Positions 1 to 64,000 of a DNA stretch of 64,000 bases are shown here, in pieces. How positions within the stretch are numbered: the stretch's first letter is position 1; each line of letters begins with the position of its first letter. A program made the translations under genes and the position numbers. Below the pieces are notes generated by a model that saw nothing but the letters and a program-made list of their open reading frames with translations, was not told where the DNA came from and ran no database searches. Source of the stretch: Chloroflexota bacterium (GTDB lineage: Bacteria > Chloroflexota > UBA11872). Location: the NCBI GenBank assembly GCA_965219705.1, contig OZ244789.1, positions 1,526,718-1,590,717 on the forward strand. The letters run 5' to 3'.

Positions 1-333
1 CAACGCGCGCGCCGCCGCCAGCGCATCCTGCCCATCACTCTTGTCCCGGCGCCCGCTCCGCCGCCGCTCCCGCGCCGTCACCCAGCCCGGCACCTCGTGC
101 ACCGGCTCGCCCGCTTGCTGCAGCCGCCGCGTCAACACCCGCCCATGGCCGCTGGCCCCTTCCACCGCCCAGGCCCGCGCGCCCGGCGCGGCCGCCGCCC
201 ACTGCTGCAACCGCGCCTGTCCGGCGCCCGTGTTGGGCACCGTCCGCTCGCCCTGCGGGCGCCCGATGGCATCCACCCGCACCGCCGTCAGCGTCGCCGC
301 ATGACAATCCACCCCCACGATCCACCGCTCCAT
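1..333 (-). CDS. IS110-family DEDD recombinase/transposase, N-terminal part (continues beyond the window start)
   Basis: Manual translation from ATG 333: MERWIVGVDCHAATLTAVRVDAIG...WAVEGASGHG...RRDKSDGQDALAAARAL, showing the GVD-x-H, VE-G and KSD-xx-DA motifs of the IS110 RuvC-like domain. AAGGAGG RBS upstream. Not in the ORF track. Confidence 0.93.
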   Translation of the reverse strand, partial: MERWIVGVDCHAATLTAVRVDAIGRPQGERTVPNTGAGQARLQQWAAAAPGARAWAVEGASGHGRVLTRRLQQAGEPVHEVPGWVTARERRRSGRRDKSDGQDALAAARAL

Positions 334-344
334 CCCGTCCTCCT

Positions 345-545
345 TCGCGGTACGCTCAGTTGGCGGCGTGGGGGACGATCCTGTGTGGAGTGGCCGTTGC
401 GCCACGATCTCCTATCAAGTCACCCCCGCCGCCCTGAGCACTGGCCGGCGGGGGGACGCTTCGAGCGCCAGGCCTGCCTCACGGCAGCCACGGAATGACC
501 GAGTCACCCCCGCCGGGTGCTCGGGACTCTACCGAGTCCCGCCCG
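345..545 (-). ncRNA. Putative IS110 bridge RNA (5' hairpin, target-binding loop, donor-binding loop)
   Basis: Hairpin GGGACTC-GGTA-GAGTCCC (523-540), then two similar stem/internal-loop/hairpin units (CCGGCGGGGG...CCCCCCGCCGG and GGCGGCGGGGG...CCCCCACGCCGCC) whose loop strands match the flank and the element end. Boundaries approximate. Confidence 0.8.
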
Positions 546-3500
546 CAGTCTGGACACACAGGAATGACGCGAAGAGGCGCGGCCAGCATGACGGTGAGCG
601 CGACGACGACCCAGAAGGTGGCCGCCAACTCGGGCAGGAAGAGGCTGCTATCGACCATGCCGTGCACGAGCGTCGCCAGCATCGCGCCGCCCAGGCCGTA
701 GACGAGCGCCTGGTTGCCGGGCGCGCTGCGACGCAGGGCCCTGTGCCAGGTGCGGGCGTAGACGGCCAGCACCGCGGCCACCGCGACCAGACCGGGAATG
801 CCCAGCGTGAGCCAGGTGTCGAGGGCGATGTTGTGCGCGTGGGAGATGTTGGGCTCCGCCCAGGCTTCGGGTCGGATGTAGTCCGGGTAGTGGTAGAGGA
901 AGTTGTCCGGGCCCACGCCGAGGATCGGGTTGTCGGTGAGCATGCGCCAGGCGGAGTCCCAGAGCAGCGGCCGCGCCGCCGTGGCGGCGTCGGACGGGCG
1001 CATGAGTTGCGCGAGTTGGTCGCCGCTGGTGGTGACGATGGCCGCCAATAGCCCGGCCGCCACCAGGCCCGCCGCGAGCAGCGGCGCTGAGGCACGCATG
1101 CGACGGAGGACGGGGCCTGGATTCCGGCTTCCGCCGGAATGACGGATGGTGCTGTGCCGCCAGATGGGGACCAGCGCCACCGCCAGGCCGGCCAGCGCGC
1201 CGATCCAGGCGCCGCGGCTGAACGTCAGCACTAGGACGGCAACGAGCAGCGCCGCCGCCGCCCACGCGGTTGTGCGCAGCCGCGGTCGCGACGAGGCGGC
1301 TAGTGCCAGGCCGACCGCCACGGGCAGGGCGCGCTCGAGAATGAGCGCCAAGTTGTTGGGCGAGCCGAACAGGCCGCGCAGCCGCGGCGGACCGGCATCG
1401 GTGACGACGGCCCCTGCCGGGATGAGCAGGAGTGCCATGGCCGCCGAGACCACGGCCCCGAGCACGAGCGCGACGCCGAGGCGCTGCGCCATGGCGCGAT
1501 CGCGCGCCACGCTGAGCAGGACCAGGAACAGCAGCGCCGGCTCGACGATGACCGTGCGCAGATCCCGCCAGGCGACTCTGGGGAAGTCCGCCGCCACCGT
1601 GGCGGCAATGCCCGCGCCGATGACGGCGAGCGGAAGCCAGAGCCACCAGCCCCGGACCGGCGGCCAACGGCGCTGCGACAGGGCGCGTGCGGCCCAGGCG
1701 ATGATCAGTACGACAATCAGCGTCTCGCCGACCGGCCGGTCGTAGATGCCGGTGCGCGCGATCACGCCGACGAACGGGATCGCGGCGACCGCAACGATGG
1801 CCACGTGGCGCGGCCGCGCCAGTGCCAGGGCACCCAGGGCTGCCGCCAACACCAGCCGCGCCAGCGTCCAGGCGGACGTTGGCGCGCCGTCCGGCAGCAG
1901 CACGAACACCGCGGCCAGGGCGCCGGCGACAACCTCGCCCGCATATAGGCCGGCTGGGAGCCGCAGGTCCAGCGCCGTCGTCGGTGGCGCCCGTGCGGCA
2001 ATGGCCCGCACGGCGCGACCGCCGACCGCCCACACGAGCGCCGCCAGCGCCAGCGCCCAGGTGGCGGCAACCGCGGCGTAGGGCCAGAGCGGCCGCCCAT
2101 TGCCCACCAGTGCGCCGTCGACGATCACCAGCCCACCCGACGACCCCGGGTCGCGCTCGGCCATCACCGTCAGCTCGAGCACGTGCGGGCCGTTGGAGAG
2201 CCCGCGGGCGATGGGGATGCGCGCCAGGCGCTGGACCTCGGGCGCGTAGAGATTCAGGATCGCCTCGCCGGCGGCGTTGCGCGGCAGGGCGTCGGCCAGA
2301 GCGCTGTGGCCGTCGATATGTATCCGCGCCTGTCCCATGTCGGGACCGCGCCGCGTCAGCAAACCGACTGAATCGCCTTCGAACCGCAACTCCAGCCGGG
2401 CATCGGGCTGCCCGGTCTGGCGGTGAAGCCCCAGTGACGCCCAGTCGCTGGGCAGTCTCGGCCAAGGTCCGTCGAAGCTGAAGGCGGCGTGCGTTTCCTG
2501 GTGCAAGCCCACGCCGGCCGTCGCGAGACCCGCCTGCGCCTCTTGCAGTGCCAGCAGCGGCGCGCGCGGCGTCAGATCCTTGTTGAGCAGCCCGAAGAAC
2601 GGCGTCGGGTCGTCGGGATGGGTGTCATGCGGCCAGCGCGAGGCCCAGATGATGATGGTGGGCAGCCAGGGCCACTGCTCCCGCGCCCGCCGGATGCCGT
2701 CCACGGTCCACGCCGCCTGGTCGGCCGCCGAGTGATTGCCCCAGATGCCCTGGTTGCCCTCCCAGCCGGGGGGCAACGACATCCAGCCGTACTCCGAGGC
2801 CCAGATCGGCGTGCCGGCGTCGCCGTGGGCCTCCATGATCTCGCGCCAGAGCACGGCGCGGGGCAAGTTCGTCCGCGCCGGGTCGATCCGCGGATCGCGC
2901 GGGCCGGTGAACAGGCCGTAGGACATGCTGGAGGCGATGTCGAACGCGCCCTTGGCGCCCAGTTGATAGAGCCGGTCCAGGAACAGCAGGTCGCTGAGGT
3001 TGTCGGGACCGGTTTCGATCGTCGGCGCCAGCCCCGCCAGCACGATCACCGCGTCGGGGTTGGCTTCTCGAACGGCCGTGCCGACCGCGCGCAGCATGTC
3101 GAGGTAGGCGGCGGGGTCCGGCGGCCGGCCACCCCATTCGCCGAACAGGTTGGGCTCGTTCCAGATCTGGAAATACCGCACCTTGCCGCGGTAACGCGCC
3201 GCCACCGCGGCGGCGAAGTCCGCAAAGTCGTTGAAGTCCGCGGGCGGCATCTGGATCGACGGGTTTGCCTGCGGGTCGAATCCGGGCGTGGCCCACGGCG
3301 GCGGGCGGTCGAGCCGGGCGAGCACCTCGATGCCGAAGCGATTCGCCAGGTTGACAATCCGGTCGTACTTGGCCCAGGCATCGGCGCCGCGGTTGTCGAT
3401 GTGCTCGCCCTTGGCGAGGGGTTCAATCTCGACCCACTGAATCTCTTGCCGAATGAGGCCAATACCGGCGTCGGCCAAGAGTTCCAGCTCGCGCTCGACC

Positions 3501-3706
3501 TTCGCCGGATCCGCCTCGCGATGGAGGAAGGTGTTGGCGCCGATCGCCGGTGCGTCCGCGTGATGCAGTTCCGGTAGCGCGGCGAGGCCAAAGGTCGCGC
3601 CGCGCTCGGTGAGGACGGCCCATCCAAGGAGACCGGCCGTGACCACGCCAACTACCGCGAGGACGAGGACGGCGAGGGCGATCCGCCAACTACGCCGGCG
3701 CCGCAT
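479..3706 (-). CDS. Membrane protein: clan GH-A glycoside hydrolase (GH5/GH39-like) fused to an O-antigen ligase-like domain
   Basis: WNEPN and SEYGW catalytic-type motifs; multi-TM C-terminal part with GSPNNLA, TFSRGAW, GVGPDNF and HAHN motifs. The last ~27 codons read into the IS110 end. Confidence 0.85.
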   Translation of the reverse strand: MRRRRSWRIALAVLVLAVVGVVTAGLLGWAVLTERGATFGLAALPELHHADAPAIGANTFLHREADPAKVERELELLADAGIGLIRQEIQWVEIEPLAKGEHIDNRGADAWAKYDRIVNLANRFGIEVLARLDRPPPWATPGFDPQANPSIQMPPADFNDFADFAAAVAARYRGKVRYFQIWNEPNLFGEWGGRPPDPAAYLDMLRAVGTAVREANPDAVIVLAGLAPTIETGPDNLSDLLFLDRLYQLGAKGAFDIASSMSYGLFTGPRDPRIDPARTNLPRAVLWREIMEAHGDAGTPIWASEYGWMSLPPGWEGNQGIWGNHSAADQAAWTVDGIRRAREQWPWLPTIIIWASRWPHDTHPDDPTPFFGLLNKDLTPRAPLLALQEAQAGLATAGVGLHQETHAAFSFDGPWPRLPSDWASLGLHRQTGQPDARLELRFEGDSVGLLTRRGPDMGQARIHIDGHSALADALPRNAAGEAILNLYAPEVQRLARIPIARGLSNGPHVLELTVMAERDPGSSGGLVIVDGALVGNGRPLWPYAAVAATWALALAALVWAVGGRAVRAIAARAPPTTALDLRLPAGLYAGEVVAGALAAVFVLLPDGAPTSAWTLARLVLAAALGALALARPRHVAIVAVAAIPFVGVIARTGIYDRPVGETLIVVLIIAWAARALSQRRWPPVRGWWLWLPLAVIGAGIAATVAADFPRVAWRDLRTVIVEPALLFLVLLSVARDRAMAQRLGVALVLGAVVSAAMALLLIPAGAVVTDAGPPRLRGLFGSPNNLALILERALPVAVGLALAASSRPRLRTTAWAAAALLVAVLVLTFSRGAWIGALAGLAVALVPIWRHSTIRHSGGSRNPGPVLRRMRASAPLLAAGLVAAGLLAAIVTTSGDQLAQLMRPSDAATAARPLLWDSAWRMLTDNPILGVGPDNFLYHYPDYIRPEAWAEPNISHAHNIALDTWLTLGIPGLVAVAAVLAVYARTWHRALRRSAPGNQALVYGLGGAMLATLVHGMVDSSLFLPELAATFWVVVALTVMLAAPLRVIPVCPDCGRDSVESRAPGGGDSVIPWLP
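1117..1145 (-). repeat. GTCATTCC-type REP palindrome inside the coding frame
   Basis: CCGTCATTCCGGCGGAAGCCGGAATCCAG, hairpin ATTCCGGC-GGAA-GCCGGAAT, translated as RHSGGSRNP. Confidence 0.8.
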
Positions 3707-3731
3707 CAGTGACCCGGCATCGGCACCGGCG

Positions 3732-4889
3732 CTAGAGGTCCGACTGGCCGGTGGCCGCCTGTTGCACGGCGCGGTACACCGGTCGCGGCGTGAAGTCCGG
3801 GTCGACCATGCGGAAGTAGTAGGAGGCGTCGTCAGGCCCGAGCGCCGCGAAGGACCGTCGGAAGAACCAGATGCCGAAGACGCCGATCCAGGGCCATTCG
3901 CGCAGGCCGTAGCGGACGCCGTCGACGGTCCAGGCGGCCTGCTGCGACTCCTCGACGCGGCGCCAGGTGGCCTGCGAAGCCTCGAGGTCGGGCGGCGCGG
4001 CGTTCCAGCCGTAGGCGCTCAGCCAGATGGGAGCATCGCTGCGGCCGTATTCCACCATGAGGTTGCGAAGCAACTCGACGCGGCGGAAGTTGAGCACGCG
4101 CGGGTCCGCCGGCGTGTTCGGGGGGTATTGCATGCCGAAGGCCGCCGCCGCCTGAACGTCCAGCGCCTCCGCGGCGCCATGATCGTAGGCCTGCCGGAGA
4201 TAGGCGAGGTCGCTGATCGCCCGCGGATTGTTTTCCAGCGTGGGCGCCAGTTGCGCGCCGGCGACGACGAGCCGGTCATCGACCGACTTCAGCGCGTCGT
4301 ACGCCACGCGCAGCAACTCGGCATAGGCCGCGGGGTCCGGCGCCGCGCCCCCCCAGTTGGCCGCCAGGTTGGGCTCGTGCCAGATCTGGTAGTGCTGGAC
4401 GCGGTCCTCGTAGCGCTCGGCGAGGGTGCGCAGGAAGGCGGCGAAGTCGGCCAGGTCCATGGGCGGAGCGGTTGGGCTGTCACGGCCGGGCCGGGCCCAC
4501 TGCGGCGAGCGCTCGATGCGGGCCACCACGGCGATGCCATGGTCCTGGGCGCGGTCGACGATGTCGTCGAACCGCTCCCAACTGCTCTCGCGTCGCTGGG
4601 GATTGACGAACAGATCTTGGCCGAGGGTCTCGACGGCGTCCCAGGCGATGCGTTGGTAGATCCAGCGGACGCCGGCGTTGCGCAACATCTCGAGGCTATG
4701 GCGGCGTTTCCAGCCCTCGTCTTCCAGGTCCAGGAAGACGTTGGCGCCCCAGGGCTCGACATTGGCCAGGGGCAGCGGGCTCGGCGCCGACCGGCGCACT
4801 GGCTCCGCGCCGCAGGCGGCCAGCAGGGCGGCGCCCATGAAACCGGCGGCGCCCCGCACGACGGAGCGACGGTCAAGTACGCCCGTCAT
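3732..4889 (-). CDS. Tat-exported lipoprotein glycoside hydrolase (GH5/GH39-like)
   Basis: Start MTGVLDRRSVVRG...LLAAC (twin-Arg plus lipobox), ATGA overlap with the upstream gene; QIWHEPN motif; paralogous to the GH domain of 479-3706. Confidence 0.8.
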   Translation of the reverse strand: MTGVLDRRSVVRGAAGFMGAALLAACGAEPVRRSAPSPLPLANVEPWGANVFLDLEDEGWKRRHSLEMLRNAGVRWIYQRIAWDAVETLGQDLFVNPQRRESSWERFDDIVDRAQDHGIAVVARIERSPQWARPGRDSPTAPPMDLADFAAFLRTLAERYEDRVQHYQIWHEPNLAANWGGAAPDPAAYAELLRVAYDALKSVDDRLVVAGAQLAPTLENNPRAISDLAYLRQAYDHGAAEALDVQAAAAFGMQYPPNTPADPRVLNFRRVELLRNLMVEYGRSDAPIWLSAYGWNAAPPDLEASQATWRRVEESQQAAWTVDGVRYGLREWPWIGVFGIWFFRRSFAALGPDDASYYFRMVDPDFTPRPVYRAVQQAATGQSDL

Positions 4890-5746
4890 GACTCGGGCTC
4901 GAGCCCCAGATGCACCAGACATTCCCGGCTGATCTGGGCACTGGCGGCCGGATCGCGCAGCGTGAGGTCCTGATCCACGACCAGCCATCCCTCGTATGCT
5001 CCGTCCCCGAGGATCTCCAGGATGCCTTCCACGTCCACGTGGCCGCCCCCGAGCTCGGGGAAGCCCCCCAGGTTCGCGAAGGCGGGCAGCGTGCCGCCCT
5101 GCGCCAGGTGGCGGTCGCGGAGGTCTGCGTCCACATCCTTGAGGGTGACATAGGCCACGCGCTCGATGCGGTCGCGGATGAAGGCGCGCGGATCGGTGCC
5201 CAGGTAGAACAAATAGCCAACGTCCACGGCCAGCATGAGCGACGTGGGGTCGGTGAGCGAGAGCAGGCGATCGATCTCGGCGCTGGTTTCGATGTGCGAC
5301 CCGAGTTGATTGCGAAACACGATCTGAAGCTCGAACTCGCGGGCGCAAATGTCGGTGGCGCGGGCGAGGCACTCCGCGAGATGGCCCCATTGGTCCGGCT
5401 GCAGTTCCTCGGCGGGATCGCCGCGCCCCGCCGCCGCCCAGCGCTCCGGCACCGCGTGGGCGGCCGCGACCACATAGGCGGCGTCGAGATTGGCCAGGAA
5501 CTCAGCCACGCGTCGGAGCTGATCCAACTCGACGTCGTGGTACTCGGGTGCGAACCAGTTGGCGGCGAACCGCCCGCCGATCAGCGGCAGGCCGACATCC
5601 GCGACGATGCGTCGGGCCAGCGGCCCGTCGCCGGCCAGGTCGCTCGCGCCGCCCTCGAGGCCGGCGTACCCGGCGTCGCGGGCTTCCTCGGCGACGGTGC
5701 GGAATGGTGCGTCACCCCACATGGTGGCTGCAATGCCTACGCGCAC
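4886..5746 (-). CDS. Sugar phosphate isomerase/epimerase TIM barrel (IolE-like)
   Basis: GYAGLE, DVGYL, LKDVD, ELGGG-VD and WLVVDQD pattern. Confidence 0.8.
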   Translation of the reverse strand: MRVGIAATMWGDAPFRTVAEEARDAGYAGLEGGASDLAGDGPLARRIVADVGLPLIGGRFAANWFAPEYHDVELDQLRRVAEFLANLDAAYVVAAAHAVPERWAAAGRGDPAEELQPDQWGHLAECLARATDICAREFELQIVFRNQLGSHIETSAEIDRLLSLTDPTSLMLAVDVGYLFYLGTDPRAFIRDRIERVAYVTLKDVDADLRDRHLAQGGTLPAFANLGGFPELGGGHVDVEGILEILGDGAYEGWLVVDQDLTLRDPAASAQISRECLVHLGLEPES

Positions 5747-5758
5747 GGCGTCGCGCGG

Positions 5759-6580
5759 CTAGGACGGGTCGTCGGGTTGACGCCCCGCGCGTCCGCTCAG
5801 CCGCTCCCCGGGCAGCGCCGTGAGACGCTCCCGCCGGGCGGGCGGGTCCGGCGGCTGCGGCGCCACCGGCGCTGGGGCGGGCGCTGGGGCGGGCGCTGGG
5901 TCGGGTGCTGGGGCGGGTGCTGGAGTGGGCTCTGGGGCCGGGGCGGGTGGGGGCTTTCGGGGCCGCGGCGGCGCCGCTCGACGCGGCAGGGTGTCCTCGT
6001 CAGGCCGATCCGGAACTGGCGCCCGGGCCGTTTCGCCGGGCGCGGCGCGGCGCGCCGTGGGCCGGCGGCGGTCGCGGCGGGGGCGCTCGCGCTGCACCAC
6101 ATCGGCGAGAAGGTCGTCGAGCTCCAGCGTCTCGTCGGCCGCGGCGGCCAACGGCTGGCTACGCCCCGCAGCGCTTGCGACAACCTGGACCCGCACTCCG
6201 CGGCGTTGCACGGCTTCGATCAGCGGCACGAAGTCTGGATCGGTCGTCACCAGCGTGAGACGGTCGATGTACGGCGTGAGGTCCAGCGCGTCGACGGTCA
6301 TCTCGACGTGAACGCTGGCGTACAACGTCCCGTCGTCCCGCCGCCGCAGTCGCTTGGTTACGAGCTTGTAGCCGGCCTGGGACATCCCGGCGAGGTCCGG
6401 GAGCGGCGTAGGTTGCCCCTCGTGCTCCGTGCCATAGGCCGTGGCGCGCACCAGCGAGGTGTCGTCGGTGAGCCGATCACGCAGCTGCTCGAAATCGATC
6501 TGCCCCCCGCCGTTCGCCGCGATGGCTTGGAGGGACGACAGATCGATCAAGACGGCAGATTTGTTTGCTGCGGCCACCAC
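5759..6580 (-). CDS. NYN (LabA/DUF88) domain protein with Pro-Ala-rich tail
   Basis: VLID, VHVEMTVDA, VTTDPDFVPL, GVRV and AADE pattern. Confidence 0.8.
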   Translation of the reverse strand: MVAAANKSAVLIDLSSLQAIAANGGGQIDFEQLRDRLTDDTSLVRATAYGTEHEGQPTPLPDLAGMSQAGYKLVTKRLRRRDDGTLYASVHVEMTVDALDLTPYIDRLTLVTTDPDFVPLIEAVQRRGVRVQVVASAAGRSQPLAAAADETLELDDLLADVVQRERPRRDRRRPTARRAAPGETARAPVPDRPDEDTLPRRAAPPRPRKPPPAPAPEPTPAPAPAPDPAPAPAPAPAPVAPQPPDPPARRERLTALPGERLSGRAGRQPDDPS

Positions 6581-6647
6581 ATACTCCCAGCGCGGACCCG
6601 AACCTGCCTAGATGATAGTGGACCGGGGGCGATGGGCCGTGGGCCGG

Positions 6648-7862
6648 TTAGCCCGCACGGGTGCCGCGGCGTCGCGGGCGTCCGGCGCGGAGCAGATCGC
6701 CGACAAAGATCCATCCGGCGACGCGGCCTCTGGCGTTCACGAAGTAATAGCCGCGCTGCCGCCGCTGGGCGTCGTCGAGCACGTCGTCGAGCGGCGTGTC
6801 CGGCTCCAGCACGTCGGCCGGGTCGATTTCGCGCGCGAGGTCGTCCATGCGCGTGGTCACCCGCAGGAACGGCGGCACCGTGGCGAGGTCGCGCGTGGTA
6901 ACCATGGCGTACACGTCGCCGGAGGCGTCCGCCACGGGCCAGACCAGGGCCGCGGTCTCGGTTCGGACGACGTGCTCGACGTCGGCGACAACCGCGTCGT
7001 GGGCGAACGGCGCCTGGCTGAACGCGCGCGTCACGTCACGCACCGTCATCGTGCTGAGCCGCCGCCGCCGCGCCGCCTCACGATACGCGCTGCGCGCGGC
7101 CGACCACAGGAACCAGCCGATGAACACCGCCCACAGCGCCTGCACGCCGCTGGCGCGGAACGCCACGAACTGCACCACGCCAAACAGGACGAGGAGGATG
7201 CCAAAGCCGGCGCCGGCCATGCTGGCCACGTGCGTGGCGGTATGGACGTTTTTCGTGACGCCCCAAACGACGGACCGCAGCACGCGGCCGCCGTCCAGCG
7301 GGAAGCCGGGCAGCAGGTTGAAGGCGGCCAGATAGAGATTGATCTCGCCGAGCCACTGCGCGGTGACGCGCGGCACGGTGGCCGCCGGCAGCGCCTGCGC
7401 CAGAGCCAGGAACGCGCCGCCGATCACGGCGCTGGCGAGCGGGCCGACGATGGCGATGGCGAACTCTTCGCTTGGGGCGCGCGGCTCTTGGGAGATCTCG
7501 GCCACGCCGCCGAAGACGAACAGTCTGATCCGGGGCACGGCGATGCCGCGGCGCACGGCCACCAGGGCGTGGGCCGCCTCATGGGCCAGAATCGAGACAA
7601 AGAAAACGACGCTGGCCAGCAGCCCGCCGGCCCAGTAGCTCGCCTGCGGTCCGGGCGGGGGCGGCGCGACCCCCGCGCTGCCGGCGGCCTCGAGCAGCCG
7701 CGAGGGAATGACGGAAAGCGAGGTCAGCCAGGCGATGATCACAAAGATGATCAGCCAGCTTGGGTCCAGCGAGATGGCGGTGCCCCCGATTCGCAGGATC
7801 GTCCAGCTCCGCGACTGGGCGGCGCGCGGCCCGGTTCCGCGCCGGGGCGAAGCCCCACCCAT
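6648..7862 (-). CDS. Site-2 protease (M50) with CBS-like C-terminus
   Basis: HEAAH zinc motif, AIVGP, FNLLPGFPLDGG. Confidence 0.93.
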   Translation of the reverse strand: MGGASPRRGTGPRAAQSRSWTILRIGGTAISLDPSWLIIFVIIAWLTSLSVIPSRLLEAAGSAGVAPPPPGPQASYWAGGLLASVVFFVSILAHEAAHALVAVRRGIAVPRIRLFVFGGVAEISQEPRAPSEEFAIAIVGPLASAVIGGAFLALAQALPAATVPRVTAQWLGEINLYLAAFNLLPGFPLDGGRVLRSVVWGVTKNVHTATHVASMAGAGFGILLVLFGVVQFVAFRASGVQALWAVFIGWFLWSAARSAYREAARRRRLSTMTVRDVTRAFSQAPFAHDAVVADVEHVVRTETAALVWPVADASGDVYAMVTTRDLATVPPFLRVTTRMDDLAREIDPADVLEPDTPLDDVLDDAQRRQRGYYFVNARGRVAGWIFVGDLLRAGRPRRRGTRAG

Positions 7863-7875
7863 GGGCGACGGGTTG

Positions 7876-8058
7876 TTAGTTCCCAGCGGTGAGCCCCGGC
7901 GTGATGATGAGCGAGGCCACCAGCAGGATCACGGCGATAACCGAAATCACGGCCCAGATGCGGGCAATGGTGAACCAGCGGCGCACCCGGCGCCACGGCC
8001 GCCACGACGATGCGGCCGGCGCTCGGCGCGGTCGGCGGCGGCGACGCCGACCGCTCAT
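7876..8058 (-). CDS. Small Arg-rich single-TM protein
   Basis: MSGRRRRRR...IWAVISVIAVILLVASLII; fills the gap in a co-oriented gene run. Confidence 0.55.
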   Translation of the reverse strand: MSGRRRRRRPRRAPAASSWRPWRRVRRWFTIARIWAVISVIAVILLVASLIITPGLTAGN

Positions 8059-8087
8059 CGCAGCGTTGGAGCGCGCGCCATGGCGAC

Positions 8088-8846
8088 TCAGCCGCTGCGG
8101 GCCGACGCGCCGGTACGGGCGCGGCCCGCTTTCGCGGGCGGGGCGCCCACGTGCACCGAGGTCAGGGCGCTGATGTCGTGCCACGCGTTGGCGGCCAGGC
8201 GCAGCTCTTCGGCAATCGCATCGGCGAACGAATACACCTCGACGCGCACGCCGTGCTCCCGCAGGTATTCCACCATCGGCACGTAGTCGCCGTCACCGGA
8301 CATGAGGGCCACGACGTCCATCGTCGGCAAGCGCCGAATCACGTCCACGACCAGGACCAGATCGAGGTCCGCCTTGCGGGTGCCGTCGGAAAAGACCTTG
8401 ATGGGCTTGGTGACGATGTCATAGCCCATGTCCCACACGGGGGCAACCGAGCGTTGGTGTTCGAGCCGGCCGTTGAAGTCGGCGTAGATCGGGCAATAAG
8501 CCCGCGCGTGGACGATGCGGCGGCCCTCGCTGACGTGGGCCAAGAGTTTGGCAAAGTCCACTCGAATCGGGTCGTCCGAGCCTCGATCCGTCAGGTTGGC
8601 CGTGTCCAGGAACACGCCCAGGCGCAGCTTGGGGCCATAGTCCGACGCACCATTGGGCGTGTGCAGGGCGCCGGCCGCCCGCACGAGGGCCTTGGCGGCG
8701 GTGGCAAGGTCCCGCTCGGCGGTGCGCGGCGCCGACACGGCGTCCTTCAACTCGTCCATCAGGGCACGCAGATCGTCTTCCGCGACCTGGCCCTCAGACG
8801 CGGGATCGGGCGCGAAGTCCTCGGGGATCGGTGACAGCCGTTTCAT
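8088..8846 (-). CDS. NYN (LabA/DUF88) domain protein
   Basis: VFLDTAN, KADLDL, MSGDGDYVPM, GVRVEV. Confidence 0.92.
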   Translation of the reverse strand: MKRLSPIPEDFAPDPASEGQVAEDDLRALMDELKDAVSAPRTAERDLATAAKALVRAAGALHTPNGASDYGPKLRLGVFLDTANLTDRGSDDPIRVDFAKLLAHVSEGRRIVHARAYCPIYADFNGRLEHQRSVAPVWDMGYDIVTKPIKVFSDGTRKADLDLVLVVDVIRRLPTMDVVALMSGDGDYVPMVEYLREHGVRVEVYSFADAIAEELRLAANAWHDISALTSVHVGAPPAKAGRARTGASARSG

Positions 8847-9374
8847 GATGCTTTCGTGGCCTTTCGTCGTCGCGGCGACGCCTTGGCTTGGCGTTTCTGG
8901 TCGAGCATTTCCTGGAGTTGCTTCTCGATGCCTTGCTGACGCGCCTCCTCGCGGTCCGCGGCCTTGCGGCGCCGCCTGGCAATGTCCCCGATCTCGCCGC
9001 CCGCCTCCAACGCATCCCAGAGGGCGTCGATGGCGTCGCTGTTCCCGCGGATCTTCAGATTCGATTCAAACGTCACGCCGATCATCTCTTGATCGAAGTC
9101 GTTGAGTTTCTTCTCCAGCGCGTCCAGCCGCGTGGTGAGCTGAAAGACGCGGGCGTCCAGGTCCTTGTCGTCGCGCTTGTAGGCGCGCTCGATCTGGACG
9201 ACCTGACGCCGCAGCTCGCCATAGTTCTCGAGCAGACCGTTGAGGTTGCGCGCGATCCGGCGATGGTGCGTCAGATGCGAGGGCAACTTGCCGTTGGCCC
9301 CGCCCGCGGGTTCGTCGGCGGACGCCTCGGCCGCGGCGGCCTCGCCTTCAGCGGGCGCTGGCGTGGTGGGTTTG

Positions 9375-10325
<951 letters not shown>

Positions 10326-10485
10326 AAAAGAACGGGAGCGGGCGTACGAGCCTGAAAACGCCGCGATTCCCACTGGTGGGACCCATGGTCACCCATGGGA
10401 AGTCGCTGGGAGCTGGGCGTCAATGCCACGTCCAAGTATGGCACGGCGGCGATCACCCCGGTGGAATGGCCTCGGGGCACCGGGC

Positions 10486-13170
10486 CTATAGCTCCTCCAT
10501 GTCGCGCCAGTTGGCGCCCACGCGCGCGTCGACGACGAGGGGCACGCGCAGCGGATACGCCTGCGTCATGCTCGCCGTTGCCAGCGGGACCACGGCGTCG
10601 AGCTCGCCGTGGGGCACCTCCAGCACCAGCTCGTCGTGAACTTGCAGCAACATCCGGGCCGACAACGCATGCCGCTCAAGTTCACCGTCCAGTTGGATCA
10701 TGGCGATCTTGATGATGTCCGCCGCGGCGCCCTGGATGGGCATGTTCACGGCCACGCGCTCGGTTGCCGCGCGCTGGTGAAACGCACGCGCCCTGAGCCC
10801 CGGCAGATAGCGGCGCCGCCCGAGCATCGTCTGGACGTAGCCGCGCTCGTGGGCCTCGGCGATGGTGCGATCCATGTAGGCCTTGACGCCGGGATAGGTC
10901 GCGAAATAGGTGTCGATGAATGCCTGCGCCTCCTCGAACGTCATCTCGGTGCGCTGCGCCAGCCCTTGGGCGCTGATGCCGTAGACGATGCCGAAGTTCG
11001 TGGTCTTGGCCAGGCGGCGCATGTCGGAGGTCACGTCCGCGATCCCCACGCCGTAGAGACGCGCGGCGGTTGCGGCGTGAATGTCCTGCCCCTCCTGAAA
11101 CGCGGTGCACATGGCCGCGTCCTCGCTCGCGTGGGCCAGCACCCGCAGCTCGATCTGTGAGTAGTCGATGGCGAGCAGCGCGAGGTCGTCGGCGCCGGAG
11201 ACGAAGGCCCGCCGGATCTCGCGTCCGCGCTCGGTGCGGATCGGAATGTTTTGTAGATTCGGGTTCGCCGACGAGAGCCGTCCCGTGGCGGCCACCGCCT
11301 GATTGAAGCTGGTGTGGAGGCGCCCCGTATCCGGGACGACCAGATTGGCGAGCGCGTCGGCATAGGTCGACTTGAGCTTGGCGACGGCGCGGTAGTCCAG
11401 CACCCGCCGCACCACCGGGTGCGCGTCCACCAGGCCCTCGAGCACGCCCATGGCCGTGGAGTATCCCGATTTGGTCTTGCGGCCCGCCGGCAGGCCCAGT
11501 TTCTCGAACAGCACGGGCCCAAGTTGCTTGGGCGAGTTGATGTTGAAGGGCCCACCCGCGTCCGCGTGGACGGCCGCCGCCAGGGCCTCGATCTCGCCTT
11601 GCATGGCTTCGGACAGGTCCCGCAGCGCCTGCACGTCGATCGCCACGCCCCGGCTCTCGATGTCAGCCAGCACGCCGGCCAGCGGCATCTCGACCTCGCG
11701 CAGGATGTGCGTCAGGTCGTTCGCGTCCAGGTCGTCCTCCAAGCCGGGCGCCAGGCGCAGGCATGCGTCGGCGCGCGGGGCCAGGGCCTGCGCGATCTCC
11801 TCCGGCGACAGGGTCTCCAGCGTGTTTGGCGGCGGGGCGTCGACCATCGGCGGCGCCAGCGTCTCGCCGAACCGGCGAAACACCAGATCGTCGATGGTTT
11901 GGGGCGTGGCGTCGGCGTCAACCAGATAGGCCGCCAGCAGCAGGTCGAGGTGCACGCCGCCCAGGTCGAGCCCACAGCCGGCAAGGCCGCGGCGCAGCAG
12001 CTTGGAGTCGAAGACGACCTTGGCGTGGTCGGGGGAGGCCAACCAGGCCTGGAGTTGGCGCAGGAGGTCCGCAGCGTTCGGGGCGCCGGGAACGTAGACC
12101 CAGGCATCGTCCCAGGCGACGCCAAGGCCGCAGAGATCGGGGCCTGAGCGGGTGTCCCGCAGCAGCGGGAACACGCCGGCTCGCTCGACGGTGCGCAGCC
12201 GGTCGGCAAGCTCGCCGGCCGCCGCGGCTGTGGCGACGATTTGCGGGGCGATGCGGACGGCCGCAGCCGTAGCGTCGGCGGCGGGCTCCGCGGGGCTGAA
12301 GGGCAGGCGTTCCAGCAGCGTGCGAAATTGGAGTTCGTGCATGAGCGCCGTGGTCGCCGCCTTGTCGGGCTGCCACAGGCGCGCCCGGTCCTCGTCGAAC
12401 GCGACCGGCAGATCGGTGACGATGCGCGCCAGCTCGCGCGAGAGCTCGGCCCGGTCCCGCTGGTGCTCGAGCCGGCGGCGCGCCGCCGGCGGCACGTCGT
12501 CCAGGTGCGCGTAGATGTCGTCGATGTCCGTGAACTGCTGGAGGAGCTTGGCCGCGGTCTTTTCGCCGATGCCCGCGACGCCGGGGATGTTGTCGGAGGC
12601 GTCGCCCTGCAAGCCCTTGAAGTCCACGACTTGCTCCGGCTGAACGCCCCAGCGTTTCTGGATCGCCGCTTCGTCGTAGATCACCGGCTCGCCCGTGCGC
12701 GGGTTGCTGCTGAGCACCCGCACGTGCGGCGTCACGAGTTGGTAGGCGTCGCGGTCCCCAGTGACGAGGAACACCTCGAAACCGGCGCGCTCCGCCTGCA
12801 CCGCCAGCGTGCCGAGCAGGTCGTCGGCCTCATAGCCCTCGAGCTCGTAGGCCGGAATGCCGAAGGCGTCGAGCAGCTCGCGAACGCGCCCGAACTGCAC
12901 CACCAAGGCATCGTCCGTCTCGGGTCGGCCGGCCTTGTAGTCCTCGAAGAGCTGGTCGCGAAAGGTCTTGCCCGGGAGATCGAAGGCCGCGGCCGCGTGC
13001 GTCGGCGCGAGCAGGTCGACGATCCGCAACAGGGTGGTCGTAAAGCCGAACACCGCGTTGGTGGGCTCGCCGGAGGCGGTGGTGAAGTGCTTGGGCACCG
13101 CGTGATAGGCCCGGTGCAGCAGGGACGCCACGTCGAGGACGATCAGGCGGGGGCGTTGCTCGGTCGCCAT
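10486..13170 (-). CDS. polA: DNA polymerase I
   Basis: 5'-3' exonuclease N-terminus (YEADD, GDASDNIPG), TGRLSSANPNLQNIP, DYSQIELR, QVHDEL. Confidence 0.98.
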   Translation of the reverse strand: MATEQRPRLIVLDVASLLHRAYHAVPKHFTTASGEPTNAVFGFTTTLLRIVDLLAPTHAAAAFDLPGKTFRDQLFEDYKAGRPETDDALVVQFGRVRELLDAFGIPAYELEGYEADDLLGTLAVQAERAGFEVFLVTGDRDAYQLVTPHVRVLSSNPRTGEPVIYDEAAIQKRWGVQPEQVVDFKGLQGDASDNIPGVAGIGEKTAAKLLQQFTDIDDIYAHLDDVPPAARRRLEHQRDRAELSRELARIVTDLPVAFDEDRARLWQPDKAATTALMHELQFRTLLERLPFSPAEPAADATAAAVRIAPQIVATAAAAGELADRLRTVERAGVFPLLRDTRSGPDLCGLGVAWDDAWVYVPGAPNAADLLRQLQAWLASPDHAKVVFDSKLLRRGLAGCGLDLGGVHLDLLLAAYLVDADATPQTIDDLVFRRFGETLAPPMVDAPPPNTLETLSPEEIAQALAPRADACLRLAPGLEDDLDANDLTHILREVEMPLAGVLADIESRGVAIDVQALRDLSEAMQGEIEALAAAVHADAGGPFNINSPKQLGPVLFEKLGLPAGRKTKSGYSTAMGVLEGLVDAHPVVRRVLDYRAVAKLKSTYADALANLVVPDTGRLHTSFNQAVAATGRLSSANPNLQNIPIRTERGREIRRAFVSGADDLALLAIDYSQIELRVLAHASEDAAMCTAFQEGQDIHAATAARLYGVGIADVTSDMRRLAKTTNFGIVYGISAQGLAQRTEMTFEEAQAFIDTYFATYPGVKAYMDRTIAEAHERGYVQTMLGRRRYLPGLRARAFHQRAATERVAVNMPIQGAAADIIKIAMIQLDGELERHALSARMLLQVHDELVLEVPHGELDAVVPLATASMTQAYPLRVPLVVDARVGANWRDMEEL

Positions 13171-13234
13171 GGGCGGCAGTGTACGCAGGGTGGAACCCGG
13201 ACGGCTGGCCTCCGGCTGGGGACGGACGGTGGCG

Positions 13235-14041
13235 TTACTCGGGGCGGAACAGCTCGAGCGAGAGGTGCGGCGCGCGGCCGCCGCGCCGCAGGTTCACGAT
13301 CTCCGCGATGATGGCCAGCGCGATCTCGGAGGGCGTGCGGCTGCCAATCTCCAGGCCGATCGGGGCGTAGACGCGGTGGAATTTGGCGGGGGAAACCCCT
13401 TCCGCCAGCAACGTCTGGTGCACGATGTGCACGCGGCGGCGGCTCCCGATCATGCCGATGTACGGCGCGGGCGTGTCCAGGAGGAGGCGCAGCGACTCCT
13501 CATCGAAGCGATGCGCGCGCGTCACGAGCACGACGTAGGTGACCGGATCGACGCGCAGCTCGGTGAAGAACTCGTGCAGTGGCTGCACCACCACGCGGTC
13601 GGCGGTCGGAAAGCGCTCGCGGTTGGCGTAGTCGGCACGATCGTCCACCACCCAGGTCTCGAACTCCAGCACGTCGGCACAGCGGGCCAGCGGTTGGGCG
13701 ATGTGCCCGGCCCCAGCGATGACAAGGCGCGGCGTGGGCACGACGGGGTCGAAGAAGACCTTCACATAGGCCGAAGCCCGCCGCGATGAGGCGCTGCCGT
13801 CGGGCGCGTAGGTGCGCGTGACCGGCTCCCCGGCCCGGAGGGCGTCGGCCGCATCGCGAACTACTGCCGCATCGAGCGCCTCGGACCCGACCGTGCCCAT
13901 CAGTCGGCTGTCAGGCTCGCAGCGCGCCTTGAAACCAATGTCGACGCCGGGCACGCCGCGCACGCCGGCCACGTAGATGAAAACCTGTGGCGTTCGCGAG
14001 GCGATGGCGCGCAGCGCCACCGCGGCCGCGTGCGTGGTCAT
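13235..14041 (-). CDS. XdhC/CoxI family accessory protein (Rossmann C-terminal domain)
   Basis: GAGHIA, YIGMIGSRRR, APIGLEIGSRTPSEIA. Confidence 0.9.
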   Translation of the reverse strand: MTTHAAAVALRAIASRTPQVFIYVAGVRGVPGVDIGFKARCEPDSRLMGTVGSEALDAAVVRDAADALRAGEPVTRTYAPDGSASSRRASAYVKVFFDPVVPTPRLVIAGAGHIAQPLARCADVLEFETWVVDDRADYANRERFPTADRVVVQPLHEFFTELRVDPVTYVVLVTRAHRFDEESLRLLLDTPAPYIGMIGSRRRVHIVHQTLLAEGVSPAKFHRVYAPIGLEIGSRTPSEIALAIIAEIVNLRRGGRAPHLSLELFRPE

Positions 14042-14367
14042 GCCACTGCCGCGGCGGAGGCCTCCCATGCCTCGATCAGCACGTCGAGCGTGCCGCCGCA
14101 CACGTCCCCTTCCCCGCGCACGTCATCGACGAGGTCGATCTCGATGTTGCGCGCGCGGCCGTCGGCCAGGGTTCGCCGGGCGCTGGCCCGCACGTCGGAC
14201 TCGACGCAGCCGCCGCCGACGGTGCCCCAGCTCGATCCGTCCGCGAAGAAGAGCATGCGCGCGCCGATGCGCTGCGGAGTCGAGCCGCGGCTGCCGACCA
14301 CCATCGCCGCGGCGACGCGCTCGCCGCGGTGGGTGCGTTCCAGGATCTGCCGGAAGAAGGGCTCCAT
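14038..14367 (-). CDS. XdhC/CoxI N-terminal domain protein
   Basis: GSTPQRIGARM, GTVGGGCVE, CGG; ATG at 14367. Confidence 0.88.
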   Translation of the reverse strand: MEPFFRQILERTHRGERVAAAMVVGSRGSTPQRIGARMLFFADGSSWGTVGGGCVESDVRASARRTLADGRARNIEIDLVDDVRGEGDVCGGTLDVLIEAWEASAAAVA

Positions 14368-14490
14368 GAGCGTAAGTCTAGCCGAGCGCCGGCCGCGCCG
14401 TCCCCTGGTCGTTCGGCGCCCGCCTGGCGGCGGGCAACCGCAGGGATTGCCCTTCCGCATTGATTCGTGCGACGCGTGTGCTAGCGTCAA

Positions 14491-15552
14491 ATGGCCGCGA
14501 CGATCACCGTGTGGAAGGCTCTGGCTGGGATCGCACTCTCGCGTGCGCTGACGGTGAATTTGGCGCCGTCCCATCGCGACGGTCTGGTGTTGCGCTCCCC
14601 CGTGCTGACGGCCTCGGGCACCTTTGGGTTCGGGGACGAATACCGCGACCTCGTCGACCTGAGCCGGATCGGCGCGATCGTCACGAAGACGGTCACGCCG
14701 GAGGCCCGCGAGGGCAATCCGACGCCGCGCACCGTCGAGACCCCCGCCGGCATGCTCAACTCGATCGGCTTGCCGAATCCAGGCGCCGTGGACGTGGTGC
14801 GCGAGAAGACGCCCATCTGGCGCGAGCTGCCGTGCGCCGTGATCGTGAGTGTGTCCGCGCATGAGCCGGCGAGCTGGACCGCCCTGGCGGGGGCCTTCGA
14901 CGGGATCCCCAACGTCCGTGCCATCGAGGCGAACCTCTCGTGCCCCAACGTCGCCGGCGGGCTGGACTTTTCGGCCACGCCGGAAGCCGCGGCCGCCACC
15001 GTGGCGGCGGTGCGCTCCGGCACGGAGTTGCCGGTGATCGCCAAGCTGTCACCCAACGCCGGCGATATCCGGCCCATCGCGCGGGCGGTGGAGGACGCGG
15101 GGGCGCACGCGATCTCGTTGATCAATACGATCCTGGGACTGGTGGTTGACGTGGACCGCCGGCGTGCGTTCCTTGGCGCCGGCAGCGGCGGCGTATCGGG
15201 ACCGGCGATTCGCCCCGTGGCCCTGCGCTTCGTGTATGAGGCGCGGCAGGTCGTGAGCGTGCCGATCGTGGGCATCGGGGGGATCGCCTCGACGTCGGAC
15301 GCGCTGCAATTCCTGTTGGCCGGGGCGGCGGCGGTGCAGGTGGGGACGGCCACGTTTCGTGAGCCGCGCACGGCGCCGATGATTACCGACGGCCTGGCGG
15401 CGTACGCCGGCGATCACGGCCTGACCTCGCTGCAAGAGATCGTGGGCGCGGCGCAGCCAGCGTCCCACGGCGCAGCGACCGCAGCCACCCGTCATTCCCG
15501 TGCTGGGACCGATGGGCGCGCTATTCCCTCTCCCTTGATGGGAGAGGGTTAG
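14491..15552 (+). CDS. pyrD: Dihydroorotate dehydrogenase (family 1B catalytic subunit)
   Basis: ASGTFG, NSIGLPNPG, NLSCPN, KLSPN, GGVSGPAIRP; true start may be GTG 14554; the C-terminus runs into REP sequence. Confidence 0.95.
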   Translation: MAATITVWKALAGIALSRALTVNLAPSHRDGLVLRSPVLTASGTFGFGDEYRDLVDLSRIGAIVTKTVTPEAREGNPTPRTVETPAGMLNSIGLPNPGAVDVVREKTPIWRELPCAVIVSVSAHEPASWTALAGAFDGIPNVRAIEANLSCPNVAGGLDFSATPEAAAATVAAVRSGTELPVIAKLSPNAGDIRPIARAVEDAGAHAISLINTILGLVVDVDRRRAFLGAGSGGVSGPAIRPVALRFVYEARQVVSVPIVGIGGIASTSDALQFLLAGAAAVQVGTATFREPRTAPMITDGLAAYAGDHGLTSLQEIVGAAQPASHGAATAATRHSRAGTDGRAIPSPLMGEG

Positions 15553-15620
15553 GGTGAGGGTGACGCCCCACCGCGCATTGCCCCCTCGTTCTCACCTTCT
15601 CCCACACCAGGGGAGAAGGG
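15489..15620 (+). repeat. REP cluster (GTCATTCC head plus paired CCCTCTCCC/GGGAGAGGG palindromes)
   Basis: CCGTCATTCCCG at 15489; CCCTCTCCC-TTGAT-GGGAGAGGG-TTAGGGTGAGGG at 15526; opposed copy CCTTCTCCC...GGGAGAAGG ending near 15620; lies between convergent genes. Confidence 0.75.
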
Positions 15621-15653
15621 ACCGGACGCGGGAATTCGCCGGCGTCCCCGCCG

Positions 15654-16706
15654 TCAGCGGCCGAAGTGGATGTGGAGGACGTCGCGGTCGGCCAGCGGAT
15701 GGTCGCGCCCGACGCGCTGGAGCCGGCCGGCGGCGCGTAACGGCGCCAGACCGCCGGCGGCAATGACCTGGTCGCACGGCGCCACTTCGGCGCCGATGAA
15801 GCGCTGCGCGAAGTCGGTATGAATGGTCGCCGCGGCCTCCAGGGCGGTGCCGCCGGTCGGCAGAAGCCAGGCCGTGGCGGCGGCCCGATTGGCCGTGTAG
15901 AAGATTTGCAGCGCAGCCGCCTGCATGACGGCAGCGCCGACGCGGTCCGCGGCCGTGCCCCGCAGGCCCAGGTCGTCCCGGAAGGCATCGGCGTCGTCAG
16001 GCTCCAATTCCCAACAATCAGCCTCGGTCTCCCCGGCAACGACGGCGCAGCCGGGGAGGTTGTCGGTTGCAGGCGCTGCGGCGCGCGCGTCGCCGTCGGC
16101 AACGTTCATCACCAGGGCGCGCGGTTTGGCGGCGAACAGCCCAAAACCCCGCAGTTCACGCCGGTCGTCGGGCGTCAACGCCGCAGGATCGAGCACCGCG
16201 GACGCCGCGAGTTGCTGGCGTGTGCGGCCGAGCAGCTCGAAGGTGTGCTGTGCCTCGCGCCGCTCAACGCGCGGGCCGCGGGTGGCGCGCTCGTGGGCGC
16301 GCGCGGCCGCGCGGTCGAGGACATCGAGGTCCCAGAGTGCAAGCTCGGTTGCGAGATCATCGGCGCTGCTGCGCAGGGCAGTCTTCACATCAGCCCCAGT
16401 TTCTCGATGTATGACGAACGCCAGGACGTCGGCGGTTCGCAGCTCGCCCACCCAGGCGGGATTGGCATCGGCGCCAAGCCCCAGCCCGTATCCGGGAAAG
16501 TGCCACAGCGCGAGTTGGGCCTGGACCACCGACTGCGACGCCATGACCTCGGCCAAGCGCTGCAATCGGTGGTCGGGTAGGCGCAGGGTGCCGATTCGGC
16601 GCGGCAGTCGGTCGCGGGACTCGACGACCTGCGGGCCGACGGCGGCGTCGAACACCAGGTCGATGCCGCTGTCTGGACCGCCGATCAGCGCGACGGTCGG
16701 CAGCAT
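15654..16706 (-). CDS. YchF/DUF933-like protein with degenerate P-loop
   Basis: C-terminal FYTA...AW...GGTALEAAATIHTDF...FIGAEV...GRDH...DRDVL matches the YchF TGS-like tail; G1 reads GGPDSGID; start uncertain. Confidence 0.8.
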   Translation of the reverse strand: MLPTVALIGGPDSGIDLVFDAAVGPQVVESRDRLPRRIGTLRLPDHRLQRLAEVMASQSVVQAQLALWHFPGYGLGLGADANPAWVGELRTADVLAFVIHRETGADVKTALRSSADDLATELALWDLDVLDRAAARAHERATRGPRVERREAQHTFELLGRTRQQLAASAVLDPAALTPDDRRELRGFGLFAAKPRALVMNVADGDARAAAPATDNLPGCAVVAGETEADCWELEPDDADAFRDDLGLRGTAADRVGAAVMQAAALQIFYTANRAAATAWLLPTGGTALEAAATIHTDFAQRFIGAEVAPCDQVIAAGGLAPLRAAGRLQRVGRDHPLADRDVLHIHFGR

Positions 16707-16809
16707 GTTGCTCCTCTCGACCGGCGCGGCCGCAGGCGCGGGGTCCATTGGTATAGTAAGGCGGTAGGTGACCGTAGCCTGCCCCGCTTCATCAACCTCA
16801 GGTTGGGCC

Positions 16810-17097
16810 ATGCCCGCACCCAAAGAACTCAAACGTCAGCGTGCACGCGCAAAAGGCGTGCGGCGCGAGCAATTCAGGCGCACCCGCAACGCGAGCGTGC
16901 GCTCGGCGGTGCGGCGCCTGGTCAGGCGCGCGCGTACGGCCATTGACGAGGGCGACGCGGCGGCCGGAGAGGCCGTGCGGGCTGCTCAGGCGGCGCTGGA
17001 CAGCGCGGCGCGGCGCGGGATCGTTCCGCAGAACGCGGCCGCGCGACGGCTTGGGCGGCTGGTGAAGCGACAGCGCGCGGTGGAGGACGCCGCCTAG
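16810..17097 (+). CDS. rpsT: 30S ribosomal protein S20
   Basis: Basic 95-aa ORF, RNASVRSAVR...LDSAARRGIVPQNAAARR; convergent with holA as is common. Confidence 0.9.
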   Translation: MPAPKELKRQRARAKGVRREQFRRTRNASVRSAVRRLVRRARTAIDEGDAAAGEAVRAAQAALDSAARRGIVPQNAAARRLGRLVKRQRAVEDAA

Positions 17098-18074
17098 CGT
17101 CGCACCGGCGGGGTCGCCAGCCGCGCCGTCAGAATCTCGAGCAGCGCGTCTTCGTCGCTGCCGGTCGATTTGAGCGCGCGATCGGTGCGCACCACCTCGC
17201 CGTACATGCGCTCCAGCAAACGCGGCGACGTGCGTCGGGCCTGCGCGTGCAGCTCACGCGCTCGAAAGGGTGGCACGCCCGCACGGCGCGCAACTTCCTT
17301 GGTATCGCCGCCCGCGTCGTGCACGGCCCTGGCCGTGGCCAGCCGCCGCAGGGCCGTGCCGATGTCGGCCAGGATCATCTGCTTGGGCGCCCGCAGCCCC
17401 AGCAGATCGTGGAGGACGCCCAGCGCCCGGCGCGGCTGCTGCGCCGAGACGGCGTTGATGTAGTCCCAGCGCCGGTGCTCGCCGATCGTGGCCGAGGCCG
17501 CGTCCACGTCGTCCATGTCCAGCCTGCCGCCGAACCCCGCGTAGGCGGCCAGTTTGTCGACCTCGCACGCGAGCAGACCGGCGTCGGGCGTGACGATCTC
17601 CACCAATCGCTCGGCCGCCGCATCCTCCAGACGCACGCCCTGGCGTTGCGCCAGCCGCTGCGCGAACTGCGCCGCCCGCCGCTCATCCAGCGGACGCACC
17701 TGCCGCACCTGCACTCCGGCCGCCTCGAGCTTCATGAACGCCTGGACGCGCGAGCGGCTGCGGCGGTCGCCCAAGTCCAGATAGGCCAGCACCGCGAGAT
17801 CGCACGGCGCATCCGAGCCCGCGCCTGCAAAGGCAGCCAGCCAGGGCATGACCTTCTTGTCGCCGGCGACCAGCGCCTGGGCGTTGCTCAGCAGCACCTT
17901 GCGGCGCCCACCGAACATATCGATCGCGCTGCATGCCTGGGCGACCGCGACGAGTGACGTGTCGGCCCCGTCGAGGCGCGTGAGCGACAGGTCGTCAGCC
18001 TCGGCCAGACCAAGCGCGATGCGCGCCTCGTCGTGAATGCGGGGCTCACGCGCGCCAAGGAACACGTAGAGCAT
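17094..18074 (-). CDS. holA: DNA polymerase III delta subunit
   Basis: LYVFLG start, MFGGRRKVLL, EVDKLAAY, DRALKS; adjacent to rpsT. Confidence 0.85.
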   Translation of the reverse strand: MLYVFLGAREPRIHDEARIALGLAEADDLSLTRLDGADTSLVAVAQACSAIDMFGGRRKVLLSNAQALVAGDKKVMPWLAAFAGAGSDAPCDLAVLAYLDLGDRRSRSRVQAFMKLEAAGVQVRQVRPLDERRAAQFAQRLAQRQGVRLEDAAAERLVEIVTPDAGLLACEVDKLAAYAGFGGRLDMDDVDAASATIGEHRRWDYINAVSAQQPRRALGVLHDLLGLRAPKQMILADIGTALRRLATARAVHDAGGDTKEVARRAGVPPFRARELHAQARRTSPRLLERMYGEVVRTDRALKSTGSDEDALLEILTARLATPPVRR

Positions 18075-18224
18075 CCGCGCGGCCTCCCCACACCCGCAAC
18101 GCTCAAGGGTACGGCGCGGCCCGGCGTCCCGGCGAACGCCGTTCAGACGTTGACACCGGCAGGCGGCGCGCCCATGCTGGCACGCCTAGAGCAATCCGCG
18201 GCGGTGGTTAACGAGGGGGTAGTC

Positions 18225-19550
18225 GTGGCGACGCAGGCGACGAGCGGCCGCATCGATCGGGAGTTTGTCGACGCCAATCCGGGATCGAGGGCGCTGTACG
18301 CCCGCGCTCGCCAGGTGATCGCCGGCGGCGTAACGCACGACGTGCGCGTCCACTCGCCGTTCCCCGTGATGGTCGAGCGCGCGGAGGGCTCGCGGAAGTG
18401 GGACGTCGACGGCAACGAATACGTCGACTACACCATGGGGCACGGCGCCCTAATTCTGGGCCACGCGCATCCCGTCCCCACCCAGGCCGCGATTGCACAG
18501 CTCAGCCGCGGCACCCACTACGGCGCCAGCCACGAGATTGAGACCGAATGGGCCGAGCAAGTCTGCGCCATGGTGCCCAGCGTGGAGCGCGTGCGCTTCA
18601 CCGGCTCCGGGACGGAGGCCACGCTCATGGCCATGCGGCTGGCCCGCGCACACACCGGGCGCGAGCGCGTCGTGAAGTTCCACTACCACTTCCATGGCTG
18701 GCACGACTATGCGCACGTGGCCCAGTCGGATCCCCTGGACGTGCCGATGTCCGCCGGCATCCCCCAGGCCGTGCAGGATACGGTGACGGGCATTCCAACC
18801 GACCTGGACCGCGTGCGGGAGGAGCTGTCGAAGGGCGACGTGGCGGCGTTGATCGTCGAGCCCACGGGCGCGGGGTGGGGCGCCGTGCCGATGGAGCCGG
18901 CGTTCGTCAAGGCCCTGCCGGACCTGTGCCGCGAGCACGGCACCGTCTTCGTTTTGGACGAGGTCGTCACCGGGTTCCGGCTGTCACCGGGCGGCTATCA
19001 GGCGCTGCACGACATGCGCCCGGACCTGACGACGATGGCGAAGATTCTGGCCGGCGGGCTGCCCGGCGGGTGCGTCGGCGGCCGCGCGGACATTCTGATG
19101 AGGCTGGAGATGCGCGGCGATCCGTCGTGGGACCGCGGCCAGCGCATGGCGCACCCCGGCACCTTCAACGGCAACCCGCTGTCGGCCGCCACCGGTCTCG
19201 CCGTGCTGCGGCATATCGCCGACGGCGCCGTGCACGCGCAGATCGACGCCACCACGGCTCGGCTGCGTCAGGAGGTCCAAGACGTGTTCGACCGGCACGA
19301 CCTGGGTGCCATCGCCTACGGCGAGTCCTCCTACTGGCATGTGAGCATGGATGGGACGCCCTCCCGCGGCGGGATGTCGGGGAACGATGGCGCCGCCCTG
19401 CGCCGGGCGCTGCACAGCCACGGGGTGCACATCATGACCAGCGGCGGCCTGGTGTCGAGCGCGCATACCGACGAGGACATCGACCGCACGGTCGAAGCCT
19501 TCGAGGCCAGCGTGCGCGACCTGGAGGCGGACGGACTGGTGCGGAGCTAA
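18225..19550 (+). CDS. Class III aminotransferase (GSA aminomutase-like)
   Basis: WDVDGNEYVDY, SGTEAT, DEVVTGFR, AKILAGGLPGG, GTFNGNPL; GTG after GAGGGGG. Confidence 0.92.
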   Translation: MATQATSGRIDREFVDANPGSRALYARARQVIAGGVTHDVRVHSPFPVMVERAEGSRKWDVDGNEYVDYTMGHGALILGHAHPVPTQAAIAQLSRGTHYGASHEIETEWAEQVCAMVPSVERVRFTGSGTEATLMAMRLARAHTGRERVVKFHYHFHGWHDYAHVAQSDPLDVPMSAGIPQAVQDTVTGIPTDLDRVREELSKGDVAALIVEPTGAGWGAVPMEPAFVKALPDLCREHGTVFVLDEVVTGFRLSPGGYQALHDMRPDLTTMAKILAGGLPGGCVGGRADILMRLEMRGDPSWDRGQRMAHPGTFNGNPLSAATGLAVLRHIADGAVHAQIDATTARLRQEVQDVFDRHDLGAIAYGESSYWHVSMDGTPSRGGMSGNDGAALRRALHSHGVHIMTSGGLVSSAHTDEDIDRTVEAFEASVRDLEADGLVRS

Positions 19551-19553
19551 CGG

Positions 19554-19612
19554 CAGCCCGGCCAACCTCAATACGTAACCGCGGTTGGCTCCCCGGGAAA
19601 GCCCGCGGGCGG
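19554..19612 (+). repeat. 59-bp exact direct repeat of 21027-21085 (PhyH gene 3' end)
   Basis: CAGCCCGGCCAACCTCAATACGTAACC...GCCCGCGGGCGG is identical at both sites. Confidence 0.97.
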
Positions 19613-19613
19613 T

Positions 19614-19684
19614 GCGTTGGCCGCGCACACCGACGACCGAGGGCGGTTCATGCACGCCCATCGATAGGCCATAGCGCCTGATCC
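19614..19684 (-). pseudogene. Relic fragment of the sugar dehydrogenase C-terminal domain (copy of 22424-22494)
   Basis: 59/71 nt identity by manual alignment; IRRYGLSMGVHEPPSVVGVRGQR versus ITRYGLPMGVHELDSVVVVRGQR. Confidence 0.88.
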
Positions 19685-19781
19685 GTTCCCGTGTGGAAGT
19701 CATCACTCCCGGAGGCGGACAAGTCGTGATACTTTCGGGCCGTCACGCGCTGGAGTCCCAGGCGCGTCGCGGGTGCACCAT

Positions 19782-20534
19782 ATGGCGGACGACACCATTG
19801 CCCTTGAACTTGAGGGCTCGGGCTTTCTACTGGACGACTTGGATGCGATCCAGCATTTCCGCGGCTTGCTGCGCGAACTGGCGGTTGAGGCGGCGGGCGG
19901 CGCCGCGATCACCTGGGAACTGCGCCGCTTCGGGACCGGCAGCCTCGTCGCCGAGGTGCAGGGAATTGCCGAAGACCAAGACGCCGTGCACCGGGTCGCC
20001 GCTGCCTATGACTGCGTTGGGGCTGCCCTAGCCGTCGGCGATCCCGTCCCGTACTCGGACGCCGTCAGTGCGCACGCCGACGGGCTGACCAGCATGATCG
20101 ATGGACGCGTCGAATTCCTCCGCTTTCGAACCGGTGGGCGCGTCCGCGAAGTTCGCCATGCATCGACGACAGCGCTAGGGAAGCCGCTCCCACGTCTCGA
20201 GTCGTTCGGTGCCATCGAAGGTGTGGTGGAAACTTTGGCTCGGCGTCCCGGGACGCGATTTGTGGTGTATCCCGACGGCGAAGTGGGCGGCGTTTCCTGC
20301 TACGTCACGGCCGAGAATGAGGCGAGAATGCCGGAGTTCTGGGGAAAGCGTGTCCGGGTCGAAGGTCTTCTGCGGAGAGACAGAGAGACGGATATGCCCC
20401 TGTCCATCCGCGACGTGACCTATATCGAGATCGTCAAGTCGCCGGTCGAAGAAACCGAGGATCTGTGGGGCGTCCTTTCTGCGGCCAGCCGGAAACCTGA
20501 GGAAATCATGCGGGCGGAATGGGATGGCAGCTAG
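19782..20534 (+). CDS. Hypothetical protein, candidate antitoxin partner of the PIN toxin
   Basis: 250-aa ORF overlapping the PIN gene; C-terminal DLWGVL...EEIMRAEWD resembles VapB-type tails (inference). Confidence 0.7.
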   Translation: MADDTIALELEGSGFLLDDLDAIQHFRGLLRELAVEAAGGAAITWELRRFGTGSLVAEVQGIAEDQDAVHRVAAAYDCVGAALAVGDPVPYSDAVSAHADGLTSMIDGRVEFLRFRTGGRVREVRHASTTALGKPLPRLESFGAIEGVVETLARRPGTRFVVYPDGEVGGVSCYVTAENEARMPEFWGKRVRVEGLLRRDRETDMPLSIRDVTYIEIVKSPVEETEDLWGVLSAASRKPEEIMRAEWDGS

Positions 20535-21018
20535 CCGCCCGCTTGTGTACTGGGACGCGTGCTGTTTCCTGTCCTATCTCAGCGGTGACCCGTCCCGATT
20601 GGTGTTGCGAACACTCATGGAGGACGCGAAGGCGGGGGGGATTCTGATCGTTACGTCTGCAATCTCCATCGCAGAAGTTGCCTACCTTGCGCCGGAAGGG
20701 CTGGGCCGGCCTCTCGATCAGGCAATCGAAGCCAAGATTGAGAGGATGTGGCGCTGGGTTCAAGCGATCCGCATCGTGGACACGCATGCTGGAATTGGCC
20801 GACGAGCTCGCGACTTGCTGCGGCACGCGCTGGTGCACGGTTGGGAACGAAATGCCCGCGATGCGATTCATCTGGCGTCGGCGCAACATGCCGGTGCGGT
20901 GACAGTCCATACCTACGACGCGAAGTGGGATCGCTTTTCACAGCTCATCGGGAGGACTGTGGAGCTTCCCAACTCCCTGTACGTGACGCAAGCTGGGCCG
21001 GGAACAGGCACGAGCTAG
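20524..21018 (+). CDS. PIN domain (VapC-like) nuclease
   Basis: YWDACCFL, SAISIAE, RDAIHLASA, TYD. Confidence 0.9.
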   Translation: MAASRPLVYWDACCFLSYLSGDPSRLVLRTLMEDAKAGGILIVTSAISIAEVAYLAPEGLGRPLDQAIEAKIERMWRWVQAIRIVDTHAGIGRRARDLLRHALVHGWERNARDAIHLASAQHAGAVTVHTYDAKWDRFSQLIGRTVELPNSLYVTQAGPGTGTS

Positions 21019-21026
21019 CGGCAGCC

Positions 21027-21085
21027 CAGCCCGGCCAACCTCAATACGTAACCGCGGTTGGCTCCCCGGGAAAGCCCGCGGGCGG
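21027..21085 (+). repeat. Second copy of the 59-bp direct repeat
   Basis: Identical to 19554-19612; contains the PhyH stop codon. Confidence 0.97.
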
Positions 21086-21877
21086 CGCGTTGCGGTTTCC
21101 GGGCAGGGGCCAGCCCTGGCCGCCCATGGTCCGGTATTCGCCGGACTTGCCGCAGAGCCAGAAGAACATTTCGGCAGCGTCCAGGCATTCCTGGAATTGT
21201 TGCCGCGGTCCTGGGACGGCGAACGTGTAGTCGGCCAGAGCGAAGTCGAAGTCCGGCTCCACGATCCAGTCGCGGGCCGGCGGCGAGGTGCGCCAGTAGT
21301 TGTACTTGAGGAGATTGCGAACCCCCCGCGCCGTCGACGCGGACCGCCGGTGCCAGATCGAGTAGACGGTGAGGAAGATCGAGCCGGCGGATGCGGCCGT
21401 CTTGACGCTGTGCCGCATGTTGCCGTAGTGCCCCATGAAGCTGGCGTGCTGGAACTGGTAGTGGGAGCCCGGCAGCACCTCGGTCGGCCCCATCTCGGGT
21501 GTGCAGGCCTCGGGGTAGTAGAAGACTTGCAGGTAGTGGAGATCGGGTCCATAGCGTGATTGGCCGTCGCGGTGCCAATGCTGCGCCGGCTGGGGCATGT
21601 GGACGCGGTGGTTGCTCATCAGGACGGGCGTGGTGAACCCCGCCCCCAGCAGTGAGCGGATGGCGCCGGCGGCCGCGGGGTTGAGCGTGACGTTCTCGAT
21701 GAACCAGTCCTCGGCCAGGATGTCGGTCGGCTCGTAGTAGGTGTCGTTGTCGAGGAAGGCCACCGACCGCTGATTGATCTCCTCCGGCACCACGCCGTCG
21801 AGCAGGAGATAGCCGTTCTTGCAGAAATCGAGCACTTCGGTGTCGGTCAACGTCGGCTGGATGTGGGAGGTGTCCAT
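21041..21877 (-). CDS. Phytanoyl-CoA dioxygenase (PhyH) family Fe/2OG enzyme
   Basis: GYLLL, WHRDG, GPTEVLPGSH, distal WH. Confidence 0.9.
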   Translation of the reverse strand: MDTSHIQPTLTDTEVLDFCKNGYLLLDGVVPEEINQRSVAFLDNDTYYEPTDILAEDWFIENVTLNPAAAGAIRSLLGAGFTTPVLMSNHRVHMPQPAQHWHRDGQSRYGPDLHYLQVFYYPEACTPEMGPTEVLPGSHYQFQHASFMGHYGNMRHSVKTAASAGSIFLTVYSIWHRRSASTARGVRNLLKYNYWRTSPPARDWIVEPDFDFALADYTFAVPGPRQQFQECLDAAEMFFWLCGKSGEYRTMGGQGWPLPGNRNAPPAGFPGEPTAVTY

Positions 21878-22251
21878 CAGGCGCTCCGAATCTTCTCGAG
21901 CACGAAGTCAGCGCCGTAGGCGTAGGTGCGCGACTCGTCGAGCAACAGGGCGAGGTTGGGAAAGTCGATGATGCGCCAGCCGTCGCGGATGGCGTCCAGG
22001 ACCGACTGATAGGGCCAGTCGTCGGGATTGTCCGGGCCGTCGGACAGCTCGCCGTCACGGACCATGCGCATGCCGATCACCTGGGAATTCAAATCGGTGC
22101 CGGCGGCTTGCAGGTACAGCAGGTCCTGCCGCGCCCGGCCCGCGGCCGCCACCTCGTCCCGAATGGCCGCGAGCGTGGACTCCTGCAACGTTCCGGCGCG
22201 TAGCTCGGCAATGGCCTGATCGAGCTTCGAAGCGATGGCTTCAAGCGACAT
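21877..22251 (-). CDS. Hypothetical 124-aa protein coupled to the PhyH gene
   Basis: ATG after GGGAG; the stop overlaps the PhyH start; PYQSVLDAIRDGWRIIDFP. Confidence 0.75.
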   Translation of the reverse strand: MSLEAIASKLDQAIAELRAGTLQESTLAAIRDEVAAAGRARQDLLYLQAAGTDLNSQVIGMRMVRDGELSDGPDNPDDWPYQSVLDAIRDGWRIIDFPNLALLLDESRTYAYGADFVLEKIRSA

Positions 22252-22279
22252 CGCGATCTCCCGGGAGCTTGTCGTCGAA

Positions 22280-24034
22280 TTATCCCCCAAACGGTACGGG
22301 TTCGGGCAATTGCGCCGCGGCGGGCACCAGCCCGGCTTCCTTGGCCAGATCGCCAGCGAGCACGATGGTGATGTCGCCGGGGGCGGCATGCGGCACGTCC
22401 ACTTTCCAGAGCTGGAACGCGACGCGCTGGCCGCGCACCACGACGACCGAGTCCAGCTCGTGCACGCCCATCGGCAGGCCGTAGCGCGTGATCCAATCCG
22501 GCACGGCGCGGAACCGCGTCAGCAGGGCCGGATACGGCTCCAGGATCGCGAGATGCCGCGCCAAAATCTCGCTCCACGCCAGGCCCTGGTCACCAACCCA
22601 CTCGCGGCTGAGCGGAATCTGCCGGTAGGCATCCAGCCAGGCATCGAATCCGGCGGCGCTGAGCGAGTCGAACACGTTGGCCAGCCGCACCTCGCCCGTC
22701 GCCGGATCGCGCTGCAAGAGACTCGCCTGCGTGGCCTGATAGAGGAATCCGCCACGCTTGAACCGGCGGGAGGCGGGATAACCCAGCGCCTCGACGCCGC
22801 CGAAGTCTTGAAACGCCGTCCAAAACGCGGCGTCGGCGTCGTCGACGATGGCGAAGCCACCCCGCCCGCTGCCGGCCTGGGTGTAGAAGCGGCCGCCCGG
22901 CACCGCGACCTCGGGCGGCGCGTCGGGGAACACGATGCGGCTGATCGAGCGGGCGTCGCTGAGGTACAGCGCGCCGTCCGGGCCAGGCGTGACGTCGGTC
23001 TGACACGGGACGCCGTCCCAGGATTCGATCGCGGTCAGCTCGCGATAGGTTGGGTCGGTGGCCTCGAAGCGCATGAGCTCGCCGGTATTCCAGGCACACA
23101 TGAACAGGCTGCCGCGATGGAAGGCAATGCCCGTGGGTGCGATCGTGTCGCTGAAGCGCCACAGCGGGGCTGTGAACCCGTCGTGCGGATCGTTACATAA
23201 CACCAAGGGCCGCCAGCCGTAGTTGGCGCCGCGCTCGATGCGGTTGACCTCGTCATCGCATTCCGGGCCGTTTTCGGTGGCGAAGATCTCGCCCGTGCCG
23301 GGGTGGAACGTGAAGTCGAAGCTGTTGCGCAGCCCCAGCGCCCAGATGCGGTCGTCGTTGCCCGACGCGGGGTTGCCGTCGTCGTAGAACGGGTTGTCGG
23401 AAGGCGCGCGTCCGTCCGCCGCGTCGAGGCGCAGGATCTTCCCCAGCGGCGTGTCGAGCCGCGGCGCCAAGCTTGGGTCGCTGTTCTCGCCGAGGGTGAC
23501 GTACAGGTAGCCGTCGGGGCCGAAGTGCAGGTTACCGCCGTTGTGGAAGGCAAAGCCGGTGGGGTTGGGTTCGTCCAGCAGAATGGTGGGCTCGACGCCG
23601 CGGCCGCCGACCTCACGCACGCGCACGATGCGATGCCCGGCCGTGTCGGCGCGGGTGTAGTAGACGTAGACGTAGCCGTTGTCCGCGAAGTTCGGGTCTA
23701 CGGCCACGCCGATCAATCCGCGCTCAAAAAGATCGTCCACCTCGAATACGGCAAACGGCTCGTCGCGCAGCTGCCCGTTCTCCACCACGCGCAATGCCCC
23801 GGACTTTTCGGTGTAGAGCAGCCGGCCATCGGGGGTCCACGCCAGCGCCACCGGGAAATTGGCCGCCGCCACCACCGGCTCGACGCGGAAGTGCTCGGGC
23901 AACTCCACCGCGCGCGTCGGCGCCGCGCCGCCCAGCACGACGCCAACGGCGAGGGCCGCAACGATGAGCGCGCGGCCCGCACGCCCAAACGGCGCGCGCG
24001 TCGACAGTGCTGTTGGTACGGAAAGCCAAGACAT
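22280..24034 (-). CDS. Secreted PQQ-dependent glucose/sorbosone dehydrogenase with C-terminal 'GYP' surface domain
   Basis: ERGLIG, HNGGNLHFGPDGYLY, GKILR, GLRNSF, DEVNRIERGANYGW; signal peptide. Confidence 0.9.
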   Translation of the reverse strand: MSWLSVPTALSTRAPFGRAGRALIVAALAVGVVLGGAAPTRAVELPEHFRVEPVVAAANFPVALAWTPDGRLLYTEKSGALRVVENGQLRDEPFAVFEVDDLFERGLIGVAVDPNFADNGYVYVYYTRADTAGHRIVRVREVGGRGVEPTILLDEPNPTGFAFHNGGNLHFGPDGYLYVTLGENSDPSLAPRLDTPLGKILRLDAADGRAPSDNPFYDDGNPASGNDDRIWALGLRNSFDFTFHPGTGEIFATENGPECDDEVNRIERGANYGWRPLVLCNDPHDGFTAPLWRFSDTIAPTGIAFHRGSLFMCAWNTGELMRFEATDPTYRELTAIESWDGVPCQTDVTPGPDGALYLSDARSISRIVFPDAPPEVAVPGGRFYTQAGSGRGGFAIVDDADAAFWTAFQDFGGVEALGYPASRRFKRGGFLYQATQASLLQRDPATGEVRLANVFDSLSAAGFDAWLDAYRQIPLSREWVGDQGLAWSEILARHLAILEPYPALLTRFRAVPDWITRYGLPMGVHELDSVVVVRGQRVAFQLWKVDVPHAAPGDITIVLAGDLAKEAGLVPAAAQLPEPVPFGG

Positions 24035-24204
24035 TGGGGCGGATGCTAGCACCGGCGACCCGCGTCGCGGGCACGCTCCGCTGTGTGGGTTGTGGGGCGC
24101 CCGGAGCAACGTCGCGGGTACCGGAAGTGGGTGGCCGATTCCGACGCGGGTGGCATTTCGCGGTATGGCATTCTCCGAGCGCTTGCCCGCCAACCGGATT
24201 GCCG

Positions 24205-25731
24205 GTGTCTCGCCGCGTGCTGCGATCGCCCCTGTTTGTTCCCGCGGTCCTGATGGCCGGCGCGCTGACCGCGTTCTACGGCCTCAGCGCCGTCCCCAAG
24301 GTTGCCGGGGGCGACTGGGGCCAGTTCCAGACCTTTGGCTACCTCGGTGGGATTCCGCACGCGCCGGGCTATCCGTTGCTGACCGGCAGCATTCACCTCG
24401 CCACCCGCATCACGGGATTTGCCGAGCCGGCCCATGTGGCGAACGTCGTCAACGCATGTTTTGCAGTCGCCGCGGGGGTGGTGCTGTTTGTGCTGACCGC
24501 CGTGCTCGCTGGCTCGCGTCTCGCCGGCTTGCTGGCCACGGTCGTCTTCACGACCGGATTCAGCATCTGGGCGCAGGCCACGCAGGCCGGGACGATGAGC
24601 CTGCAAACGCTGATCGTCGTCGTGCTCATCGGCGCCTTGGTCGCCTACGACGACAAACCGTCGGTGGCGCGGCTGGCCGCGGTGGGGTTTTCGACGGGGC
24701 TCTCGCTGACCAACCACGGTGTCAGCGTTTTCATGCTGCCCGCCACGGTCGCCTTCGTCGCCAGCCGGCGCTTTGAGGGCATCGCCCGGCCGCGGACGCT
24801 GGCGGCAGCTCTGGGAGCCGTCGGCCTTGGGCTGCTTCCGTGGCTCTATGTGGTGCGAGGGTTGTTTACCCCTATGCCCAGGGGGCTTCCCGAACACCGC
24901 GCGCTCCTGACCCTGGAGGATCTCGTGCGCTTGGTCCTCGATCAGCCGCTCACCCTTGTGGGCGACGTCGGGACGATCACCAAACCCATCGACACCGGGG
25001 GCCTGACGTTCTTGGACAAGTGGCCCCTGCTAGCGAACGACATGCTGCGCGAGCTTGGGTGGGGTTGGCTGGCGCTGGCGGTGCTGGGGTGGGTGGTGCT
25101 GGCCCGCCAGCGCGCGCGCCTCGCCGCCTGGCTCGCCTGGACCGGTCTGACAACGATCTGGTTCATCCTGGCCTCAACGCCGATCTTCGACAGCGCGCGG
25201 TACTTTGCGGTGGTTTATGCCCTGCTCGCGGTTTGTCTGGCGATGGCCGTCGGTTGGCTGCTGCGATGGGTCGAACCGACCGTCCGGCGCTTCGCGCCGA
25301 CTTGCGTACGCTACGCCGCGCTTGCGGCCGGATTTGTCGTGGTGCTTGTCGCCGGCCTGCGGATACAGCAGCAATTCACCGGCCCGGCGCGCAGCAGTGT
25401 CGTGGAGCTTCGCCAAGATGCCGAGGAACAAGCCACCGTCGGCCTGGGCATCATGCGGCAGATGGCGCCCGGCAGCGTCTATATGACGAACTGGACCTCG
25501 TCTTGGTACTCGCGATACGCCGCGGTCCGAGAGGGTGACCGCGGCATTCGCATCCAAACGACGGACTACTGGACTATGGGCTTCGAGCAGGCGGCTGACA
25601 TCCTGGCGAGCGGTCGGCGGCTCTATCTGCAGCGCTCGACGCCGGAATACGAGGCCGCCTTCAACGTGGTGCCGCGGTGGGGTGTGGTCTACGAGGTGTT
25701 GCCCGCCTCGCCGTCCAAGCGCGGAGCCTGA
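24205..25731 (+). CDS. DUF2723/TMEM260-like GT-C glycosyltransferase
   Basis: GDWGQFQ...GIPHAPGYPL, WAQAT, LTNH; multi-TM; start inferred. Confidence 0.82.
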   Translation: MSRRVLRSPLFVPAVLMAGALTAFYGLSAVPKVAGGDWGQFQTFGYLGGIPHAPGYPLLTGSIHLATRITGFAEPAHVANVVNACFAVAAGVVLFVLTAVLAGSRLAGLLATVVFTTGFSIWAQATQAGTMSLQTLIVVVLIGALVAYDDKPSVARLAAVGFSTGLSLTNHGVSVFMLPATVAFVASRRFEGIARPRTLAAALGAVGLGLLPWLYVVRGLFTPMPRGLPEHRALLTLEDLVRLVLDQPLTLVGDVGTITKPIDTGGLTFLDKWPLLANDMLRELGWGWLALAVLGWVVLARQRARLAAWLAWTGLTTIWFILASTPIFDSARYFAVVYALLAVCLAMAVGWLLRWVEPTVRRFAPTCVRYAALAAGFVVVLVAGLRIQQQFTGPARSSVVELRQDAEEQATVGLGIMRQMAPGSVYMTNWTSSWYSRYAAVREGDRGIRIQTTDYWTMGFEQAADILASGRRLYLQRSTPEYEAAFNVVPRWGVVYEVLPASPSKRGA

Positions 25732-25789
25732 GGGGCGCCGCCAGTGTTACCCGGACGGAGCACACGCTAGAAGTGCCAAGGGCGATCGA

Positions 25790-26251
25790 CTAGAAACTTC
25801 CACCAAGCTGTTGGAGCGCTTCGGGCAGCGTGATGCACGGCACTTTGTGGTACCGGCAGATTCCGGGCATCGATCGATCCCAACGCTTGGTTGGAATGCC
25901 CGAGAACGTCCGGCCTTCATACGTTACAACGGTCAACCCCCGGGCCTTGGCTTCGGCAATGACCCACGGGTCGGCTCTATCGCGAACGGCAGGATTCGGA
26001 AATGACGCATACAGTTCAGCTGCCAGTTGCTGTACCTCGGGAATCGGATCAACAAAGCTTCCAACCCTCTGCTTGGACCACTTGTGTACGTCATCATCTT
26101 TCTCTTTGATCTCGTTATATACTGCTCGCGGGCTAATGATGTGACCGCAGTCGAGACTCTCGGCTATGAGATCCCACACACTAGGAAATATCGAAGGCGG
26201 ATAGTGATCACGCCAGCCGTTAATATACGCGCTTGTGTCGAAGACAAGCAA
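25790..26251 (-). CDS. DUF4411 PIN-like nuclease
   Basis: FDTSAYI, YPPSIFPSVW, ADPWVIA, VVTYE, PGIC. Confidence 0.88.
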   Translation of the reverse strand: MLVFDTSAYINGWRDHYPPSIFPSVWDLIAESLDCGHIISPRAVYNEIKEKDDDVHKWSKQRVGSFVDPIPEVQQLAAELYASFPNPAVRDRADPWVIAEAKARGLTVVTYEGRTFSGIPTKRWDRSMPGICRYHKVPCITLPEALQQLGGSF

Positions 26252-26256
26252 GATGC

Positions 26257-27393
26257 CTAAGCGCCGGCCCGCTCGGACGTGCGCTGGCGAAGCTTTGCGA
26301 AATTATTGACCTTAACGCCGAGTAGACCGGAGGCCGCCGGTGAGCTAATGGCCTGAACGTCGAGGGCTGAGAACACGAGATCGATAAACGCTGCCCCAAG
26401 GTTGCCAACAATGTTTGTGTAGTAGTTGCCTCCGCCAGATCGCTCGCTTGCACGCGCCGCTCGCTCGTCAAGAGCCTCGAGCACCTCGTCGACGGCGGCC
26501 TGGGTCGCGAGCCGGAGTCGAGCGATGCGGACTGCGGCCGCTCTTGGAGTGACACCGTACTGAAGCGCGATGTCGTCGACGGACTCAAGCAAGTCGTCGG
26601 TGGAATACTTGAAGTCTGCAGCGAAGGAGTTGCGCGGCATGAGGATGGTGCTCGCGAATTCATCAAGCCGCGCTTCTGCCACAGATAAGGATTCAAGCCC
26701 GGCACGGGCTCGAAAAAGATGTCCAAGCTCGTGAAGGACGGTGAAGGCACGTGATCGCGGATCATCCTTTGTGTTCACGACGATCATGGGCACCGTGTCA
26801 TGCATAGCCGCAAAGCCGCGCATCTTCTCCAGTCGCATAGAGCCGTCCTGCATGACCAAGACGCCAAGGCGTTCGACGGCCTGAATCCACGCCCACAACG
26901 GGGTATATCCATCTGGATCCTGCCACTCTCTCTGACGATCCAATTCCACGCCCAACATGGTCCGTGCCCGTGCGCCTAGCTCAGCCGGATGATCCGAGGC
27001 GCCGATCTCCAGGGATAGCCATGGCGATTCCTCATCCAAGAGGTCATAGAGTTCGGCCGCGGCGTCCTGCCGTTCACGAACAAGGCGCGCTAGGGTGAGC
27101 ATCTCGTATTCCCACGGCAGCCTCGGAGCACCAGGCAATTGGCGGAATTGGACTTCCGGCGGCTCCTCTGCGGGTGGCTTCTCCACAAACAGCGCGGCCA
27201 GCGGCCTTCGGTATGCGGACGCTGCCTTCTCAGCCTGTCTGAGCGTTAGGTACCCCTCGCCGGTCTCGGCGCGCTCGAGCTTTTGGACGCTGACGGAGAC
27301 CTTCCGGGCTGCCTCGTCGAGGGAAAGGCCCATCGACTCGCGCGCCCAGCGCAGCGTTTCCGGCGGGACTAGCGCCGGCGGTGATTGGGGCAT
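26257..27393 (-). CDS. XRE HTH plus ImmA/IrrE metallo-endopeptidase
   Basis: LRWARESMGLS HTH, FTVLHELGH; ATG at 27393. Confidence 0.92.
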   Translation of the reverse strand: MPQSPPALVPPETLRWARESMGLSLDEAARKVSVSVQKLERAETGEGYLTLRQAEKAASAYRRPLAALFVEKPPAEEPPEVQFRQLPGAPRLPWEYEMLTLARLVRERQDAAAELYDLLDEESPWLSLEIGASDHPAELGARARTMLGVELDRQREWQDPDGYTPLWAWIQAVERLGVLVMQDGSMRLEKMRGFAAMHDTVPMIVVNTKDDPRSRAFTVLHELGHLFRARAGLESLSVAEARLDEFASTILMPRNSFAADFKYSTDDLLESVDDIALQYGVTPRAAAVRIARLRLATQAAVDEVLEALDERAARASERSGGGNYYTNIVGNLGAAFIDLVFSALDVQAISSPAASGLLGVKVNNFAKLRQRTSERAGA

Positions 27394-27522
27394 GGCGAAT
27401 CGAGCGAGGCGGTCAACACTCTGCACTGTACCCCCGTGGTACGTAGAGCGGCGGTAATCCGCGTGCTCGACGCGCGGTTGGCGCCTGCGCATACTCAATC
27501 CCAACAGCACGGTCGACGGGAG

Positions 27523-30114
27523 ATGCCCATGCATCCAGCGACGCCGCCGGAGTTGCGCTCGGTGCGGCAGTGGGCCGGGCGCTGGATTTGGGTCGAGGGC
27601 GAGCGCAAGCCCTTCCATTTCTTCCTCTATGCCCGGCGCACGTTCAGCCTCGAGCAGGCGCCCGCGGCGGCGCGGCTGCGCATCAGCGCCTCGGACCGCT
27701 ACGCGCTCTGGGTAAACGGGCGGTATATCGCACGGGGACCGGCGCGCAGCGACCCGCGGCGGAAGAGCTATGACAGCCACGACGTGGCGGCGCACCTGCG
27801 GCCCGGCGCCAACACCATCGCCGTGCGGGCCTATCACTACGCCACGCCTCGCAAGCGCGACGGCTGGTCGAGCTGGAGCGGCAACGCCTATGGCGTCGGC
27901 GAGCGCGCAGGCCTGTGGGCACAGCTCGAGACCGAAGATCACGACGGAGCCACTTCAACCATAGGCACCGATGCCGCCTGGCGCGTGCGTCCGGCGAACG
28001 CCTGGGACCGGACGATCAAGGCAAACCACGCGCTGCTGGGTCCGCCGGAGGTCTATGACGCCGCCGCCGACCCGACCGACTGGATGCAGCCGGAGTTCGA
28101 TGACACCGACTGGGACGCGGCCTGGGAAGTCCCGACCAGCGACTACGACTGGGTGCTGCTGGAGGCCCGGGAAACGGCGTTGCTGGACGAGCGCGAGGTG
28201 TTTCCCATGCGCGCGGCGGCCACGGGCGAAGTGATCGAGGAGAGCCGGGGGGCCGTCCGCGACCTTCCCGAGCGCCTGGTGCAGGAAGTGCACTTTCCGC
28301 TGGAGCACGCGGTCATCCAGAACGCCGACGCCCTGTTGCGCCCCGACGGCGTGAGCGAGCTGCGGGGCGTGTTCGCTCCGGGATACGGCATCCGCTCGCC
28401 GTTCATCGTGCTGGATTTCGGGCGGCAGCTCTTCGGATTCCCACGAGTCCGGCTGACGGCGCCTGCCGGGGCCATTGTCGACATGACCTACGGCCAGCAG
28501 CTCATCAACGGCCGCATCCCGCCCGGAGCGCCCTACGGCGACCGTTACCTGGCCCGAGAGGGCCGGCAGGTGTGGGAGCCGGCCGAATACAAGCAGTTCC
28601 GCTATCTGCACCTGTGCGTGCGCAGTGCATATGGGCCGGTGCAGATCGAGTCGGTATCGGTCGATGAGTACGTGTATCCGGCTGAGCGGCGCGGCGCGTT
28701 CGAGTGCGACGATCCACTCCTAGGCGCGCTGTGGACCGCCTGCGCCGACACGGCCTATCTCAACTTCGAGGACACGCTGGTGCACGAGGGGTTCCGCGAG
28801 CGGGCGATCTTCAACACCGGCGATGGCAGCCACGTGATGCACATGTGCTTTGCGGCCTATGGCGATCTAACGCTCACCGACCGCTTCATGCGGCTGGTGC
28901 CGTTGAGCAACCGCGGCGACGGGATGCTGCAGATGGTGTATCCGCCGGAGAACCCCCAGCGCTACGTGGTGGCCAACTTCCTGTTCCAGTGGAGCATCCG
29001 CGTGCGCGAGCACTATCTGCATACCGGGCGGCGCTGGGTGCTGGAGGAGCTGTACCGCAGCGTGCCGCCCCAGATCGACTGGTATGAGCCGCACCGCGAC
29101 GCCGACGGGCTGCTGCGCGACCTGCCGCTCTCAAACACGCTCGACTGGACGCCGAACGACCTGCGCGGCGCCAGCTTCATCACCAACGCGCTCTACGTGG
29201 CCGGGCTGGAGGACGCGGCCTGGCTGGCCGACCGGGTGGGCGTGGCCCGCGACGCCGAGCGCTGGCGACGCATCGCCGCCGATGTGCGCCAGACGCTGCG
29301 CTCCAGATTCTGGGACGAGGATCGCGGGCTGTTCCACGACAGCGACCAGGCCCGTGGGGCGGACGGCGTCTACAGCGATATTTCCAATGCCTACGCCATC
29401 CTCTACGGCATCGCGCCGCCCGAGCGCCGAGCGGCTGTGGCGCGCGCGATCGTGGAGCGATACGACGACCTGGTGCAGGCCACGCCGCTGTTCTTCGGCT
29501 ACGTGGCCGACGCGATCCTCGGCGCCGGGCTGGTCGACGAAGGGCTCGATCTGATCCGGCGGCGCTTCCGACCGATGCTGGAGTCCACGGACAATCCCAT
29601 GATCTGGGAGCTGTGGGACCCGTTCACCGGTGGGCACCGCATCATTGAGGACGCCGACTACGCCCAACGTGACGATGAGAACCGCGTGCGGCCCATGTCG
29701 ACGCGGAGCCTGGCGCACACCGGCGGCATTCTGGTGGGCTACGTGCTCTCGACTCGGGTGCTGGGCGTCACGCCCACGGCGCCGGGATTCGCAACCTGTC
29801 GGATCGCCCCGCGGACGGGGTCACTGCCGCGCGTGTCGGGCGCCTTCCCGACGCCTCACGGCGACATCGCGGTGCGCTGGCGGCGCACGCCGGACGGGCA
29901 AGCACTGACCGTTGACATTCCGCCCGGCGTCGAGGCCGAAATCGTGCTCGAGCGCGCGGTCGATCGATGCGAGACGCTAGTCTACCGCGAATCCGAGACG
30001 CCGCTGGACGACGCGGAGGCCGTGGCCGCGGCCGGACTGGTGGTGGACGACGCCACGGTGCGCACGACTGTGCGCTGCGGAATGCACTCCTTCGAGTTGC
30101 GAGCGGCGCGGTAG
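27523..30114 (+). CDS. Alpha-L-rhamnosidase (GH78)
   Basis: SASDRYALWVNG, LDFGR, FRY, RER, IWELW, SLAH, PTPHGDI. Confidence 0.9.
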   Translation: MPMHPATPPELRSVRQWAGRWIWVEGERKPFHFFLYARRTFSLEQAPAAARLRISASDRYALWVNGRYIARGPARSDPRRKSYDSHDVAAHLRPGANTIAVRAYHYATPRKRDGWSSWSGNAYGVGERAGLWAQLETEDHDGATSTIGTDAAWRVRPANAWDRTIKANHALLGPPEVYDAAADPTDWMQPEFDDTDWDAAWEVPTSDYDWVLLEARETALLDEREVFPMRAAATGEVIEESRGAVRDLPERLVQEVHFPLEHAVIQNADALLRPDGVSELRGVFAPGYGIRSPFIVLDFGRQLFGFPRVRLTAPAGAIVDMTYGQQLINGRIPPGAPYGDRYLAREGRQVWEPAEYKQFRYLHLCVRSAYGPVQIESVSVDEYVYPAERRGAFECDDPLLGALWTACADTAYLNFEDTLVHEGFRERAIFNTGDGSHVMHMCFAAYGDLTLTDRFMRLVPLSNRGDGMLQMVYPPENPQRYVVANFLFQWSIRVREHYLHTGRRWVLEELYRSVPPQIDWYEPHRDADGLLRDLPLSNTLDWTPNDLRGASFITNALYVAGLEDAAWLADRVGVARDAERWRRIAADVRQTLRSRFWDEDRGLFHDSDQARGADGVYSDISNAYAILYGIAPPERRAAVARAIVERYDDLVQATPLFFGYVADAILGAGLVDEGLDLIRRRFRPMLESTDNPMIWELWDPFTGGHRIIEDADYAQRDDENRVRPMSTRSLAHTGGILVGYVLSTRVLGVTPTAPGFATCRIAPRTGSLPRVSGAFPTPHGDIAVRWRRTPDGQALTVDIPPGVEAEIVLERAVDRCETLVYRESETPLDDAEAVAAAGLVVDDATVRTTVRCGMHSFELRAAR

Positions 30115-30527
30115 CGCCGGCGCGTCAGCTTGCGGGCAGCCGTAGGACCCATGGAGTGCAGAGTCCCGCGCTATCTCTCGCAGCCCACGCCATCACGATC
30201 CCCATCAAACCGGTGAGGATCCGACCCCACGACCAAGCGATTTCTGTAAAGGAGCGCGCCACAATCAAGGTCGGGCGGCGCGGCATCGCGAGGTCACCGT
30301 GGAACTGTGTAGATGGTGGGGAAGGTGCCGTCGGCGGGGCCGCTAGCGGCGGTCGCGCAGGTACCACGCCTTGAGCAGGGGGCCACCAGCAGCGCGACCA
30401 GCGAGATGGCGAAGATCAGGTAGATCAACTCGCGCAGGCCGAGGCTATCCGGCATGTCGGGCCGTCTACCAGATGTGGTGGATGGGCGTCATTGCAGTCT
30501 TGCGTCTACAGCGCGCAGCCGATGCCA

Positions 30528-30775
30528 TCACAGTCGCCGTTCCGGCAGTGCGGCAATCTCGGGAAACCGGCGTCTGCATACAGGGCAGACGACAACTGTC
30601 CGCCCGGTGCTCTCGGCCTTCTGGTAGGCATGTTGCGCTGTGCGAAACCCTTCGTGATACCAGCCGGTGGGGGCGTGGTGCTGCTTACGCCGCCATGCTG
30701 TTTCACGTAGCCGCAGGATGTCTCATGAACGGAGGCGTAGTTGTGGACTCGGTTTTTATAGACGATGTAAGACAC
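30528..30775 (-). pseudogene. Small His/Cys protein frameshifted at a C5 run (or a sequencing error)
   Basis: Adding one C at 30669-30673 joins MSYIVYKNRVHNYASVHETSC...TTPP to TGWYHEGF...VVVCPVCRRRF...RRL* (82 aa). Confidence 0.65.
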
Positions 30776-30808
30776 GGCTAACCTCCTCGCCAGGGTCGCA
30801 GGCGACTG

Positions 30809-32278
30809 TCACTCGCAGAATCCTTCGAGCAACCTCTGCATATCCGGGAAGTAGCCTGCGGCTTCCTCAATAAGCTGACCACCCTCCTCGATCTTGTCTG
30901 CATCGAAGTTGTCAATCCCTTCTATCAATGCCTCTGCACTGTCAATCGATTTGCGAGCCATACTCGAACTCAGGCGATGGATCTCCTGGGCTTGCGTGGA
31001 GTTAGGTGCATCAAGATCAAGGATATGCTGCGATCCGATCATAAGTACAGCAGCTTGGACGCCAAATGCAATCCTGAAGTTATCAGTGAAGAAAAGCAGC
31101 GGGTTTTCTCCGCCGAGCATGAGCAAGTCGCCTAGTGCTACAGCCGCATCTCCTATGATCGCCAATTGTTCGCTCAACCTAAGCATATATGCCGCCTCAG
31201 CCGCCGTTGGGCAAGTCCCTGGCGTCGGCGCGGGTGTGCCGGTTGGCGTTGGAGACGCAGACGCCAAGGTCGTGGCATCGGCAACCGCAGCCGTCGTGGA
31301 TGCTGGGAGCCGCAGGGTCGCACCCGTGCGGATCAGGTTTGGGTCTTCGATGTCGTTCGCGTCGATCAAGTCGTCCACCGTCGTGCCGAACTGCTGGGCG
31401 ATGGACCGCAAGGTGTCGCCGGACTGCACGACGTACTCGGTCGGTGCCGGTGTGGGCGTGGCAGTGGCCATCGCTGCGGCCGTTGGCGTGAAAGGCAGCT
31501 CCACGGGGTGCGCAACCTCAAAAAGTCCGCTTGTGGAGTAGTTGAGAAGCCGCCCCTCCGGACCTTGCTCGATTACAATATAGTCCTCTTTGAAGACGAG
31601 AATCTTGAATCGCCTTCCTGCCGTCACAGGAGTTTCCGATAGCTCATACGTCGAGATATCACCATCCTTTGTGATACGTTGCATGAACGGATCTCCCTGA
31701 TCTATATATACCGTTAGAATGCCTGACAAAGGACCACTCTGCTCGCTGATATATCGTCCGATGATCTTCTGGGCATCAGGCAAGGGTTCGGCTAAGAGAC
31801 GCTGCTCATCTTCAGTAGTCAACCCGTGGATAGAGATGCTGTCGAGCGTGGAACCTTCGAACCTGACCAAGCCCCAACTCGACCCCCTATCAGTATCCAT
31901 CCCATCGATGTAATAGCTAATGTCAAGTAGCTCGTAGCTTAGATCGTCGTTTCTGATCTGCCATGATACTTTATTGAGTAACGATTCAGGCACTTTCTCA
32001 TCAAGTACGACTTTTAGTATCAGCTTATTTGCCAAGGGATTGGCGCGTTTTACAATCGCCCAGTCGGCCTCTGGTGGCGACGTAGGGCTGGGTGTCGGCT
32101 GGGGCGTAACGGTTGGGGCAGTGGTCGGATCCCGCGACGGCGTTGGAGGCTTGGCGACCGACGCGCTTGGCGCGGACGTATCGGGCTCTGCGGTCACCGT
32201 CATCCAGATACCGATTCCGATGACAACCGCGATCACGAGAATGATTAGACCGAGGCAGCCCCGGAGAAAGTCCTTCAC
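30809..32278 (-). CDS. Membrane-anchored LysM domain protein
   Basis: N-terminal TM, Pro/Thr linkers, YVVQSGDTLRSIAQQFG...NDIEDPNLIRTGATLRLP; visibly lower GC. Confidence 0.88.
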   Translation of the reverse strand: MKDFLRGCLGLIILVIAVVIGIGIWMTVTAEPDTSAPSASVAKPPTPSRDPTTAPTVTPQPTPSPTSPPEADWAIVKRANPLANKLILKVVLDEKVPESLLNKVSWQIRNDDLSYELLDISYYIDGMDTDRGSSWGLVRFEGSTLDSISIHGLTTEDEQRLLAEPLPDAQKIIGRYISEQSGPLSGILTVYIDQGDPFMQRITKDGDISTYELSETPVTAGRRFKILVFKEDYIVIEQGPEGRLLNYSTSGLFEVAHPVELPFTPTAAAMATATPTPAPTEYVVQSGDTLRSIAQQFGTTVDDLIDANDIEDPNLIRTGATLRLPASTTAAVADATTLASASPTPTGTPAPTPGTCPTAAEAAYMLRLSEQLAIIGDAAVALGDLLMLGGENPLLFFTDNFRIAFGVQAAVLMIGSQHILDLDAPNSTQAQEIHRLSSSMARKSIDSAEALIEGIDNFDADKIEEGGQLIEEAAGYFPDMQRLLEGFCE

Positions 32279-32446
32279 AGGACTACGGCCACCCTAGTTC
32301 CCATCGTCGAGTCGTCACAAACTCCAGCGCACATAGGCCGGGCGACGGGTGACCATGCCAATAAATATGTCACGCAATTCTCAGATAGGCGGCGATCCTA
32401 GCACAGCCCCCGCACCACAAGTTGGCACAGCGGGTAACATGCCGCC

Positions 32447-33163
32447 ATGACCGCACGGAACTTCGGGCGACGTCTCCCCTTCGCGCTGCTAATGGCGCTG
32501 TGCGCGTTCCTCCTCGCAGGCTGCATCCGCGTCGAGGTGACCTTCACCGTGAACGAGGACGGCTCCGGAGCAGTCGACACGGTGGTGGCGGTCGACGAAG
32601 CTCTGCTCGCGCTTTCCGATGAATCCGTAGCGGACCTTGCTCCAAACATCGACGACCTGCCACCGGGCGCGGTCGTCGATGAGTACCACGAGGACGGATT
32701 CGTCGGGCAGGTCGTGAGCGTGCCGTTTCCCGACATGGTGCTGGCCGCGGATTCGCTGAGGGGCGTGAATGAGGCGACCGAGGGCTGGGATTGGGGGTTC
32801 GCGCGCGAGGGAGACAGCTGGCGGTTCACGATGGCCGTCTCGCCGCAGGGTGAAGAACTGGCCGGCGAGAACGGAGATTTTGCCGCCGGCCTGGCGACCG
32901 CCCTCGTCGAATCCGCCGAATTTCGGGTGCGCGTCTCGCTGCCCGGCGAGATTGCGGAGCACAACGCCGACCGGGTCGAGAACGGCGCACTGGTGTGGGA
33001 CCTCGACTTCATGAGCACCGAGCCGCGCACGCTCAGTGCCCGCAGCCAGACGGCGGGCGTCGGGCCGGTCGTCGTGGTCGTCGCGGCCGGGGCGGTGGTT
33101 GCCGTCGTGATGCTGGCCACGCTGGCAGCGCGGTCGGCCCTTCGTGCCCGCCGCCGGGTGTAG
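32447..33163 (+). CDS. LppM/DUF3153-like lipoprotein
   Basis: LLAGC lipobox, VNEDGSG, LPGEIAEHNAD...LVWDL, C-terminal TM. Confidence 0.78.
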   Translation: MTARNFGRRLPFALLMALCAFLLAGCIRVEVTFTVNEDGSGAVDTVVAVDEALLALSDESVADLAPNIDDLPPGAVVDEYHEDGFVGQVVSVPFPDMVLAADSLRGVNEATEGWDWGFAREGDSWRFTMAVSPQGEELAGENGDFAAGLATALVESAEFRVRVSLPGEIAEHNADRVENGALVWDLDFMSTEPRTLSARSQTAGVGPVVVVVAAGAVVAVVMLATLAARSALRARRRV

Positions 33164-33164
33164 G

Positions 33165-33209
33165 CTGCGCGGCCGCACCCACGACTTCGAGCTGCGAGCC
33201 GTGCCTTAG
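33165..33209 (+). pseudogene. Diverged relic of the GH78 gene 3' end (30070-30114)
   Basis: LRGRTHDFELRAVP* versus VRCGMHSFELRAAR*, 32/45 nt identical, stop codons aligned. Confidence 0.65.
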
Positions 33210-33219
33210 ATCCGTCCAG

Positions 33220-34326
33220 TTAGCTCCCGTACCCCGCCGTCTGGTGGCGGGTGTCGTAGCGGCCGGGGTAGCGGACGGGGAGCTCGCCGGATTCGATCAT
33301 TTGTATGAGTGGCGAGGCCATGGTCTTGAGCGGCAGGCGCACCAGCGTGCGGGTGCGGGCTGACTCGTAGATCGCCATCAGCGCTTCTTGGGTCTTGATG
33401 GCGAGATGGGCGTCGCCGCGATGCTCCTCGAGGTTGCCCGCGGCCCAGGCCGCCAAGGCGTCGATCTCGCGCAGGCGCGCGTCATCGTAGTAGTCGCCGC
33501 CTGCGGGGATGTCCCGCGTGCGCCCATCCCCGCCCGCGATCCGCACCGCATAGTCCGAGCCGCGGCCGTCCTGGGAGACGATCAGCAGGCCATCGGTGCC
33601 GACGATGAGGTGGGTGTGCGCTTCGAGGCCGGGCGCCGCGGGCGTCTCGCTTTCCAGGGACAGGCGCATTCCGCCGGCCAGGCCGACGACCGCGGCGGCC
33701 ATCTCCTCGCTGGGCCAACCGCGCTCCCAGCGGTCAGACTCGCGCTGCACGTTGCCCAGCACCCATTCCACCTCGGGCTGCCCCAGCATGAACAGCATGC
33801 GGTCCAGAGCGTGGGTGAGGTGGTTCGTGATCCCGCCGACGGTGCAGCCCACGCGGGCGAAGATGGGAGTGCCGATGTCGCCCGCCGCCACCGCGTCCCG
33901 CGCCTGCTCGTAGGCCCGCAGCCAGCGGCCCTGATGCCCGATGGCCAGCTTCACGCCAAACTTGTCGCAGGTCGCCAGCATGGCGCGCGCCTCGCCCAGA
34001 TTGCCGGCCATGGCCTTCTCGCACAGGATGGCCGTGGGCGCGTAGCGGCTGGCGGCGAGGATCGTGAGCGGCGCGTGGGTCGCCTGCGGAGTCGCAATGC
34101 TGAGGATGTCGGGCCGTTGCTCACGCAGCATCGTCTCGAAGTCGGTGTAGCGGGCCTCCACGTCGTGTTGGTCGGCCAGCGCGTGGCAGCGCGATTCGAT
34201 GGCGTCGCAGATCGCCACCAGCTCGGCGCGGGCGCTGGCGGCATAGCCGGCGGCGTGCTTTCGTCCGATGCGGGCGCCGACGACGGCCGCGCGCAGCGGG
34301 CGGTTCGGGTCAGGCGTCGCGGCCAC
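33220..34326 (-). CDS. Gfo/Idh/MocA oxidoreductase
   Basis: Rossmann N-terminus, CEKAMA, IGHQGR. Confidence 0.92.
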   Translation of the reverse strand: MAATPDPNRPLRAAVVGARIGRKHAAGYAASARAELVAICDAIESRCHALADQHDVEARYTDFETMLREQRPDILSIATPQATHAPLTILAASRYAPTAILCEKAMAGNLGEARAMLATCDKFGVKLAIGHQGRWLRAYEQARDAVAAGDIGTPIFARVGCTVGGITNHLTHALDRMLFMLGQPEVEWVLGNVQRESDRWERGWPSEEMAAAVVGLAGGMRLSLESETPAAPGLEAHTHLIVGTDGLLIVSQDGRGSDYAVRIAGGDGRTRDIPAGGDYYDDARLREIDALAAWAAGNLEEHRGDAHLAIKTQEALMAIYESARTRTLVRLPLKTMASPLIQMIESGELPVRYPGRYDTRHQTAGYGS

Positions 34327-34329
34327 GGC

Positions 34330-35421
34330 TTAGATCTCCACCGGGGGGTAGACGTCCGGACGGCGGATGTCATAAGCGCCCGGATAGCGAATCGGCAATT
34401 GGCCGTCCTCGATCATCACTTCGAGCGGCGAGCGCCGGGTGTGGAGCGGCAGCGTGACGCGGGTGCGCGTGCGCGCCGACTCGTAGATGGCCATGAGGGC
34501 TTCATGCGAGGGCAGGGTGCGCGCGATTGATTGCTCGTGCTCCGGGCCACCGTCCAGCCACCCTGCCAGCCGGTCGACCTGAGCGATCCACGGGTCCACG
34601 TCGGGGAAGTCGGACGACGGTATATCCAGGTCGGCGTGCGCGCGTGACACCAGGCGCAGGTCGAATTCCTCGCGGCCATGCGCTTGGTGACTGGTGACGC
34701 GCAGCGTGCCCTCATCGCCCGCCAGCACGAAGCCCCAGTTGCCGACCGTGAGGTTGGCGCCGATGTCCACGTCGAGCACCAGGCGCGCACCGCCTTCGAA
34801 CGCGATCACACCCATGCACAGATCCTCGACGGGCAGGCCGCGTTCGTACCGGTCCGTTTCCCGTTGCACCTGGCCCACGGCCCAGGCGACCGCCGGATCG
34901 CTCAGCATGAAGCGGATCAGGTCGACGACGTGGGAGGCCTGATTCAGCAAGCCGCCTTCCTGCACGCTCACCGTACTGGCGAGGGGTCGTCCGATTGCGC
35001 CCTGGGAGATGAGCCGGCGCGCATGCGCGAACTGCGGCAGCTGGCGGCGCATGTGGCCGATGATGAGCTTCACGCCGTGCTCGTCGCAGGCCGCGGTCAT
35101 GGCCTCGACGCTGCCCACGTCCGGCGCCATGGGCTTCTCGCAAATGATCGCCTTGGGTCGAGCCTCGGCGGCGGCGATCACCATTGGTGCGTGGAGTTGG
35201 CAGGGCGTGCAGACGCTCACGATGTCCAGCGCCTCATGCTCCAGCATGGCCTCGGCGCTGGTGTAGCGGCGCGGCACGTCGAAGCGCCGACCCACCTCGT
35301 CCACGAGCGCGGCGTCGAGATCGGCGATCGCGGCAAGCTGCGTGGCGGCGCTGCCCGTATAGCCATGCGCATGCCGGGCCCCGACGCGAAGCCCCACGAT
35401 GCCGGCGCGATACATCGTCAT
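34330..35421 (-). CDS. Gfo/Idh/MocA oxidoreductase (tandem paralog)
   Basis: CEKPMA, IGHMRR; shares the C-terminal EALMAIYESARTRT...RYPG-YD motif. Confidence 0.92.
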   Translation of the reverse strand: MTMYRAGIVGLRVGARHAHGYTGSAATQLAAIADLDAALVDEVGRRFDVPRRYTSAEAMLEHEALDIVSVCTPCQLHAPMVIAAAEARPKAIICEKPMAPDVGSVEAMTAACDEHGVKLIIGHMRRQLPQFAHARRLISQGAIGRPLASTVSVQEGGLLNQASHVVDLIRFMLSDPAVAWAVGQVQRETDRYERGLPVEDLCMGVIAFEGGARLVLDVDIGANLTVGNWGFVLAGDEGTLRVTSHQAHGREEFDLRLVSRAHADLDIPSSDFPDVDPWIAQVDRLAGWLDGGPEHEQSIARTLPSHEALMAIYESARTRTRVTLPLHTRRSPLEVMIEDGQLPIRYPGAYDIRRPDVYPPVEI

Positions 35422-35606
35422 CGCCCTTGTGCAAGCCGCCGACCGGCGGTCATGAGCGCAGAATAGCGTCAGCACAAACCGCTGACCACCAGCGGGCCGC
35501 TGCTATCCTGCCCAAGGGTGCCTGCTCTGGAATGAGCCGGGCCGCCCGCGCTTCCGAGCGGCGGCTCGCCTTGGCCCTTCGGTCAGCCCCCCGAGGCTTC
35601 CAGCAC

Positions 35607-37199
35607 GTGGCGAACCCATCCCCATCAGCGGGCGCTCAGCGCCCACGCCGTCCGCCGCCGCGCATTGCCGCCGGGCGTTGCTCGCGGCGAGCTATCTTGC
35701 GCGCGCTGCCGCTTGCCGTGGCGGTCGGCATGGCGGGTTGCGAGACGGTGCCGCCGCCCGCGGACCTGCCCCCCGTGACCCCCCTCCCGGTCGAGTTTGT
35801 AAGCGTGCCGCGGTTTACGCCGACGCCGACCCCAATCCCGAGCTCGACGCCGCCCCCGCGCCCGACGGTCGCCGCGCCGGAACGCACGCCCCTGCCGGCC
35901 GGCACGACGATCCGGTTCGCGGGCTGGGGCACGCCCGCCGACCTGAGCGCGCTGCGCCAGGCGCTGGCGGCCTTCGAGCTGGCGCAACCCGAGGTCGATC
36001 TGGTCGTGCGGCTGGACAACGCCTTGGCCGGCGAGAGCATGCGCAGCGTCTTGCGCGACGGCATCGAGGCGGACGTGGTGCGGGTGGCGGCGGACGATGT
36101 ATTCGACCTGACGGCCGACGGCTTGCTGGCGCCGCTGGACGACTTCGTGGCGCGCGACTTGGACTTCGAGGACCTCGCCCCCGCTGTAACCACGGCGCGA
36201 TCCGGGCCCGGTGGGGAGGTGGCCGCCCTCAGCCTGGGCGCCGCCTATCTCGGAGTGTTTTACAACGAAGCCCACCTGGAGTCCGCGGGTGTGGAGCCGC
36301 CGTCAAGCTGGGAGGACCCGTGGTCGATAGCCGAGTTCGAGTACGCCACGCGGCGTCTCACCGCGGCCGATGAAGACCGCGTCGACCGCTTTGGCCTCGC
36401 CGCCGTGCCGTGGTTGACTCGGGCCGCTCTGGCTGGCGCCGCCGGGCTGAGCGGGGCGGAGGCGTTCTTTGCTCCCGATCAGACTCGATCAACCATGCAG
36501 TCGCCCTTGCACGCGCGCACCCTGCGGCGCATGGCGCGCTGGCGCAGCAGGTCAAGGGTCGAGCTGGGTCTTGAGGAGCGCTTTGCGGGGCCGTTCAACG
36601 GCGGGCTCGTGGCGCTGTATGTCGATGCCAGCGACTTTGCGCCGCTGGTGCGGCCGGAGGTGCGCTGGGGCGTGGCGCCGCTGCCCGCCTGGAGCAACGG
36701 CCCCTCGCTGACGGAGGGCGTGGAGCTCTGCGTGGCCGTCAACGGCGCCAGCGAAGATCTTGAGCCAGCCTGGCGTCTCGTCCACGCCTTTCTGGAGCCC
36801 GAAGCCCAGCGCGCGCTGGCGCGCACCGACGCCGCCGTGCCGTTTCGCCGCTCAGTGCTGCGCGAGCCGGCCTTTCTCGACCCCAACCGGCTGCCGGTGG
36901 ACCGCACCGCCTGGAGTGGCGCGGTCGGTCATGACCTGCAGACGCCCTCGAATCCCGGATCGAAGGCGTGGCACTTCTTGACGGCCGCCCCTATCGAAGC
37001 GGTGCGCCGCGGTGCCGCCGACGCCGACACGTTTCTCGAACAGGCCGATGACCTCATCACCCGCCAACTCGAGGCGCACGAGTGGTCGGTGGCGAAGGAC
37101 GTTCCGGGCTACCGCCGTCCGCCGTCGCTGGGGAACGTGCTGCTGCGCGAGTTCGACGAGCGCCGGGAGCAGGAGCGGGGCAGCGACGCGGCGCCCTAG
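35607..37199 (+). CDS. Sugar ABC-type extracellular solute-binding lipoprotein
   Basis: SRRAIL...MAGC signal, LAPLDDF, VFYN, WGVAPLP; start inferred. Confidence 0.82.
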   Translation: MANPSPSAGAQRPRRPPPRIAAGRCSRRAILRALPLAVAVGMAGCETVPPPADLPPVTPLPVEFVSVPRFTPTPTPIPSSTPPPRPTVAAPERTPLPAGTTIRFAGWGTPADLSALRQALAAFELAQPEVDLVVRLDNALAGESMRSVLRDGIEADVVRVAADDVFDLTADGLLAPLDDFVARDLDFEDLAPAVTTARSGPGGEVAALSLGAAYLGVFYNEAHLESAGVEPPSSWEDPWSIAEFEYATRRLTAADEDRVDRFGLAAVPWLTRAALAGAAGLSGAEAFFAPDQTRSTMQSPLHARTLRRMARWRSRSRVELGLEERFAGPFNGGLVALYVDASDFAPLVRPEVRWGVAPLPAWSNGPSLTEGVELCVAVNGASEDLEPAWRLVHAFLEPEAQRALARTDAAVPFRRSVLREPAFLDPNRLPVDRTAWSGAVGHDLQTPSNPGSKAWHFLTAAPIEAVRRGAADADTFLEQADDLITRQLEAHEWSVAKDVPGYRRPPSLGNVLLREFDERREQERGSDAAP

Positions 37200-37211
37200 A
37201 TCGAGGCTCGG

Positions 37212-39851
37212 TCAGGCGGCCTCGCAGAGCGGCAGGCGGAGCTTAGCAATGTCCCGTTCCGCGACATAGTGCAAGCCATTGGGGACGCACCCTACGAATT
37301 GATTGCCAATGACTCTCACTTCTTCCAAGTTGGCGAGGAACCCTAGTTCGAGCGGGATCTTCCCGGTTAGCTGATTGAATTCGAGCGACAACCGTTCCAG
37401 GTTGCGGAGGCGGCCCAGTTCGGCCGGGATTTCGCCTCCCAACTGGTTTGCACTGAGATCCAACACTCGAAGTTCGGAGAGGTTGCCGAGCGCGAGCGGA
37501 ATCTCCCCACTCAAGAGATTGTCTTCGAGCCACAGCAACCTGAGGGAGGCGAGGCGGCCCAATTCGTTTGGAATCGCTCCGTTCAGATGGTTCCGCTCGA
37601 GCGAAAGAAGCACCAGATTGGCGAGGCGGCCCAGCTCGGGCGGGATCGGACCCTCCAATTGATTCTCGTGGAGATCCAACCCCCTAAGGTTGGCGAGGTT
37701 GCCCAGCTCAGGCGGTATTGATCCAGTGAGCTGGTTGTAGTGGAGATCTAACTCCTCGAGATTGGCGAGCCGACCTAGTTCCGGCGGTATCCCCCCACTT
37801 AGATCATTGAACGTGAGCGACAGAAATCTCAGATTGGAGAGATTTCCCAGCTCGGGCGGAATCTCTCCACGCAACCGGCTCCCGTCGAGTTCCAGCCGAT
37901 CCAGATTGGCGAGCCGACCCAGCGCGGGCGGAATCGGTCCTTCCAGGTGATTGTCGCTGAATTCCAATGCTCTCAGATTGGCGAGGTTTCCCAGCTCGGA
38001 CGGTATCGGCCCGGCCAGCTTGTTGTGATAGAGATTCAACTCCTCGAGATAGGCGAGGCGTCCAATTTCTGACGGCAGCTCGCCTCTCAGTTGGTTTTCC
38101 CGGAGATTCAGCCCCGTGACCCGCCCGCAGTCGGTGGTAACGCCGTGCCAGGTGAAGAGTGGCGCCTCAGTAAGCCAGTTGCGGTTGTTCTTCCAGTTTG
38201 GCCCGTCGGAGGCGTGGTAGAGCGCGACCAGCGCGGCCTTGTCAGTCGCACTGTCGGCGACTCCGCAGAATGGAAGACCGAGTTCGCGGAGGTCACCGCG
38301 CCATTCAGTTTCGAGGTCGTTCCGCAGGAAAACTCCCCACGCCTCGGGGATGCACCCACTGATTAGATTGCGCCCGCCGAGGATCGGACTATTGCCGAGG
38401 TACAGATGTTCCAAGTTGGACAGTTTCCCCAATTCCGGCGGAATCTCCCCGCCTATCCGGTTATTGTCGAGCCACAGCACCTCGAGCTTGCCGAGGTTCC
38501 CCAGCTCGGACGGAATCTCCCCACTGAGTTGATTAACGCTGAGCCGCAGCGTCTTCAGGTTGGCGAGTGCCCCAAGTTCGGGGGGTATCTCCCCACTGAG
38601 CCGGTTGCGTTCGAGCCACAGTGATTCGAGGCTGTCGAGGTTCCCGAGGGCCGGCGGTATGTCCCCGGTAAGCTGGTTACCCTCGAGAAGCAGCGATTTC
38701 AGATTGGCGAGGCGGTCCAGATCCGGCGGTAGTGGTCCGCTCAATCGGTTGCCGCGAAGGTCAAGCACTTCCAGCTCGGCGAGGTTACTCAACTCCGGCG
38801 GTATCGTTCCCGTGAGCTTTTTTTGAACAAGCCTTAGCTCGACGACGCGACCACGGTACGTGGTGACTCCAGGCCACTTGAAGAGCGGCTCGTCGCTGAG
38901 CCAGTTGAATCTCCCGGTCCCGCCCGACCAGTTCGCACCATCGGTCGCGTGGTAGAGCGCGACGAGTGCGGCTCTGTCGATCGAACTGTCGCCGGCGCCG
39001 CAGAACGACAGACCGAGCTGGCGGAGATCGGTGTGCCAACTTGTATGTAGCTCGTCACTGCGCAGGACCGTAGCCAACTCCTCGGGAATGCAGCCCGTGA
39101 GTTGGTTGCTGCCGCCGAGCTCCAGCCTGTGCAGGTTGGAAAGGCGACCCAATTCGGTCGGGATCACTCCACGCAGGTGGTTGTCATGGAGCCACAGCAT
39201 TTCGAGATTGGAGAGGATGCCCAGTTCTGGCGGTATCTCCCCGCCAAGCCGATTGCCATTGAGGGACAACTCTTCCAATTTGCCAAGGCGGCCCAATTCG
39301 GGTGGGATCTCTCCACTCAGGATGTTGTCACTGAGCGACAGCCCTTTCAGATTGGAGAGATTCCCCAGTTCGGGTGGAATCTCCCCGGTCAACTGGTTGA
39401 ATCCGAGCGTCAGGTGCTCCAGATTGGAGAGGTTGCCAAACTCGGCTGGGATCGCTCCTCGCAACTGGTTCCGCCCGAGCGAAAGCCGAACGAGGTGGTC
39501 AAGACGGCTCAACTCGTGCGGAATCTCCCCCACGAGTGAGTTTTCCTCAAGCCTGAGGTCGCTCACGCGACCGCTGTCGTCGGTGGTCACGCCGTGCCAG
39601 GTGAAGACCGGCGCTTCGCTGAGCCAGTTTCGGTTGTTCGTCCAGGTGTGCCCGCGGGTCGCGCGATACAGGGCTACAAGTGCGGCCCGTTCGGCGGCGA
39701 GCGTCTCAACTGGGGCAGTCGTCGGCGCTGGCTCAGCGGTTTCAGGCGTTCCGGCAGGCGCGTCGCACGCGGCCGCCCCGAGCGCGAGCAAGAGTGCGAG
39801 CGCAATCAGGGACACCATGGACGTGCGCCACGTCGAACGCCCGGCTCTCAC
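37212..39851 (-). CDS. Lipoprotein with plant-type leucine-rich repeats in three capped modules
   Basis: 24-aa repeats NQL-GEIPPELGNL--L--L-L; three AALVALY-AT-G--W caps; LGAAAC lipobox. Confidence 0.95.
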   Translation of the reverse strand: MRAGRSTWRTSMVSLIALALLLALGAAACDAPAGTPETAEPAPTTAPVETLAAERAALVALYRATRGHTWTNNRNWLSEAPVFTWHGVTTDDSGRVSDLRLEENSLVGEIPHELSRLDHLVRLSLGRNQLRGAIPAEFGNLSNLEHLTLGFNQLTGEIPPELGNLSNLKGLSLSDNILSGEIPPELGRLGKLEELSLNGNRLGGEIPPELGILSNLEMLWLHDNHLRGVIPTELGRLSNLHRLELGGSNQLTGCIPEELATVLRSDELHTSWHTDLRQLGLSFCGAGDSSIDRAALVALYHATDGANWSGGTGRFNWLSDEPLFKWPGVTTYRGRVVELRLVQKKLTGTIPPELSNLAELEVLDLRGNRLSGPLPPDLDRLANLKSLLLEGNQLTGDIPPALGNLDSLESLWLERNRLSGEIPPELGALANLKTLRLSVNQLSGEIPSELGNLGKLEVLWLDNNRIGGEIPPELGKLSNLEHLYLGNSPILGGRNLISGCIPEAWGVFLRNDLETEWRGDLRELGLPFCGVADSATDKAALVALYHASDGPNWKNNRNWLTEAPLFTWHGVTTDCGRVTGLNLRENQLRGELPSEIGRLAYLEELNLYHNKLAGPIPSELGNLANLRALEFSDNHLEGPIPPALGRLANLDRLELDGSRLRGEIPPELGNLSNLRFLSLTFNDLSGGIPPELGRLANLEELDLHYNQLTGSIPPELGNLANLRGLDLHENQLEGPIPPELGRLANLVLLSLERNHLNGAIPNELGRLASLRLLWLEDNLLSGEIPLALGNLSELRVLDLSANQLGGEIPAELGRLRNLERLSLEFNQLTGKIPLELGFLANLEEVRVIGNQFVGCVPNGLHYVAERDIAKLRLPLCEAA

Positions 39852-39985
39852 GAGTCCGCCTCCAGCGTGCTCAGGACGTCGGCTGCTAGCTACTTCTACC
39901 GGATACTACGCGCGGTATCGTTGGATCGTTCCATGTCCGCGACCACCTTTGGGTCGGCTGGGTGTCCGCAGCGGCCTGACGCGGC

Positions 39986-40357
39986 CTACTCTCGAACGCG
40001 CTCGATGGTGACGGCGGCTTCGGCGAGGATGGAGCCGGCGATGGCTACGCTGGGCTTGGCGATGCGCACGCGCACGTGGGTCACGCGGGGGAACTCGGCC
40101 AGCACGCGCGCGGCGATGCGCTCGCCCAGCGATTCGAGCAGATTGCGCGGCGGGCCCAGCATCACGTCCTGCGCGACGGCGTAGAGCTCGCTGTAGTTCA
40201 CGGTATCGCTCACCCCGTCGGATTTTCCGGCGGCGCGCAGGTCGGCGTGCACCTCCATGTCAACCACGAACCGCTGCCCCAGGGTGCGCTCCTCGGCGCG
40301 CGCGCCGTGATAGGCGAAGAAGAGCATGCCGCGCAGGCTGATGAAGTCGCCGGTCAT
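39986..40357 (-). CDS. folB: Dihydroneopterin aldolase
   Basis: FAYHG, EERTLGQRFVVD, TVNY, LLE, KP. Confidence 0.95.
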   Translation of the reverse strand: MTGDFISLRGMLFFAYHGARAEERTLGQRFVVDMEVHADLRAAGKSDGVSDTVNYSELYAVAQDVMLGPPRNLLESLGERIAARVLAEFPRVTHVRVRIAKPSVAIAGSILAEAAVTIERVRE

Positions 40358-41121
40358 GACTTCCCACCTGTCCGTGTGCGAGCGATGTGGTGCAGGACGA
40401 TGGCGCCCGCGACCGCCACGTTCAGCGATCCGATGCCGCTGCGCAGCGGCACCCGCACCATCGCATCGCACGCCTGCCGCACGCTCGGCCGCATTCCACG
40501 CGCCTCGTTGCCCACGACGATGCAGCATGGCGCGTCGTAAGCCAGGTCGTCGAACGGCGTATCGGCGGCGGCGTCGAGCCCGATGATCCGCACGCCGTCG
40601 GACCGCAGATACTTCAGCTCCCGCGCGAGATTGGTCACGGTGACCACCGTCGAGCGCAGACTCGCACCGGCCGAGGCGCGAGCCAGCCCGCCTATCAGCG
40701 CCGCACTGCGCCGCACCGGCACGATGGCGCCGGCCCCGCCGCAGGCCTCGAGCGTGCGGAGCAGCGAGCCCAAGTTACCCACGTCCTCGACCTGATCGGC
40801 GGCCAGGATCAGGGGCGGTTGCGCGCGTCCCGCTTGGGGCTGCAGCAGGTCACGCACCCCGGCGCCCACAGTTGGGGTGACCGTGGCGACGACGCCCTGG
40901 TGGTTGCCGCCGAACGCCAGCGCGTCCAGCTCGCCTGGGTCCACGAAGGCCACCGGCACGCCGCCCGCGCCCGCGAGCTCGCGCAGCTCCGCCGTGGACT
41001 CGGCGGCGCTCCGGGCGACCAGCAGCCGCGTCAGCCGGTAGCCGGCGGCGAGCGCTTCGCGGACGGGGTGTCGGCCCCAGATGGCTCCGGCGCCGTGCCG
41101 GTCGAGGTCGTGCGCCGCCAA
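40354..41121 (-). CDS. rlmB: 23S rRNA (G2251-2'-O)-methyltransferase
   Basis: GRHPVREAL, HQGVVA, DVGNLGSLLR, GNEARG, SLNVAVA; TTG start inferred. Confidence 0.92.
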   Translation of the reverse strand: MAAHDLDRHGAGAIWGRHPVREALAAGYRLTRLLVARSAAESTAELRELAGAGGVPVAFVDPGELDALAFGGNHQGVVATVTPTVGAGVRDLLQPQAGRAQPPLILAADQVEDVGNLGSLLRTLEACGGAGAIVPVRRSAALIGGLARASAGASLRSTVVTVTNLARELKYLRSDGVRIIGLDAAADTPFDDLAYDAPCCIVVGNEARGMRPSVRQACDAMVRVPLRSGIGSLNVAVAGAIVLHHIARTRTGGKS

Positions 41122-42548
41122 ACCGTGCCCTCGGGGGTGTCTTCCAGGACCACGTCGAGGTCCGCGAGACGGTCGCGAATGCGGTCGGCCAGCTCCCACT
41201 GTCGCGCCTCCCGCACTGCGCTGCGAATCTCAACCAGCAGCTCAATGTACGGTGCGGCGGTCGCGGCGTCGGCCGCTGGATCGAGCGCGGCAAGGCCTCC
41301 CTGTAGTGCCGACTCGATGTACATCGCGGCCCCATCCCGCAACTCAACGCCAAGCACGCCCAGCAATTCCCGCAGGCATGCCTGGGCGTAGACCACGACG
41401 CTCGGCGACGCAATCGGCGCGGCGCGGTTGATGGACCGCCCAAGCTCGAACAGCGCGCCGATGGCGCGAGGGGCGTTGAAGTCGTCGTCCATGGCCGCCT
41501 CGAACTCGAGCCGGGCGCGGCGGCATGCGGCGACGAGCGTCTCCGTGTCGCCTGACGGCTTTCCGCCGCGGGCGCGCATGATGCCGTGCAGCCGCTCGTA
41601 GGCGGCTGCTGACGGCCGCAGGGCCTCCATGGAGAAGCCCATCGCCGTGCGGTAGTGCACCGACAGGAAATAGAGCCGCAGCACGTCCGGCTCCATGACC
41701 TCGAGCACCTCGGCCAGGGTCGTGTAGTTGTCCGCCGAGTGGGCCATCTTTTCGCCGTCGATCTGCAGCAGCCCCGTGTGCAGCCAGTGCTGCACGAATG
41801 GGGTTTGGCCGCTGCCGGCTTCCGCCTGCGCGATCTCGTTTTCGTGATGCGGAAAGATCAGGTCGGCGCCGCCGCCGTGGATGTCGATCTGGCTGCCAAA
41901 CGCCGTCTGGATCATGGTCGAGCACTCGATGTGCCAGCCGGGACGCCCGCGACCCCAGGGGCTGTCCCAGCCGATCTCGTCCGCCGGGGCCAGCTTCCAC
42001 AGCGCGAAGTCCCGCGGATCGCGCTTCTCCGGGTCCACCTCCACCCGCGCGCCGGCCTCGACGCCCACGTCCTCCGCACGTCCGGACAGCGAGCCGTATT
42101 CCGGGAAGGCGGGCACCGAGAAGTACACGCCCTGCGAGGTGGGATAGGCAAATCCGCGGTCGATGAGCTGCGCCACCGCCGCCACGATCTCCGCCATGGA
42201 GCCGCTCACCGTCGGGTATTCGTGGGCATGGCGCACCCGCAGGCGGTCGAGAACGTCAAAGTACGCCCGCGTCTGCGCTTCGGCGTAGGCCAGCGGGTCC
42301 TGTCCGGCGGCCCGCGCGCGGTCGATGATCTTGTCGTCGATGTCGGTGAAATTCTGGAGATGCCGGACCTCGTAGCCGCGGTACTCCAGATACCGCCGGA
42401 CCACGTCCATGTGGACGAACATGAAACCGTGCCCGACGTGGGGTGGGGCCTTGGGCGTCATGCCGCAGACGTAGATGCGCACCGGACCGTCGTGCGTGCG
42501 GAACGGGCGCTTCTCTCCCGTGCGCGTGTCCGAGATGTGGAGCGTCAC
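41031..42548 (-). CDS. cysS: Cysteine--tRNA ligase
   Basis: YVCG, HVGH, NFTDIDDKII, GRPGWHIECS, FPHHENE, KMAHS. Confidence 0.97.
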   Translation of the reverse strand: MTLHISDTRTGEKRPFRTHDGPVRIYVCGMTPKAPPHVGHGFMFVHMDVVRRYLEYRGYEVRHLQNFTDIDDKIIDRARAAGQDPLAYAEAQTRAYFDVLDRLRVRHAHEYPTVSGSMAEIVAAVAQLIDRGFAYPTSQGVYFSVPAFPEYGSLSGRAEDVGVEAGARVEVDPEKRDPRDFALWKLAPADEIGWDSPWGRGRPGWHIECSTMIQTAFGSQIDIHGGGADLIFPHHENEIAQAEAGSGQTPFVQHWLHTGLLQIDGEKMAHSADNYTTLAEVLEVMEPDVLRLYFLSVHYRTAMGFSMEALRPSAAAYERLHGIMRARGGKPSGDTETLVAACRRARLEFEAAMDDDFNAPRAIGALFELGRSINRAAPIASPSVVVYAQACLRELLGVLGVELRDGAAMYIESALQGGLAALDPAADAATAAPYIELLVEIRSAVREARQWELADRIRDRLADLDVVLEDTPEGTVWRRTTSTGTAPEPSGADTPSAKRSPPATG

Positions 42549-42581
42549 CGTGGATGACCGTGGGCGAGCCGGCGGCGAATT

Positions 42582-43070
42582 CTACCGATGGCGCCGCGCC
42601 AGAAGGACCACGGCGTGGCAGGCGATGGCGCGGCCTTCGCCCACGGCGTCCAGGCCCTCGTTGGACGCGGCCTTGACGCTTACGCGATCGACTCCGATAT
42701 CAAGGCTCTCGGCCACCCGCTGCTCGATGGCCGGCGCGTGCGGCGCAAGCTTCGGCCGCTCCAGCAGCACCGTGGCGTCGACGTTCAGCGGTTCCCAGCC
42801 GCCGGCGCGGGCCAACGCCGCCGTCTCGCGCGCGAACCGCGTGCTGTCGGCGCCGCGCAACGCGGGGTCGCTGTCCGGGTAGCGCCGGCCGATGTCGCCC
42901 GCCTTGAGCGCGCCCAGGATCGCGTCCACGATGGCGTGCAGCAGCACGTCGGCGTCCGAGTGCCCCACGGCCCCATGCTCCGACGGCACCCGCACGCCGC
43001 CGAGCATCAGCGGCCGGCCGCGCTCGAGCCGATGGATGTCGTAGCCCTGGCCCACGCGCAGCCCGGGCAC
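42582..43070 (-). CDS. ispF: 2-C-methyl-D-erythritol 2,4-cyclodiphosphate synthase
   Basis: RVGQGYDIH, GHSDADVLLHA, GDIG, VSVKA. Confidence 0.96.
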   Translation of the reverse strand: MPGLRVGQGYDIHRLERGRPLMLGGVRVPSEHGAVGHSDADVLLHAIVDAILGALKAGDIGRRYPDSDPALRGADSTRFARETAALARAGGWEPLNVDATVLLERPKLAPHAPAIEQRVAESLDIGVDRVSVKAASNEGLDAVGEGRAIACHAVVLLARRHR

Positions 43071-43093
43071 GGTCTCTGACGCCTCCGCCGTGC

Positions 43094-44002
43094 TTACCAG
43101 TAGTCCTCCGTGATGACTTGCGACTCGCGGCCGGTGGTGGGAAAGCCCTGGTTCGCGAGCACTTCCTTCACATCGCTGATCATGCCCGGATTGCCGCACA
43201 GGTACGCGGCGCCGTCCGCCACCGTCAGGCGCTCGCGCACTTGCTCACGGGTCTCGGCGGGCAGGTAGGGCGGCACTCGACCGATCGCGGGCTCGCCGCA
43301 GAGCTGCCGCAGCACGTCGTTGAGCCGTCCGCGGCCCATGTGCTCCTCGTACCCCGGGTCTTGGGTGGGACGGCTGATGACCGGCACGTAGAGCAACTCG
43401 AAGCCGACGTCGGCGGCCAGCGCCTCCAGCTCGGCCCGATAGCCCAACTGGTTGGCGTAGGACACCCCGTGCAGGATCGTGAGGCGCCGTGGGGGCGCTT
43501 GGCCGTTCCGCTGATAGTCATGCCAGTAGCCGCGCGCCATCGAGACGAACGGCGCGAGCCCCGTGCCGGTCGCCGCGCACACCAGATCGCGCTGCGTGGT
43601 CCGTGAGGGCACGAAGCGGCCGGCCGGGCGCGGCATATACAGCACCTCATCGCCCGGCGCGTGGCGCCAGAGCGCGCCGGTGAAGATGCCTTCGCGATTG
43701 CTGCCGTCCTCGTCCGCGTCGCGGACCAGGATGACGTAGAACTCGAGCGACTCGCGCTCGAGGGGCATCGACGCAATGGAGAACTGGCGCGGGCGGGGGT
43801 CGTCCGCCGGTTGGTCCCAAAACGCGAGTTGCGTGTACTGGCCGGCCTCGAATTCAGGGAACGGCTCACCGTCGGGGCGCTCGATGGTGAAGAGCGCGAG
43901 ATCCGGGTCTTCAAGCAGCTGCCACGAGGCCAGCCGCGCGCGCTCCATGCGCTCGCGGATGTCGCGGCGCCGGCGCCGTGGAGTGGCCGCGGCCTCGGTC
44001 AC
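43094..44002 (-). CDS. Ferredoxin--NADP+ reductase family protein
   Basis: FEAGQY, RQFSIAS, ATGTGLAPF, YLCGNPGMI, terminal EDYW. Confidence 0.9.
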   Translation of the reverse strand: MTEAAATPRRRRRDIRERMERARLASWQLLEDPDLALFTIERPDGEPFPEFEAGQYTQLAFWDQPADDPRPRQFSIASMPLERESLEFYVILVRDADEDGSNREGIFTGALWRHAPGDEVLYMPRPAGRFVPSRTTQRDLVCAATGTGLAPFVSMARGYWHDYQRNGQAPPRRLTILHGVSYANQLGYRAELEALAADVGFELLYVPVISRPTQDPGYEEHMGRGRLNDVLRQLCGEPAIGRVPPYLPAETREQVRERLTVADGAAYLCGNPGMISDVKEVLANQGFPTTGRESQVITEDYW

Positions 44003-44040
44003 TGCTGTTGAGCGTGCGCGGGCATGGCGTCAGGATAGCC
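43998..44040 (+). repeat. 43-bp direct repeat (1 mismatch) of 45595-45637, the ispD 3' end
   Basis: GTCACTGCTGTTGAGCGTGCGCGGGCATGGCGTCAG(G/A)ATAGCC. Confidence 0.95.
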
Positions 44041-44049
44041 CGCCCCCAT

Positions 44050-44146
44050 CCGTCATTCCCGCCCCAGTCCCATTCCCCCTGAGGGAAAGGCTAGAGCCTG
44101 CCCCGTACTCGATACGGGGATGCCGGGCCCCACCGTCATTCGAGTG
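44050..44146 (+). repeat. Nested REP fragments
   Basis: CGTCATTCCCG, TTCCCCCTGAGGGAA, hairpin CCCCGTA-CTCGA-TACGGGG (44101-44119), CGTCATTCGAG. Confidence 0.7.
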
Positions 44147-44194
44147 AATGCGGGAAGCCGCCGTCCCGACGGCAACACGGGCCGATAGCCTTCA

Positions 44195-44250
44195 TTGACA
44201 GCGGCATGCGCACGCAAATATAATTACATCTTATGTTTAGCGTACGCTAA
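44195..44250 (+). promoter_or_regulatory. Consensus sigma70 promoter with downstream palindromic operator
   Basis: TTGACA (44195)-18 bp-TATAAT (44219); perfect palindrome TTAGCGTACGCTAA at 44237-44250. Confidence 0.8.
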
Positions 44251-44297
44251 CGCCTAAAGCGCAATCGGCGGCTAAGCTGGCGACTCGGGAGGCACCG

Positions 44298-45320
44298 ATG
44301 AGCACCGACGACAAGTCGACCTCGTTCTTCAAGATGCTTGCTGGATGCGTACCGTCCGAAGAATACCTTCAACTCGTGGTATCGCGCGCCCTGGAATATC
44401 AACAACATTCGAAATCAAAACATCCTTCGCTGAAACGGCTGAGGACGGCGATCAACAACAGCGGGCTGGAGATTGAGGGTTGGCGCAGCAAGGCGGCAGC
44501 CAGCGCGCCAACGCCGCGCCTTGTCGCCCCCGTATCGGGACTTATGCCGCATTCCGACGACCTTGCCGAAGCGGTATTCAGCGTTTGGGCCGACTCTCAT
44601 GAAGGTTTGCGCATGATAGCCGCCGACTGTCTTGATATTTCCGGCCTGCCGTCTTCCGGTCCGGCGGACGACAATGACGGGATTCCTGCTATATGGGATC
44701 CGGTGATGTTGAACATCGAGGTCGAAGACGTCGTAAATATTCTTTACAGAGATGATATCTACCTCATGCTGTGTTTTCTGTCGGGATTTCTGCCCTATCA
44801 AGCCGACGATGACGCCGCTGACGATGAGGAGGCTAAAGCTGAAGAGGTCGCGTCAATTGAAGGCACGGTGTTCGCGGAGTGGATCAAGCACTTGCAGTCG
44901 CTTCCGGAAGACGCGCCGGAATGGGACCGGATTAAAGGATTCGAGCGGTCGCTTTCGGACATTATCCAAGCGAAGGATACCGAACACCTGCGGCTGGAAA
45001 TGGTCGACATCGACATCGAAGAAATCAAGACGCGTTTCTCGGAAGAGCTGGAATACCTGGAACGGAATATCGAGTCCTGGTCGGCGCCGAGGGTCCCACA
45101 TTCGCAGGTCGACCCAGTCTTTGATCTTGTCGGTCGCTTGCTGGAGTCGTTGGAGGAGTATCAACCGCTGCGCCAGCAATCCGCCAGCAGAGGCGAGGAG
45201 GAGGCGCGGCGCGCGCAACGGGACGAGTTGGAGCCGCGATTGCTGCGGCTGATTGACGACATCGAGGCGCGCATGACCGGCGGCGAGGTGCCGTCCACAG
45301 AGGCCGCTCCCGAGACCTAG
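44298..45320 (+). CDS. Hypothetical acidic protein (foreign, lower GC)
   Basis: 340-aa ORF with GGAGG RBS and its own promoter, opposite to the operon; no motif recognised. Confidence 0.8.
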   Translation: MSTDDKSTSFFKMLAGCVPSEEYLQLVVSRALEYQQHSKSKHPSLKRLRTAINNSGLEIEGWRSKAAASAPTPRLVAPVSGLMPHSDDLAEAVFSVWADSHEGLRMIAADCLDISGLPSSGPADDNDGIPAIWDPVMLNIEVEDVVNILYRDDIYLMLCFLSGFLPYQADDDAADDEEAKAEEVASIEGTVFAEWIKHLQSLPEDAPEWDRIKGFERSLSDIIQAKDTEHLRLEMVDIDIEEIKTRFSEELEYLERNIESWSAPRVPHSQVDPVFDLVGRLLESLEEYQPLRQQSASRGEEEARRAQRDELEPRLLRLIDDIEARMTGGEVPSTEAAPET

Positions 45321-45486
45321 CCGGAACGTAAGCAGCCCACCAAGTCGAAGCCAAAACGTGCTAAATCGCGCGTGTTCGCCGCGCCAAAGGCTGAGACCAG
45401 CGGCAAATCAAACGTGTCGCTTCACCGCAAGGCAAGTGAAATGAGTGCGAGCGGCCGTCGTGGACCTGCGGGACCCCGCCTAAATG

Positions 45487-45535
45487 TGTTCACCATGTCT
45501 CCGAACACCTGTTCACCCTCTATCCGGTCTGGACA
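45487..45535 (+). mobile_element. IS481-like terminal relic
   Basis: Tandem ~23-bp units TGTTCACCATGTCTCCGAACACC / TGTTCACCCTCTATCCGGTCTGGACA ending in ACA, followed by GGGGAGAGGG. Confidence 0.6.
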
Positions 45536-45595
45536 CCTGCGGGGAGAGGGGGCCCGGATCTGTGGCGGGGGAGGGTGCTCGATCGGCGTCGCCCG

Positions 45596-46330
45596 TCACT
45601 GCTGTTGAGCGTGCGCGGGCATGGCGTCAGAATAGCCGGGACCCGCCGCCACTCGGGTCTGCGCGGCGCTCAGGTCCGCGGGCCGCGTGATCTTGATGTT
45701 GCCGGCGTCGGACTCGAAAACGTGGACGGGCACGCCCTCGTGCTCCAGCAGCGCGACGTCGTCGGTGAAGACCGCCAGGCGGTCGCGGTTGCGCCGGTGG
45801 GCCTGCAGCAGGGCGTCCAGGCGTCCGGTCTGGGGGGTCTGGGCCAGCCACACGTGCTCGCGCGGCAGCGTGCGCTCCACGCGGCCGGCGGGCGTCACGA
45901 GCTTCACCGTGTCGACGGACGGGACGGCGGCCACGGCCGCGCCGTGCGCCCGCGCCGCCTCGATTCCGCGCGCGATGATGGCCGGGGTCACGAACGGACG
46001 CGCCCCGTCGTGGACGGCCACCAGCGCCGCGCCGCCGTCGGCGAGCGTCTCAAGTCCGCAGAGGACCGACTCGGCGCGCGACGCGCCGCCCAGCACTACG
46101 CGCGCAACTTTAGTCAGTCGCGCCGCGCGAATGACCGCGACGATCTGGTCGCGGTTGGCCGGGCTTGTCGTCACCACCACATTGCGAATCTCGGGCGCGC
46201 GCTCGAAGGCCCGAAGGCTCCAGACGATCAGGGGCGCGTCGCCCAGCTGCGCCAGCAGCTTGTCCTGTCCGCCCATGCGAGTCGCGCCGCCGGCGGCCAG
46301 CACCACCGCGTCCACGGGGCCGGCGGTCAT
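45596..46330 (-). CDS. ispD: 2-C-methyl-D-erythritol 4-phosphate cytidylyltransferase
   Basis: LAAGGATRMG, HDGARPF, AQTPQ, TDD, NIKIT. Confidence 0.96.
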   Translation of the reverse strand: MTAGPVDAVVLAAGGATRMGGQDKLLAQLGDAPLIVWSLRAFERAPEIRNVVVTTSPANRDQIVAVIRAARLTKVARVVLGGASRAESVLCGLETLADGGAALVAVHDGARPFVTPAIIARGIEAARAHGAAVAAVPSVDTVKLVTPAGRVERTLPREHVWLAQTPQTGRLDALLQAHRRNRDRLAVFTDDVALLEHEGVPVHVFESDAGNIKITRPADLSAAQTRVAAGPGYSDAMPAHAQQQ

Positions 46331-47661
46331 GCCAGCGCCAGCGTCAGCGCTTCGGCCAGGTTGGCGGCGCCCACGCCCTCGGGCGCGCCGTTGCGGGCGC
46401 TGGCGGCCGGCACCAGGCAGCGGGTGAAGCCCAGGCGCTGGGCCTCGCGCACGCGCACCGCGGCCGACGGCACCGAGCGCAGCTCGCCCGAAAGCCCGAT
46501 CTCGCCGATGGCGGCCACCTGTGTCCCGGTCGCCACGTCGCGCGCGCTCGACGCGATGGCGATGGCGACGGCCAGGTCGACCGCGGGCTCGCGGAGGCGC
46601 AACCCGCCGACCACGTTCAGATACACGTCGTGCTGGCCGAGTTGGACTCCGGCGCGGCGGCCGAGCACCGCCAGCAGCATGTGGAGCCGGTTGAGGTCGA
46701 ATCCCGTGGCGAGCCGCTTGGGCAGGGCATAGGCCGTCGGCGCCGCCAGGGCCTGGACCTCGACGACCAATGGCCGCGTGCCTTCCAGCGGCACGGCCAC
46801 CGCCGAGCCCGGCGCGCGGGCGTCGCGCTCGGCGAGGAACAGCGCCGACGGATTCGGCACTTCGCGCAACCCGTCGCCGCGCATCTCGAACACCGCCACC
46901 TCGAACGTCGGCCCGAAGCGGTTCTTCACCGAGCGCAGCAGGCGCTGCGCGTGGAAGTCGTCCCCTTCCAGGTACAGCACCGTGTCCACGATGTGCTCGA
47001 GCGTGCGCGGCCCCGCCACCGTGCCTTCCTTGGTGACGTGCCCCACCAGCAGCACCGGCGTCTGGGACGCCTTGGCGAACTGCATGATCTGCACCGTCGC
47101 CTCGCGCACCTGGCTCACGCTGCCGGGCGCCGCGCCCAGACCCTCGACGCGCACGGTTTGAATCGAATCCACGACGATCAGACCCGCGCGCAGGCGCTGC
47201 GCCTCACTCAGCGCCCCGCCGATCTCGGTATCGGGGTAGATGTGGATGGCGCTGGATTCGAGCCCCATGCGCCTGGCGCGCATGCGGAGTTGCTGCGGCG
47301 ACTCCTCAGCCGCCGCGTAGAGCACCGGCCGCCGGTCGGTGCCCAGCGCGGCGGCCGCGCGCAGCACGAGCGTGGATTTGCCGATGCCGGGGTCGCCGCC
47401 GATCAGGATCAGCGCGCCGTCGACCAGGCCGCCGCCCAGCACGCGGTCGAATTCGACCATGCCGGTCGAGCGGCGCACCGCGGCGTCGTCCTGGACCTCG
47501 CCCAGGGGTACGGCGGCAACCGCCGCGGAGGCCGGCGCCGCGCTGGGCGCACGGTGCTGGATGATGCTGTTCCAGCCGCCGCATGCGCCGCACTGCCCGC
47601 TCCACTGCTGATGGCGTGTCTCGCAGGCCTCGCAGATGTAGGTCGCGCGAGCCTTAGCCAT
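46327..47661 (-). CDS. radA: DNA repair protein RadA/Sms
   Basis: C4 zinc finger, GDPGIGKST, KNRFG. Confidence 0.98.
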   Translation of the reverse strand: MAKARATYICEACETRHQQWSGQCGACGGWNSIIQHRAPSAAPASAAVAAVPLGEVQDDAAVRRSTGMVEFDRVLGGGLVDGALILIGGDPGIGKSTLVLRAAAALGTDRRPVLYAAAEESPQQLRMRARRMGLESSAIHIYPDTEIGGALSEAQRLRAGLIVVDSIQTVRVEGLGAAPGSVSQVREATVQIMQFAKASQTPVLLVGHVTKEGTVAGPRTLEHIVDTVLYLEGDDFHAQRLLRSVKNRFGPTFEVAVFEMRGDGLREVPNPSALFLAERDARAPGSAVAVPLEGTRPLVVEVQALAAPTAYALPKRLATGFDLNRLHMLLAVLGRRAGVQLGQHDVYLNVVGGLRLREPAVDLAVAIAIASSARDVATGTQVAAIGEIGLSGELRSVPSAAVRVREAQRLGFTRCLVPAASARNGAPEGVGAANLAEALTLALA

Positions 47662-47724
47662 CAGGGCTAGCGCTGTGCGGGATGGAGGGCGTTGGCGCGC
47701 CGGCGCCGCGGCGCGCGGGCCCGA

Positions 47725-50184
47725 TCAGGCGCTGACAGGGGCTCGGGTCGAAATGTCGAGCTCGTCGCCGGCACGGTCCACGATCACTTTCGAGCCGGTT
47801 GCGAAGGCGCCGCGCAGCAACTCCTCGGCCAACGGGTCCTCGATGAGGTTCTGGATCACGCGCCGCAGCGGGCGGGCCCCGAAGTCCGGGTCGTAGCCCT
47901 TCTCGGCCAGCAGCGACTTGGCGCCGGGCGTGACCTCCAACTCGAGCTCGTGCTCGGTCAGCTGCAATTGCACCCGGCCAAGCTCGAGGTCCACGATGGC
48001 CTCGACGTCGTTGCGCGTCAGCGCGTGGAAGACCACGGTGCCGTCGACGCGGTTGAGGAATTCCGGCCGAAACAGCTTCTTGAGTTCCGCCAGCACCTTG
48101 CTCCGCATGGACCTGTAGCGGGCCTCATCGGCCTGCTCGCCCTCGTCGGAGTGGAATCCGAGTGCGGCGCCGCGCCTGATGTGCTGCGCGCCCACGTTGG
48201 AGGTCATGATGATGATGGTGTTGCGAAAGTCCACCGTGCGGCCCTTGGCGTCGGTCAACCGCCCGTCGTCCATGAGCTGCAGCAGGATGTTGAACACCTC
48301 GGGGTGCGCCTTTTCGACTTCGTCGAGCAGGATCACCGCGTAGGATCGGCGGCGCACGGCCTCGGTGAGCTGGCCGCCCTCTTCGTAGCCCACGTAGCCC
48401 GGCGGCGCGCCCACGAGGCGCGAGACCGCGTGCCGCTCCATGTACTCCGACATGTCGATGCGGATCAGGGCGTCCTCGCTGCCGAACATGAACTCGGCCA
48501 GCGCGCGGGCCAGCAGCGTCTTGCCGACGCCGGTGGGACCGAGAAACATGAAGGCCCCAATCGGCCGTTGGGGGTCTTTGAGCCCGGCGCGCGCGCGCCG
48601 CACCGCGCTGGCAACGGCGTGGATCGGCTCCTGCTGACTGACGATGCGGTGCGCGAGCACGTCCTCCATGTGCAGCAGCCGCTCGGATTCCTCTTGGCGG
48701 ATGCGCGTGACCGGAATCCCGGTCCACATGGCGACGACCTGGCCCACCTCGTCCTCGCCGACGTTGGGCGGTCCCTCGCCCTGCTCGGACGACCAGGAGG
48801 CGCGCGCCTCGTTCAACTCAAGCCGCAGCTGCTGCTCGTGTTGCCGCAGCTCGTTGGCGTCCTCGAAGCGCTGCTCGGTGATCGTGCGCGCCTTGTCGCC
48901 GGCGATCTGCTCGAGCTTCGTTTCCAACTCGCGAATGGCGCGCGGGGGCATGCCGTGGCGAATCTTCACCTTCGCCGCCGCTTCGTCCATCACGTCGATC
49001 GCCTTGTCGGGAAGGAATCGATCCGTCACGTAGCGCCCGGCCAGCTCGGCGGCGGCCTTGACCGCGTCGTCCGTGATCCGCACCCGGTGGTGTTCCTCGT
49101 AGCGCGGGCGCACGCCGGTCAGGATCGCGATGGTCTCGTCGATCGACGGCTCGCGCACCGTGACCGGCTGGAAGCGGCGCTCGAGCGCCGAGTCGCGCTC
49201 GACGTACTTGCGGTACTCGTCCAGCGTGGTGGCGCCGATGACCTGCAGCTCGCCGCGGGCCAGCGACGGCTTGAGGATATTGGCGGCGTCCACCGCGCCT
49301 TCGGCCGCGCCCGCCCCGACCACGGTGTGCAACTCGTCGATGAACAGGGCGCAGTCGCTGGCCGCCTTGAGCTCGTCAATGACCTTCTTGAGCCGCTCCT
49401 CGAACTCGCCGCGGTACTTGGTGCCGGCCACCAGCGCACCCATGTCCAGCGTCAGCAGCCGCCGGCCGCGGAGTGACTCGGGCACGTCGCCCGACACAAT
49501 CCGCTGCGCCAAACCCTCCACGATGGCTGTCTTGCCAACGCCGGGGTCCCCGATCAGCGCCGGATTGTTCTTGGTTCGTCGGCTCAAAATCTGGATCACG
49601 CGCTCGACTTCGTCGTGCCGCCCGATCACCGGGTCCAGCTTGCCGGCGCGGGCCGCCGCCGTGAGATCGATGCCCATCTGATCCGCCACGGGCGTCTTGG
49701 AGGTGCGCTTCTGGCCCTCCCCGCGGCCGCGCTCGGTCGGGTTTTGGCTCACCAACTGCACGACCTGCGCCCGCACCTTCTCGAGGTTCACGCCCAGGCT
49801 CTCGAGCACGCCGGCGGCGATGCCCTCGCCCTCGCGCACCAGCCCCAGCAGCAGGTGCTCGGTGCCGATGTAGTTGTGGCCCAGCCGGCGCGCTTCCTCG
49901 ATGGAGAGCTCGATGACCCGCTTGGCGCGGGGCGTCAGGCTGATATCGCCGACCACCATGCGCTCGCCGCGGCCGATGATGAACTCCACCGCGTTGCGCA
50001 CCTTGTTCAGCTCGACACCCAGGTTAGTGAGCACCTGCGCGGCGATGCCCTCGCCCTCGCGCACCAGCCCCAGCAGCAGGTGCTCGGTGCCGATGTAGTT
50101 GTGGTTGAACCGCGTGGCCTCGTCTTGGGCGAAGACCAAGACCTTTTTCGCGCGCTCGGTGAACTTATTCAGGCGGTCGTTCAC
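47725..50184 (-). CDS. clpC: ATP-dependent Clp protease ATPase subunit ClpC
   Basis: Two Clp-N repeats, [22 protein letters not shown]. Confidence 0.97.
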
Positions 50185-50211
50185 CCGTGATCTCCCGCAG
50201 CGGCCCCGGTG

Positions 50212-51402
50212 TCAGCCGTGGGCGGTGTCCAAGCTCCCCATTGTCGCACTATCGCCGACCTCGGTGGGTAACGGCGACAACCGAATCCGCCGCCGCCCGG
50301 CGTCGATGCTCAGGATTTGGAAGTTGCCGAAGTCGCCTTCGCGCATCGAGTCCAGCGCCGCGTCCCCCAGATCGGAGGCGTGGGCCAGCCCCTCGATGCC
50401 ATCCGTCAGGCGCACGAAGGCTCCAAACGGCGCCAGCTTGGTCACCTCGCCCTCGACGATCTCGTTCACCCCGTACTTGGACTCCAGCGACTGCCACGGG
50501 TCCTTGGTCGCGCGGCGCAGGCTGAGGGCGATCTTCTTGTCCTCGCGGTCCAGCGAGAGCACGTAGACATCGATCTCCTGGCCCGGCTTCAGAATCTCCT
50601 CGGGGCTTTCCACCCGGCTCCACGACAGCTCGGAAATGTGGGCCAAGCCGTCCGCGCCGCCCAGGTCGACGAAGGCGCCAAAGCTGCAAATGTTGCTCAC
50701 GATGCCCTGCCGCACCTGGCCGACCTGAAGCTCGTCCAGCAGCACCTCGCGGCGGCGCGAGCGGACCTCGCGCTCGGCCACGCGCTCGGACAGGATGAGG
50801 CGATTGCGCCGGCGGTCGAGCTCGATGATCTTGACGTTGATCTGGCGGCCCACCAGCTCCGCCAGCCGCGCCGCCAGCTCGTCCTCCGTCTCGTCGCTGG
50901 CGCCGCGCCGCAGGCTCGTGAGCTGTGACAGCGGCACGAAGCCGCGCGGCCCCACGTCCACGAGCACGCCGCCCTTGTTGTATTCGAGAATTGTGGCGTC
51001 GATGATCGTGCCGTTTTCGAACAGCTCCTCGGTCGCCCGCCACACCTTTTCCTGCTCGGCGCGGCGGAACGACAGCATGGCTCGGCCGTCGCCTTCCGGC
51101 TGCACCACGTACACCAGCACGGTCTCGCCAAGCGAATGGACCGGGCGCGGCTCCTCGAGCCGGGTGTCCCACTGCTCGCGCTCCGGCACGAAACCTTCGG
51201 CCTTGAGCCCGATGTCCACCAGAATCTCGTCGGGCTCGATGCCCACCACCACGCCTTCGAGCACGTCGCCGCGGCCGATGCTCGGCATCTGCGCGCTTGC
51301 GTCCTCCAGCAGGGCTTCCATCGACTCGAGCGCTGGCATCTCGTCCAGCGGCATGGTCTCCGCGACGGCGCCCGCGGCCGGCGCGTCGTCGGTTGTGGTC
51401 AA
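50212..51402 (-). CDS. rpsA: 30S ribosomal protein S1 (four S1 domains)
   Basis: Repeated FGAFV...GLAH S1 motifs; TTG start after AGAGG. Confidence 0.88.
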   Translation of the reverse strand: MTTTDDAPAAGAVAETMPLDEMPALESMEALLEDASAQMPSIGRGDVLEGVVVGIEPDEILVDIGLKAEGFVPEREQWDTRLEEPRPVHSLGETVLVYVVQPEGDGRAMLSFRRAEQEKVWRATEELFENGTIIDATILEYNKGGVLVDVGPRGFVPLSQLTSLRRGASDETEDELAARLAELVGRQINVKIIELDRRRNRLILSERVAEREVRSRRREVLLDELQVGQVRQGIVSNICSFGAFVDLGGADGLAHISELSWSRVESPEEILKPGQEIDVYVLSLDREDKKIALSLRRATKDPWQSLESKYGVNEIVEGEVTKLAPFGAFVRLTDGIEGLAHASDLGDAALDSMREGDFGNFQILSIDAGRRRIRLSPLPTEVGDSATMGSLDTAHG

Positions 51403-51532
51403 GGGCGCACCTCTACTGGTTCGATACCGAACAAATTTCGCAGTGGACCCGAGTATAGCAACGCCTCTCCCGGTTTCAGGTGAGCTTGCGGCTATCTCGA
51501 CCGCGCGCGGCGATCCGCGCACACCGGTCCGC

Positions 51533-52300
51533 TCAGGGCATTTGGAATCCGCCGTCGTAGCTGATGTTCTGCCCGGTGATGTACTCGGCTTCCTCCGACA
51601 GCAGGAACGCGGCGATCGTGGCCACGTCCTCGGGCTGCTCCGCGCGGCCCAGCGGAACCAGCTTGATCATTTCGGCAAACACCTCGCCGGGCTGCCGCCC
51701 CTGGCGTGCGCCCTTGCCACGGTCGATCTGCTCCCACATGTCGGTGTCCACGAGCCCGGGGCTGATGGCGTTGACGCGCACCTGATGCTCGCTCAGTTCC
51801 AGCGCCAGGTTGCGCGTCAGCCCGTGCAGTGCGGTCTTGCTGGTGCTGTAAGGCCCCAGCCACAGCGATGGCCGGCGGGACGATGCCGAGGAAAGAATGA
51901 CGATGCTTCCCCGCCCGCGCGGAGCCATCACCCGCCCCACGGCTTGGGTGAAGAAGAACGCGCCGTCGAGATTGACCGCCATCACCCGCCGCCACTCCTC
52001 GGGGGGCACCTCCAGCAGCGGCCTCACCGTGATGATGCCGGCGTTCGCCACCGCGCCCGTCAGCCCGCCCAGGTCCGCGTCCACCATGTTCACCCACGCT
52101 GAGACGGCCTCGGGGTCGGTGACGTCCAGGGCGTCGCCGCGCGCGCGCCCGCCGGCCTGCTCGATCTCCGCCGCCACCTCGGCCGCGCTGGCGCCGTTGA
52201 TGTCCGAAACCGCAACCGCCCAGCCCTCGCGCGCCATCCGTAACGCGATCGCCCGGCCGATGCCGCGTCCGGCACCGGTGATGGCAAGTGCCCCCGCCAT
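51533..52300 (-). CDS. SDR family oxidoreductase
   Basis: TGAGRGIG, NAG, YSTSK, ITGQ. Confidence 0.95.
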   Translation of the reverse strand: MAGALAITGAGRGIGRAIALRMAREGWAVAVSDINGASAAEVAAEIEQAGGRARGDALDVTDPEAVSAWVNMVDADLGGLTGAVANAGIITVRPLLEVPPEEWRRVMAVNLDGAFFFTQAVGRVMAPRGRGSIVILSSASSRRPSLWLGPYSTSKTALHGLTRNLALELSEHQVRVNAISPGLVDTDMWEQIDRGKGARQGRQPGEVFAEMIKLVPLGRAEQPEDVATIAAFLLSEEAEYITGQNISYDGGFQMP

Positions 52301-52464
52301 GTGTCCCCCCTGCGTGTAGACCTTGGGTCCCGGCTCGGCGCCGCCCGCGCTCTGAGACCTACGCTAACCCTCGGCGCGGCGCCTTCGGTTTGCCATCCTA
52401 CGCGCCGCGCTGAATTGCGGCAGGAGGGCGGGCAGGTCCGCGAGCGTCGCGCGGCCGTCAGGTC

Positions 52465-53007
52465 TTAGGCAGACCCCGGCACGACAAACGTCACCCGTGG
52501 AAGCAAACGCTCGTCGAACTCCGCAAGCCGCTCCGGCCCCAACTTTTCCAGCGCCGCCAGCGCACGGGCCGCGTCCCTCCGCAGCGCCGTCACGTCCACT
52601 CCCAGGCACACCGGCTCGAACGGCTCAAGGCGCGCCAGGCCGTAGCGCAGCAGGTTGCAGGCGCCGCGATGGTTCCCGCGCGAGAGGTGATAGCACCCGA
52701 CGCCGACTTGCAGGACGCCGCGATAAAGATCGCGCACGGGTCCGGCTTCGGCCCTCCAGGCGTCTTCCAGCACCTCGTGCTGGGCGTAGAACTCTCGTTG
52801 ATTGAACAGCTCCGCCCCGCGCCGCAGCGCCGCGTCCGGCGGACCTTCGCAGCCGCAGGGCACGGAGGCCTCGCCGCACACGCCGCTCTCCCCTGGCCTC
52901 GCGCCGGTGTGGCCCGGGCCGCGCGCCGGTCGGTTGGCCCCGGCTTGCCGGGCCAGCGCCGCAAACTCGGCCCGCAGGTCACTCACGCGTCGCTCCGCAC
53001 ATGGCAC
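52465..53007 (-). CDS. DUF309 domain protein
   Basis: ELFNQREFYAQHEVLEDAW, GVLQVGVG-YH...GN; start uncertain (53007 or 52881). Confidence 0.82.
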   Translation of the reverse strand: MPCAERRVSDLRAEFAALARQAGANRPARGPGHTGARPGESGVCGEASVPCGCEGPPDAALRRGAELFNQREFYAQHEVLEDAWRAEAGPVRDLYRGVLQVGVGCYHLSRGNHRGACNLLRYGLARLEPFEPVCLGVDVTALRRDAARALAALEKLGPERLAEFDERLLPRVTFVVPGSA

Positions 53008-53035
53008 TCCCCGTCCTCCTCCGCGCCACTGGCTG

Positions 53036-53084
53036 TGTAAACCATGTCCCCGAACGGGCGTAAACCCGGTCTCCGGTCTGCCCA
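53036..53084 (+). mobile_element. IS481-like terminal relic
   Basis: TGTAAACCATGTCCCCGAACGGG / CGTAAACCCGGTCTCCGGTCTGCCCA followed by a REP half (GGGCGAGGGTGAGGG); resembles 45487-45535. Confidence 0.55.
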
Positions 53085-53103
53085 ATGGGCGAGGGTGAGG
53101 GTG

Positions 53104-53721
53104 TCAGCCGGCGTCCACGGCCTTGTAGCAGTAAGGATGGTGCGGCGTCGGAATCAGCCCGGTCGCTTCCAGGAATCCGCGCGCCACGCCCGGCCCCATG
53201 AACGCGAAGGTCTGCTTGAGGACCTTGATCTTCGCCTCGGCGTCGTCCGGCAGCTGCCGCAGAAACGCCCCCAGGTCGCCATGCTCCGCCTGGAGCTCGA
53301 GCACCGTGCGTGCGTTGGCAATGGCCGCATCGATCTTCTTCGCGCTGCGGACCACGTTCGGGTCGTCCATCAGGCGCGTCACCTCGGTCGGTCCATAGCC
53401 GGCGACGGCGTCGATGTCGAACGCGTCGTACGCCCGACGTAGTCCCTTGCGCTTATTCCAGATGAGCGTCCAGCTCAGTCCCGCGTGAAAGATCTCGAGC
53501 ATCATGCGCTCGAAGTACTCGCGGTCGTCAGCCGGCGGCTCGCCCCAGACGTCATCGTGGTAGGTCGTCAAGTCGGGGTTGCGTTGGGCCCACTCGCAGC
53601 GCAGTGACTGTCCCGCCGCGCGGCGCAACCCCGCGTCGGCCATGTCCTCGGGGGTCACGGGCTTGCGCAGCTTCACGCGGCGCGGCGGCACGACCGAATC
53701 CGACTGGCGTCGGGATGCCAT
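53104..53721 (-). CDS. tag: DNA-3-methyladenine glycosylase I
   Basis: RCEWA, YHDDVWG, EIFHAGLSW, FAFMGP, terminal H...C. Confidence 0.9.
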   Translation of the reverse strand: MASRRQSDSVVPPRRVKLRKPVTPEDMADAGLRRAAGQSLRCEWAQRNPDLTTYHDDVWGEPPADDREYFERMMLEIFHAGLSWTLIWNKRKGLRRAYDAFDIDAVAGYGPTEVTRLMDDPNVVRSAKKIDAAIANARTVLELQAEHGDLGAFLRQLPDDAEAKIKVLKQTFAFMGPGVARGFLEATGLIPTPHHPYCYKAVDAG

Positions 53722-53785
53722 ACAGCCTCCTCGGCGGACATGTCTTCTGACTCCGAGGGTAACGACCCCCGACGCCCCCGGCTAC

Positions 53786-55024
53786 CTACCGCGCGGCGCG
53801 GACCCGGTGATAGCGCTTGCGTCCGGCGCGTAGGAGCAACCCTTCTTCCGGGACGTGCGACCGGTCCACGACGGCCTCCGGGTCCACGGCGCGCGTGTCG
53901 CCAACGTACGCGCCGCCTTGGGCGACGAGCCGACGTGCTGCGCCCCGCGACGCCGCAAGACCGGTGCGCACGAGCAGCTCGACGAGCGGGATCCCTGCCT
54001 CCAGCTCAGCCGCGGGCACCATGCTCGCCGGAACGGCTCCGGCATCGCCCTCCGCGGCCGCGAAGAGCGCCCGGGCCGTTTCGCCTGCGGTGTCGGCTGC
54101 CTCGCTGCCGTGCACGGTCGCCGTCACGTTGTGCGCCAGCGCCTGTTTGGCGCGCCGGATATCCGGTCCGCGCAGGTCGCTCAGCTCGGCCACCTCCGGC
54201 GTCGGCAACGTCGTCAGCATGCCGAGCGCCTGCGGCACGAGCGCGTCGGCCAGGTTGATCCAGTATTGGTAGAAGTCGAAGGGTGGCATGCGATCGGCAG
54301 CCAACCACACGGCGCCGGCGGCGGTCTTTCCCATCTTGGCGCCGTCCGCCGTCGTCAGCAGCGGGGCAACCAGCCCGAAGGCTTGCGTGCGTTCCACGCG
54401 GCGAATGAGGTCGACGCCGGCCAGGATGTTGGCCCACTGGTCGCTGCCGGCGATCTGCAGCGTGCAGCCGTACGTCCGCTTGAGGTGCAGGAAGTCATAC
54501 GCCTGCAGCAAGCGGTAGTTGATCTCGATGAAGTTCAGATTCTCGCCGGCGTCCAGCCGCTTGCGGTAGGTGTCGGTCGCGAGGATCTCGTTCATGCTGA
54601 AGTAGCGGCCGATGTCGCGCAGGAACCCCAAGTAGCCCAACTCCGCCAGCCAGTCGGCGTTGTTGAGGATGATTCCGCCGTCGGGACCGAGATCGACGAA
54701 CCGCTCGAGCTGAGTGCGAATCGCGGCGACGTTTGCCGACACCTCCTGCTCCGTGAGCAACGCACGCGTGTCCAGGCGGTCCGATGGGTCGCCGATGAGC
54801 CCCGTGCCGCCGCCCGCGATGAGGATCGGCCGGTGGCCCGCTTGTTGCAGGTGGTGCGCCATCATCAGCGTCACCAAGTGGCCGGCGGTGAGGCTCGCCG
54901 CACTTGGATCGAATCCCACGTAGAAGGTGAGGGGCCGTTCCAAGGCGCGACGCAAAGCGGCGGCGTCGCTCGCAGCCGAGATCAGGCCGCGTTCGTCGAG
55001 GATGTCAAAGGCGTTGGCAGGCAT
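53786..55024 (-). CDS. tyrS: Tyrosine--tRNA ligase
   Basis: YVGFDPSA, LLQAYDF, GSDQWANI, KMGKT, C-terminal S4 domain. Confidence 0.97.
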   Translation of the reverse strand: MPANAFDILDERGLISAASDAAALRRALERPLTFYVGFDPSAASLTAGHLVTLMMAHHLQQAGHRPILIAGGGTGLIGDPSDRLDTRALLTEQEVSANVAAIRTQLERFVDLGPDGGIILNNADWLAELGYLGFLRDIGRYFSMNEILATDTYRKRLDAGENLNFIEINYRLLQAYDFLHLKRTYGCTLQIAGSDQWANILAGVDLIRRVERTQAFGLVAPLLTTADGAKMGKTAAGAVWLAADRMPPFDFYQYWINLADALVPQALGMLTTLPTPEVAELSDLRGPDIRRAKQALAHNVTATVHGSEAADTAGETARALFAAAEGDAGAVPASMVPAAELEAGIPLVELLVRTGLAASRGAARRLVAQGGAYVGDTRAVDPEAVVDRSHVPEEGLLLRAGRKRYHRVRAAR

Positions 55025-55219
55025 GGTGAGACTCGCAAAGGAAGGCGCCTCAAGCGGGCGCCGGGAGCGCCGAATGGCGTGTACCACCGCGGTGGTCACG
55101 CGAAGCCGGCGGCGTATCGCTAGGCGACGACCGCCGGCCGCCTATATGCCCGGCGCATGCAGGGCTCCTGGGCGCTCCAACCAACCATGGACGATGCTAG
55201 GCGGCGGTTGCCCGCGGCG

Positions 55220-56575
55220 TCAAAGGTGCTGTGCGCACTGCTCGCCCCAGACGTCCTCAGCGAGCGCCCGTACGGTTTCACTGCCCGCCTGCACCGCAGC
55301 CAGGCGGGCGTTTTCCATCCGTTCGAGCGCCGACTGCGGGTTCGCGGCCCCGTCGGGACCCATCAGCGAGCTCCAGGCGCTCGCCTCGGCAACCACGGCC
55401 CGAATCTCGGCTTCCAGACAGTCGGTGTCCGACGGGACGTATTGCTCGTCATGGAAGTCGGCAAGATGCTGAAGCTCGTGCGCCAGGACCGCTGCCACGG
55501 CTTCGCGGCGCTCGGCCAGGAGTTCCCGGCTGACGGCGATGCTGGATGGGGGTGTGAAGGAGGCGAAAACTTGATTCGAGAGCGACCGAAACCGGATCGG
55601 GGCCGAGATCGCGGCGGCGGCCTCGAGTCCGGGCGTGGCGGACGGGACGCTCTCCAACAATCGCAGCGCCTCGGCGAGCACGTCGTCGACGACGTTGTAC
55701 ACGCGTTCGGTCGCGCTGGCGGGTAGGGCGTCCACAAACACGGGCGCACTGTCCTGCACGTCCAGCATGCGGGTGTCGTCATGGGCGTGCGGCGTGGCGA
55801 CCGGCGAGTCGCCGAGGAGCAAGTCCTTGTAGTGGTCACCGCTGTTCACCAGCACCACGGTGCCCACGGGCGGTCCCCCCTCCACCTGTTCCACCCAGTG
55901 CTGCAAAGCCGTGCGCTGGAAGCGCTGCACCACAAACGGGCCGAAGGCCTCTGGGTGCGACATGGGCAGGCCGTGGAGCTCGATGCTGGCAGGCACGCTG
56001 TCGGGCTCGATGGGATTGGCGAGGAAGGCCTGGGTGATCGCCGGATCGGTCATCCAGCCCATCCGTGCGGCTTGCGCCGCGGCAAAGGTCTCGGACTCGT
56101 CGAGTTCGCTGCGCGGAATCGAGCGCGCATGGAGTGCGTCGTCGTGCCCGGCCTCGCGCAAGAGCTCGTAGATGTTCGCCAGCTGGACCTTGTCCTCGGC
56201 CGGCGACCATTGCATAAGGGCGCGTTGGGTGAGCTGATAGATGAACCCGCCCGGGCCGATCCAGGGGCGAGAGGAGGGATATCCCATCACGTCGAGCCCG
56301 CCGTAACGCTTGAAGGCGTCGAAGAACCGCGGCCCGTCGGCAAAGTTGCGCACCCCGAAGCCCGTGCCGTCCTCGCCCAGTCCCGGATAGAACCATCCTG
56401 ACGGCACGGCAATCGCCACCGGCAGCGCGGCTGCGTCGTCGTCGGGCTCTTGCGCAGCGGCGGTGCCCGATGCCGCCAGCGCGGCGATGAGGGCGAAGCC
56501 AAGCGCGGCCGCCCGCACCCGCCGCAGCCAGCCGCGTTCCGAATGCGCGGTCATTTGTTCCGGCACGGACTGCAT
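55220..56575 (-). CDS. Secreted protein with 'GYP' surface domain and C-terminal HExxH zincin-like domain
   Basis: Signal peptide, GGLDVMGYPSSR, AHELQH...E; start 56575 or 56554. Confidence 0.75.
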   Translation of the reverse strand: MQSVPEQMTAHSERGWLRRVRAAALGFALIAALAASGTAAAQEPDDDAAALPVAIAVPSGWFYPGLGEDGTGFGVRNFADGPRFFDAFKRYGGLDVMGYPSSRPWIGPGGFIYQLTQRALMQWSPAEDKVQLANIYELLREAGHDDALHARSIPRSELDESETFAAAQAARMGWMTDPAITQAFLANPIEPDSVPASIELHGLPMSHPEAFGPFVVQRFQRTALQHWVEQVEGGPPVGTVVLVNSGDHYKDLLLGDSPVATPHAHDDTRMLDVQDSAPVFVDALPASATERVYNVVDDVLAEALRLLESVPSATPGLEAAAAISAPIRFRSLSNQVFASFTPPSSIAVSRELLAERREAVAAVLAHELQHLADFHDEQYVPSDTDCLEAEIRAVVAEASAWSSLMGPDGAANPQSALERMENARLAAVQAGSETVRALAEDVWGEQCAQHL

Positions 56576-56635
56576 CCCTTGGAGTCCCTGGGCGCACGGG
56601 CGGGCGGCGCCGCTCGCGTACTGTAGATTGCCAGA

Positions 56636-57721
56636 ATGACCGCGAATGTGACGCGACCAAAACTCACGCGGTATTCGCCCGGCGCCGGCTGAGCCTGCAA
56701 GCTCAGCCCAACCGAGCTGGCGCACGTGATGCGCCGCATGCCGCCGATGGCCAGCGTCGACCTGCTGGTTGACGCCGCCACCTTCGATGACGCCGCCGTC
56801 TATCGGCTGCGTGACGACCTGGCGATCGTGGCGACGATCGACGTTTTTACCCCCATCGTCGACGACCCCTACGACTTTGGCGCCATCGCGGCGGCGAATG
56901 CGCTCAGTGACGTCTACGCGATGGCCGCCACGCCGTTGTTCGCGCTCAACCTTGCCGGCTTTCCACGCGACACCCTGGCGCTCGACGTGCTCGCGGAGAT
57001 CCAGCGCGGCGGCGCCGACACGGTGCTGGAGGCCGGCGCGGTGGTCGCCGGCGGGCACTCCGTCGACGATCCGGTGCCCAAATTCGGCATGGCGGTCATT
57101 GGCACGGTGCATCCCGACGCGCTCATCACGAACGCGGGGGCGCGCCCCGGCGATCTGCTGGTGCTCACCAAACCCATCGGGACGGGCATCATCAGCACCG
57201 CGCTCAAGCATGAGGCCGCGCCTCCCGACGCGCTGGCCGCGGCCGTGGCCAGCATGCGGACGCTGAATCGAGCGGCGGCCGACACCGCGGCCAAGTTCGG
57301 CGCCCACGCCATGACCGACATATCGGGATTCGGGCTCTTGGGGCATCTGCGCGAAATGATGCAGGCCAGCGGCTGTTCGGCCACGGTCTTTGCGGACCAG
57401 GTGCCCGTGCTCCCGCGCGTGCGCGAGCTCATCGCCGCGGACGAGGTGCCGGGCGGAACCGAGCGCAACCTGGCCGCGCTCGACGGTGAGGTGACGTGGC
57501 TGGCCGAGCTTCCCACCGCCGAGCGGCTGCTGCTCGCCGACGCCCAGACGAGCGGCGGGTTGCTCATTGCCATTCCCCCTGAGGACGAGCACGCGTTCCG
57601 TCAGGCGCTCACCGCGGCGGGAACGCTGGCGGCGGCCACGGTTGGTCGGGTGGTCGCGCCGCGCGGGGCGCCGCTGCACGTCAGCCTGTCGCACCTGGAG
57701 CCCGACGTTGTCACCCGCTAG
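56636..57721 (+). CDS. selD: Selenide, water dikinase (selenoprotein, in-frame UGA at 56690)
   Basis: LTRYSPGAG-UGA-ACKL in frame with DDAAVY, DVFTPIVDDP, ANALSDVYAM, DAQTSGGLL. Confidence 0.95.
56693..56725 (+). promoter_or_regulatory. Candidate bacterial SECIS hairpin
   Basis: AGCTC-AGCCCAACC-GAGCT stem-loop just 3' of the UGA. Confidence 0.5.
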
Positions 57722-58931
57722 CGACGCGCGAGTCATCCTCTACACCGGCAAGGGCGGCGTGGGCAAGACCAGCGTCGCCGCAGCTGCCGCGCTGCGCTGC
57801 GCAGAGCGCGGCGCGCGCACCATCGTGCTCAGCACCGACGCGGCGCACAGCCTCGGCGACTCCCTGGACCTGCCCCTGGGCCCCGAGCCGGTCAAGGTGG
57901 CCGAGCGGCTCTGGGCGCAGGAATGCGATATCTACTACAACCTCGAAACCTATTGGGGCACCGTCCAGTCCTGGTTTGAGGCGCTGCTGACCTGGCGCGG
58001 CGTCAGCGATCTCCTGGCGGAAGAAATCGCCGTGCTCCCCGGCATGGAGGAGCTCGCGAACCTGCTCTGGATCACCCGCCACGTCGAGTCCGGCGACTTC
58101 GACGTCGTGATCGTGGACTGCGCCCCAACGGGTGAGACGCTGCGTCTGCTGGCGTTCCCCGAGGTCGGTCGCTGGTGGATGGACAAGCTGTTGCCGATCA
58201 ACCGCCAGCTCGCGCGCATGGTTCGCCCGATGGCGCGGCGAGTCACGGATCTGCCGCTGCCCGACGACTCCGTCTTCGTCGCCATGGGCGAGCTGGTCGA
58301 GGAGCTGGAGAAGCTTCGGGCGCTGCTCACCCGTCCGGGCCAGTCGACCATAAGGATCGTGGTCAACCCGGAGAAGATGGTGATTCGCGAGGCGCAGCGC
58401 AGCTATACCTACCTGACCCTTTACGACCACATCACCGACGCCCTGGTGGTGAACCGCCTCGTCCCCGCGTCGGCCACGGGCGACTTTGCCGCGAGCTGGC
58501 GCCGCATGCAGCAGCGCTACATGCACGAAATCCACTCCATGTTCGATCCCCTGCCAGTCCTCCAGATTCCGCAGTTTCCTCAAGAAGTAGTCGGGCTTGA
58601 ACGGCTGCGGGCGATGGGAGAGCTGATGCACGGCGACCATGATCCCGCCGCCGTCCTGGTGCGCGAGCGGCCGTATCACATTGCCCAGGTCGACGGCGAG
58701 TTTGAGTTTCAGATTCCGGCGCCCTTCATCGACCGCAGCGACGCGGCGCTGATCCGGCGCGGGGACGAGTTGGTGGTTCGCATGGGCGCGGCCCGCCGCA
58801 ATATCGTCCTGCCGCGCGCCCTGGCCCGCATGGAGCATCAACGGGCGCGGCTTGAGGATGGACAGCTGCGGATCAGGTTCGCGCCGCGCGCCTCGGCGGA
58901 GCCGCCGTCAGAGGCCGCCTCACCGCCCTAG
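57708..58931 (+). CDS. ArsA/GET3-family ATPase with HSP20-like C-terminus
   Basis: GKGGVGKT, STDAAHSL, DCAPTGETLRLL, VVNR; TTG start overlaps selD. Confidence 0.92.
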   Translation: MSPASDARVILYTGKGGVGKTSVAAAAALRCAERGARTIVLSTDAAHSLGDSLDLPLGPEPVKVAERLWAQECDIYYNLETYWGTVQSWFEALLTWRGVSDLLAEEIAVLPGMEELANLLWITRHVESGDFDVVIVDCAPTGETLRLLAFPEVGRWWMDKLLPINRQLARMVRPMARRVTDLPLPDDSVFVAMGELVEELEKLRALLTRPGQSTIRIVVNPEKMVIREAQRSYTYLTLYDHITDALVVNRLVPASATGDFAASWRRMQQRYMHEIHSMFDPLPVLQIPQFPQEVVGLERLRAMGELMHGDHDPAAVLVRERPYHIAQVDGEFEFQIPAPFIDRSDAALIRRGDELVVRMGAARRNIVLPRALARMEHQRARLEDGQLRIRFAPRASAEPPSEAASPP

Positions 58932-59062
58932 CGAGTCGTCACGGGTCTTGAGGACGGAAGCGGGACGCTACTCTGCCGCCGCTTACGAGCCAGGCACCCG
59001 GGCGGTGTGCCGCCTGGGTGCCTGAATTCCCCCGTTCGCCAGTCCGCCGAACCGGGTATGGG

Positions 59063-59734
59063 CTACGTGCCCGAGGCGTAGTAGCCCAGGAGCTGCTGAA
59101 GCTTCGAGAGGCTGAGAATGGAGATCAGCCGCTTGCGTCCGCGCGCCGGGGCCAGGGCGCCCGCGCGCCGCAGCGTGCTGATGGCCAGGCTGACGCTCTC
59201 GCGCACCGTGCCCAGACGCTGGGCCAACTCCTCGTGCGTCATCTGGAGGTCGGTTGTGCCCTGACGCTCGGCCATTTGCAGAATGGCCAACGCCACCGCA
59301 TCGGCCACGCTGGCGAGCGCGGTGTGACTCGCCCGTGTCTCAACCTCGGCCAGGCGCCGAATCTGGGACCGAACGAGCTCGACGCCAAAGCTCGGGTACT
59401 TGCGGAGCAGGCGCTGCAACGCGGCGCCATCGAGCCAGGCCACGTGCGCGGAAGCGTCGGCCTCGATGAAGGTGCGATCGTGGGTCTCGCTGGGGAAGAG
59501 ATTCTCGAACCAATCGCCCCGGCGGAGCGAGGCCGTCGCAAGCTGTTTGCCCTTCGGGCTTAGCCGCCAGACGGTGATCTCGCCGTCGCACACGATGCCA
59601 ACGCGTGGACGGTCCACCGCAAGGTCCATCACGAGATCGCCGGCCCGATAGGCCGCCGGGTGCGCGCCTTCAGCGCGCAGATTTGCCATGAGCCGGGCAG
59701 CCACGGTCCGGTCTACGTCAGTGTCCGACGTCAT
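59063..59734 (-). CDS. Crp/Fnr family transcriptional regulator
   Basis: cNMP-like domain plus THEELAQRLGTVRESVS HTH. Confidence 0.9.
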   Translation of the reverse strand: MTSDTDVDRTVAARLMANLRAEGAHPAAYRAGDLVMDLAVDRPRVGIVCDGEITVWRLSPKGKQLATASLRRGDWFENLFPSETHDRTFIEADASAHVAWLDGAALQRLLRKYPSFGVELVRSQIRRLAEVETRASHTALASVADAVALAILQMAERQGTTDLQMTHEELAQRLGTVRESVSLAISTLRRAGALAPARGRKRLISILSLSKLQQLLGYYASGT

Positions 59735-59857
59735 TGTCGACCACTCCTCCGCTTGGCACGGGCGACGTCCGCCACGTCATTTGAAGCATAGGCCGCCGAC
59801 CGGAGCGAATCATGAGAATCGGGTGAGGAACACCCGTGCGGCGTTGAGACCTTTTGG

Positions 59858-61297
59858 TCAGATGTGGTAGCGCACGTCCGCGCGCCCGACGGGCACGTCC
59901 TCCCGGCCGTCCGCGGGGAGACGCACTTCGAATTCGGCGCCGCCAAGCGCGCTGCGGCCCGCCTCTACGCTGCCGCCATGCGCTTCGGCCACGCGCTTGA
60001 CGATGGTCAGGCCCAGACCGGTGCCGCCGGTGGCCCGCGATCGCGAGGGGTCAACGCGATAGAACCGATCGAAGATGTGGGGCGCGTGCTCCGGTGGGAT
60101 TCCGCACCCGTCGTCCGCCACCACCAATCGCGCCGTGCCATTCTGCCGCCGCACGTCAACCTCGATACGGCCCGCGGGGTCTGTTGCGGCAATAGCGTTC
60201 TGCACCAGATTGCGGACGGCGCGCTCGAGCTTGTCGACGTCCCCGGCTATGAGCACGTCGCCGTCGCCGTGCACCCGCAGCTTGCGGCTGCCCGCCAGTG
60301 GTTCGAGGTCGTGGACGGCTCGCTCGGCCAGGGCGCGCACCTCCACCGGTTCGAACCGCATTTCCGTCGCGGCGTCCAACTCCGCGATCGCCAGGAGATC
60401 GTCCACGATCCGCTGCATCCTGGTGGCTTCACGCAGGATCGCGCCCGCGGCATGGTCCACATCGCCGGCGGATGCGCTGCGGCACAGAATCTCGGCGTTG
60501 CCGCGAATGACCGTGAGGGGCGTTTTCAGCTCATGCGATGCGTCGGCCAGGAACCGGTGTTGCGACGCCACCAGCTGCTCAATAGAGTCCAGCATCCGAT
60601 TGAAGGTTCGGCTGAGCGTCGTGATTTCGTCGCGGCCCTTGCCGACCTTGATTCGCCGACTGAGGTCCCCCACCCGACGAATCGCCTCCGCCGTGCGCGT
60701 AAGGCCGGCAACTGGATTCATGGACTTGCGCGTGAGATACAAGCCGCAGAACAGCGCCACGAGGACCACGGCGGACGACCCGCCAAGCAGGTACGCGCGG
60801 AATCGATCGATGAAGCCTTCGGCGACGTCGACCGAGAGTCCCGCCTGCAGCACCCCCCGGACCTGGTCGTTGATGACGATGGGCGTGGCCAGGATGCGCA
60901 GGCGGGCGCCGTTTTCCAGACGCACGTTCTCGAATTGCTCCTCCAACGTGCGGAGCGCCTCGTAGACGCCGGGCGTCACCGGAAGCCGCCACCCATCCAG
61001 ATTGGCTGACGTTACTTCCGGCACGCCGGCGGGGTTGACAATCTGGTGAAAGATGCCCGACCGCGCCAACTCCTCCGATGAAACTTTCGGCAGGGTGCCG
61101 AGTGCCGGCTCGGTGCCCACGATCGGTGTGCCGGTGTCGGCAAACGCCAGGATGAGCTCCGCGCGGCTGCGAAGCGCACGGTCCACCTCGCCCCTCACGC
61201 TCGCCGCCAGGATGACGTGCAGCAGCAGCCCAAACCCCATCACAGTGGCGACGACGAAGCCTACGTACCAGAGCGCCAGCTTGAGTCGGATGCTCAT
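59858..61297 (-). CDS. HAMP sensor histidine kinase
   Basis: ASHELKTPL, N box, DDGCGI, FDRFYR, GTGLGL. Confidence 0.96.
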   Translation of the reverse strand: MSIRLKLALWYVGFVVATVMGFGLLLHVILAASVRGEVDRALRSRAELILAFADTGTPIVGTEPALGTLPKVSSEELARSGIFHQIVNPAGVPEVTSANLDGWRLPVTPGVYEALRTLEEQFENVRLENGARLRILATPIVINDQVRGVLQAGLSVDVAEGFIDRFRAYLLGGSSAVVLVALFCGLYLTRKSMNPVAGLTRTAEAIRRVGDLSRRIKVGKGRDEITTLSRTFNRMLDSIEQLVASQHRFLADASHELKTPLTVIRGNAEILCRSASAGDVDHAAGAILREATRMQRIVDDLLAIAELDAATEMRFEPVEVRALAERAVHDLEPLAGSRKLRVHGDGDVLIAGDVDKLERAVRNLVQNAIAATDPAGRIEVDVRRQNGTARLVVADDGCGIPPEHAPHIFDRFYRVDPSRSRATGGTGLGLTIVKRVAEAHGGSVEAGRSALGGAEFEVRLPADGREDVPVGRADVRYHI

Positions 61298-61995
61298 GCG
61301 CCGCCTCGCCGCAACACATAGCCAACGCCGCGCACCGTGTGGATCAGACGCGGCCGGCCATCCGCCTCAAGCTTGCGTCTGAGGTAGCCGACGTACACGT
61401 CCACCACGTTGGACACCGCGGTGGGCTCAAAGCCCCACATGCGATCGAGCAACTCCCCGCGGGTGAGGACGCGGCCCGGTTGTTCCATCAGAACCCGCAG
61501 GAGCTCGAACTCGGTCTGTGTCAGGCCCACGGGCTCGCCCATCCTCGTGACCTGTCGCGCCGCAAGGTCCATCCGGACGCCATCGAAGCTGAGCACCTGG
61601 CGCTCGGCCGGCCCATGACGGCGTAGCAGCGCCCGTACGCGGGCCACCAGCTCTCCAAAGGCGAAGGGTTTGGGCAGGTAGTCGTCGGCCCCGGCGTCGA
61701 GGCCGCGAATGCGGTCCGCGACCCGGTCGCGCGCGGTGAGGAACAGCACCGGAACGTCACTGGTCGCCCGCACCCGCTCGAGCACGTCGAACCCATCGAG
61801 TCCCGGCATCATCACATCCAGGATCACCACGTCGGCCGCTCCCGCATTTATGGCCTCGAGCGCCTGCGTGCCGTCCGAGGTGGCGCGAACGTCGAAGCCC
61901 TCGATGCGCAAGCCGCGGCGCAACATATCCAGGATTCCGGGGTCATCGTCAACCGCCAAGATCCGAGGATTGGATTCGGTTGCGCTGCGCTTCAT
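61294..61995 (-). CDS. OmpR/MprA-type response regulator
   Basis: DVMMPG, GADDYLPKPF, TVRGVGY. Confidence 0.97.
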   Translation of the reverse strand: MKRSATESNPRILAVDDDPGILDMLRRGLRIEGFDVRATSDGTQALEAINAGAADVVILDVMMPGLDGFDVLERVRATSDVPVLFLTARDRVADRIRGLDAGADDYLPKPFAFGELVARVRALLRRHGPAERQVLSFDGVRMDLAARQVTRMGEPVGLTQTEFELLRVLMEQPGRVLTRGELLDRMWGFEPTAVSNVVDVYVGYLRRKLEADGRPRLIHTVRGVGYVLRRGGA

Positions 61996-62189
61996 GCCGG
62001 CAGCCTATCTTGACGGAGGCACGGCAGGCCCCGAGCGCTGCTCGATCTCACGGCCACGCGGCATTGGCGCCATTTCACCCCGCATCCAACGGCAGCGGTC
62101 CCTACAGCCGGTGGCGCGGCGCCCGCAAGCCGCATATCCAGCGCGTCGCGGCAATACGACGGCGGCGCCGTAGTGAAGTGACCCGAGTC

Positions 62190-63098
62190 TCAACCACGCA
62201 CGAGGTCCGTTTCCACGACGCGCCGCAGGATGGCAACCGCGTCGAGTTGCTCCGCCGAGTCATCGATCCGCGCGATCTGGATGACGATGCCGGCTACCCC
62301 GTCGCGGACGGCGGCGGTCAAGCGGGCCTCATAGATGTCGGCGCCGCTCGCCACGCGGGTGCGCGCGGCGCCCGATGCCGCTCCGATGCCCGGGGACGGC
62401 AGCAACTCGAGCTCGGTGACATTGGCCGCGCGAGCTGCCGCCTGCAGGCCTTCCACGAGCCCACGGGCAATGCTCTCGAGAAAGGTGTCCGGCCGCTCGA
62501 TCAGGCCCGTCACGACTTGCAGGTCCACCGTGTCGACGGCTCGCCCCACCAGCACCAGCGCCAGGAGGAATGGTTCGCCGCGCCGCACCACCAAGGGGTC
62601 GAGGAACTGGTCCGCCAGACCCACCGTGCCGGCCGTGATCTCCCCGGCGCCGGGCTGGAGCACGGTGAATGCCGGATCGTCGGGCAGATCGGCCGGACCG
62701 GGCAGCAGGGCCAGCAGCTCGGCGTCGGTGGGCGGCACCGGACCCGTCGGCATCGGCGGGATGGCTGGCGACGCGGTCGGCGGCGGTGACGGATCTGCCG
62801 TCGGCGTGGCAGCCGGGGTCACCGTCGGCGCGGGAGCCGGTGCTGGAAGCGGAGTTTCCGCAACGGACGGCGTCGGCGTCGGCGTGGCGGTGGCGAAGGG
62901 GATCGGGGTCCACGTGGGCGTCGGGTCGGGCGTGGCCGTTGCCGGCGGGCGCGCCGTCGTTCCTGCCACCCTGGGCAGATCGCAGCCTGCCAGGATCGCG
63001 GCAAGGGTCAGCATGACGCCCACGACTCTGATCGAGACGCTCGTGACCGGCGCGTCGGAATGGTTCGGCGTGGCTGGCGACCCTCGCAAGGCAGGCAC
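62190..63098 (-). CDS. Hypothetical Pro/Thr-rich lipoprotein
   Basis: ILAGC lipobox, PT-rich linker; start uncertain. Confidence 0.7.
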   Translation of the reverse strand: MPALRGSPATPNHSDAPVTSVSIRVVGVMLTLAAILAGCDLPRVAGTTARPPATATPDPTPTWTPIPFATATPTPTPSVAETPLPAPAPAPTVTPAATPTADPSPPPTASPAIPPMPTGPVPPTDAELLALLPGPADLPDDPAFTVLQPGAGEITAGTVGLADQFLDPLVVRRGEPFLLALVLVGRAVDTVDLQVVTGLIERPDTFLESIARGLVEGLQAAARAANVTELELLPSPGIGAASGAARTRVASGADIYEARLTAAVRDGVAGIVIQIARIDDSAEQLDAVAILRRVVETDLVRG

Positions 63099-63132
63099 GC
63101 GATTCTAGTGGGGATGCCGCGCAAGGGTGCGC

Positions 63133-63999
63133 CTACTCGGTGGGCGGCACGCGCCTTCCGTCCTGCACGATGACGCAGCCGTCGACGCGGATGGTTGGGC
63201 GCGCGACGACGCCGTCCTGGTGAAACGGCACGTCCACCGTCCCGCCGATGTGCCGGCTGGCGCCCAGCGCCAGGTGCGCCGTGCCCGCCACTTTCTCACT
63301 CTCAAGAATGTTGCCGCTGAGCCGGGCCGCCGGATTGGTGCCGATCCCGAGCTCGGCGAGGTTGCGGGCCGCATCGCCCAGGTCCGCAAACACCGCCTCG
63401 AGTAGCCCGGCGCCAGACCCGTCCACGTCCGCGGCCAGCCCGTCCCGCACGCGGATCCGCATGGGCGGACCCAGTGGCGCCTCGGGAAACATCGAGGCTG
63501 CATCAATGACCACGGTGCCGGTCGCGGTCCCTTCCACGGGAGCGATGAACGCCTCGCCCGCCGGGAGGTTGCCCATGTCGCCCGGCTGGGTGAAGTGCCC
63601 GGTATCGGCATGCCCGTCCCGACCCCTCGCGCTGAACGTCAGGTCGCAGCCGCCGGGCGAGGTGAGCGTGACCTCGGCGCCGGCGCTCAAGACGGCCGCC
63701 AGCTCTTCCGACGCGCACGCGATGGCCGAATAGTCCGCCGCCAACGTTCGTAGGGCCATCTCATAGGTGATCGACGGCATGCTCGCCACCCTGGCGCCGG
63801 CGGCCGTCGCCGCCGTGCGCGCGCGGGTGTGGGTGAGCGACATCGACGTGGGCAGCAAGCACACCGCGGCGGTGCGCATGGCGTCGGCAACCGCCGGTGG
63901 GGGCTCGCTGCCGTGGCGCTCGGCCACCGGCATCACGAGCAGCGTCACGTCGCGCGCGTGCCGCAGCGCTCCCGCGTAAAACAGCTCGCCGATGGGCCG
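63133..63999 (-). CDS. M29-family aminopeptidase (5' end beyond the window)
   Basis: GNLPAGEAFIAP, ELGIGTN, ESEK, HLALG, HQD; frame open to the window edge. Confidence 0.88.
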   Translation of the reverse strand, partial: RPIGELFYAGALRHARDVTLLVMPVAERHGSEPPPAVADAMRTAAVCLLPTSMSLTHTRARTAATAAGARVASMPSITYEMALRTLAADYSAIACASEELAAVLSAGAEVTLTSPGGCDLTFSARGRDGHADTGHFTQPGDMGNLPAGEAFIAPVEGTATGTVVIDAASMFPEAPLGPPMRIRVRDGLAADVDGSGAGLLEAVFADLGDAARNLAELGIGTNPAARLSGNILESEKVAGTAHLALGASRHIGGTVDVPFHQDGVVARPTIRVDGCVIVQDGRRVPPTE

Positions 64000-64000
64000 C

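Follow-up and report, generated by a model that had tools for sequence, protein, structure and literature searches.

An IS110-group insertion sequence with a readable predicted bridge RNA in a Chloroflexota-related genome

In the stretch of 64,000 nucleotides analysed here (the window), positions 1-560 on the minus strand belong to an IS110-group insertion sequence, of which they are the left part, and we put at about 0.9 the probability that they comprise its left end together with the start of its recombinase gene, the left end encoding a predicted bridge RNA of about 200 nt. Elements of this kind are already known, their mechanism having been published in 2024, and this one is cleanly readable but ordinary. 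On the IS621 model, the first internal loop of the RNA would be the loop that binds the target, and the second the donor-binding loop, and the DEDD/serine recombinase with its bound RNA would recombine the circularised element with the sequence GTCATT-CC-GAGCGC. The features are listed below, all on the minus strand.

1-333, minus strand: IS110-family recombinase, first 111 of 353 codons (open reading frame; Pfam, NCBIfam and PDB matches)
339-344, minus strand: ribosome-binding site AGGAGG, separated by 5 nt from the ATG at 333 (direct reading)
362-433, minus strand: predicted donor-binding module (folds and pair changes)
378-387, minus strand: predicted right donor guide CACACA (382-387), with core-facing GG (380-381) and AU at the handshake position (378-379)
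409-415, minus strand: predicted left donor guide AUAGGAG, sense of the right end, kept in homologues
445-516, minus strand: predicted target-binding module (folds and pair changes)
459-468, minus strand: predicted right target guide GCGCUC (463-468), with core-facing GA (461-462) and AG at the handshake position (459-460)
492-499, minus strand: predicted left target guide GUCAUUCC, sense of the left flank GTCATT plus the core CC
523-540, minus strand: 5' hairpin of the predicted bridge RNA (folds)
541-560, minus strand: first bases of the left end (boundary from the three-copy alignment and empty sites)
555-560, minus strand: right donor arm TGTGTG, within the first bases of the left end
561-562, minus strand: core dinucleotide CC of the left junction (empty sites TTCC-GAGC)
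563-570, minus strand: left target arm GCGTCATT, which belongs both to a REP-like element, as its left half, and to an adjoining 1075-codon open reading frame, as its 3' end

The recombinase, the element's ends and its target site

The minus-strand ATG at 333, which a sequence-only reading of the window had taken for the start of an IS110 DEDD recombinase, does open such a gene, the remainder of which lies upstream of the window and ends in a TAG stop codon at window positions -726 to -728. The protein matches PF01548 (DEDD_Tnp_IS110, the N-terminal RuvC-like DEDD domain; 77.7 bits, cut-off 29), PF02371 (the C-terminal Tnp domain; 74.7 bits, cut-off 21.3) and, over residues 5-341 of 353, the NCBIfam equivalog NF033542, "IS110 family RNA-guided transposase" (171 bits, cut-off 140). 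The best match among solved structures is the ISCro4 transposase (PDB 9t56; E 7.8e-9), which has the same two domains and was compared by protein alone, the match lying mainly in residues 191-341 with a weak N-terminal alignment; the IS621 transposase is more distantly similar, in the C-terminal half only (E 6.9e-6). Residues D9, E58, D100, D103, S270, S271 and G272 are invariant among 14 homologues. The first four of these align with the D, E and D..D of ISCro4, in an N-terminal alignment that is weak when taken alone (i-Evalue 0.48), and S271 is aligned on the serine of an ESG stretch in the IS621 chain. From the residue numbering in PMC11208158 and a presumed chain offset of 2, S271 would be the equivalent of the catalytic S241.

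The element measures 1294 bp plus a 2-bp core, so that the net gain at the insertion site is 1296 bp. Three intact copies (A, B and C), 98-100% identical and each with an open frame, are present in the host genome, which is 67% G+C and has its nearest relatives in the Chloroflexota. When the three copies are aligned, homology is limited on the left at ...GTCATTCC / TGTGTG and on the right at ...GGAGCGTC / GAG, and the left flank is GTCATTCC in all three. The left end is non-coding over 227 nt (window 334-560) and carries the RNA, whereas the right end extends only 5 nt past the stop codon, the terminal ...ACATAGGAG-CG-TC overlapping that codon. In PMC11208160 the IS110 and IS1111 groups are told apart by end lengths and RNA placement, and the long RNA-bearing left end and short right end place this element, by sequence, in the IS110 group rather than the IS1111 group. 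Positions 551-556 (minus strand) read TGTCCA, an inverted copy of a TTGACA near the right end, and TGTC[A/C] is kept in the left end of all homologues.

The sequence-only reading had also predicted the right end and right flank, both of which lie outside the window. The right end reads ...TTGACATAGGAG-CG-TC and is followed by GAGCGC; thus the flank had been foreseen exactly, while for the end itself seven of nine letters agree, ATAGGAG being present and CG-TC standing in place of AT-CC.

Empty sites define the target. At all four informative same-genus loci orthologous to the copy A site, the empty site reads GTCATTCCGAGCG[C/A]AGCGAGGAATCTA, and a metagenomic contig (run X4) that spans this site without the element, with 1300 bases skipped and 4 other letters (net 1296), reads GTCGCTCCGAGCGCC. 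The copy C empty site, found in one genome (G006), is TGTCCTTCCGAGCCGCAGGCGAGG, with the form TTCC-GAGCCGC. None was recovered for copy B, whose left flank is unconserved in relatives over its final 200 nt and ends in 80 nt of a different repeat. Since the empty sites of two of the three copies read TTCC-GAGC, in other species with flank identities of 77-90%, the target is GTCATT-CC-GAGCGC. The target proposed from the window, GTCATTCC-GAGCGC with core CC, is therefore the one seen at the copy A site in four genomes and one contig, and the copy C site in one genome has the corresponding form. Within a REP-like imperfect palindrome, GTCATTCCGAGCGnAGCGAGGAATC, this target takes up the left arm and the edge of the loop, in agreement with the REP palindrome named in the earlier reading. 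The repeat is 25-26 nt long and has about 40 copies in the genome; the 14-mer GTCATTCCGAGCGC occurs there 12 times against 0.05 expected. The octamer GGAATGAC, the plus-strand form of GTCATTCC, occurs six times in the 64-kb window against 1.68 expected, an excess that arises because it belongs to a genomic repeat.

The RNA would be made, probably from a promoter rebuilt across the junction of right end and left end that draws on a conserved TTGACA. A perfect TTGACA, kept in homologues, lies 10 nt ahead of the right core's end; for the -10 element at such a junction there are two weak candidates, CCAGAC (17 nt spacing) and CAGACT (18 nt). The linear left end in the chromosome has no sigma-70-like promoter, and a scan of window 1-900 found neither promoter nor terminator. 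No tandem or circle-like junction, with the right-end motif closely before the left-end motif, was found in the assembly. Contigs X1-X4 show no back-joint, yet they are uninformative on circles because contigs drop rare forms. We infer that the RNA binds the recombinase, and the element may be active at present.

Fold and guides of the predicted bridge RNA

Comparison with homologues shows the predicted RNA fold to be conserved and covarying. In the minimum-energy fold of window 345-561 (minus strand; -119.6 kcal/mol, z = -3.6, with one of 200 shuffles folding as well) there are a 5' hairpin and two stem/internal-loop/hairpin modules, just the arrangement that had been described from the letters. 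The modules are alike in that both start GGCGGGGGUGACU[C/U]G and both have 3' loop strands of 15 nt. In the target module a basal stem (507-516/445-454) is followed by a GAC at 503-505 that pairs with GUC at 455-457 and by an apical hairpin at 469-491, and in the donor module the corresponding parts are a basal stem at 423-433/362-373, a GAC at 419-421 pairing with GUC at 374-376 and an apical hairpin at 390-405. Changes on both sides of a pair are seen for 18 of the 22 pairs of helices 2-5 (target module) and, among 66 distinct sequences, for 14 of the 18 pairs of helices 6 and 7 (donor module).

A covariance model built from eight close sequences was matched over its full length at 70 of 75 distant loci (36-46% protein identity), the match lying immediately upstream of the recombinase and on its strand. 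The resulting alignment, which was fitted to the model's own structure, has 93.4% of its cells paired and shows two-sided changes in 36 of 45 pairs (none of 500 shuffles equals this), as compared with at most 56% of cells pairing in slid controls; these shuffles, like the permutations used below, leave relatedness among the loci in place. Searched against Rfam 15 at E values up to 10, window 334-560 had no match, and window 1-1200 gave three chance-level hits outside the RNA. The architecture and polarity of published bridge RNAs, as given in PMC11208160, agree with the left end of this element.

The guides could be read directly against the junctions. All of the loop and flank strings on which the sequence-only reading was built stand where it had placed them (492-499, 561-568, 379-387, 555-563, 460-468 and 406-415). 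In loop 1, GGAATGAC is found on the plus strand at both 492-499 and 561-568, so that the left strand of the loop has the sense of the left flank and core. Homologues have C or A at the last base of this guide (492), which covaries as an RNA pair with base 469 (G or U), giving four A-U pairs, three C-G pairs and one broken pair (n = 8). The strand of the same loop that is antisense to the right flank is GCGCUCGA (minus strand 468-460: GCGCTCGAA). Its right target guide is the reverse complement of the right junction TC-GAGCGC; read against the target, GCGCUCG is antisense to C-GAGCGC with a single mismatch, A opposite C, at the target's first core base. In the close set, a loop with GCGC goes with a GCGC flank, and a loop with GGCC (three homologues) goes with GAGGCC or GAGGTC (two readable flanks). 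At copies B and C the right arm (GAGACGC and GAGCCGC, respectively) pairs with the guide over only 3-4 contiguous bases.

Loop 2 reads the element's own ends. Its CACACAGG is the antisense of the left end CC-TGTGTG (555-560 plus the CC at 561-562), and on the plus strand positions 379-387 (TCCTGTGTG) and 555-563 (CACACAGGA) are reverse complements. The string CACACAGGA occurs twice in the 64-kb window, both times at the element locus; the shuffle mean is 0.32, and two of 100 shuffles reach two. Among close homologues an A at base 379 accompanies a flank that ends in T, and a G one that ends in C. On the other side of the loop, the minus strand reads ATAGGAGATC from 415 to 406. In essentially all homologues ATAGGAG is kept in the loop as well as at the right end. 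The three loop bases that follow it (AUC, AUU, AGU or ACU) vary and are unmatched to the end; the left donor guide is a 7-nt match that ends 2 nt before the core.

Across homologues the guides are shown by sequence comparison to track their own flanks. As the model-based alignment is unreliable within the target loop of distant loci, guides were matched by an anchor-based, alignment-free procedure, and three matches too near a contig end (L017, L022 and L079) were left out of the junction reading. Mean agreement with own and with permuted flanks, respectively, was as follows: left target guide, 7.22 and 5.70 of 9; right target guide, 6.82 and 5.77 of 9; right donor guide, 6.26 and 5.29 of 8. 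None of 5000 permutations was as high in any of the three. The left donor guide did not covary (7.70, with 7.75 of 9 permuted) because the donor end is nearly invariant. A wrong-loop control (3.75 vs 3.82) and a wrong-sense right-flank control (4.88 vs 4.89) were flat. A third control, the reverse-complemented left flank against loop 1, was not (5.43 vs 5.11; two of 5000 permutations as high), which probably reflects palindromic targets. Guide-flank covariation, which the earlier reading had put forward as a check on itself, is thus present in homologous elements.

It is very improbable that the matches between loops and flanks are functionless, being captured pieces of REP or chance in an element that is a decaying fossil. 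GGAATGAC is indeed common, with 292 copies in the genome against 67 expected, as such an origin would suggest. A captured REP would, however, hold both halves in one orientation. The loop instead has one half, the left, in sense and the other in antisense orientation, the polarity that a bridge RNA needs (PMC11208160). The loops also change together with the flanks in other genomes, the stems covary, and three copies 98-100% identical with open frames do not look like fossils.

Unequal cores at the two junctions

The core CC proposed from the window holds for the left junction and for the empty sites, but the right junction reads TC. The two sides do not share the same core, only its second base being common, and this is so throughout the close elements: the left junction is CC in nine of nine and the right junction TC in all eight that are readable. 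In the wider clade, where five loci lacking a readable right junction were left out, cores are identical at 50 of 70 loci and differ in the first base at 19 (in one case in both bases), one further difference being a register artefact. At 15 of the 19 asymmetric loci the first core base on the left is the one specified by the left target guide (a "13 of 13" count leaves out the six asymmetric loci with a right-arm anchor of at most 4 of 6, namely L099, L101, L058, L082, L089 and L083), while in 19 of 19 the base at the right junction goes with the invariant right end. The reverse arrangement is absent among the 70 loci, the target's CC being found at no right junction. The first core base of the donor is T here and A in Thermoleophilia relatives, and is often unlike the target's C.

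We read this pattern as donor and target differing in the first core base and the top-strand products being inherited. According to PMC11208158, the top strands of IS621 are cut downstream of the core and the 3' guides pair after exchange with the incoming core. The guide bases of the present RNA that face the core, GA in the first loop and GG in the second, match the junctions as they stand once the top strands have been exchanged and not as they stand beforehand. Unequal cores may thus be a natural-genome footprint of only top-strand information being inherited at integration, a suggestion that we make tentatively and rate somewhat short of even. If true, the core of the arriving donor, and not the guide's own target, would be what the 3' guide of the target loop is tuned to, in what might be called a "post-exchange" design. 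Two recent preprints are said to have proposed top-strand-only inheritance from biochemistry.

The same element and target can also be described with an overlap of a single shared C, in which case there is no 2-nt staggered core and no strand bias is needed: the differing base is then part of the left target arm at one junction and of the right end at the opposite one. One duplicated base, C, is what the junctions of all nine close copies display, and at the 19 of 70 differing loci the left base following the guide (15 of 19) and the right base staying with the invariant end are what this description expects; indeed, the computed data fit it and top-strand inheritance alike. We nevertheless consider it somewhat unlikely, in that the IS621 structures cut top strands just downstream of a 2-nt core (PMC11208158) and the guides read both strands of that core (PMC11208158 and PMC11208160), and the recombinase here is homologous, though distantly, to that of IS621. 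A core of TC on both sides is a further alternative, with the target a rare REP variant one C shorter, GTCAT-TC-GAGCGC, and the element beginning a base sooner, at CTGTGTG. It has the attraction that all four guide strands then hold UC or GA, three of them matching perfectly, that two shorter-form REP copies stand empty in the genome (C1:1923143 and C1:186005) and that the left target guide ends in A in three close homologues, leaving the second C unread. This variable last base is, however, accounted for by an RNA pair, and the genome holds a single GTCATTCGAGCGC but 12 copies of the CC form. More decisively, all empty sites are TCC-GAG (copy A in four genomes and one contig, copy C in one genome), and in distant homologues the core lies 4 nt before the conserved TGTC, a register that gives CC here. 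A one-base deletion in the host lineage before insertion would be compatible with empty sites from other species; even so, the shorter target was rejected on the empty sites and the distant-homologue register, and we regard it as quite improbable.

Comparison with known systems

Compared with IS621, as described in PMC11208160 and PMC11208158, the present element is alike in many respects. Both have a DEDD and serine recombinase (PF01548 plus PF02371) and a long left end before the gene, in which a 5' hairpin is followed by the target-binding and then the donor-binding module; in both the loops read the bottom strand with their 5' sides and the top strand with their 3' sides, a REP element is the target, and a right-end TTGACA faces the junction. 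The donor-loop bases at the handshake position likewise act as the published handshake guide does, the first of them covarying with the base that ends the left target arm. There are also differences. The core of IS621 is CT, whereas here it is CC or TC and unequal at the junctions, and all four IS621 guides include the core (same sources), whereas here the left donor guide stops short of it. Unlike in IS621, the donor arm overlaps the stop codon, the right end being so short, and the high-G+C, Chloroflexota-related host differs from that of IS621, Escherichia coli.

The IS1111-group elements and their seekRNAs (PMC11187229, available portion) have the recombinase family and RNA-guided target choice in common with this element. 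According to PMC11208160, their RNA lies in a long right end and they bear subterminal inverted repeats of 7-17 bp; in the present element, by contrast, the RNA is in the left end and TGTCCA/TTGACA is the sole inverted pair. ISPpu10 of Pseudomonas putida, as far as described in the available part of its preprint (bioRxiv 10.64898/2026.03.19.712850), is similarly an IS110 element, with insertions all in one stem-loop-forming intergenic repeat. Its target stem-loop adds specificity by experiment (same source), whereas the REP site here is known from sequence alone. PMC11208160 comes with a catalogue of IS110 loci and predicted bridge RNAs in which the element or its relatives may already figure. 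Among the papers retrieved on IS110 and Chloroflexota none deals with such an element, judging by titles and the beginnings of abstracts.

Whether integration passes on the top strand alone or is resolved by way of both is a debated question, for which the unequal cores offer a cheap comparative test. Work of 2024 reportedly established the bridge RNA mechanism and predicted thousands of such RNAs, and screens of orthologues are said to have yielded ISCro4 and IS622. With the mechanism and thousands of RNAs already published, the element itself leaves knowledge unchanged. Its value is practical, as a compact, intact predicted bridge recombinase from a high-G+C, Chloroflexota-related lineage. 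Since the target, donor arms and guide registers are pinned by empty sites and about 70 relatives, it is a ready candidate for an orthologue screen. Finally, the guides of its predicted bridge RNA proved decodable correctly by a reader working from the raw sequence alone.

The element, its gene and its ends

Judged by its sequence, the locus at the start of the window is a true IS110-group bridge-RNA element that is aimed at a REP-like palindrome and whose predicted guides are readable; it adds a member to an already known kind. The window corresponds to G000:C1:1526718-1590717 of its genome's contig, and the preceding sequence was read to complete the element. The minus-strand frame begins with an ATG at 333, behind an AGGAGG, and leaves the window at its start; the part inside the window matches PF01548, and the full frame comprises 353 codons with the domains PF01548 and PF02371. 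The recombinase scores 171 bits against the NCBIfam equivalog 'IS110 family RNA-guided transposase' (cut-off 140), the transposases of ISCro4 and IS621 are its only relatives of solved structure, and the positions aligned with the DEDD tetrad and serine are invariant across 14 homologues.

Three copies (A, at the window start, B and C) are present in the genome with 98-100% identity and an open frame in every one. Their alignment places the left boundary between ...[C/T]GTCATTCC and TGTGTGTCC..., and the right boundary between ...GTTGACATAGGAGCGTC and GAG.... The stop codon is the TAG within CATAGGAG, after which 5 nt remain, and the left end measures 227 nt; by the published criterion (PMC11208160) the layout is therefore that of the IS110 group and not of IS1111. 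The element has no terminal inverted repeats. TGTCCA (window 551-556) and TTGACA in the right end (window -720 to -725) form a subterminal inverted pair, which is kept as TGTCA/TTGACA in distant homologues. According to the sequence-only reading the right end would be ...ATAGGAGAT-CC, then GAGCGC, but copy A reads ...ATAGGAG-CG-TC followed by GAGCGC; the interpretation given there (an IS110-group bridge-RNA element with a REP-like target) stands, as do the 7-mer and the flank, but at the end of the element the three bases between and the first core base were wrong.

Copy A is inserted in a 1075-codon ORF (window 479-3706, minus strand), 7-8 codons from its end, and the frame now continues into the element with the tail ...RVIPVCPDCGRDSVESRAPGGGDSVIPWLP; in relatives the REP sits at the 3′ end of this gene. 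Elsewhere in the genome a 49-nt right-end-like piece (G000:C1:2523132-2523180, 84% identity) abuts the right half of a REP, with GACATGGGAGCGTC followed by GAGCGCAGCGAGGAATC, and a 33-nt left-end-like piece (G000:C1:2240175-2240207, 88% identity) follows CTATTCC. Both orphan pieces look like leftovers of old element copies.

The predicted bridge RNA and its guides

Every string named in the sequence-only reading was found in place when the sequence was read directly:

499-492 and 568-561, minus strand: GTCATTCC, identical at both places
387-379, minus strand: CACACAGGA, reverse complement of TCCTGTGTG
563-555, minus strand: TCCTGTGTG, partner of CACACAGGA
468-460, minus strand: GCGCTCGAA
415-406, minus strand: ATAGGAGATC

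Both occurrences of CACACAGGA in the 64-kb window are at this locus, as compared to 0.32 in shuffles. Folding of the left end gives a 5′ hairpin (523-540) with two visibly paralogous modules (445-516 and 362-433) at -119.6 kcal/mol (z = -3.6), and the same consensus fold is obtained from eight close sequences of related Chloroflexota genomes (81-85% protein identity). A covariance model built on the two modules was then compared with 75 more distant loci, mostly from Thermoleophilia genome bins (40-46% identity), and gave a full-length match directly upstream of the recombinase gene, on the same strand, at 70 of them. In the resulting alignment pairing holds in 93.4% of cells, and both sides have changed in 36 of 45 pairs. 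None of 500 shuffles reaches any of the five measures and pairing falls to 31-56% when partners are slid. Fitting of the alignment to the model, and changes shared by kin, mean that these figures are not probabilities, but the difference from the slid controls remains large. At one locus without a covariance-model match (L041:1250-1500) a donor-binding module lies upstream of the recombinase gene with no recognizable target-binding module, and this looks like a 5′-truncated element.

Bridge RNAs have, as published, the target loop ahead of the donor loop, and the element follows the guide rule given for the loop strands (PMC11208160). In loop 1, GUCAUUCC equals the left flank in sense and GCGCUCG is antisense to C-GAGCGC, while in loop 2 AUAGGAG equals the right end in sense and CACACAGG is antisense to CC-TGTGTG. 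Among close homologues a loop GCGC accompanies the flank GAGCGC, and a loop GGCC the flank GAGGCC or GAGGTC. Flanks were also taken by fixed anchors at 75 loci, and each loop was scored against its own flank and against permuted flanks. The left target guide matched its own flank at 7.22 of 9 positions versus 5.70 when permuted, the right target guide at 6.82 versus 5.77 of 9, and the right donor guide at 6.26 versus 5.29 of 8, the observed value being reached by 0 of 5000 permutations each time. For the left donor guide the agreement is good (7.70 versus 7.75), but the right end hardly varies (TTGACATAGGAGCA-AC among the distant loci) and so leaves no room for covariation. Neither the control with the wrong loop (3.75 versus 3.82) nor that with the right flank in sense (4.88 versus 4.89) rose above its permuted value; the slight rise for the left flank in antisense (5.43 versus 5.11; 2 of 5000) is what palindromic targets would produce. 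Clear individual examples come from divergent elements: flank CGTAAGCG-CC with loop CGUAAGCGCC (L083), CATTAGA-CC with CAUUAGACC (L072) and CCGAGAG-AG with CCGAGAGAG (L090).

The right flank of L083 starts TCAGTGGG, resembling the start of the same element's left end, TCAGTGTC, and its right junction may have a tandem or junction-like layout. Six Thermoleophilia loci (L046, L051, L074, L029, L048 and L037) carry a second right-end-like TTGACA.GTCA[T/A]AGGAG... in the left flank, at about 1240-1290 and directly before the target motif, which points to the insertion of another, related element beside the same site.

A promoter scan found no sigma-70-like promoter in the left end as placed in the chromosome. 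A perfect TTGACA, kept in distant homologues, stands in the right end at 10 nt from where the core ends, with a weak candidate -10 (CCAGAC or CAGACT) at a 17- or 18-nt spacer. Together these would agree with the published junction promoter (PMC11208160; PMC13626964), and the hexamer, as candidate -35 box and as a member of the subterminal pair, may have two roles.

The REP-like target and its empty sites

The flanks of the element are part of a genomic repeat, GTCATTCCGAGCGnAGCGAGGAATCT, of which a pattern count gave about 40 copies (27 of 25 nt and 13 of 26 nt), and which forms an imperfect palindrome, ATTCC-GA-GC-loop-GC-GA-GGAAT. For ISPpu10, a hairpin at the target is reported to contribute to specificity. 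A second REP-like family, CCGTCATTCCCGCGAAAGCGGGAATCC, has 92 copies by pattern count in the same genome (G000), for example at window 1121-1146; its arms, GTCATTCC...GGAATC, are as in the first family, but its centre differs, and none of the three genomic element copies lies within it. The 14-mer GTCATTCCGAGCGC is unoccupied at 12 genomic places, versus 0.05 expected.

Empty sites in other species confirm the target. At the orthologous position of copy A the element is absent from four genomes of the same genus (G009, G001, G010 and G006), where the sequence is GTCATTCCGAGCG[C/A]AGCGAGGAATCTA, and a metagenomic contig from sequencing run X4 joins across the element, for a net difference of 1296 bases, and reads GTCGCTCCGAGCGCC. 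The empty site of copy C in G006 reads TGTCCTTCCGAGCCGCAGGCGAGG. Therefore, the target is GTCATT-CC-GAGCGC, as had been proposed from the sequence alone, and insertion adds 1296 bp. A TC core with a target one C shorter was first suggested by the junctions; these empty sites, which come from other species, argue against it. The left flank of copy B contains an 80-nt repeat (L099:1182-1260; G000:C1 about 1393115-1393193) that ends in that copy's REP and has dozens of copies, at 87-97% identity, in all 12 genomes of the genus.

Unequal cores at the two junctions

The single feature that deserves a specialist's second look is the inequality of the core dinucleotides. Among close copies the left junction is CC in 9/9 and the right junction TC in all eight readable cases, with only the second base in common. 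In the wider clade, both junctions could be read at 70 loci: cores were identical at 50 (AC/AC 48, GC/GC 1, AG/AG 1) and differed at 19 (CC/AC 9, CC/TC 7, GC/AC 2, CG/AC 1), one more differing locus being a register artefact that was not counted. At all 19 unequal loci the right junction retains the base that accompanies the invariant right end, and at 15 of them the first base of the left core is the one read by the left target guide. At 13/13 loci whose right arm is anchored at no fewer than 5/6 bases, the core that the right target guide reads is that of the right junction. The GA of loop 1 here is a perfect match to the donor TC and has one mismatch to the target CC. Facing the core, the donor loop has GG, which reads CC, in 18/20 tabulated rows and, by eye, in most of the wider anchor table. 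This GG fits the left junction of the element here and does not covary, except at L090. The next base of loop 2 goes with the end of the left flank: A when that flank ends in T, and G when it ends in C.

In IS621 (PMC11208158) the cuts in the top strands lie immediately downstream of the core; once these strands are exchanged, the incoming core is paired by the 3′ guides, and the final bases of the other DNA by the two bases that come next, the 'handshake guides'. The core-facing and following loop bases of our element fit this picture. Top-strand products would consist of left arm, target core and element at one side, and of element, donor core and right arm at the other, and the observed junctions fit those expected of such products. 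Integration is described as mostly top-strand in two preprints (10.1101/2025.10.25.684509 and 10.64898/2026.08.31.748434), in the former of which the words 'core' and 'heteroduplex' are absent. A one-base crossover would explain the same unequal-core pattern as the top-strand reading.

Two guides depart from IS621. At the final position of the left target guide (492) either C or A occurs, in covariation with 469 as an RNA pair. The left donor guide stops 2 nt short of the core, and the three loop bases that follow it (AUC, AUU, AGU or ACU) vary independently of the right end.
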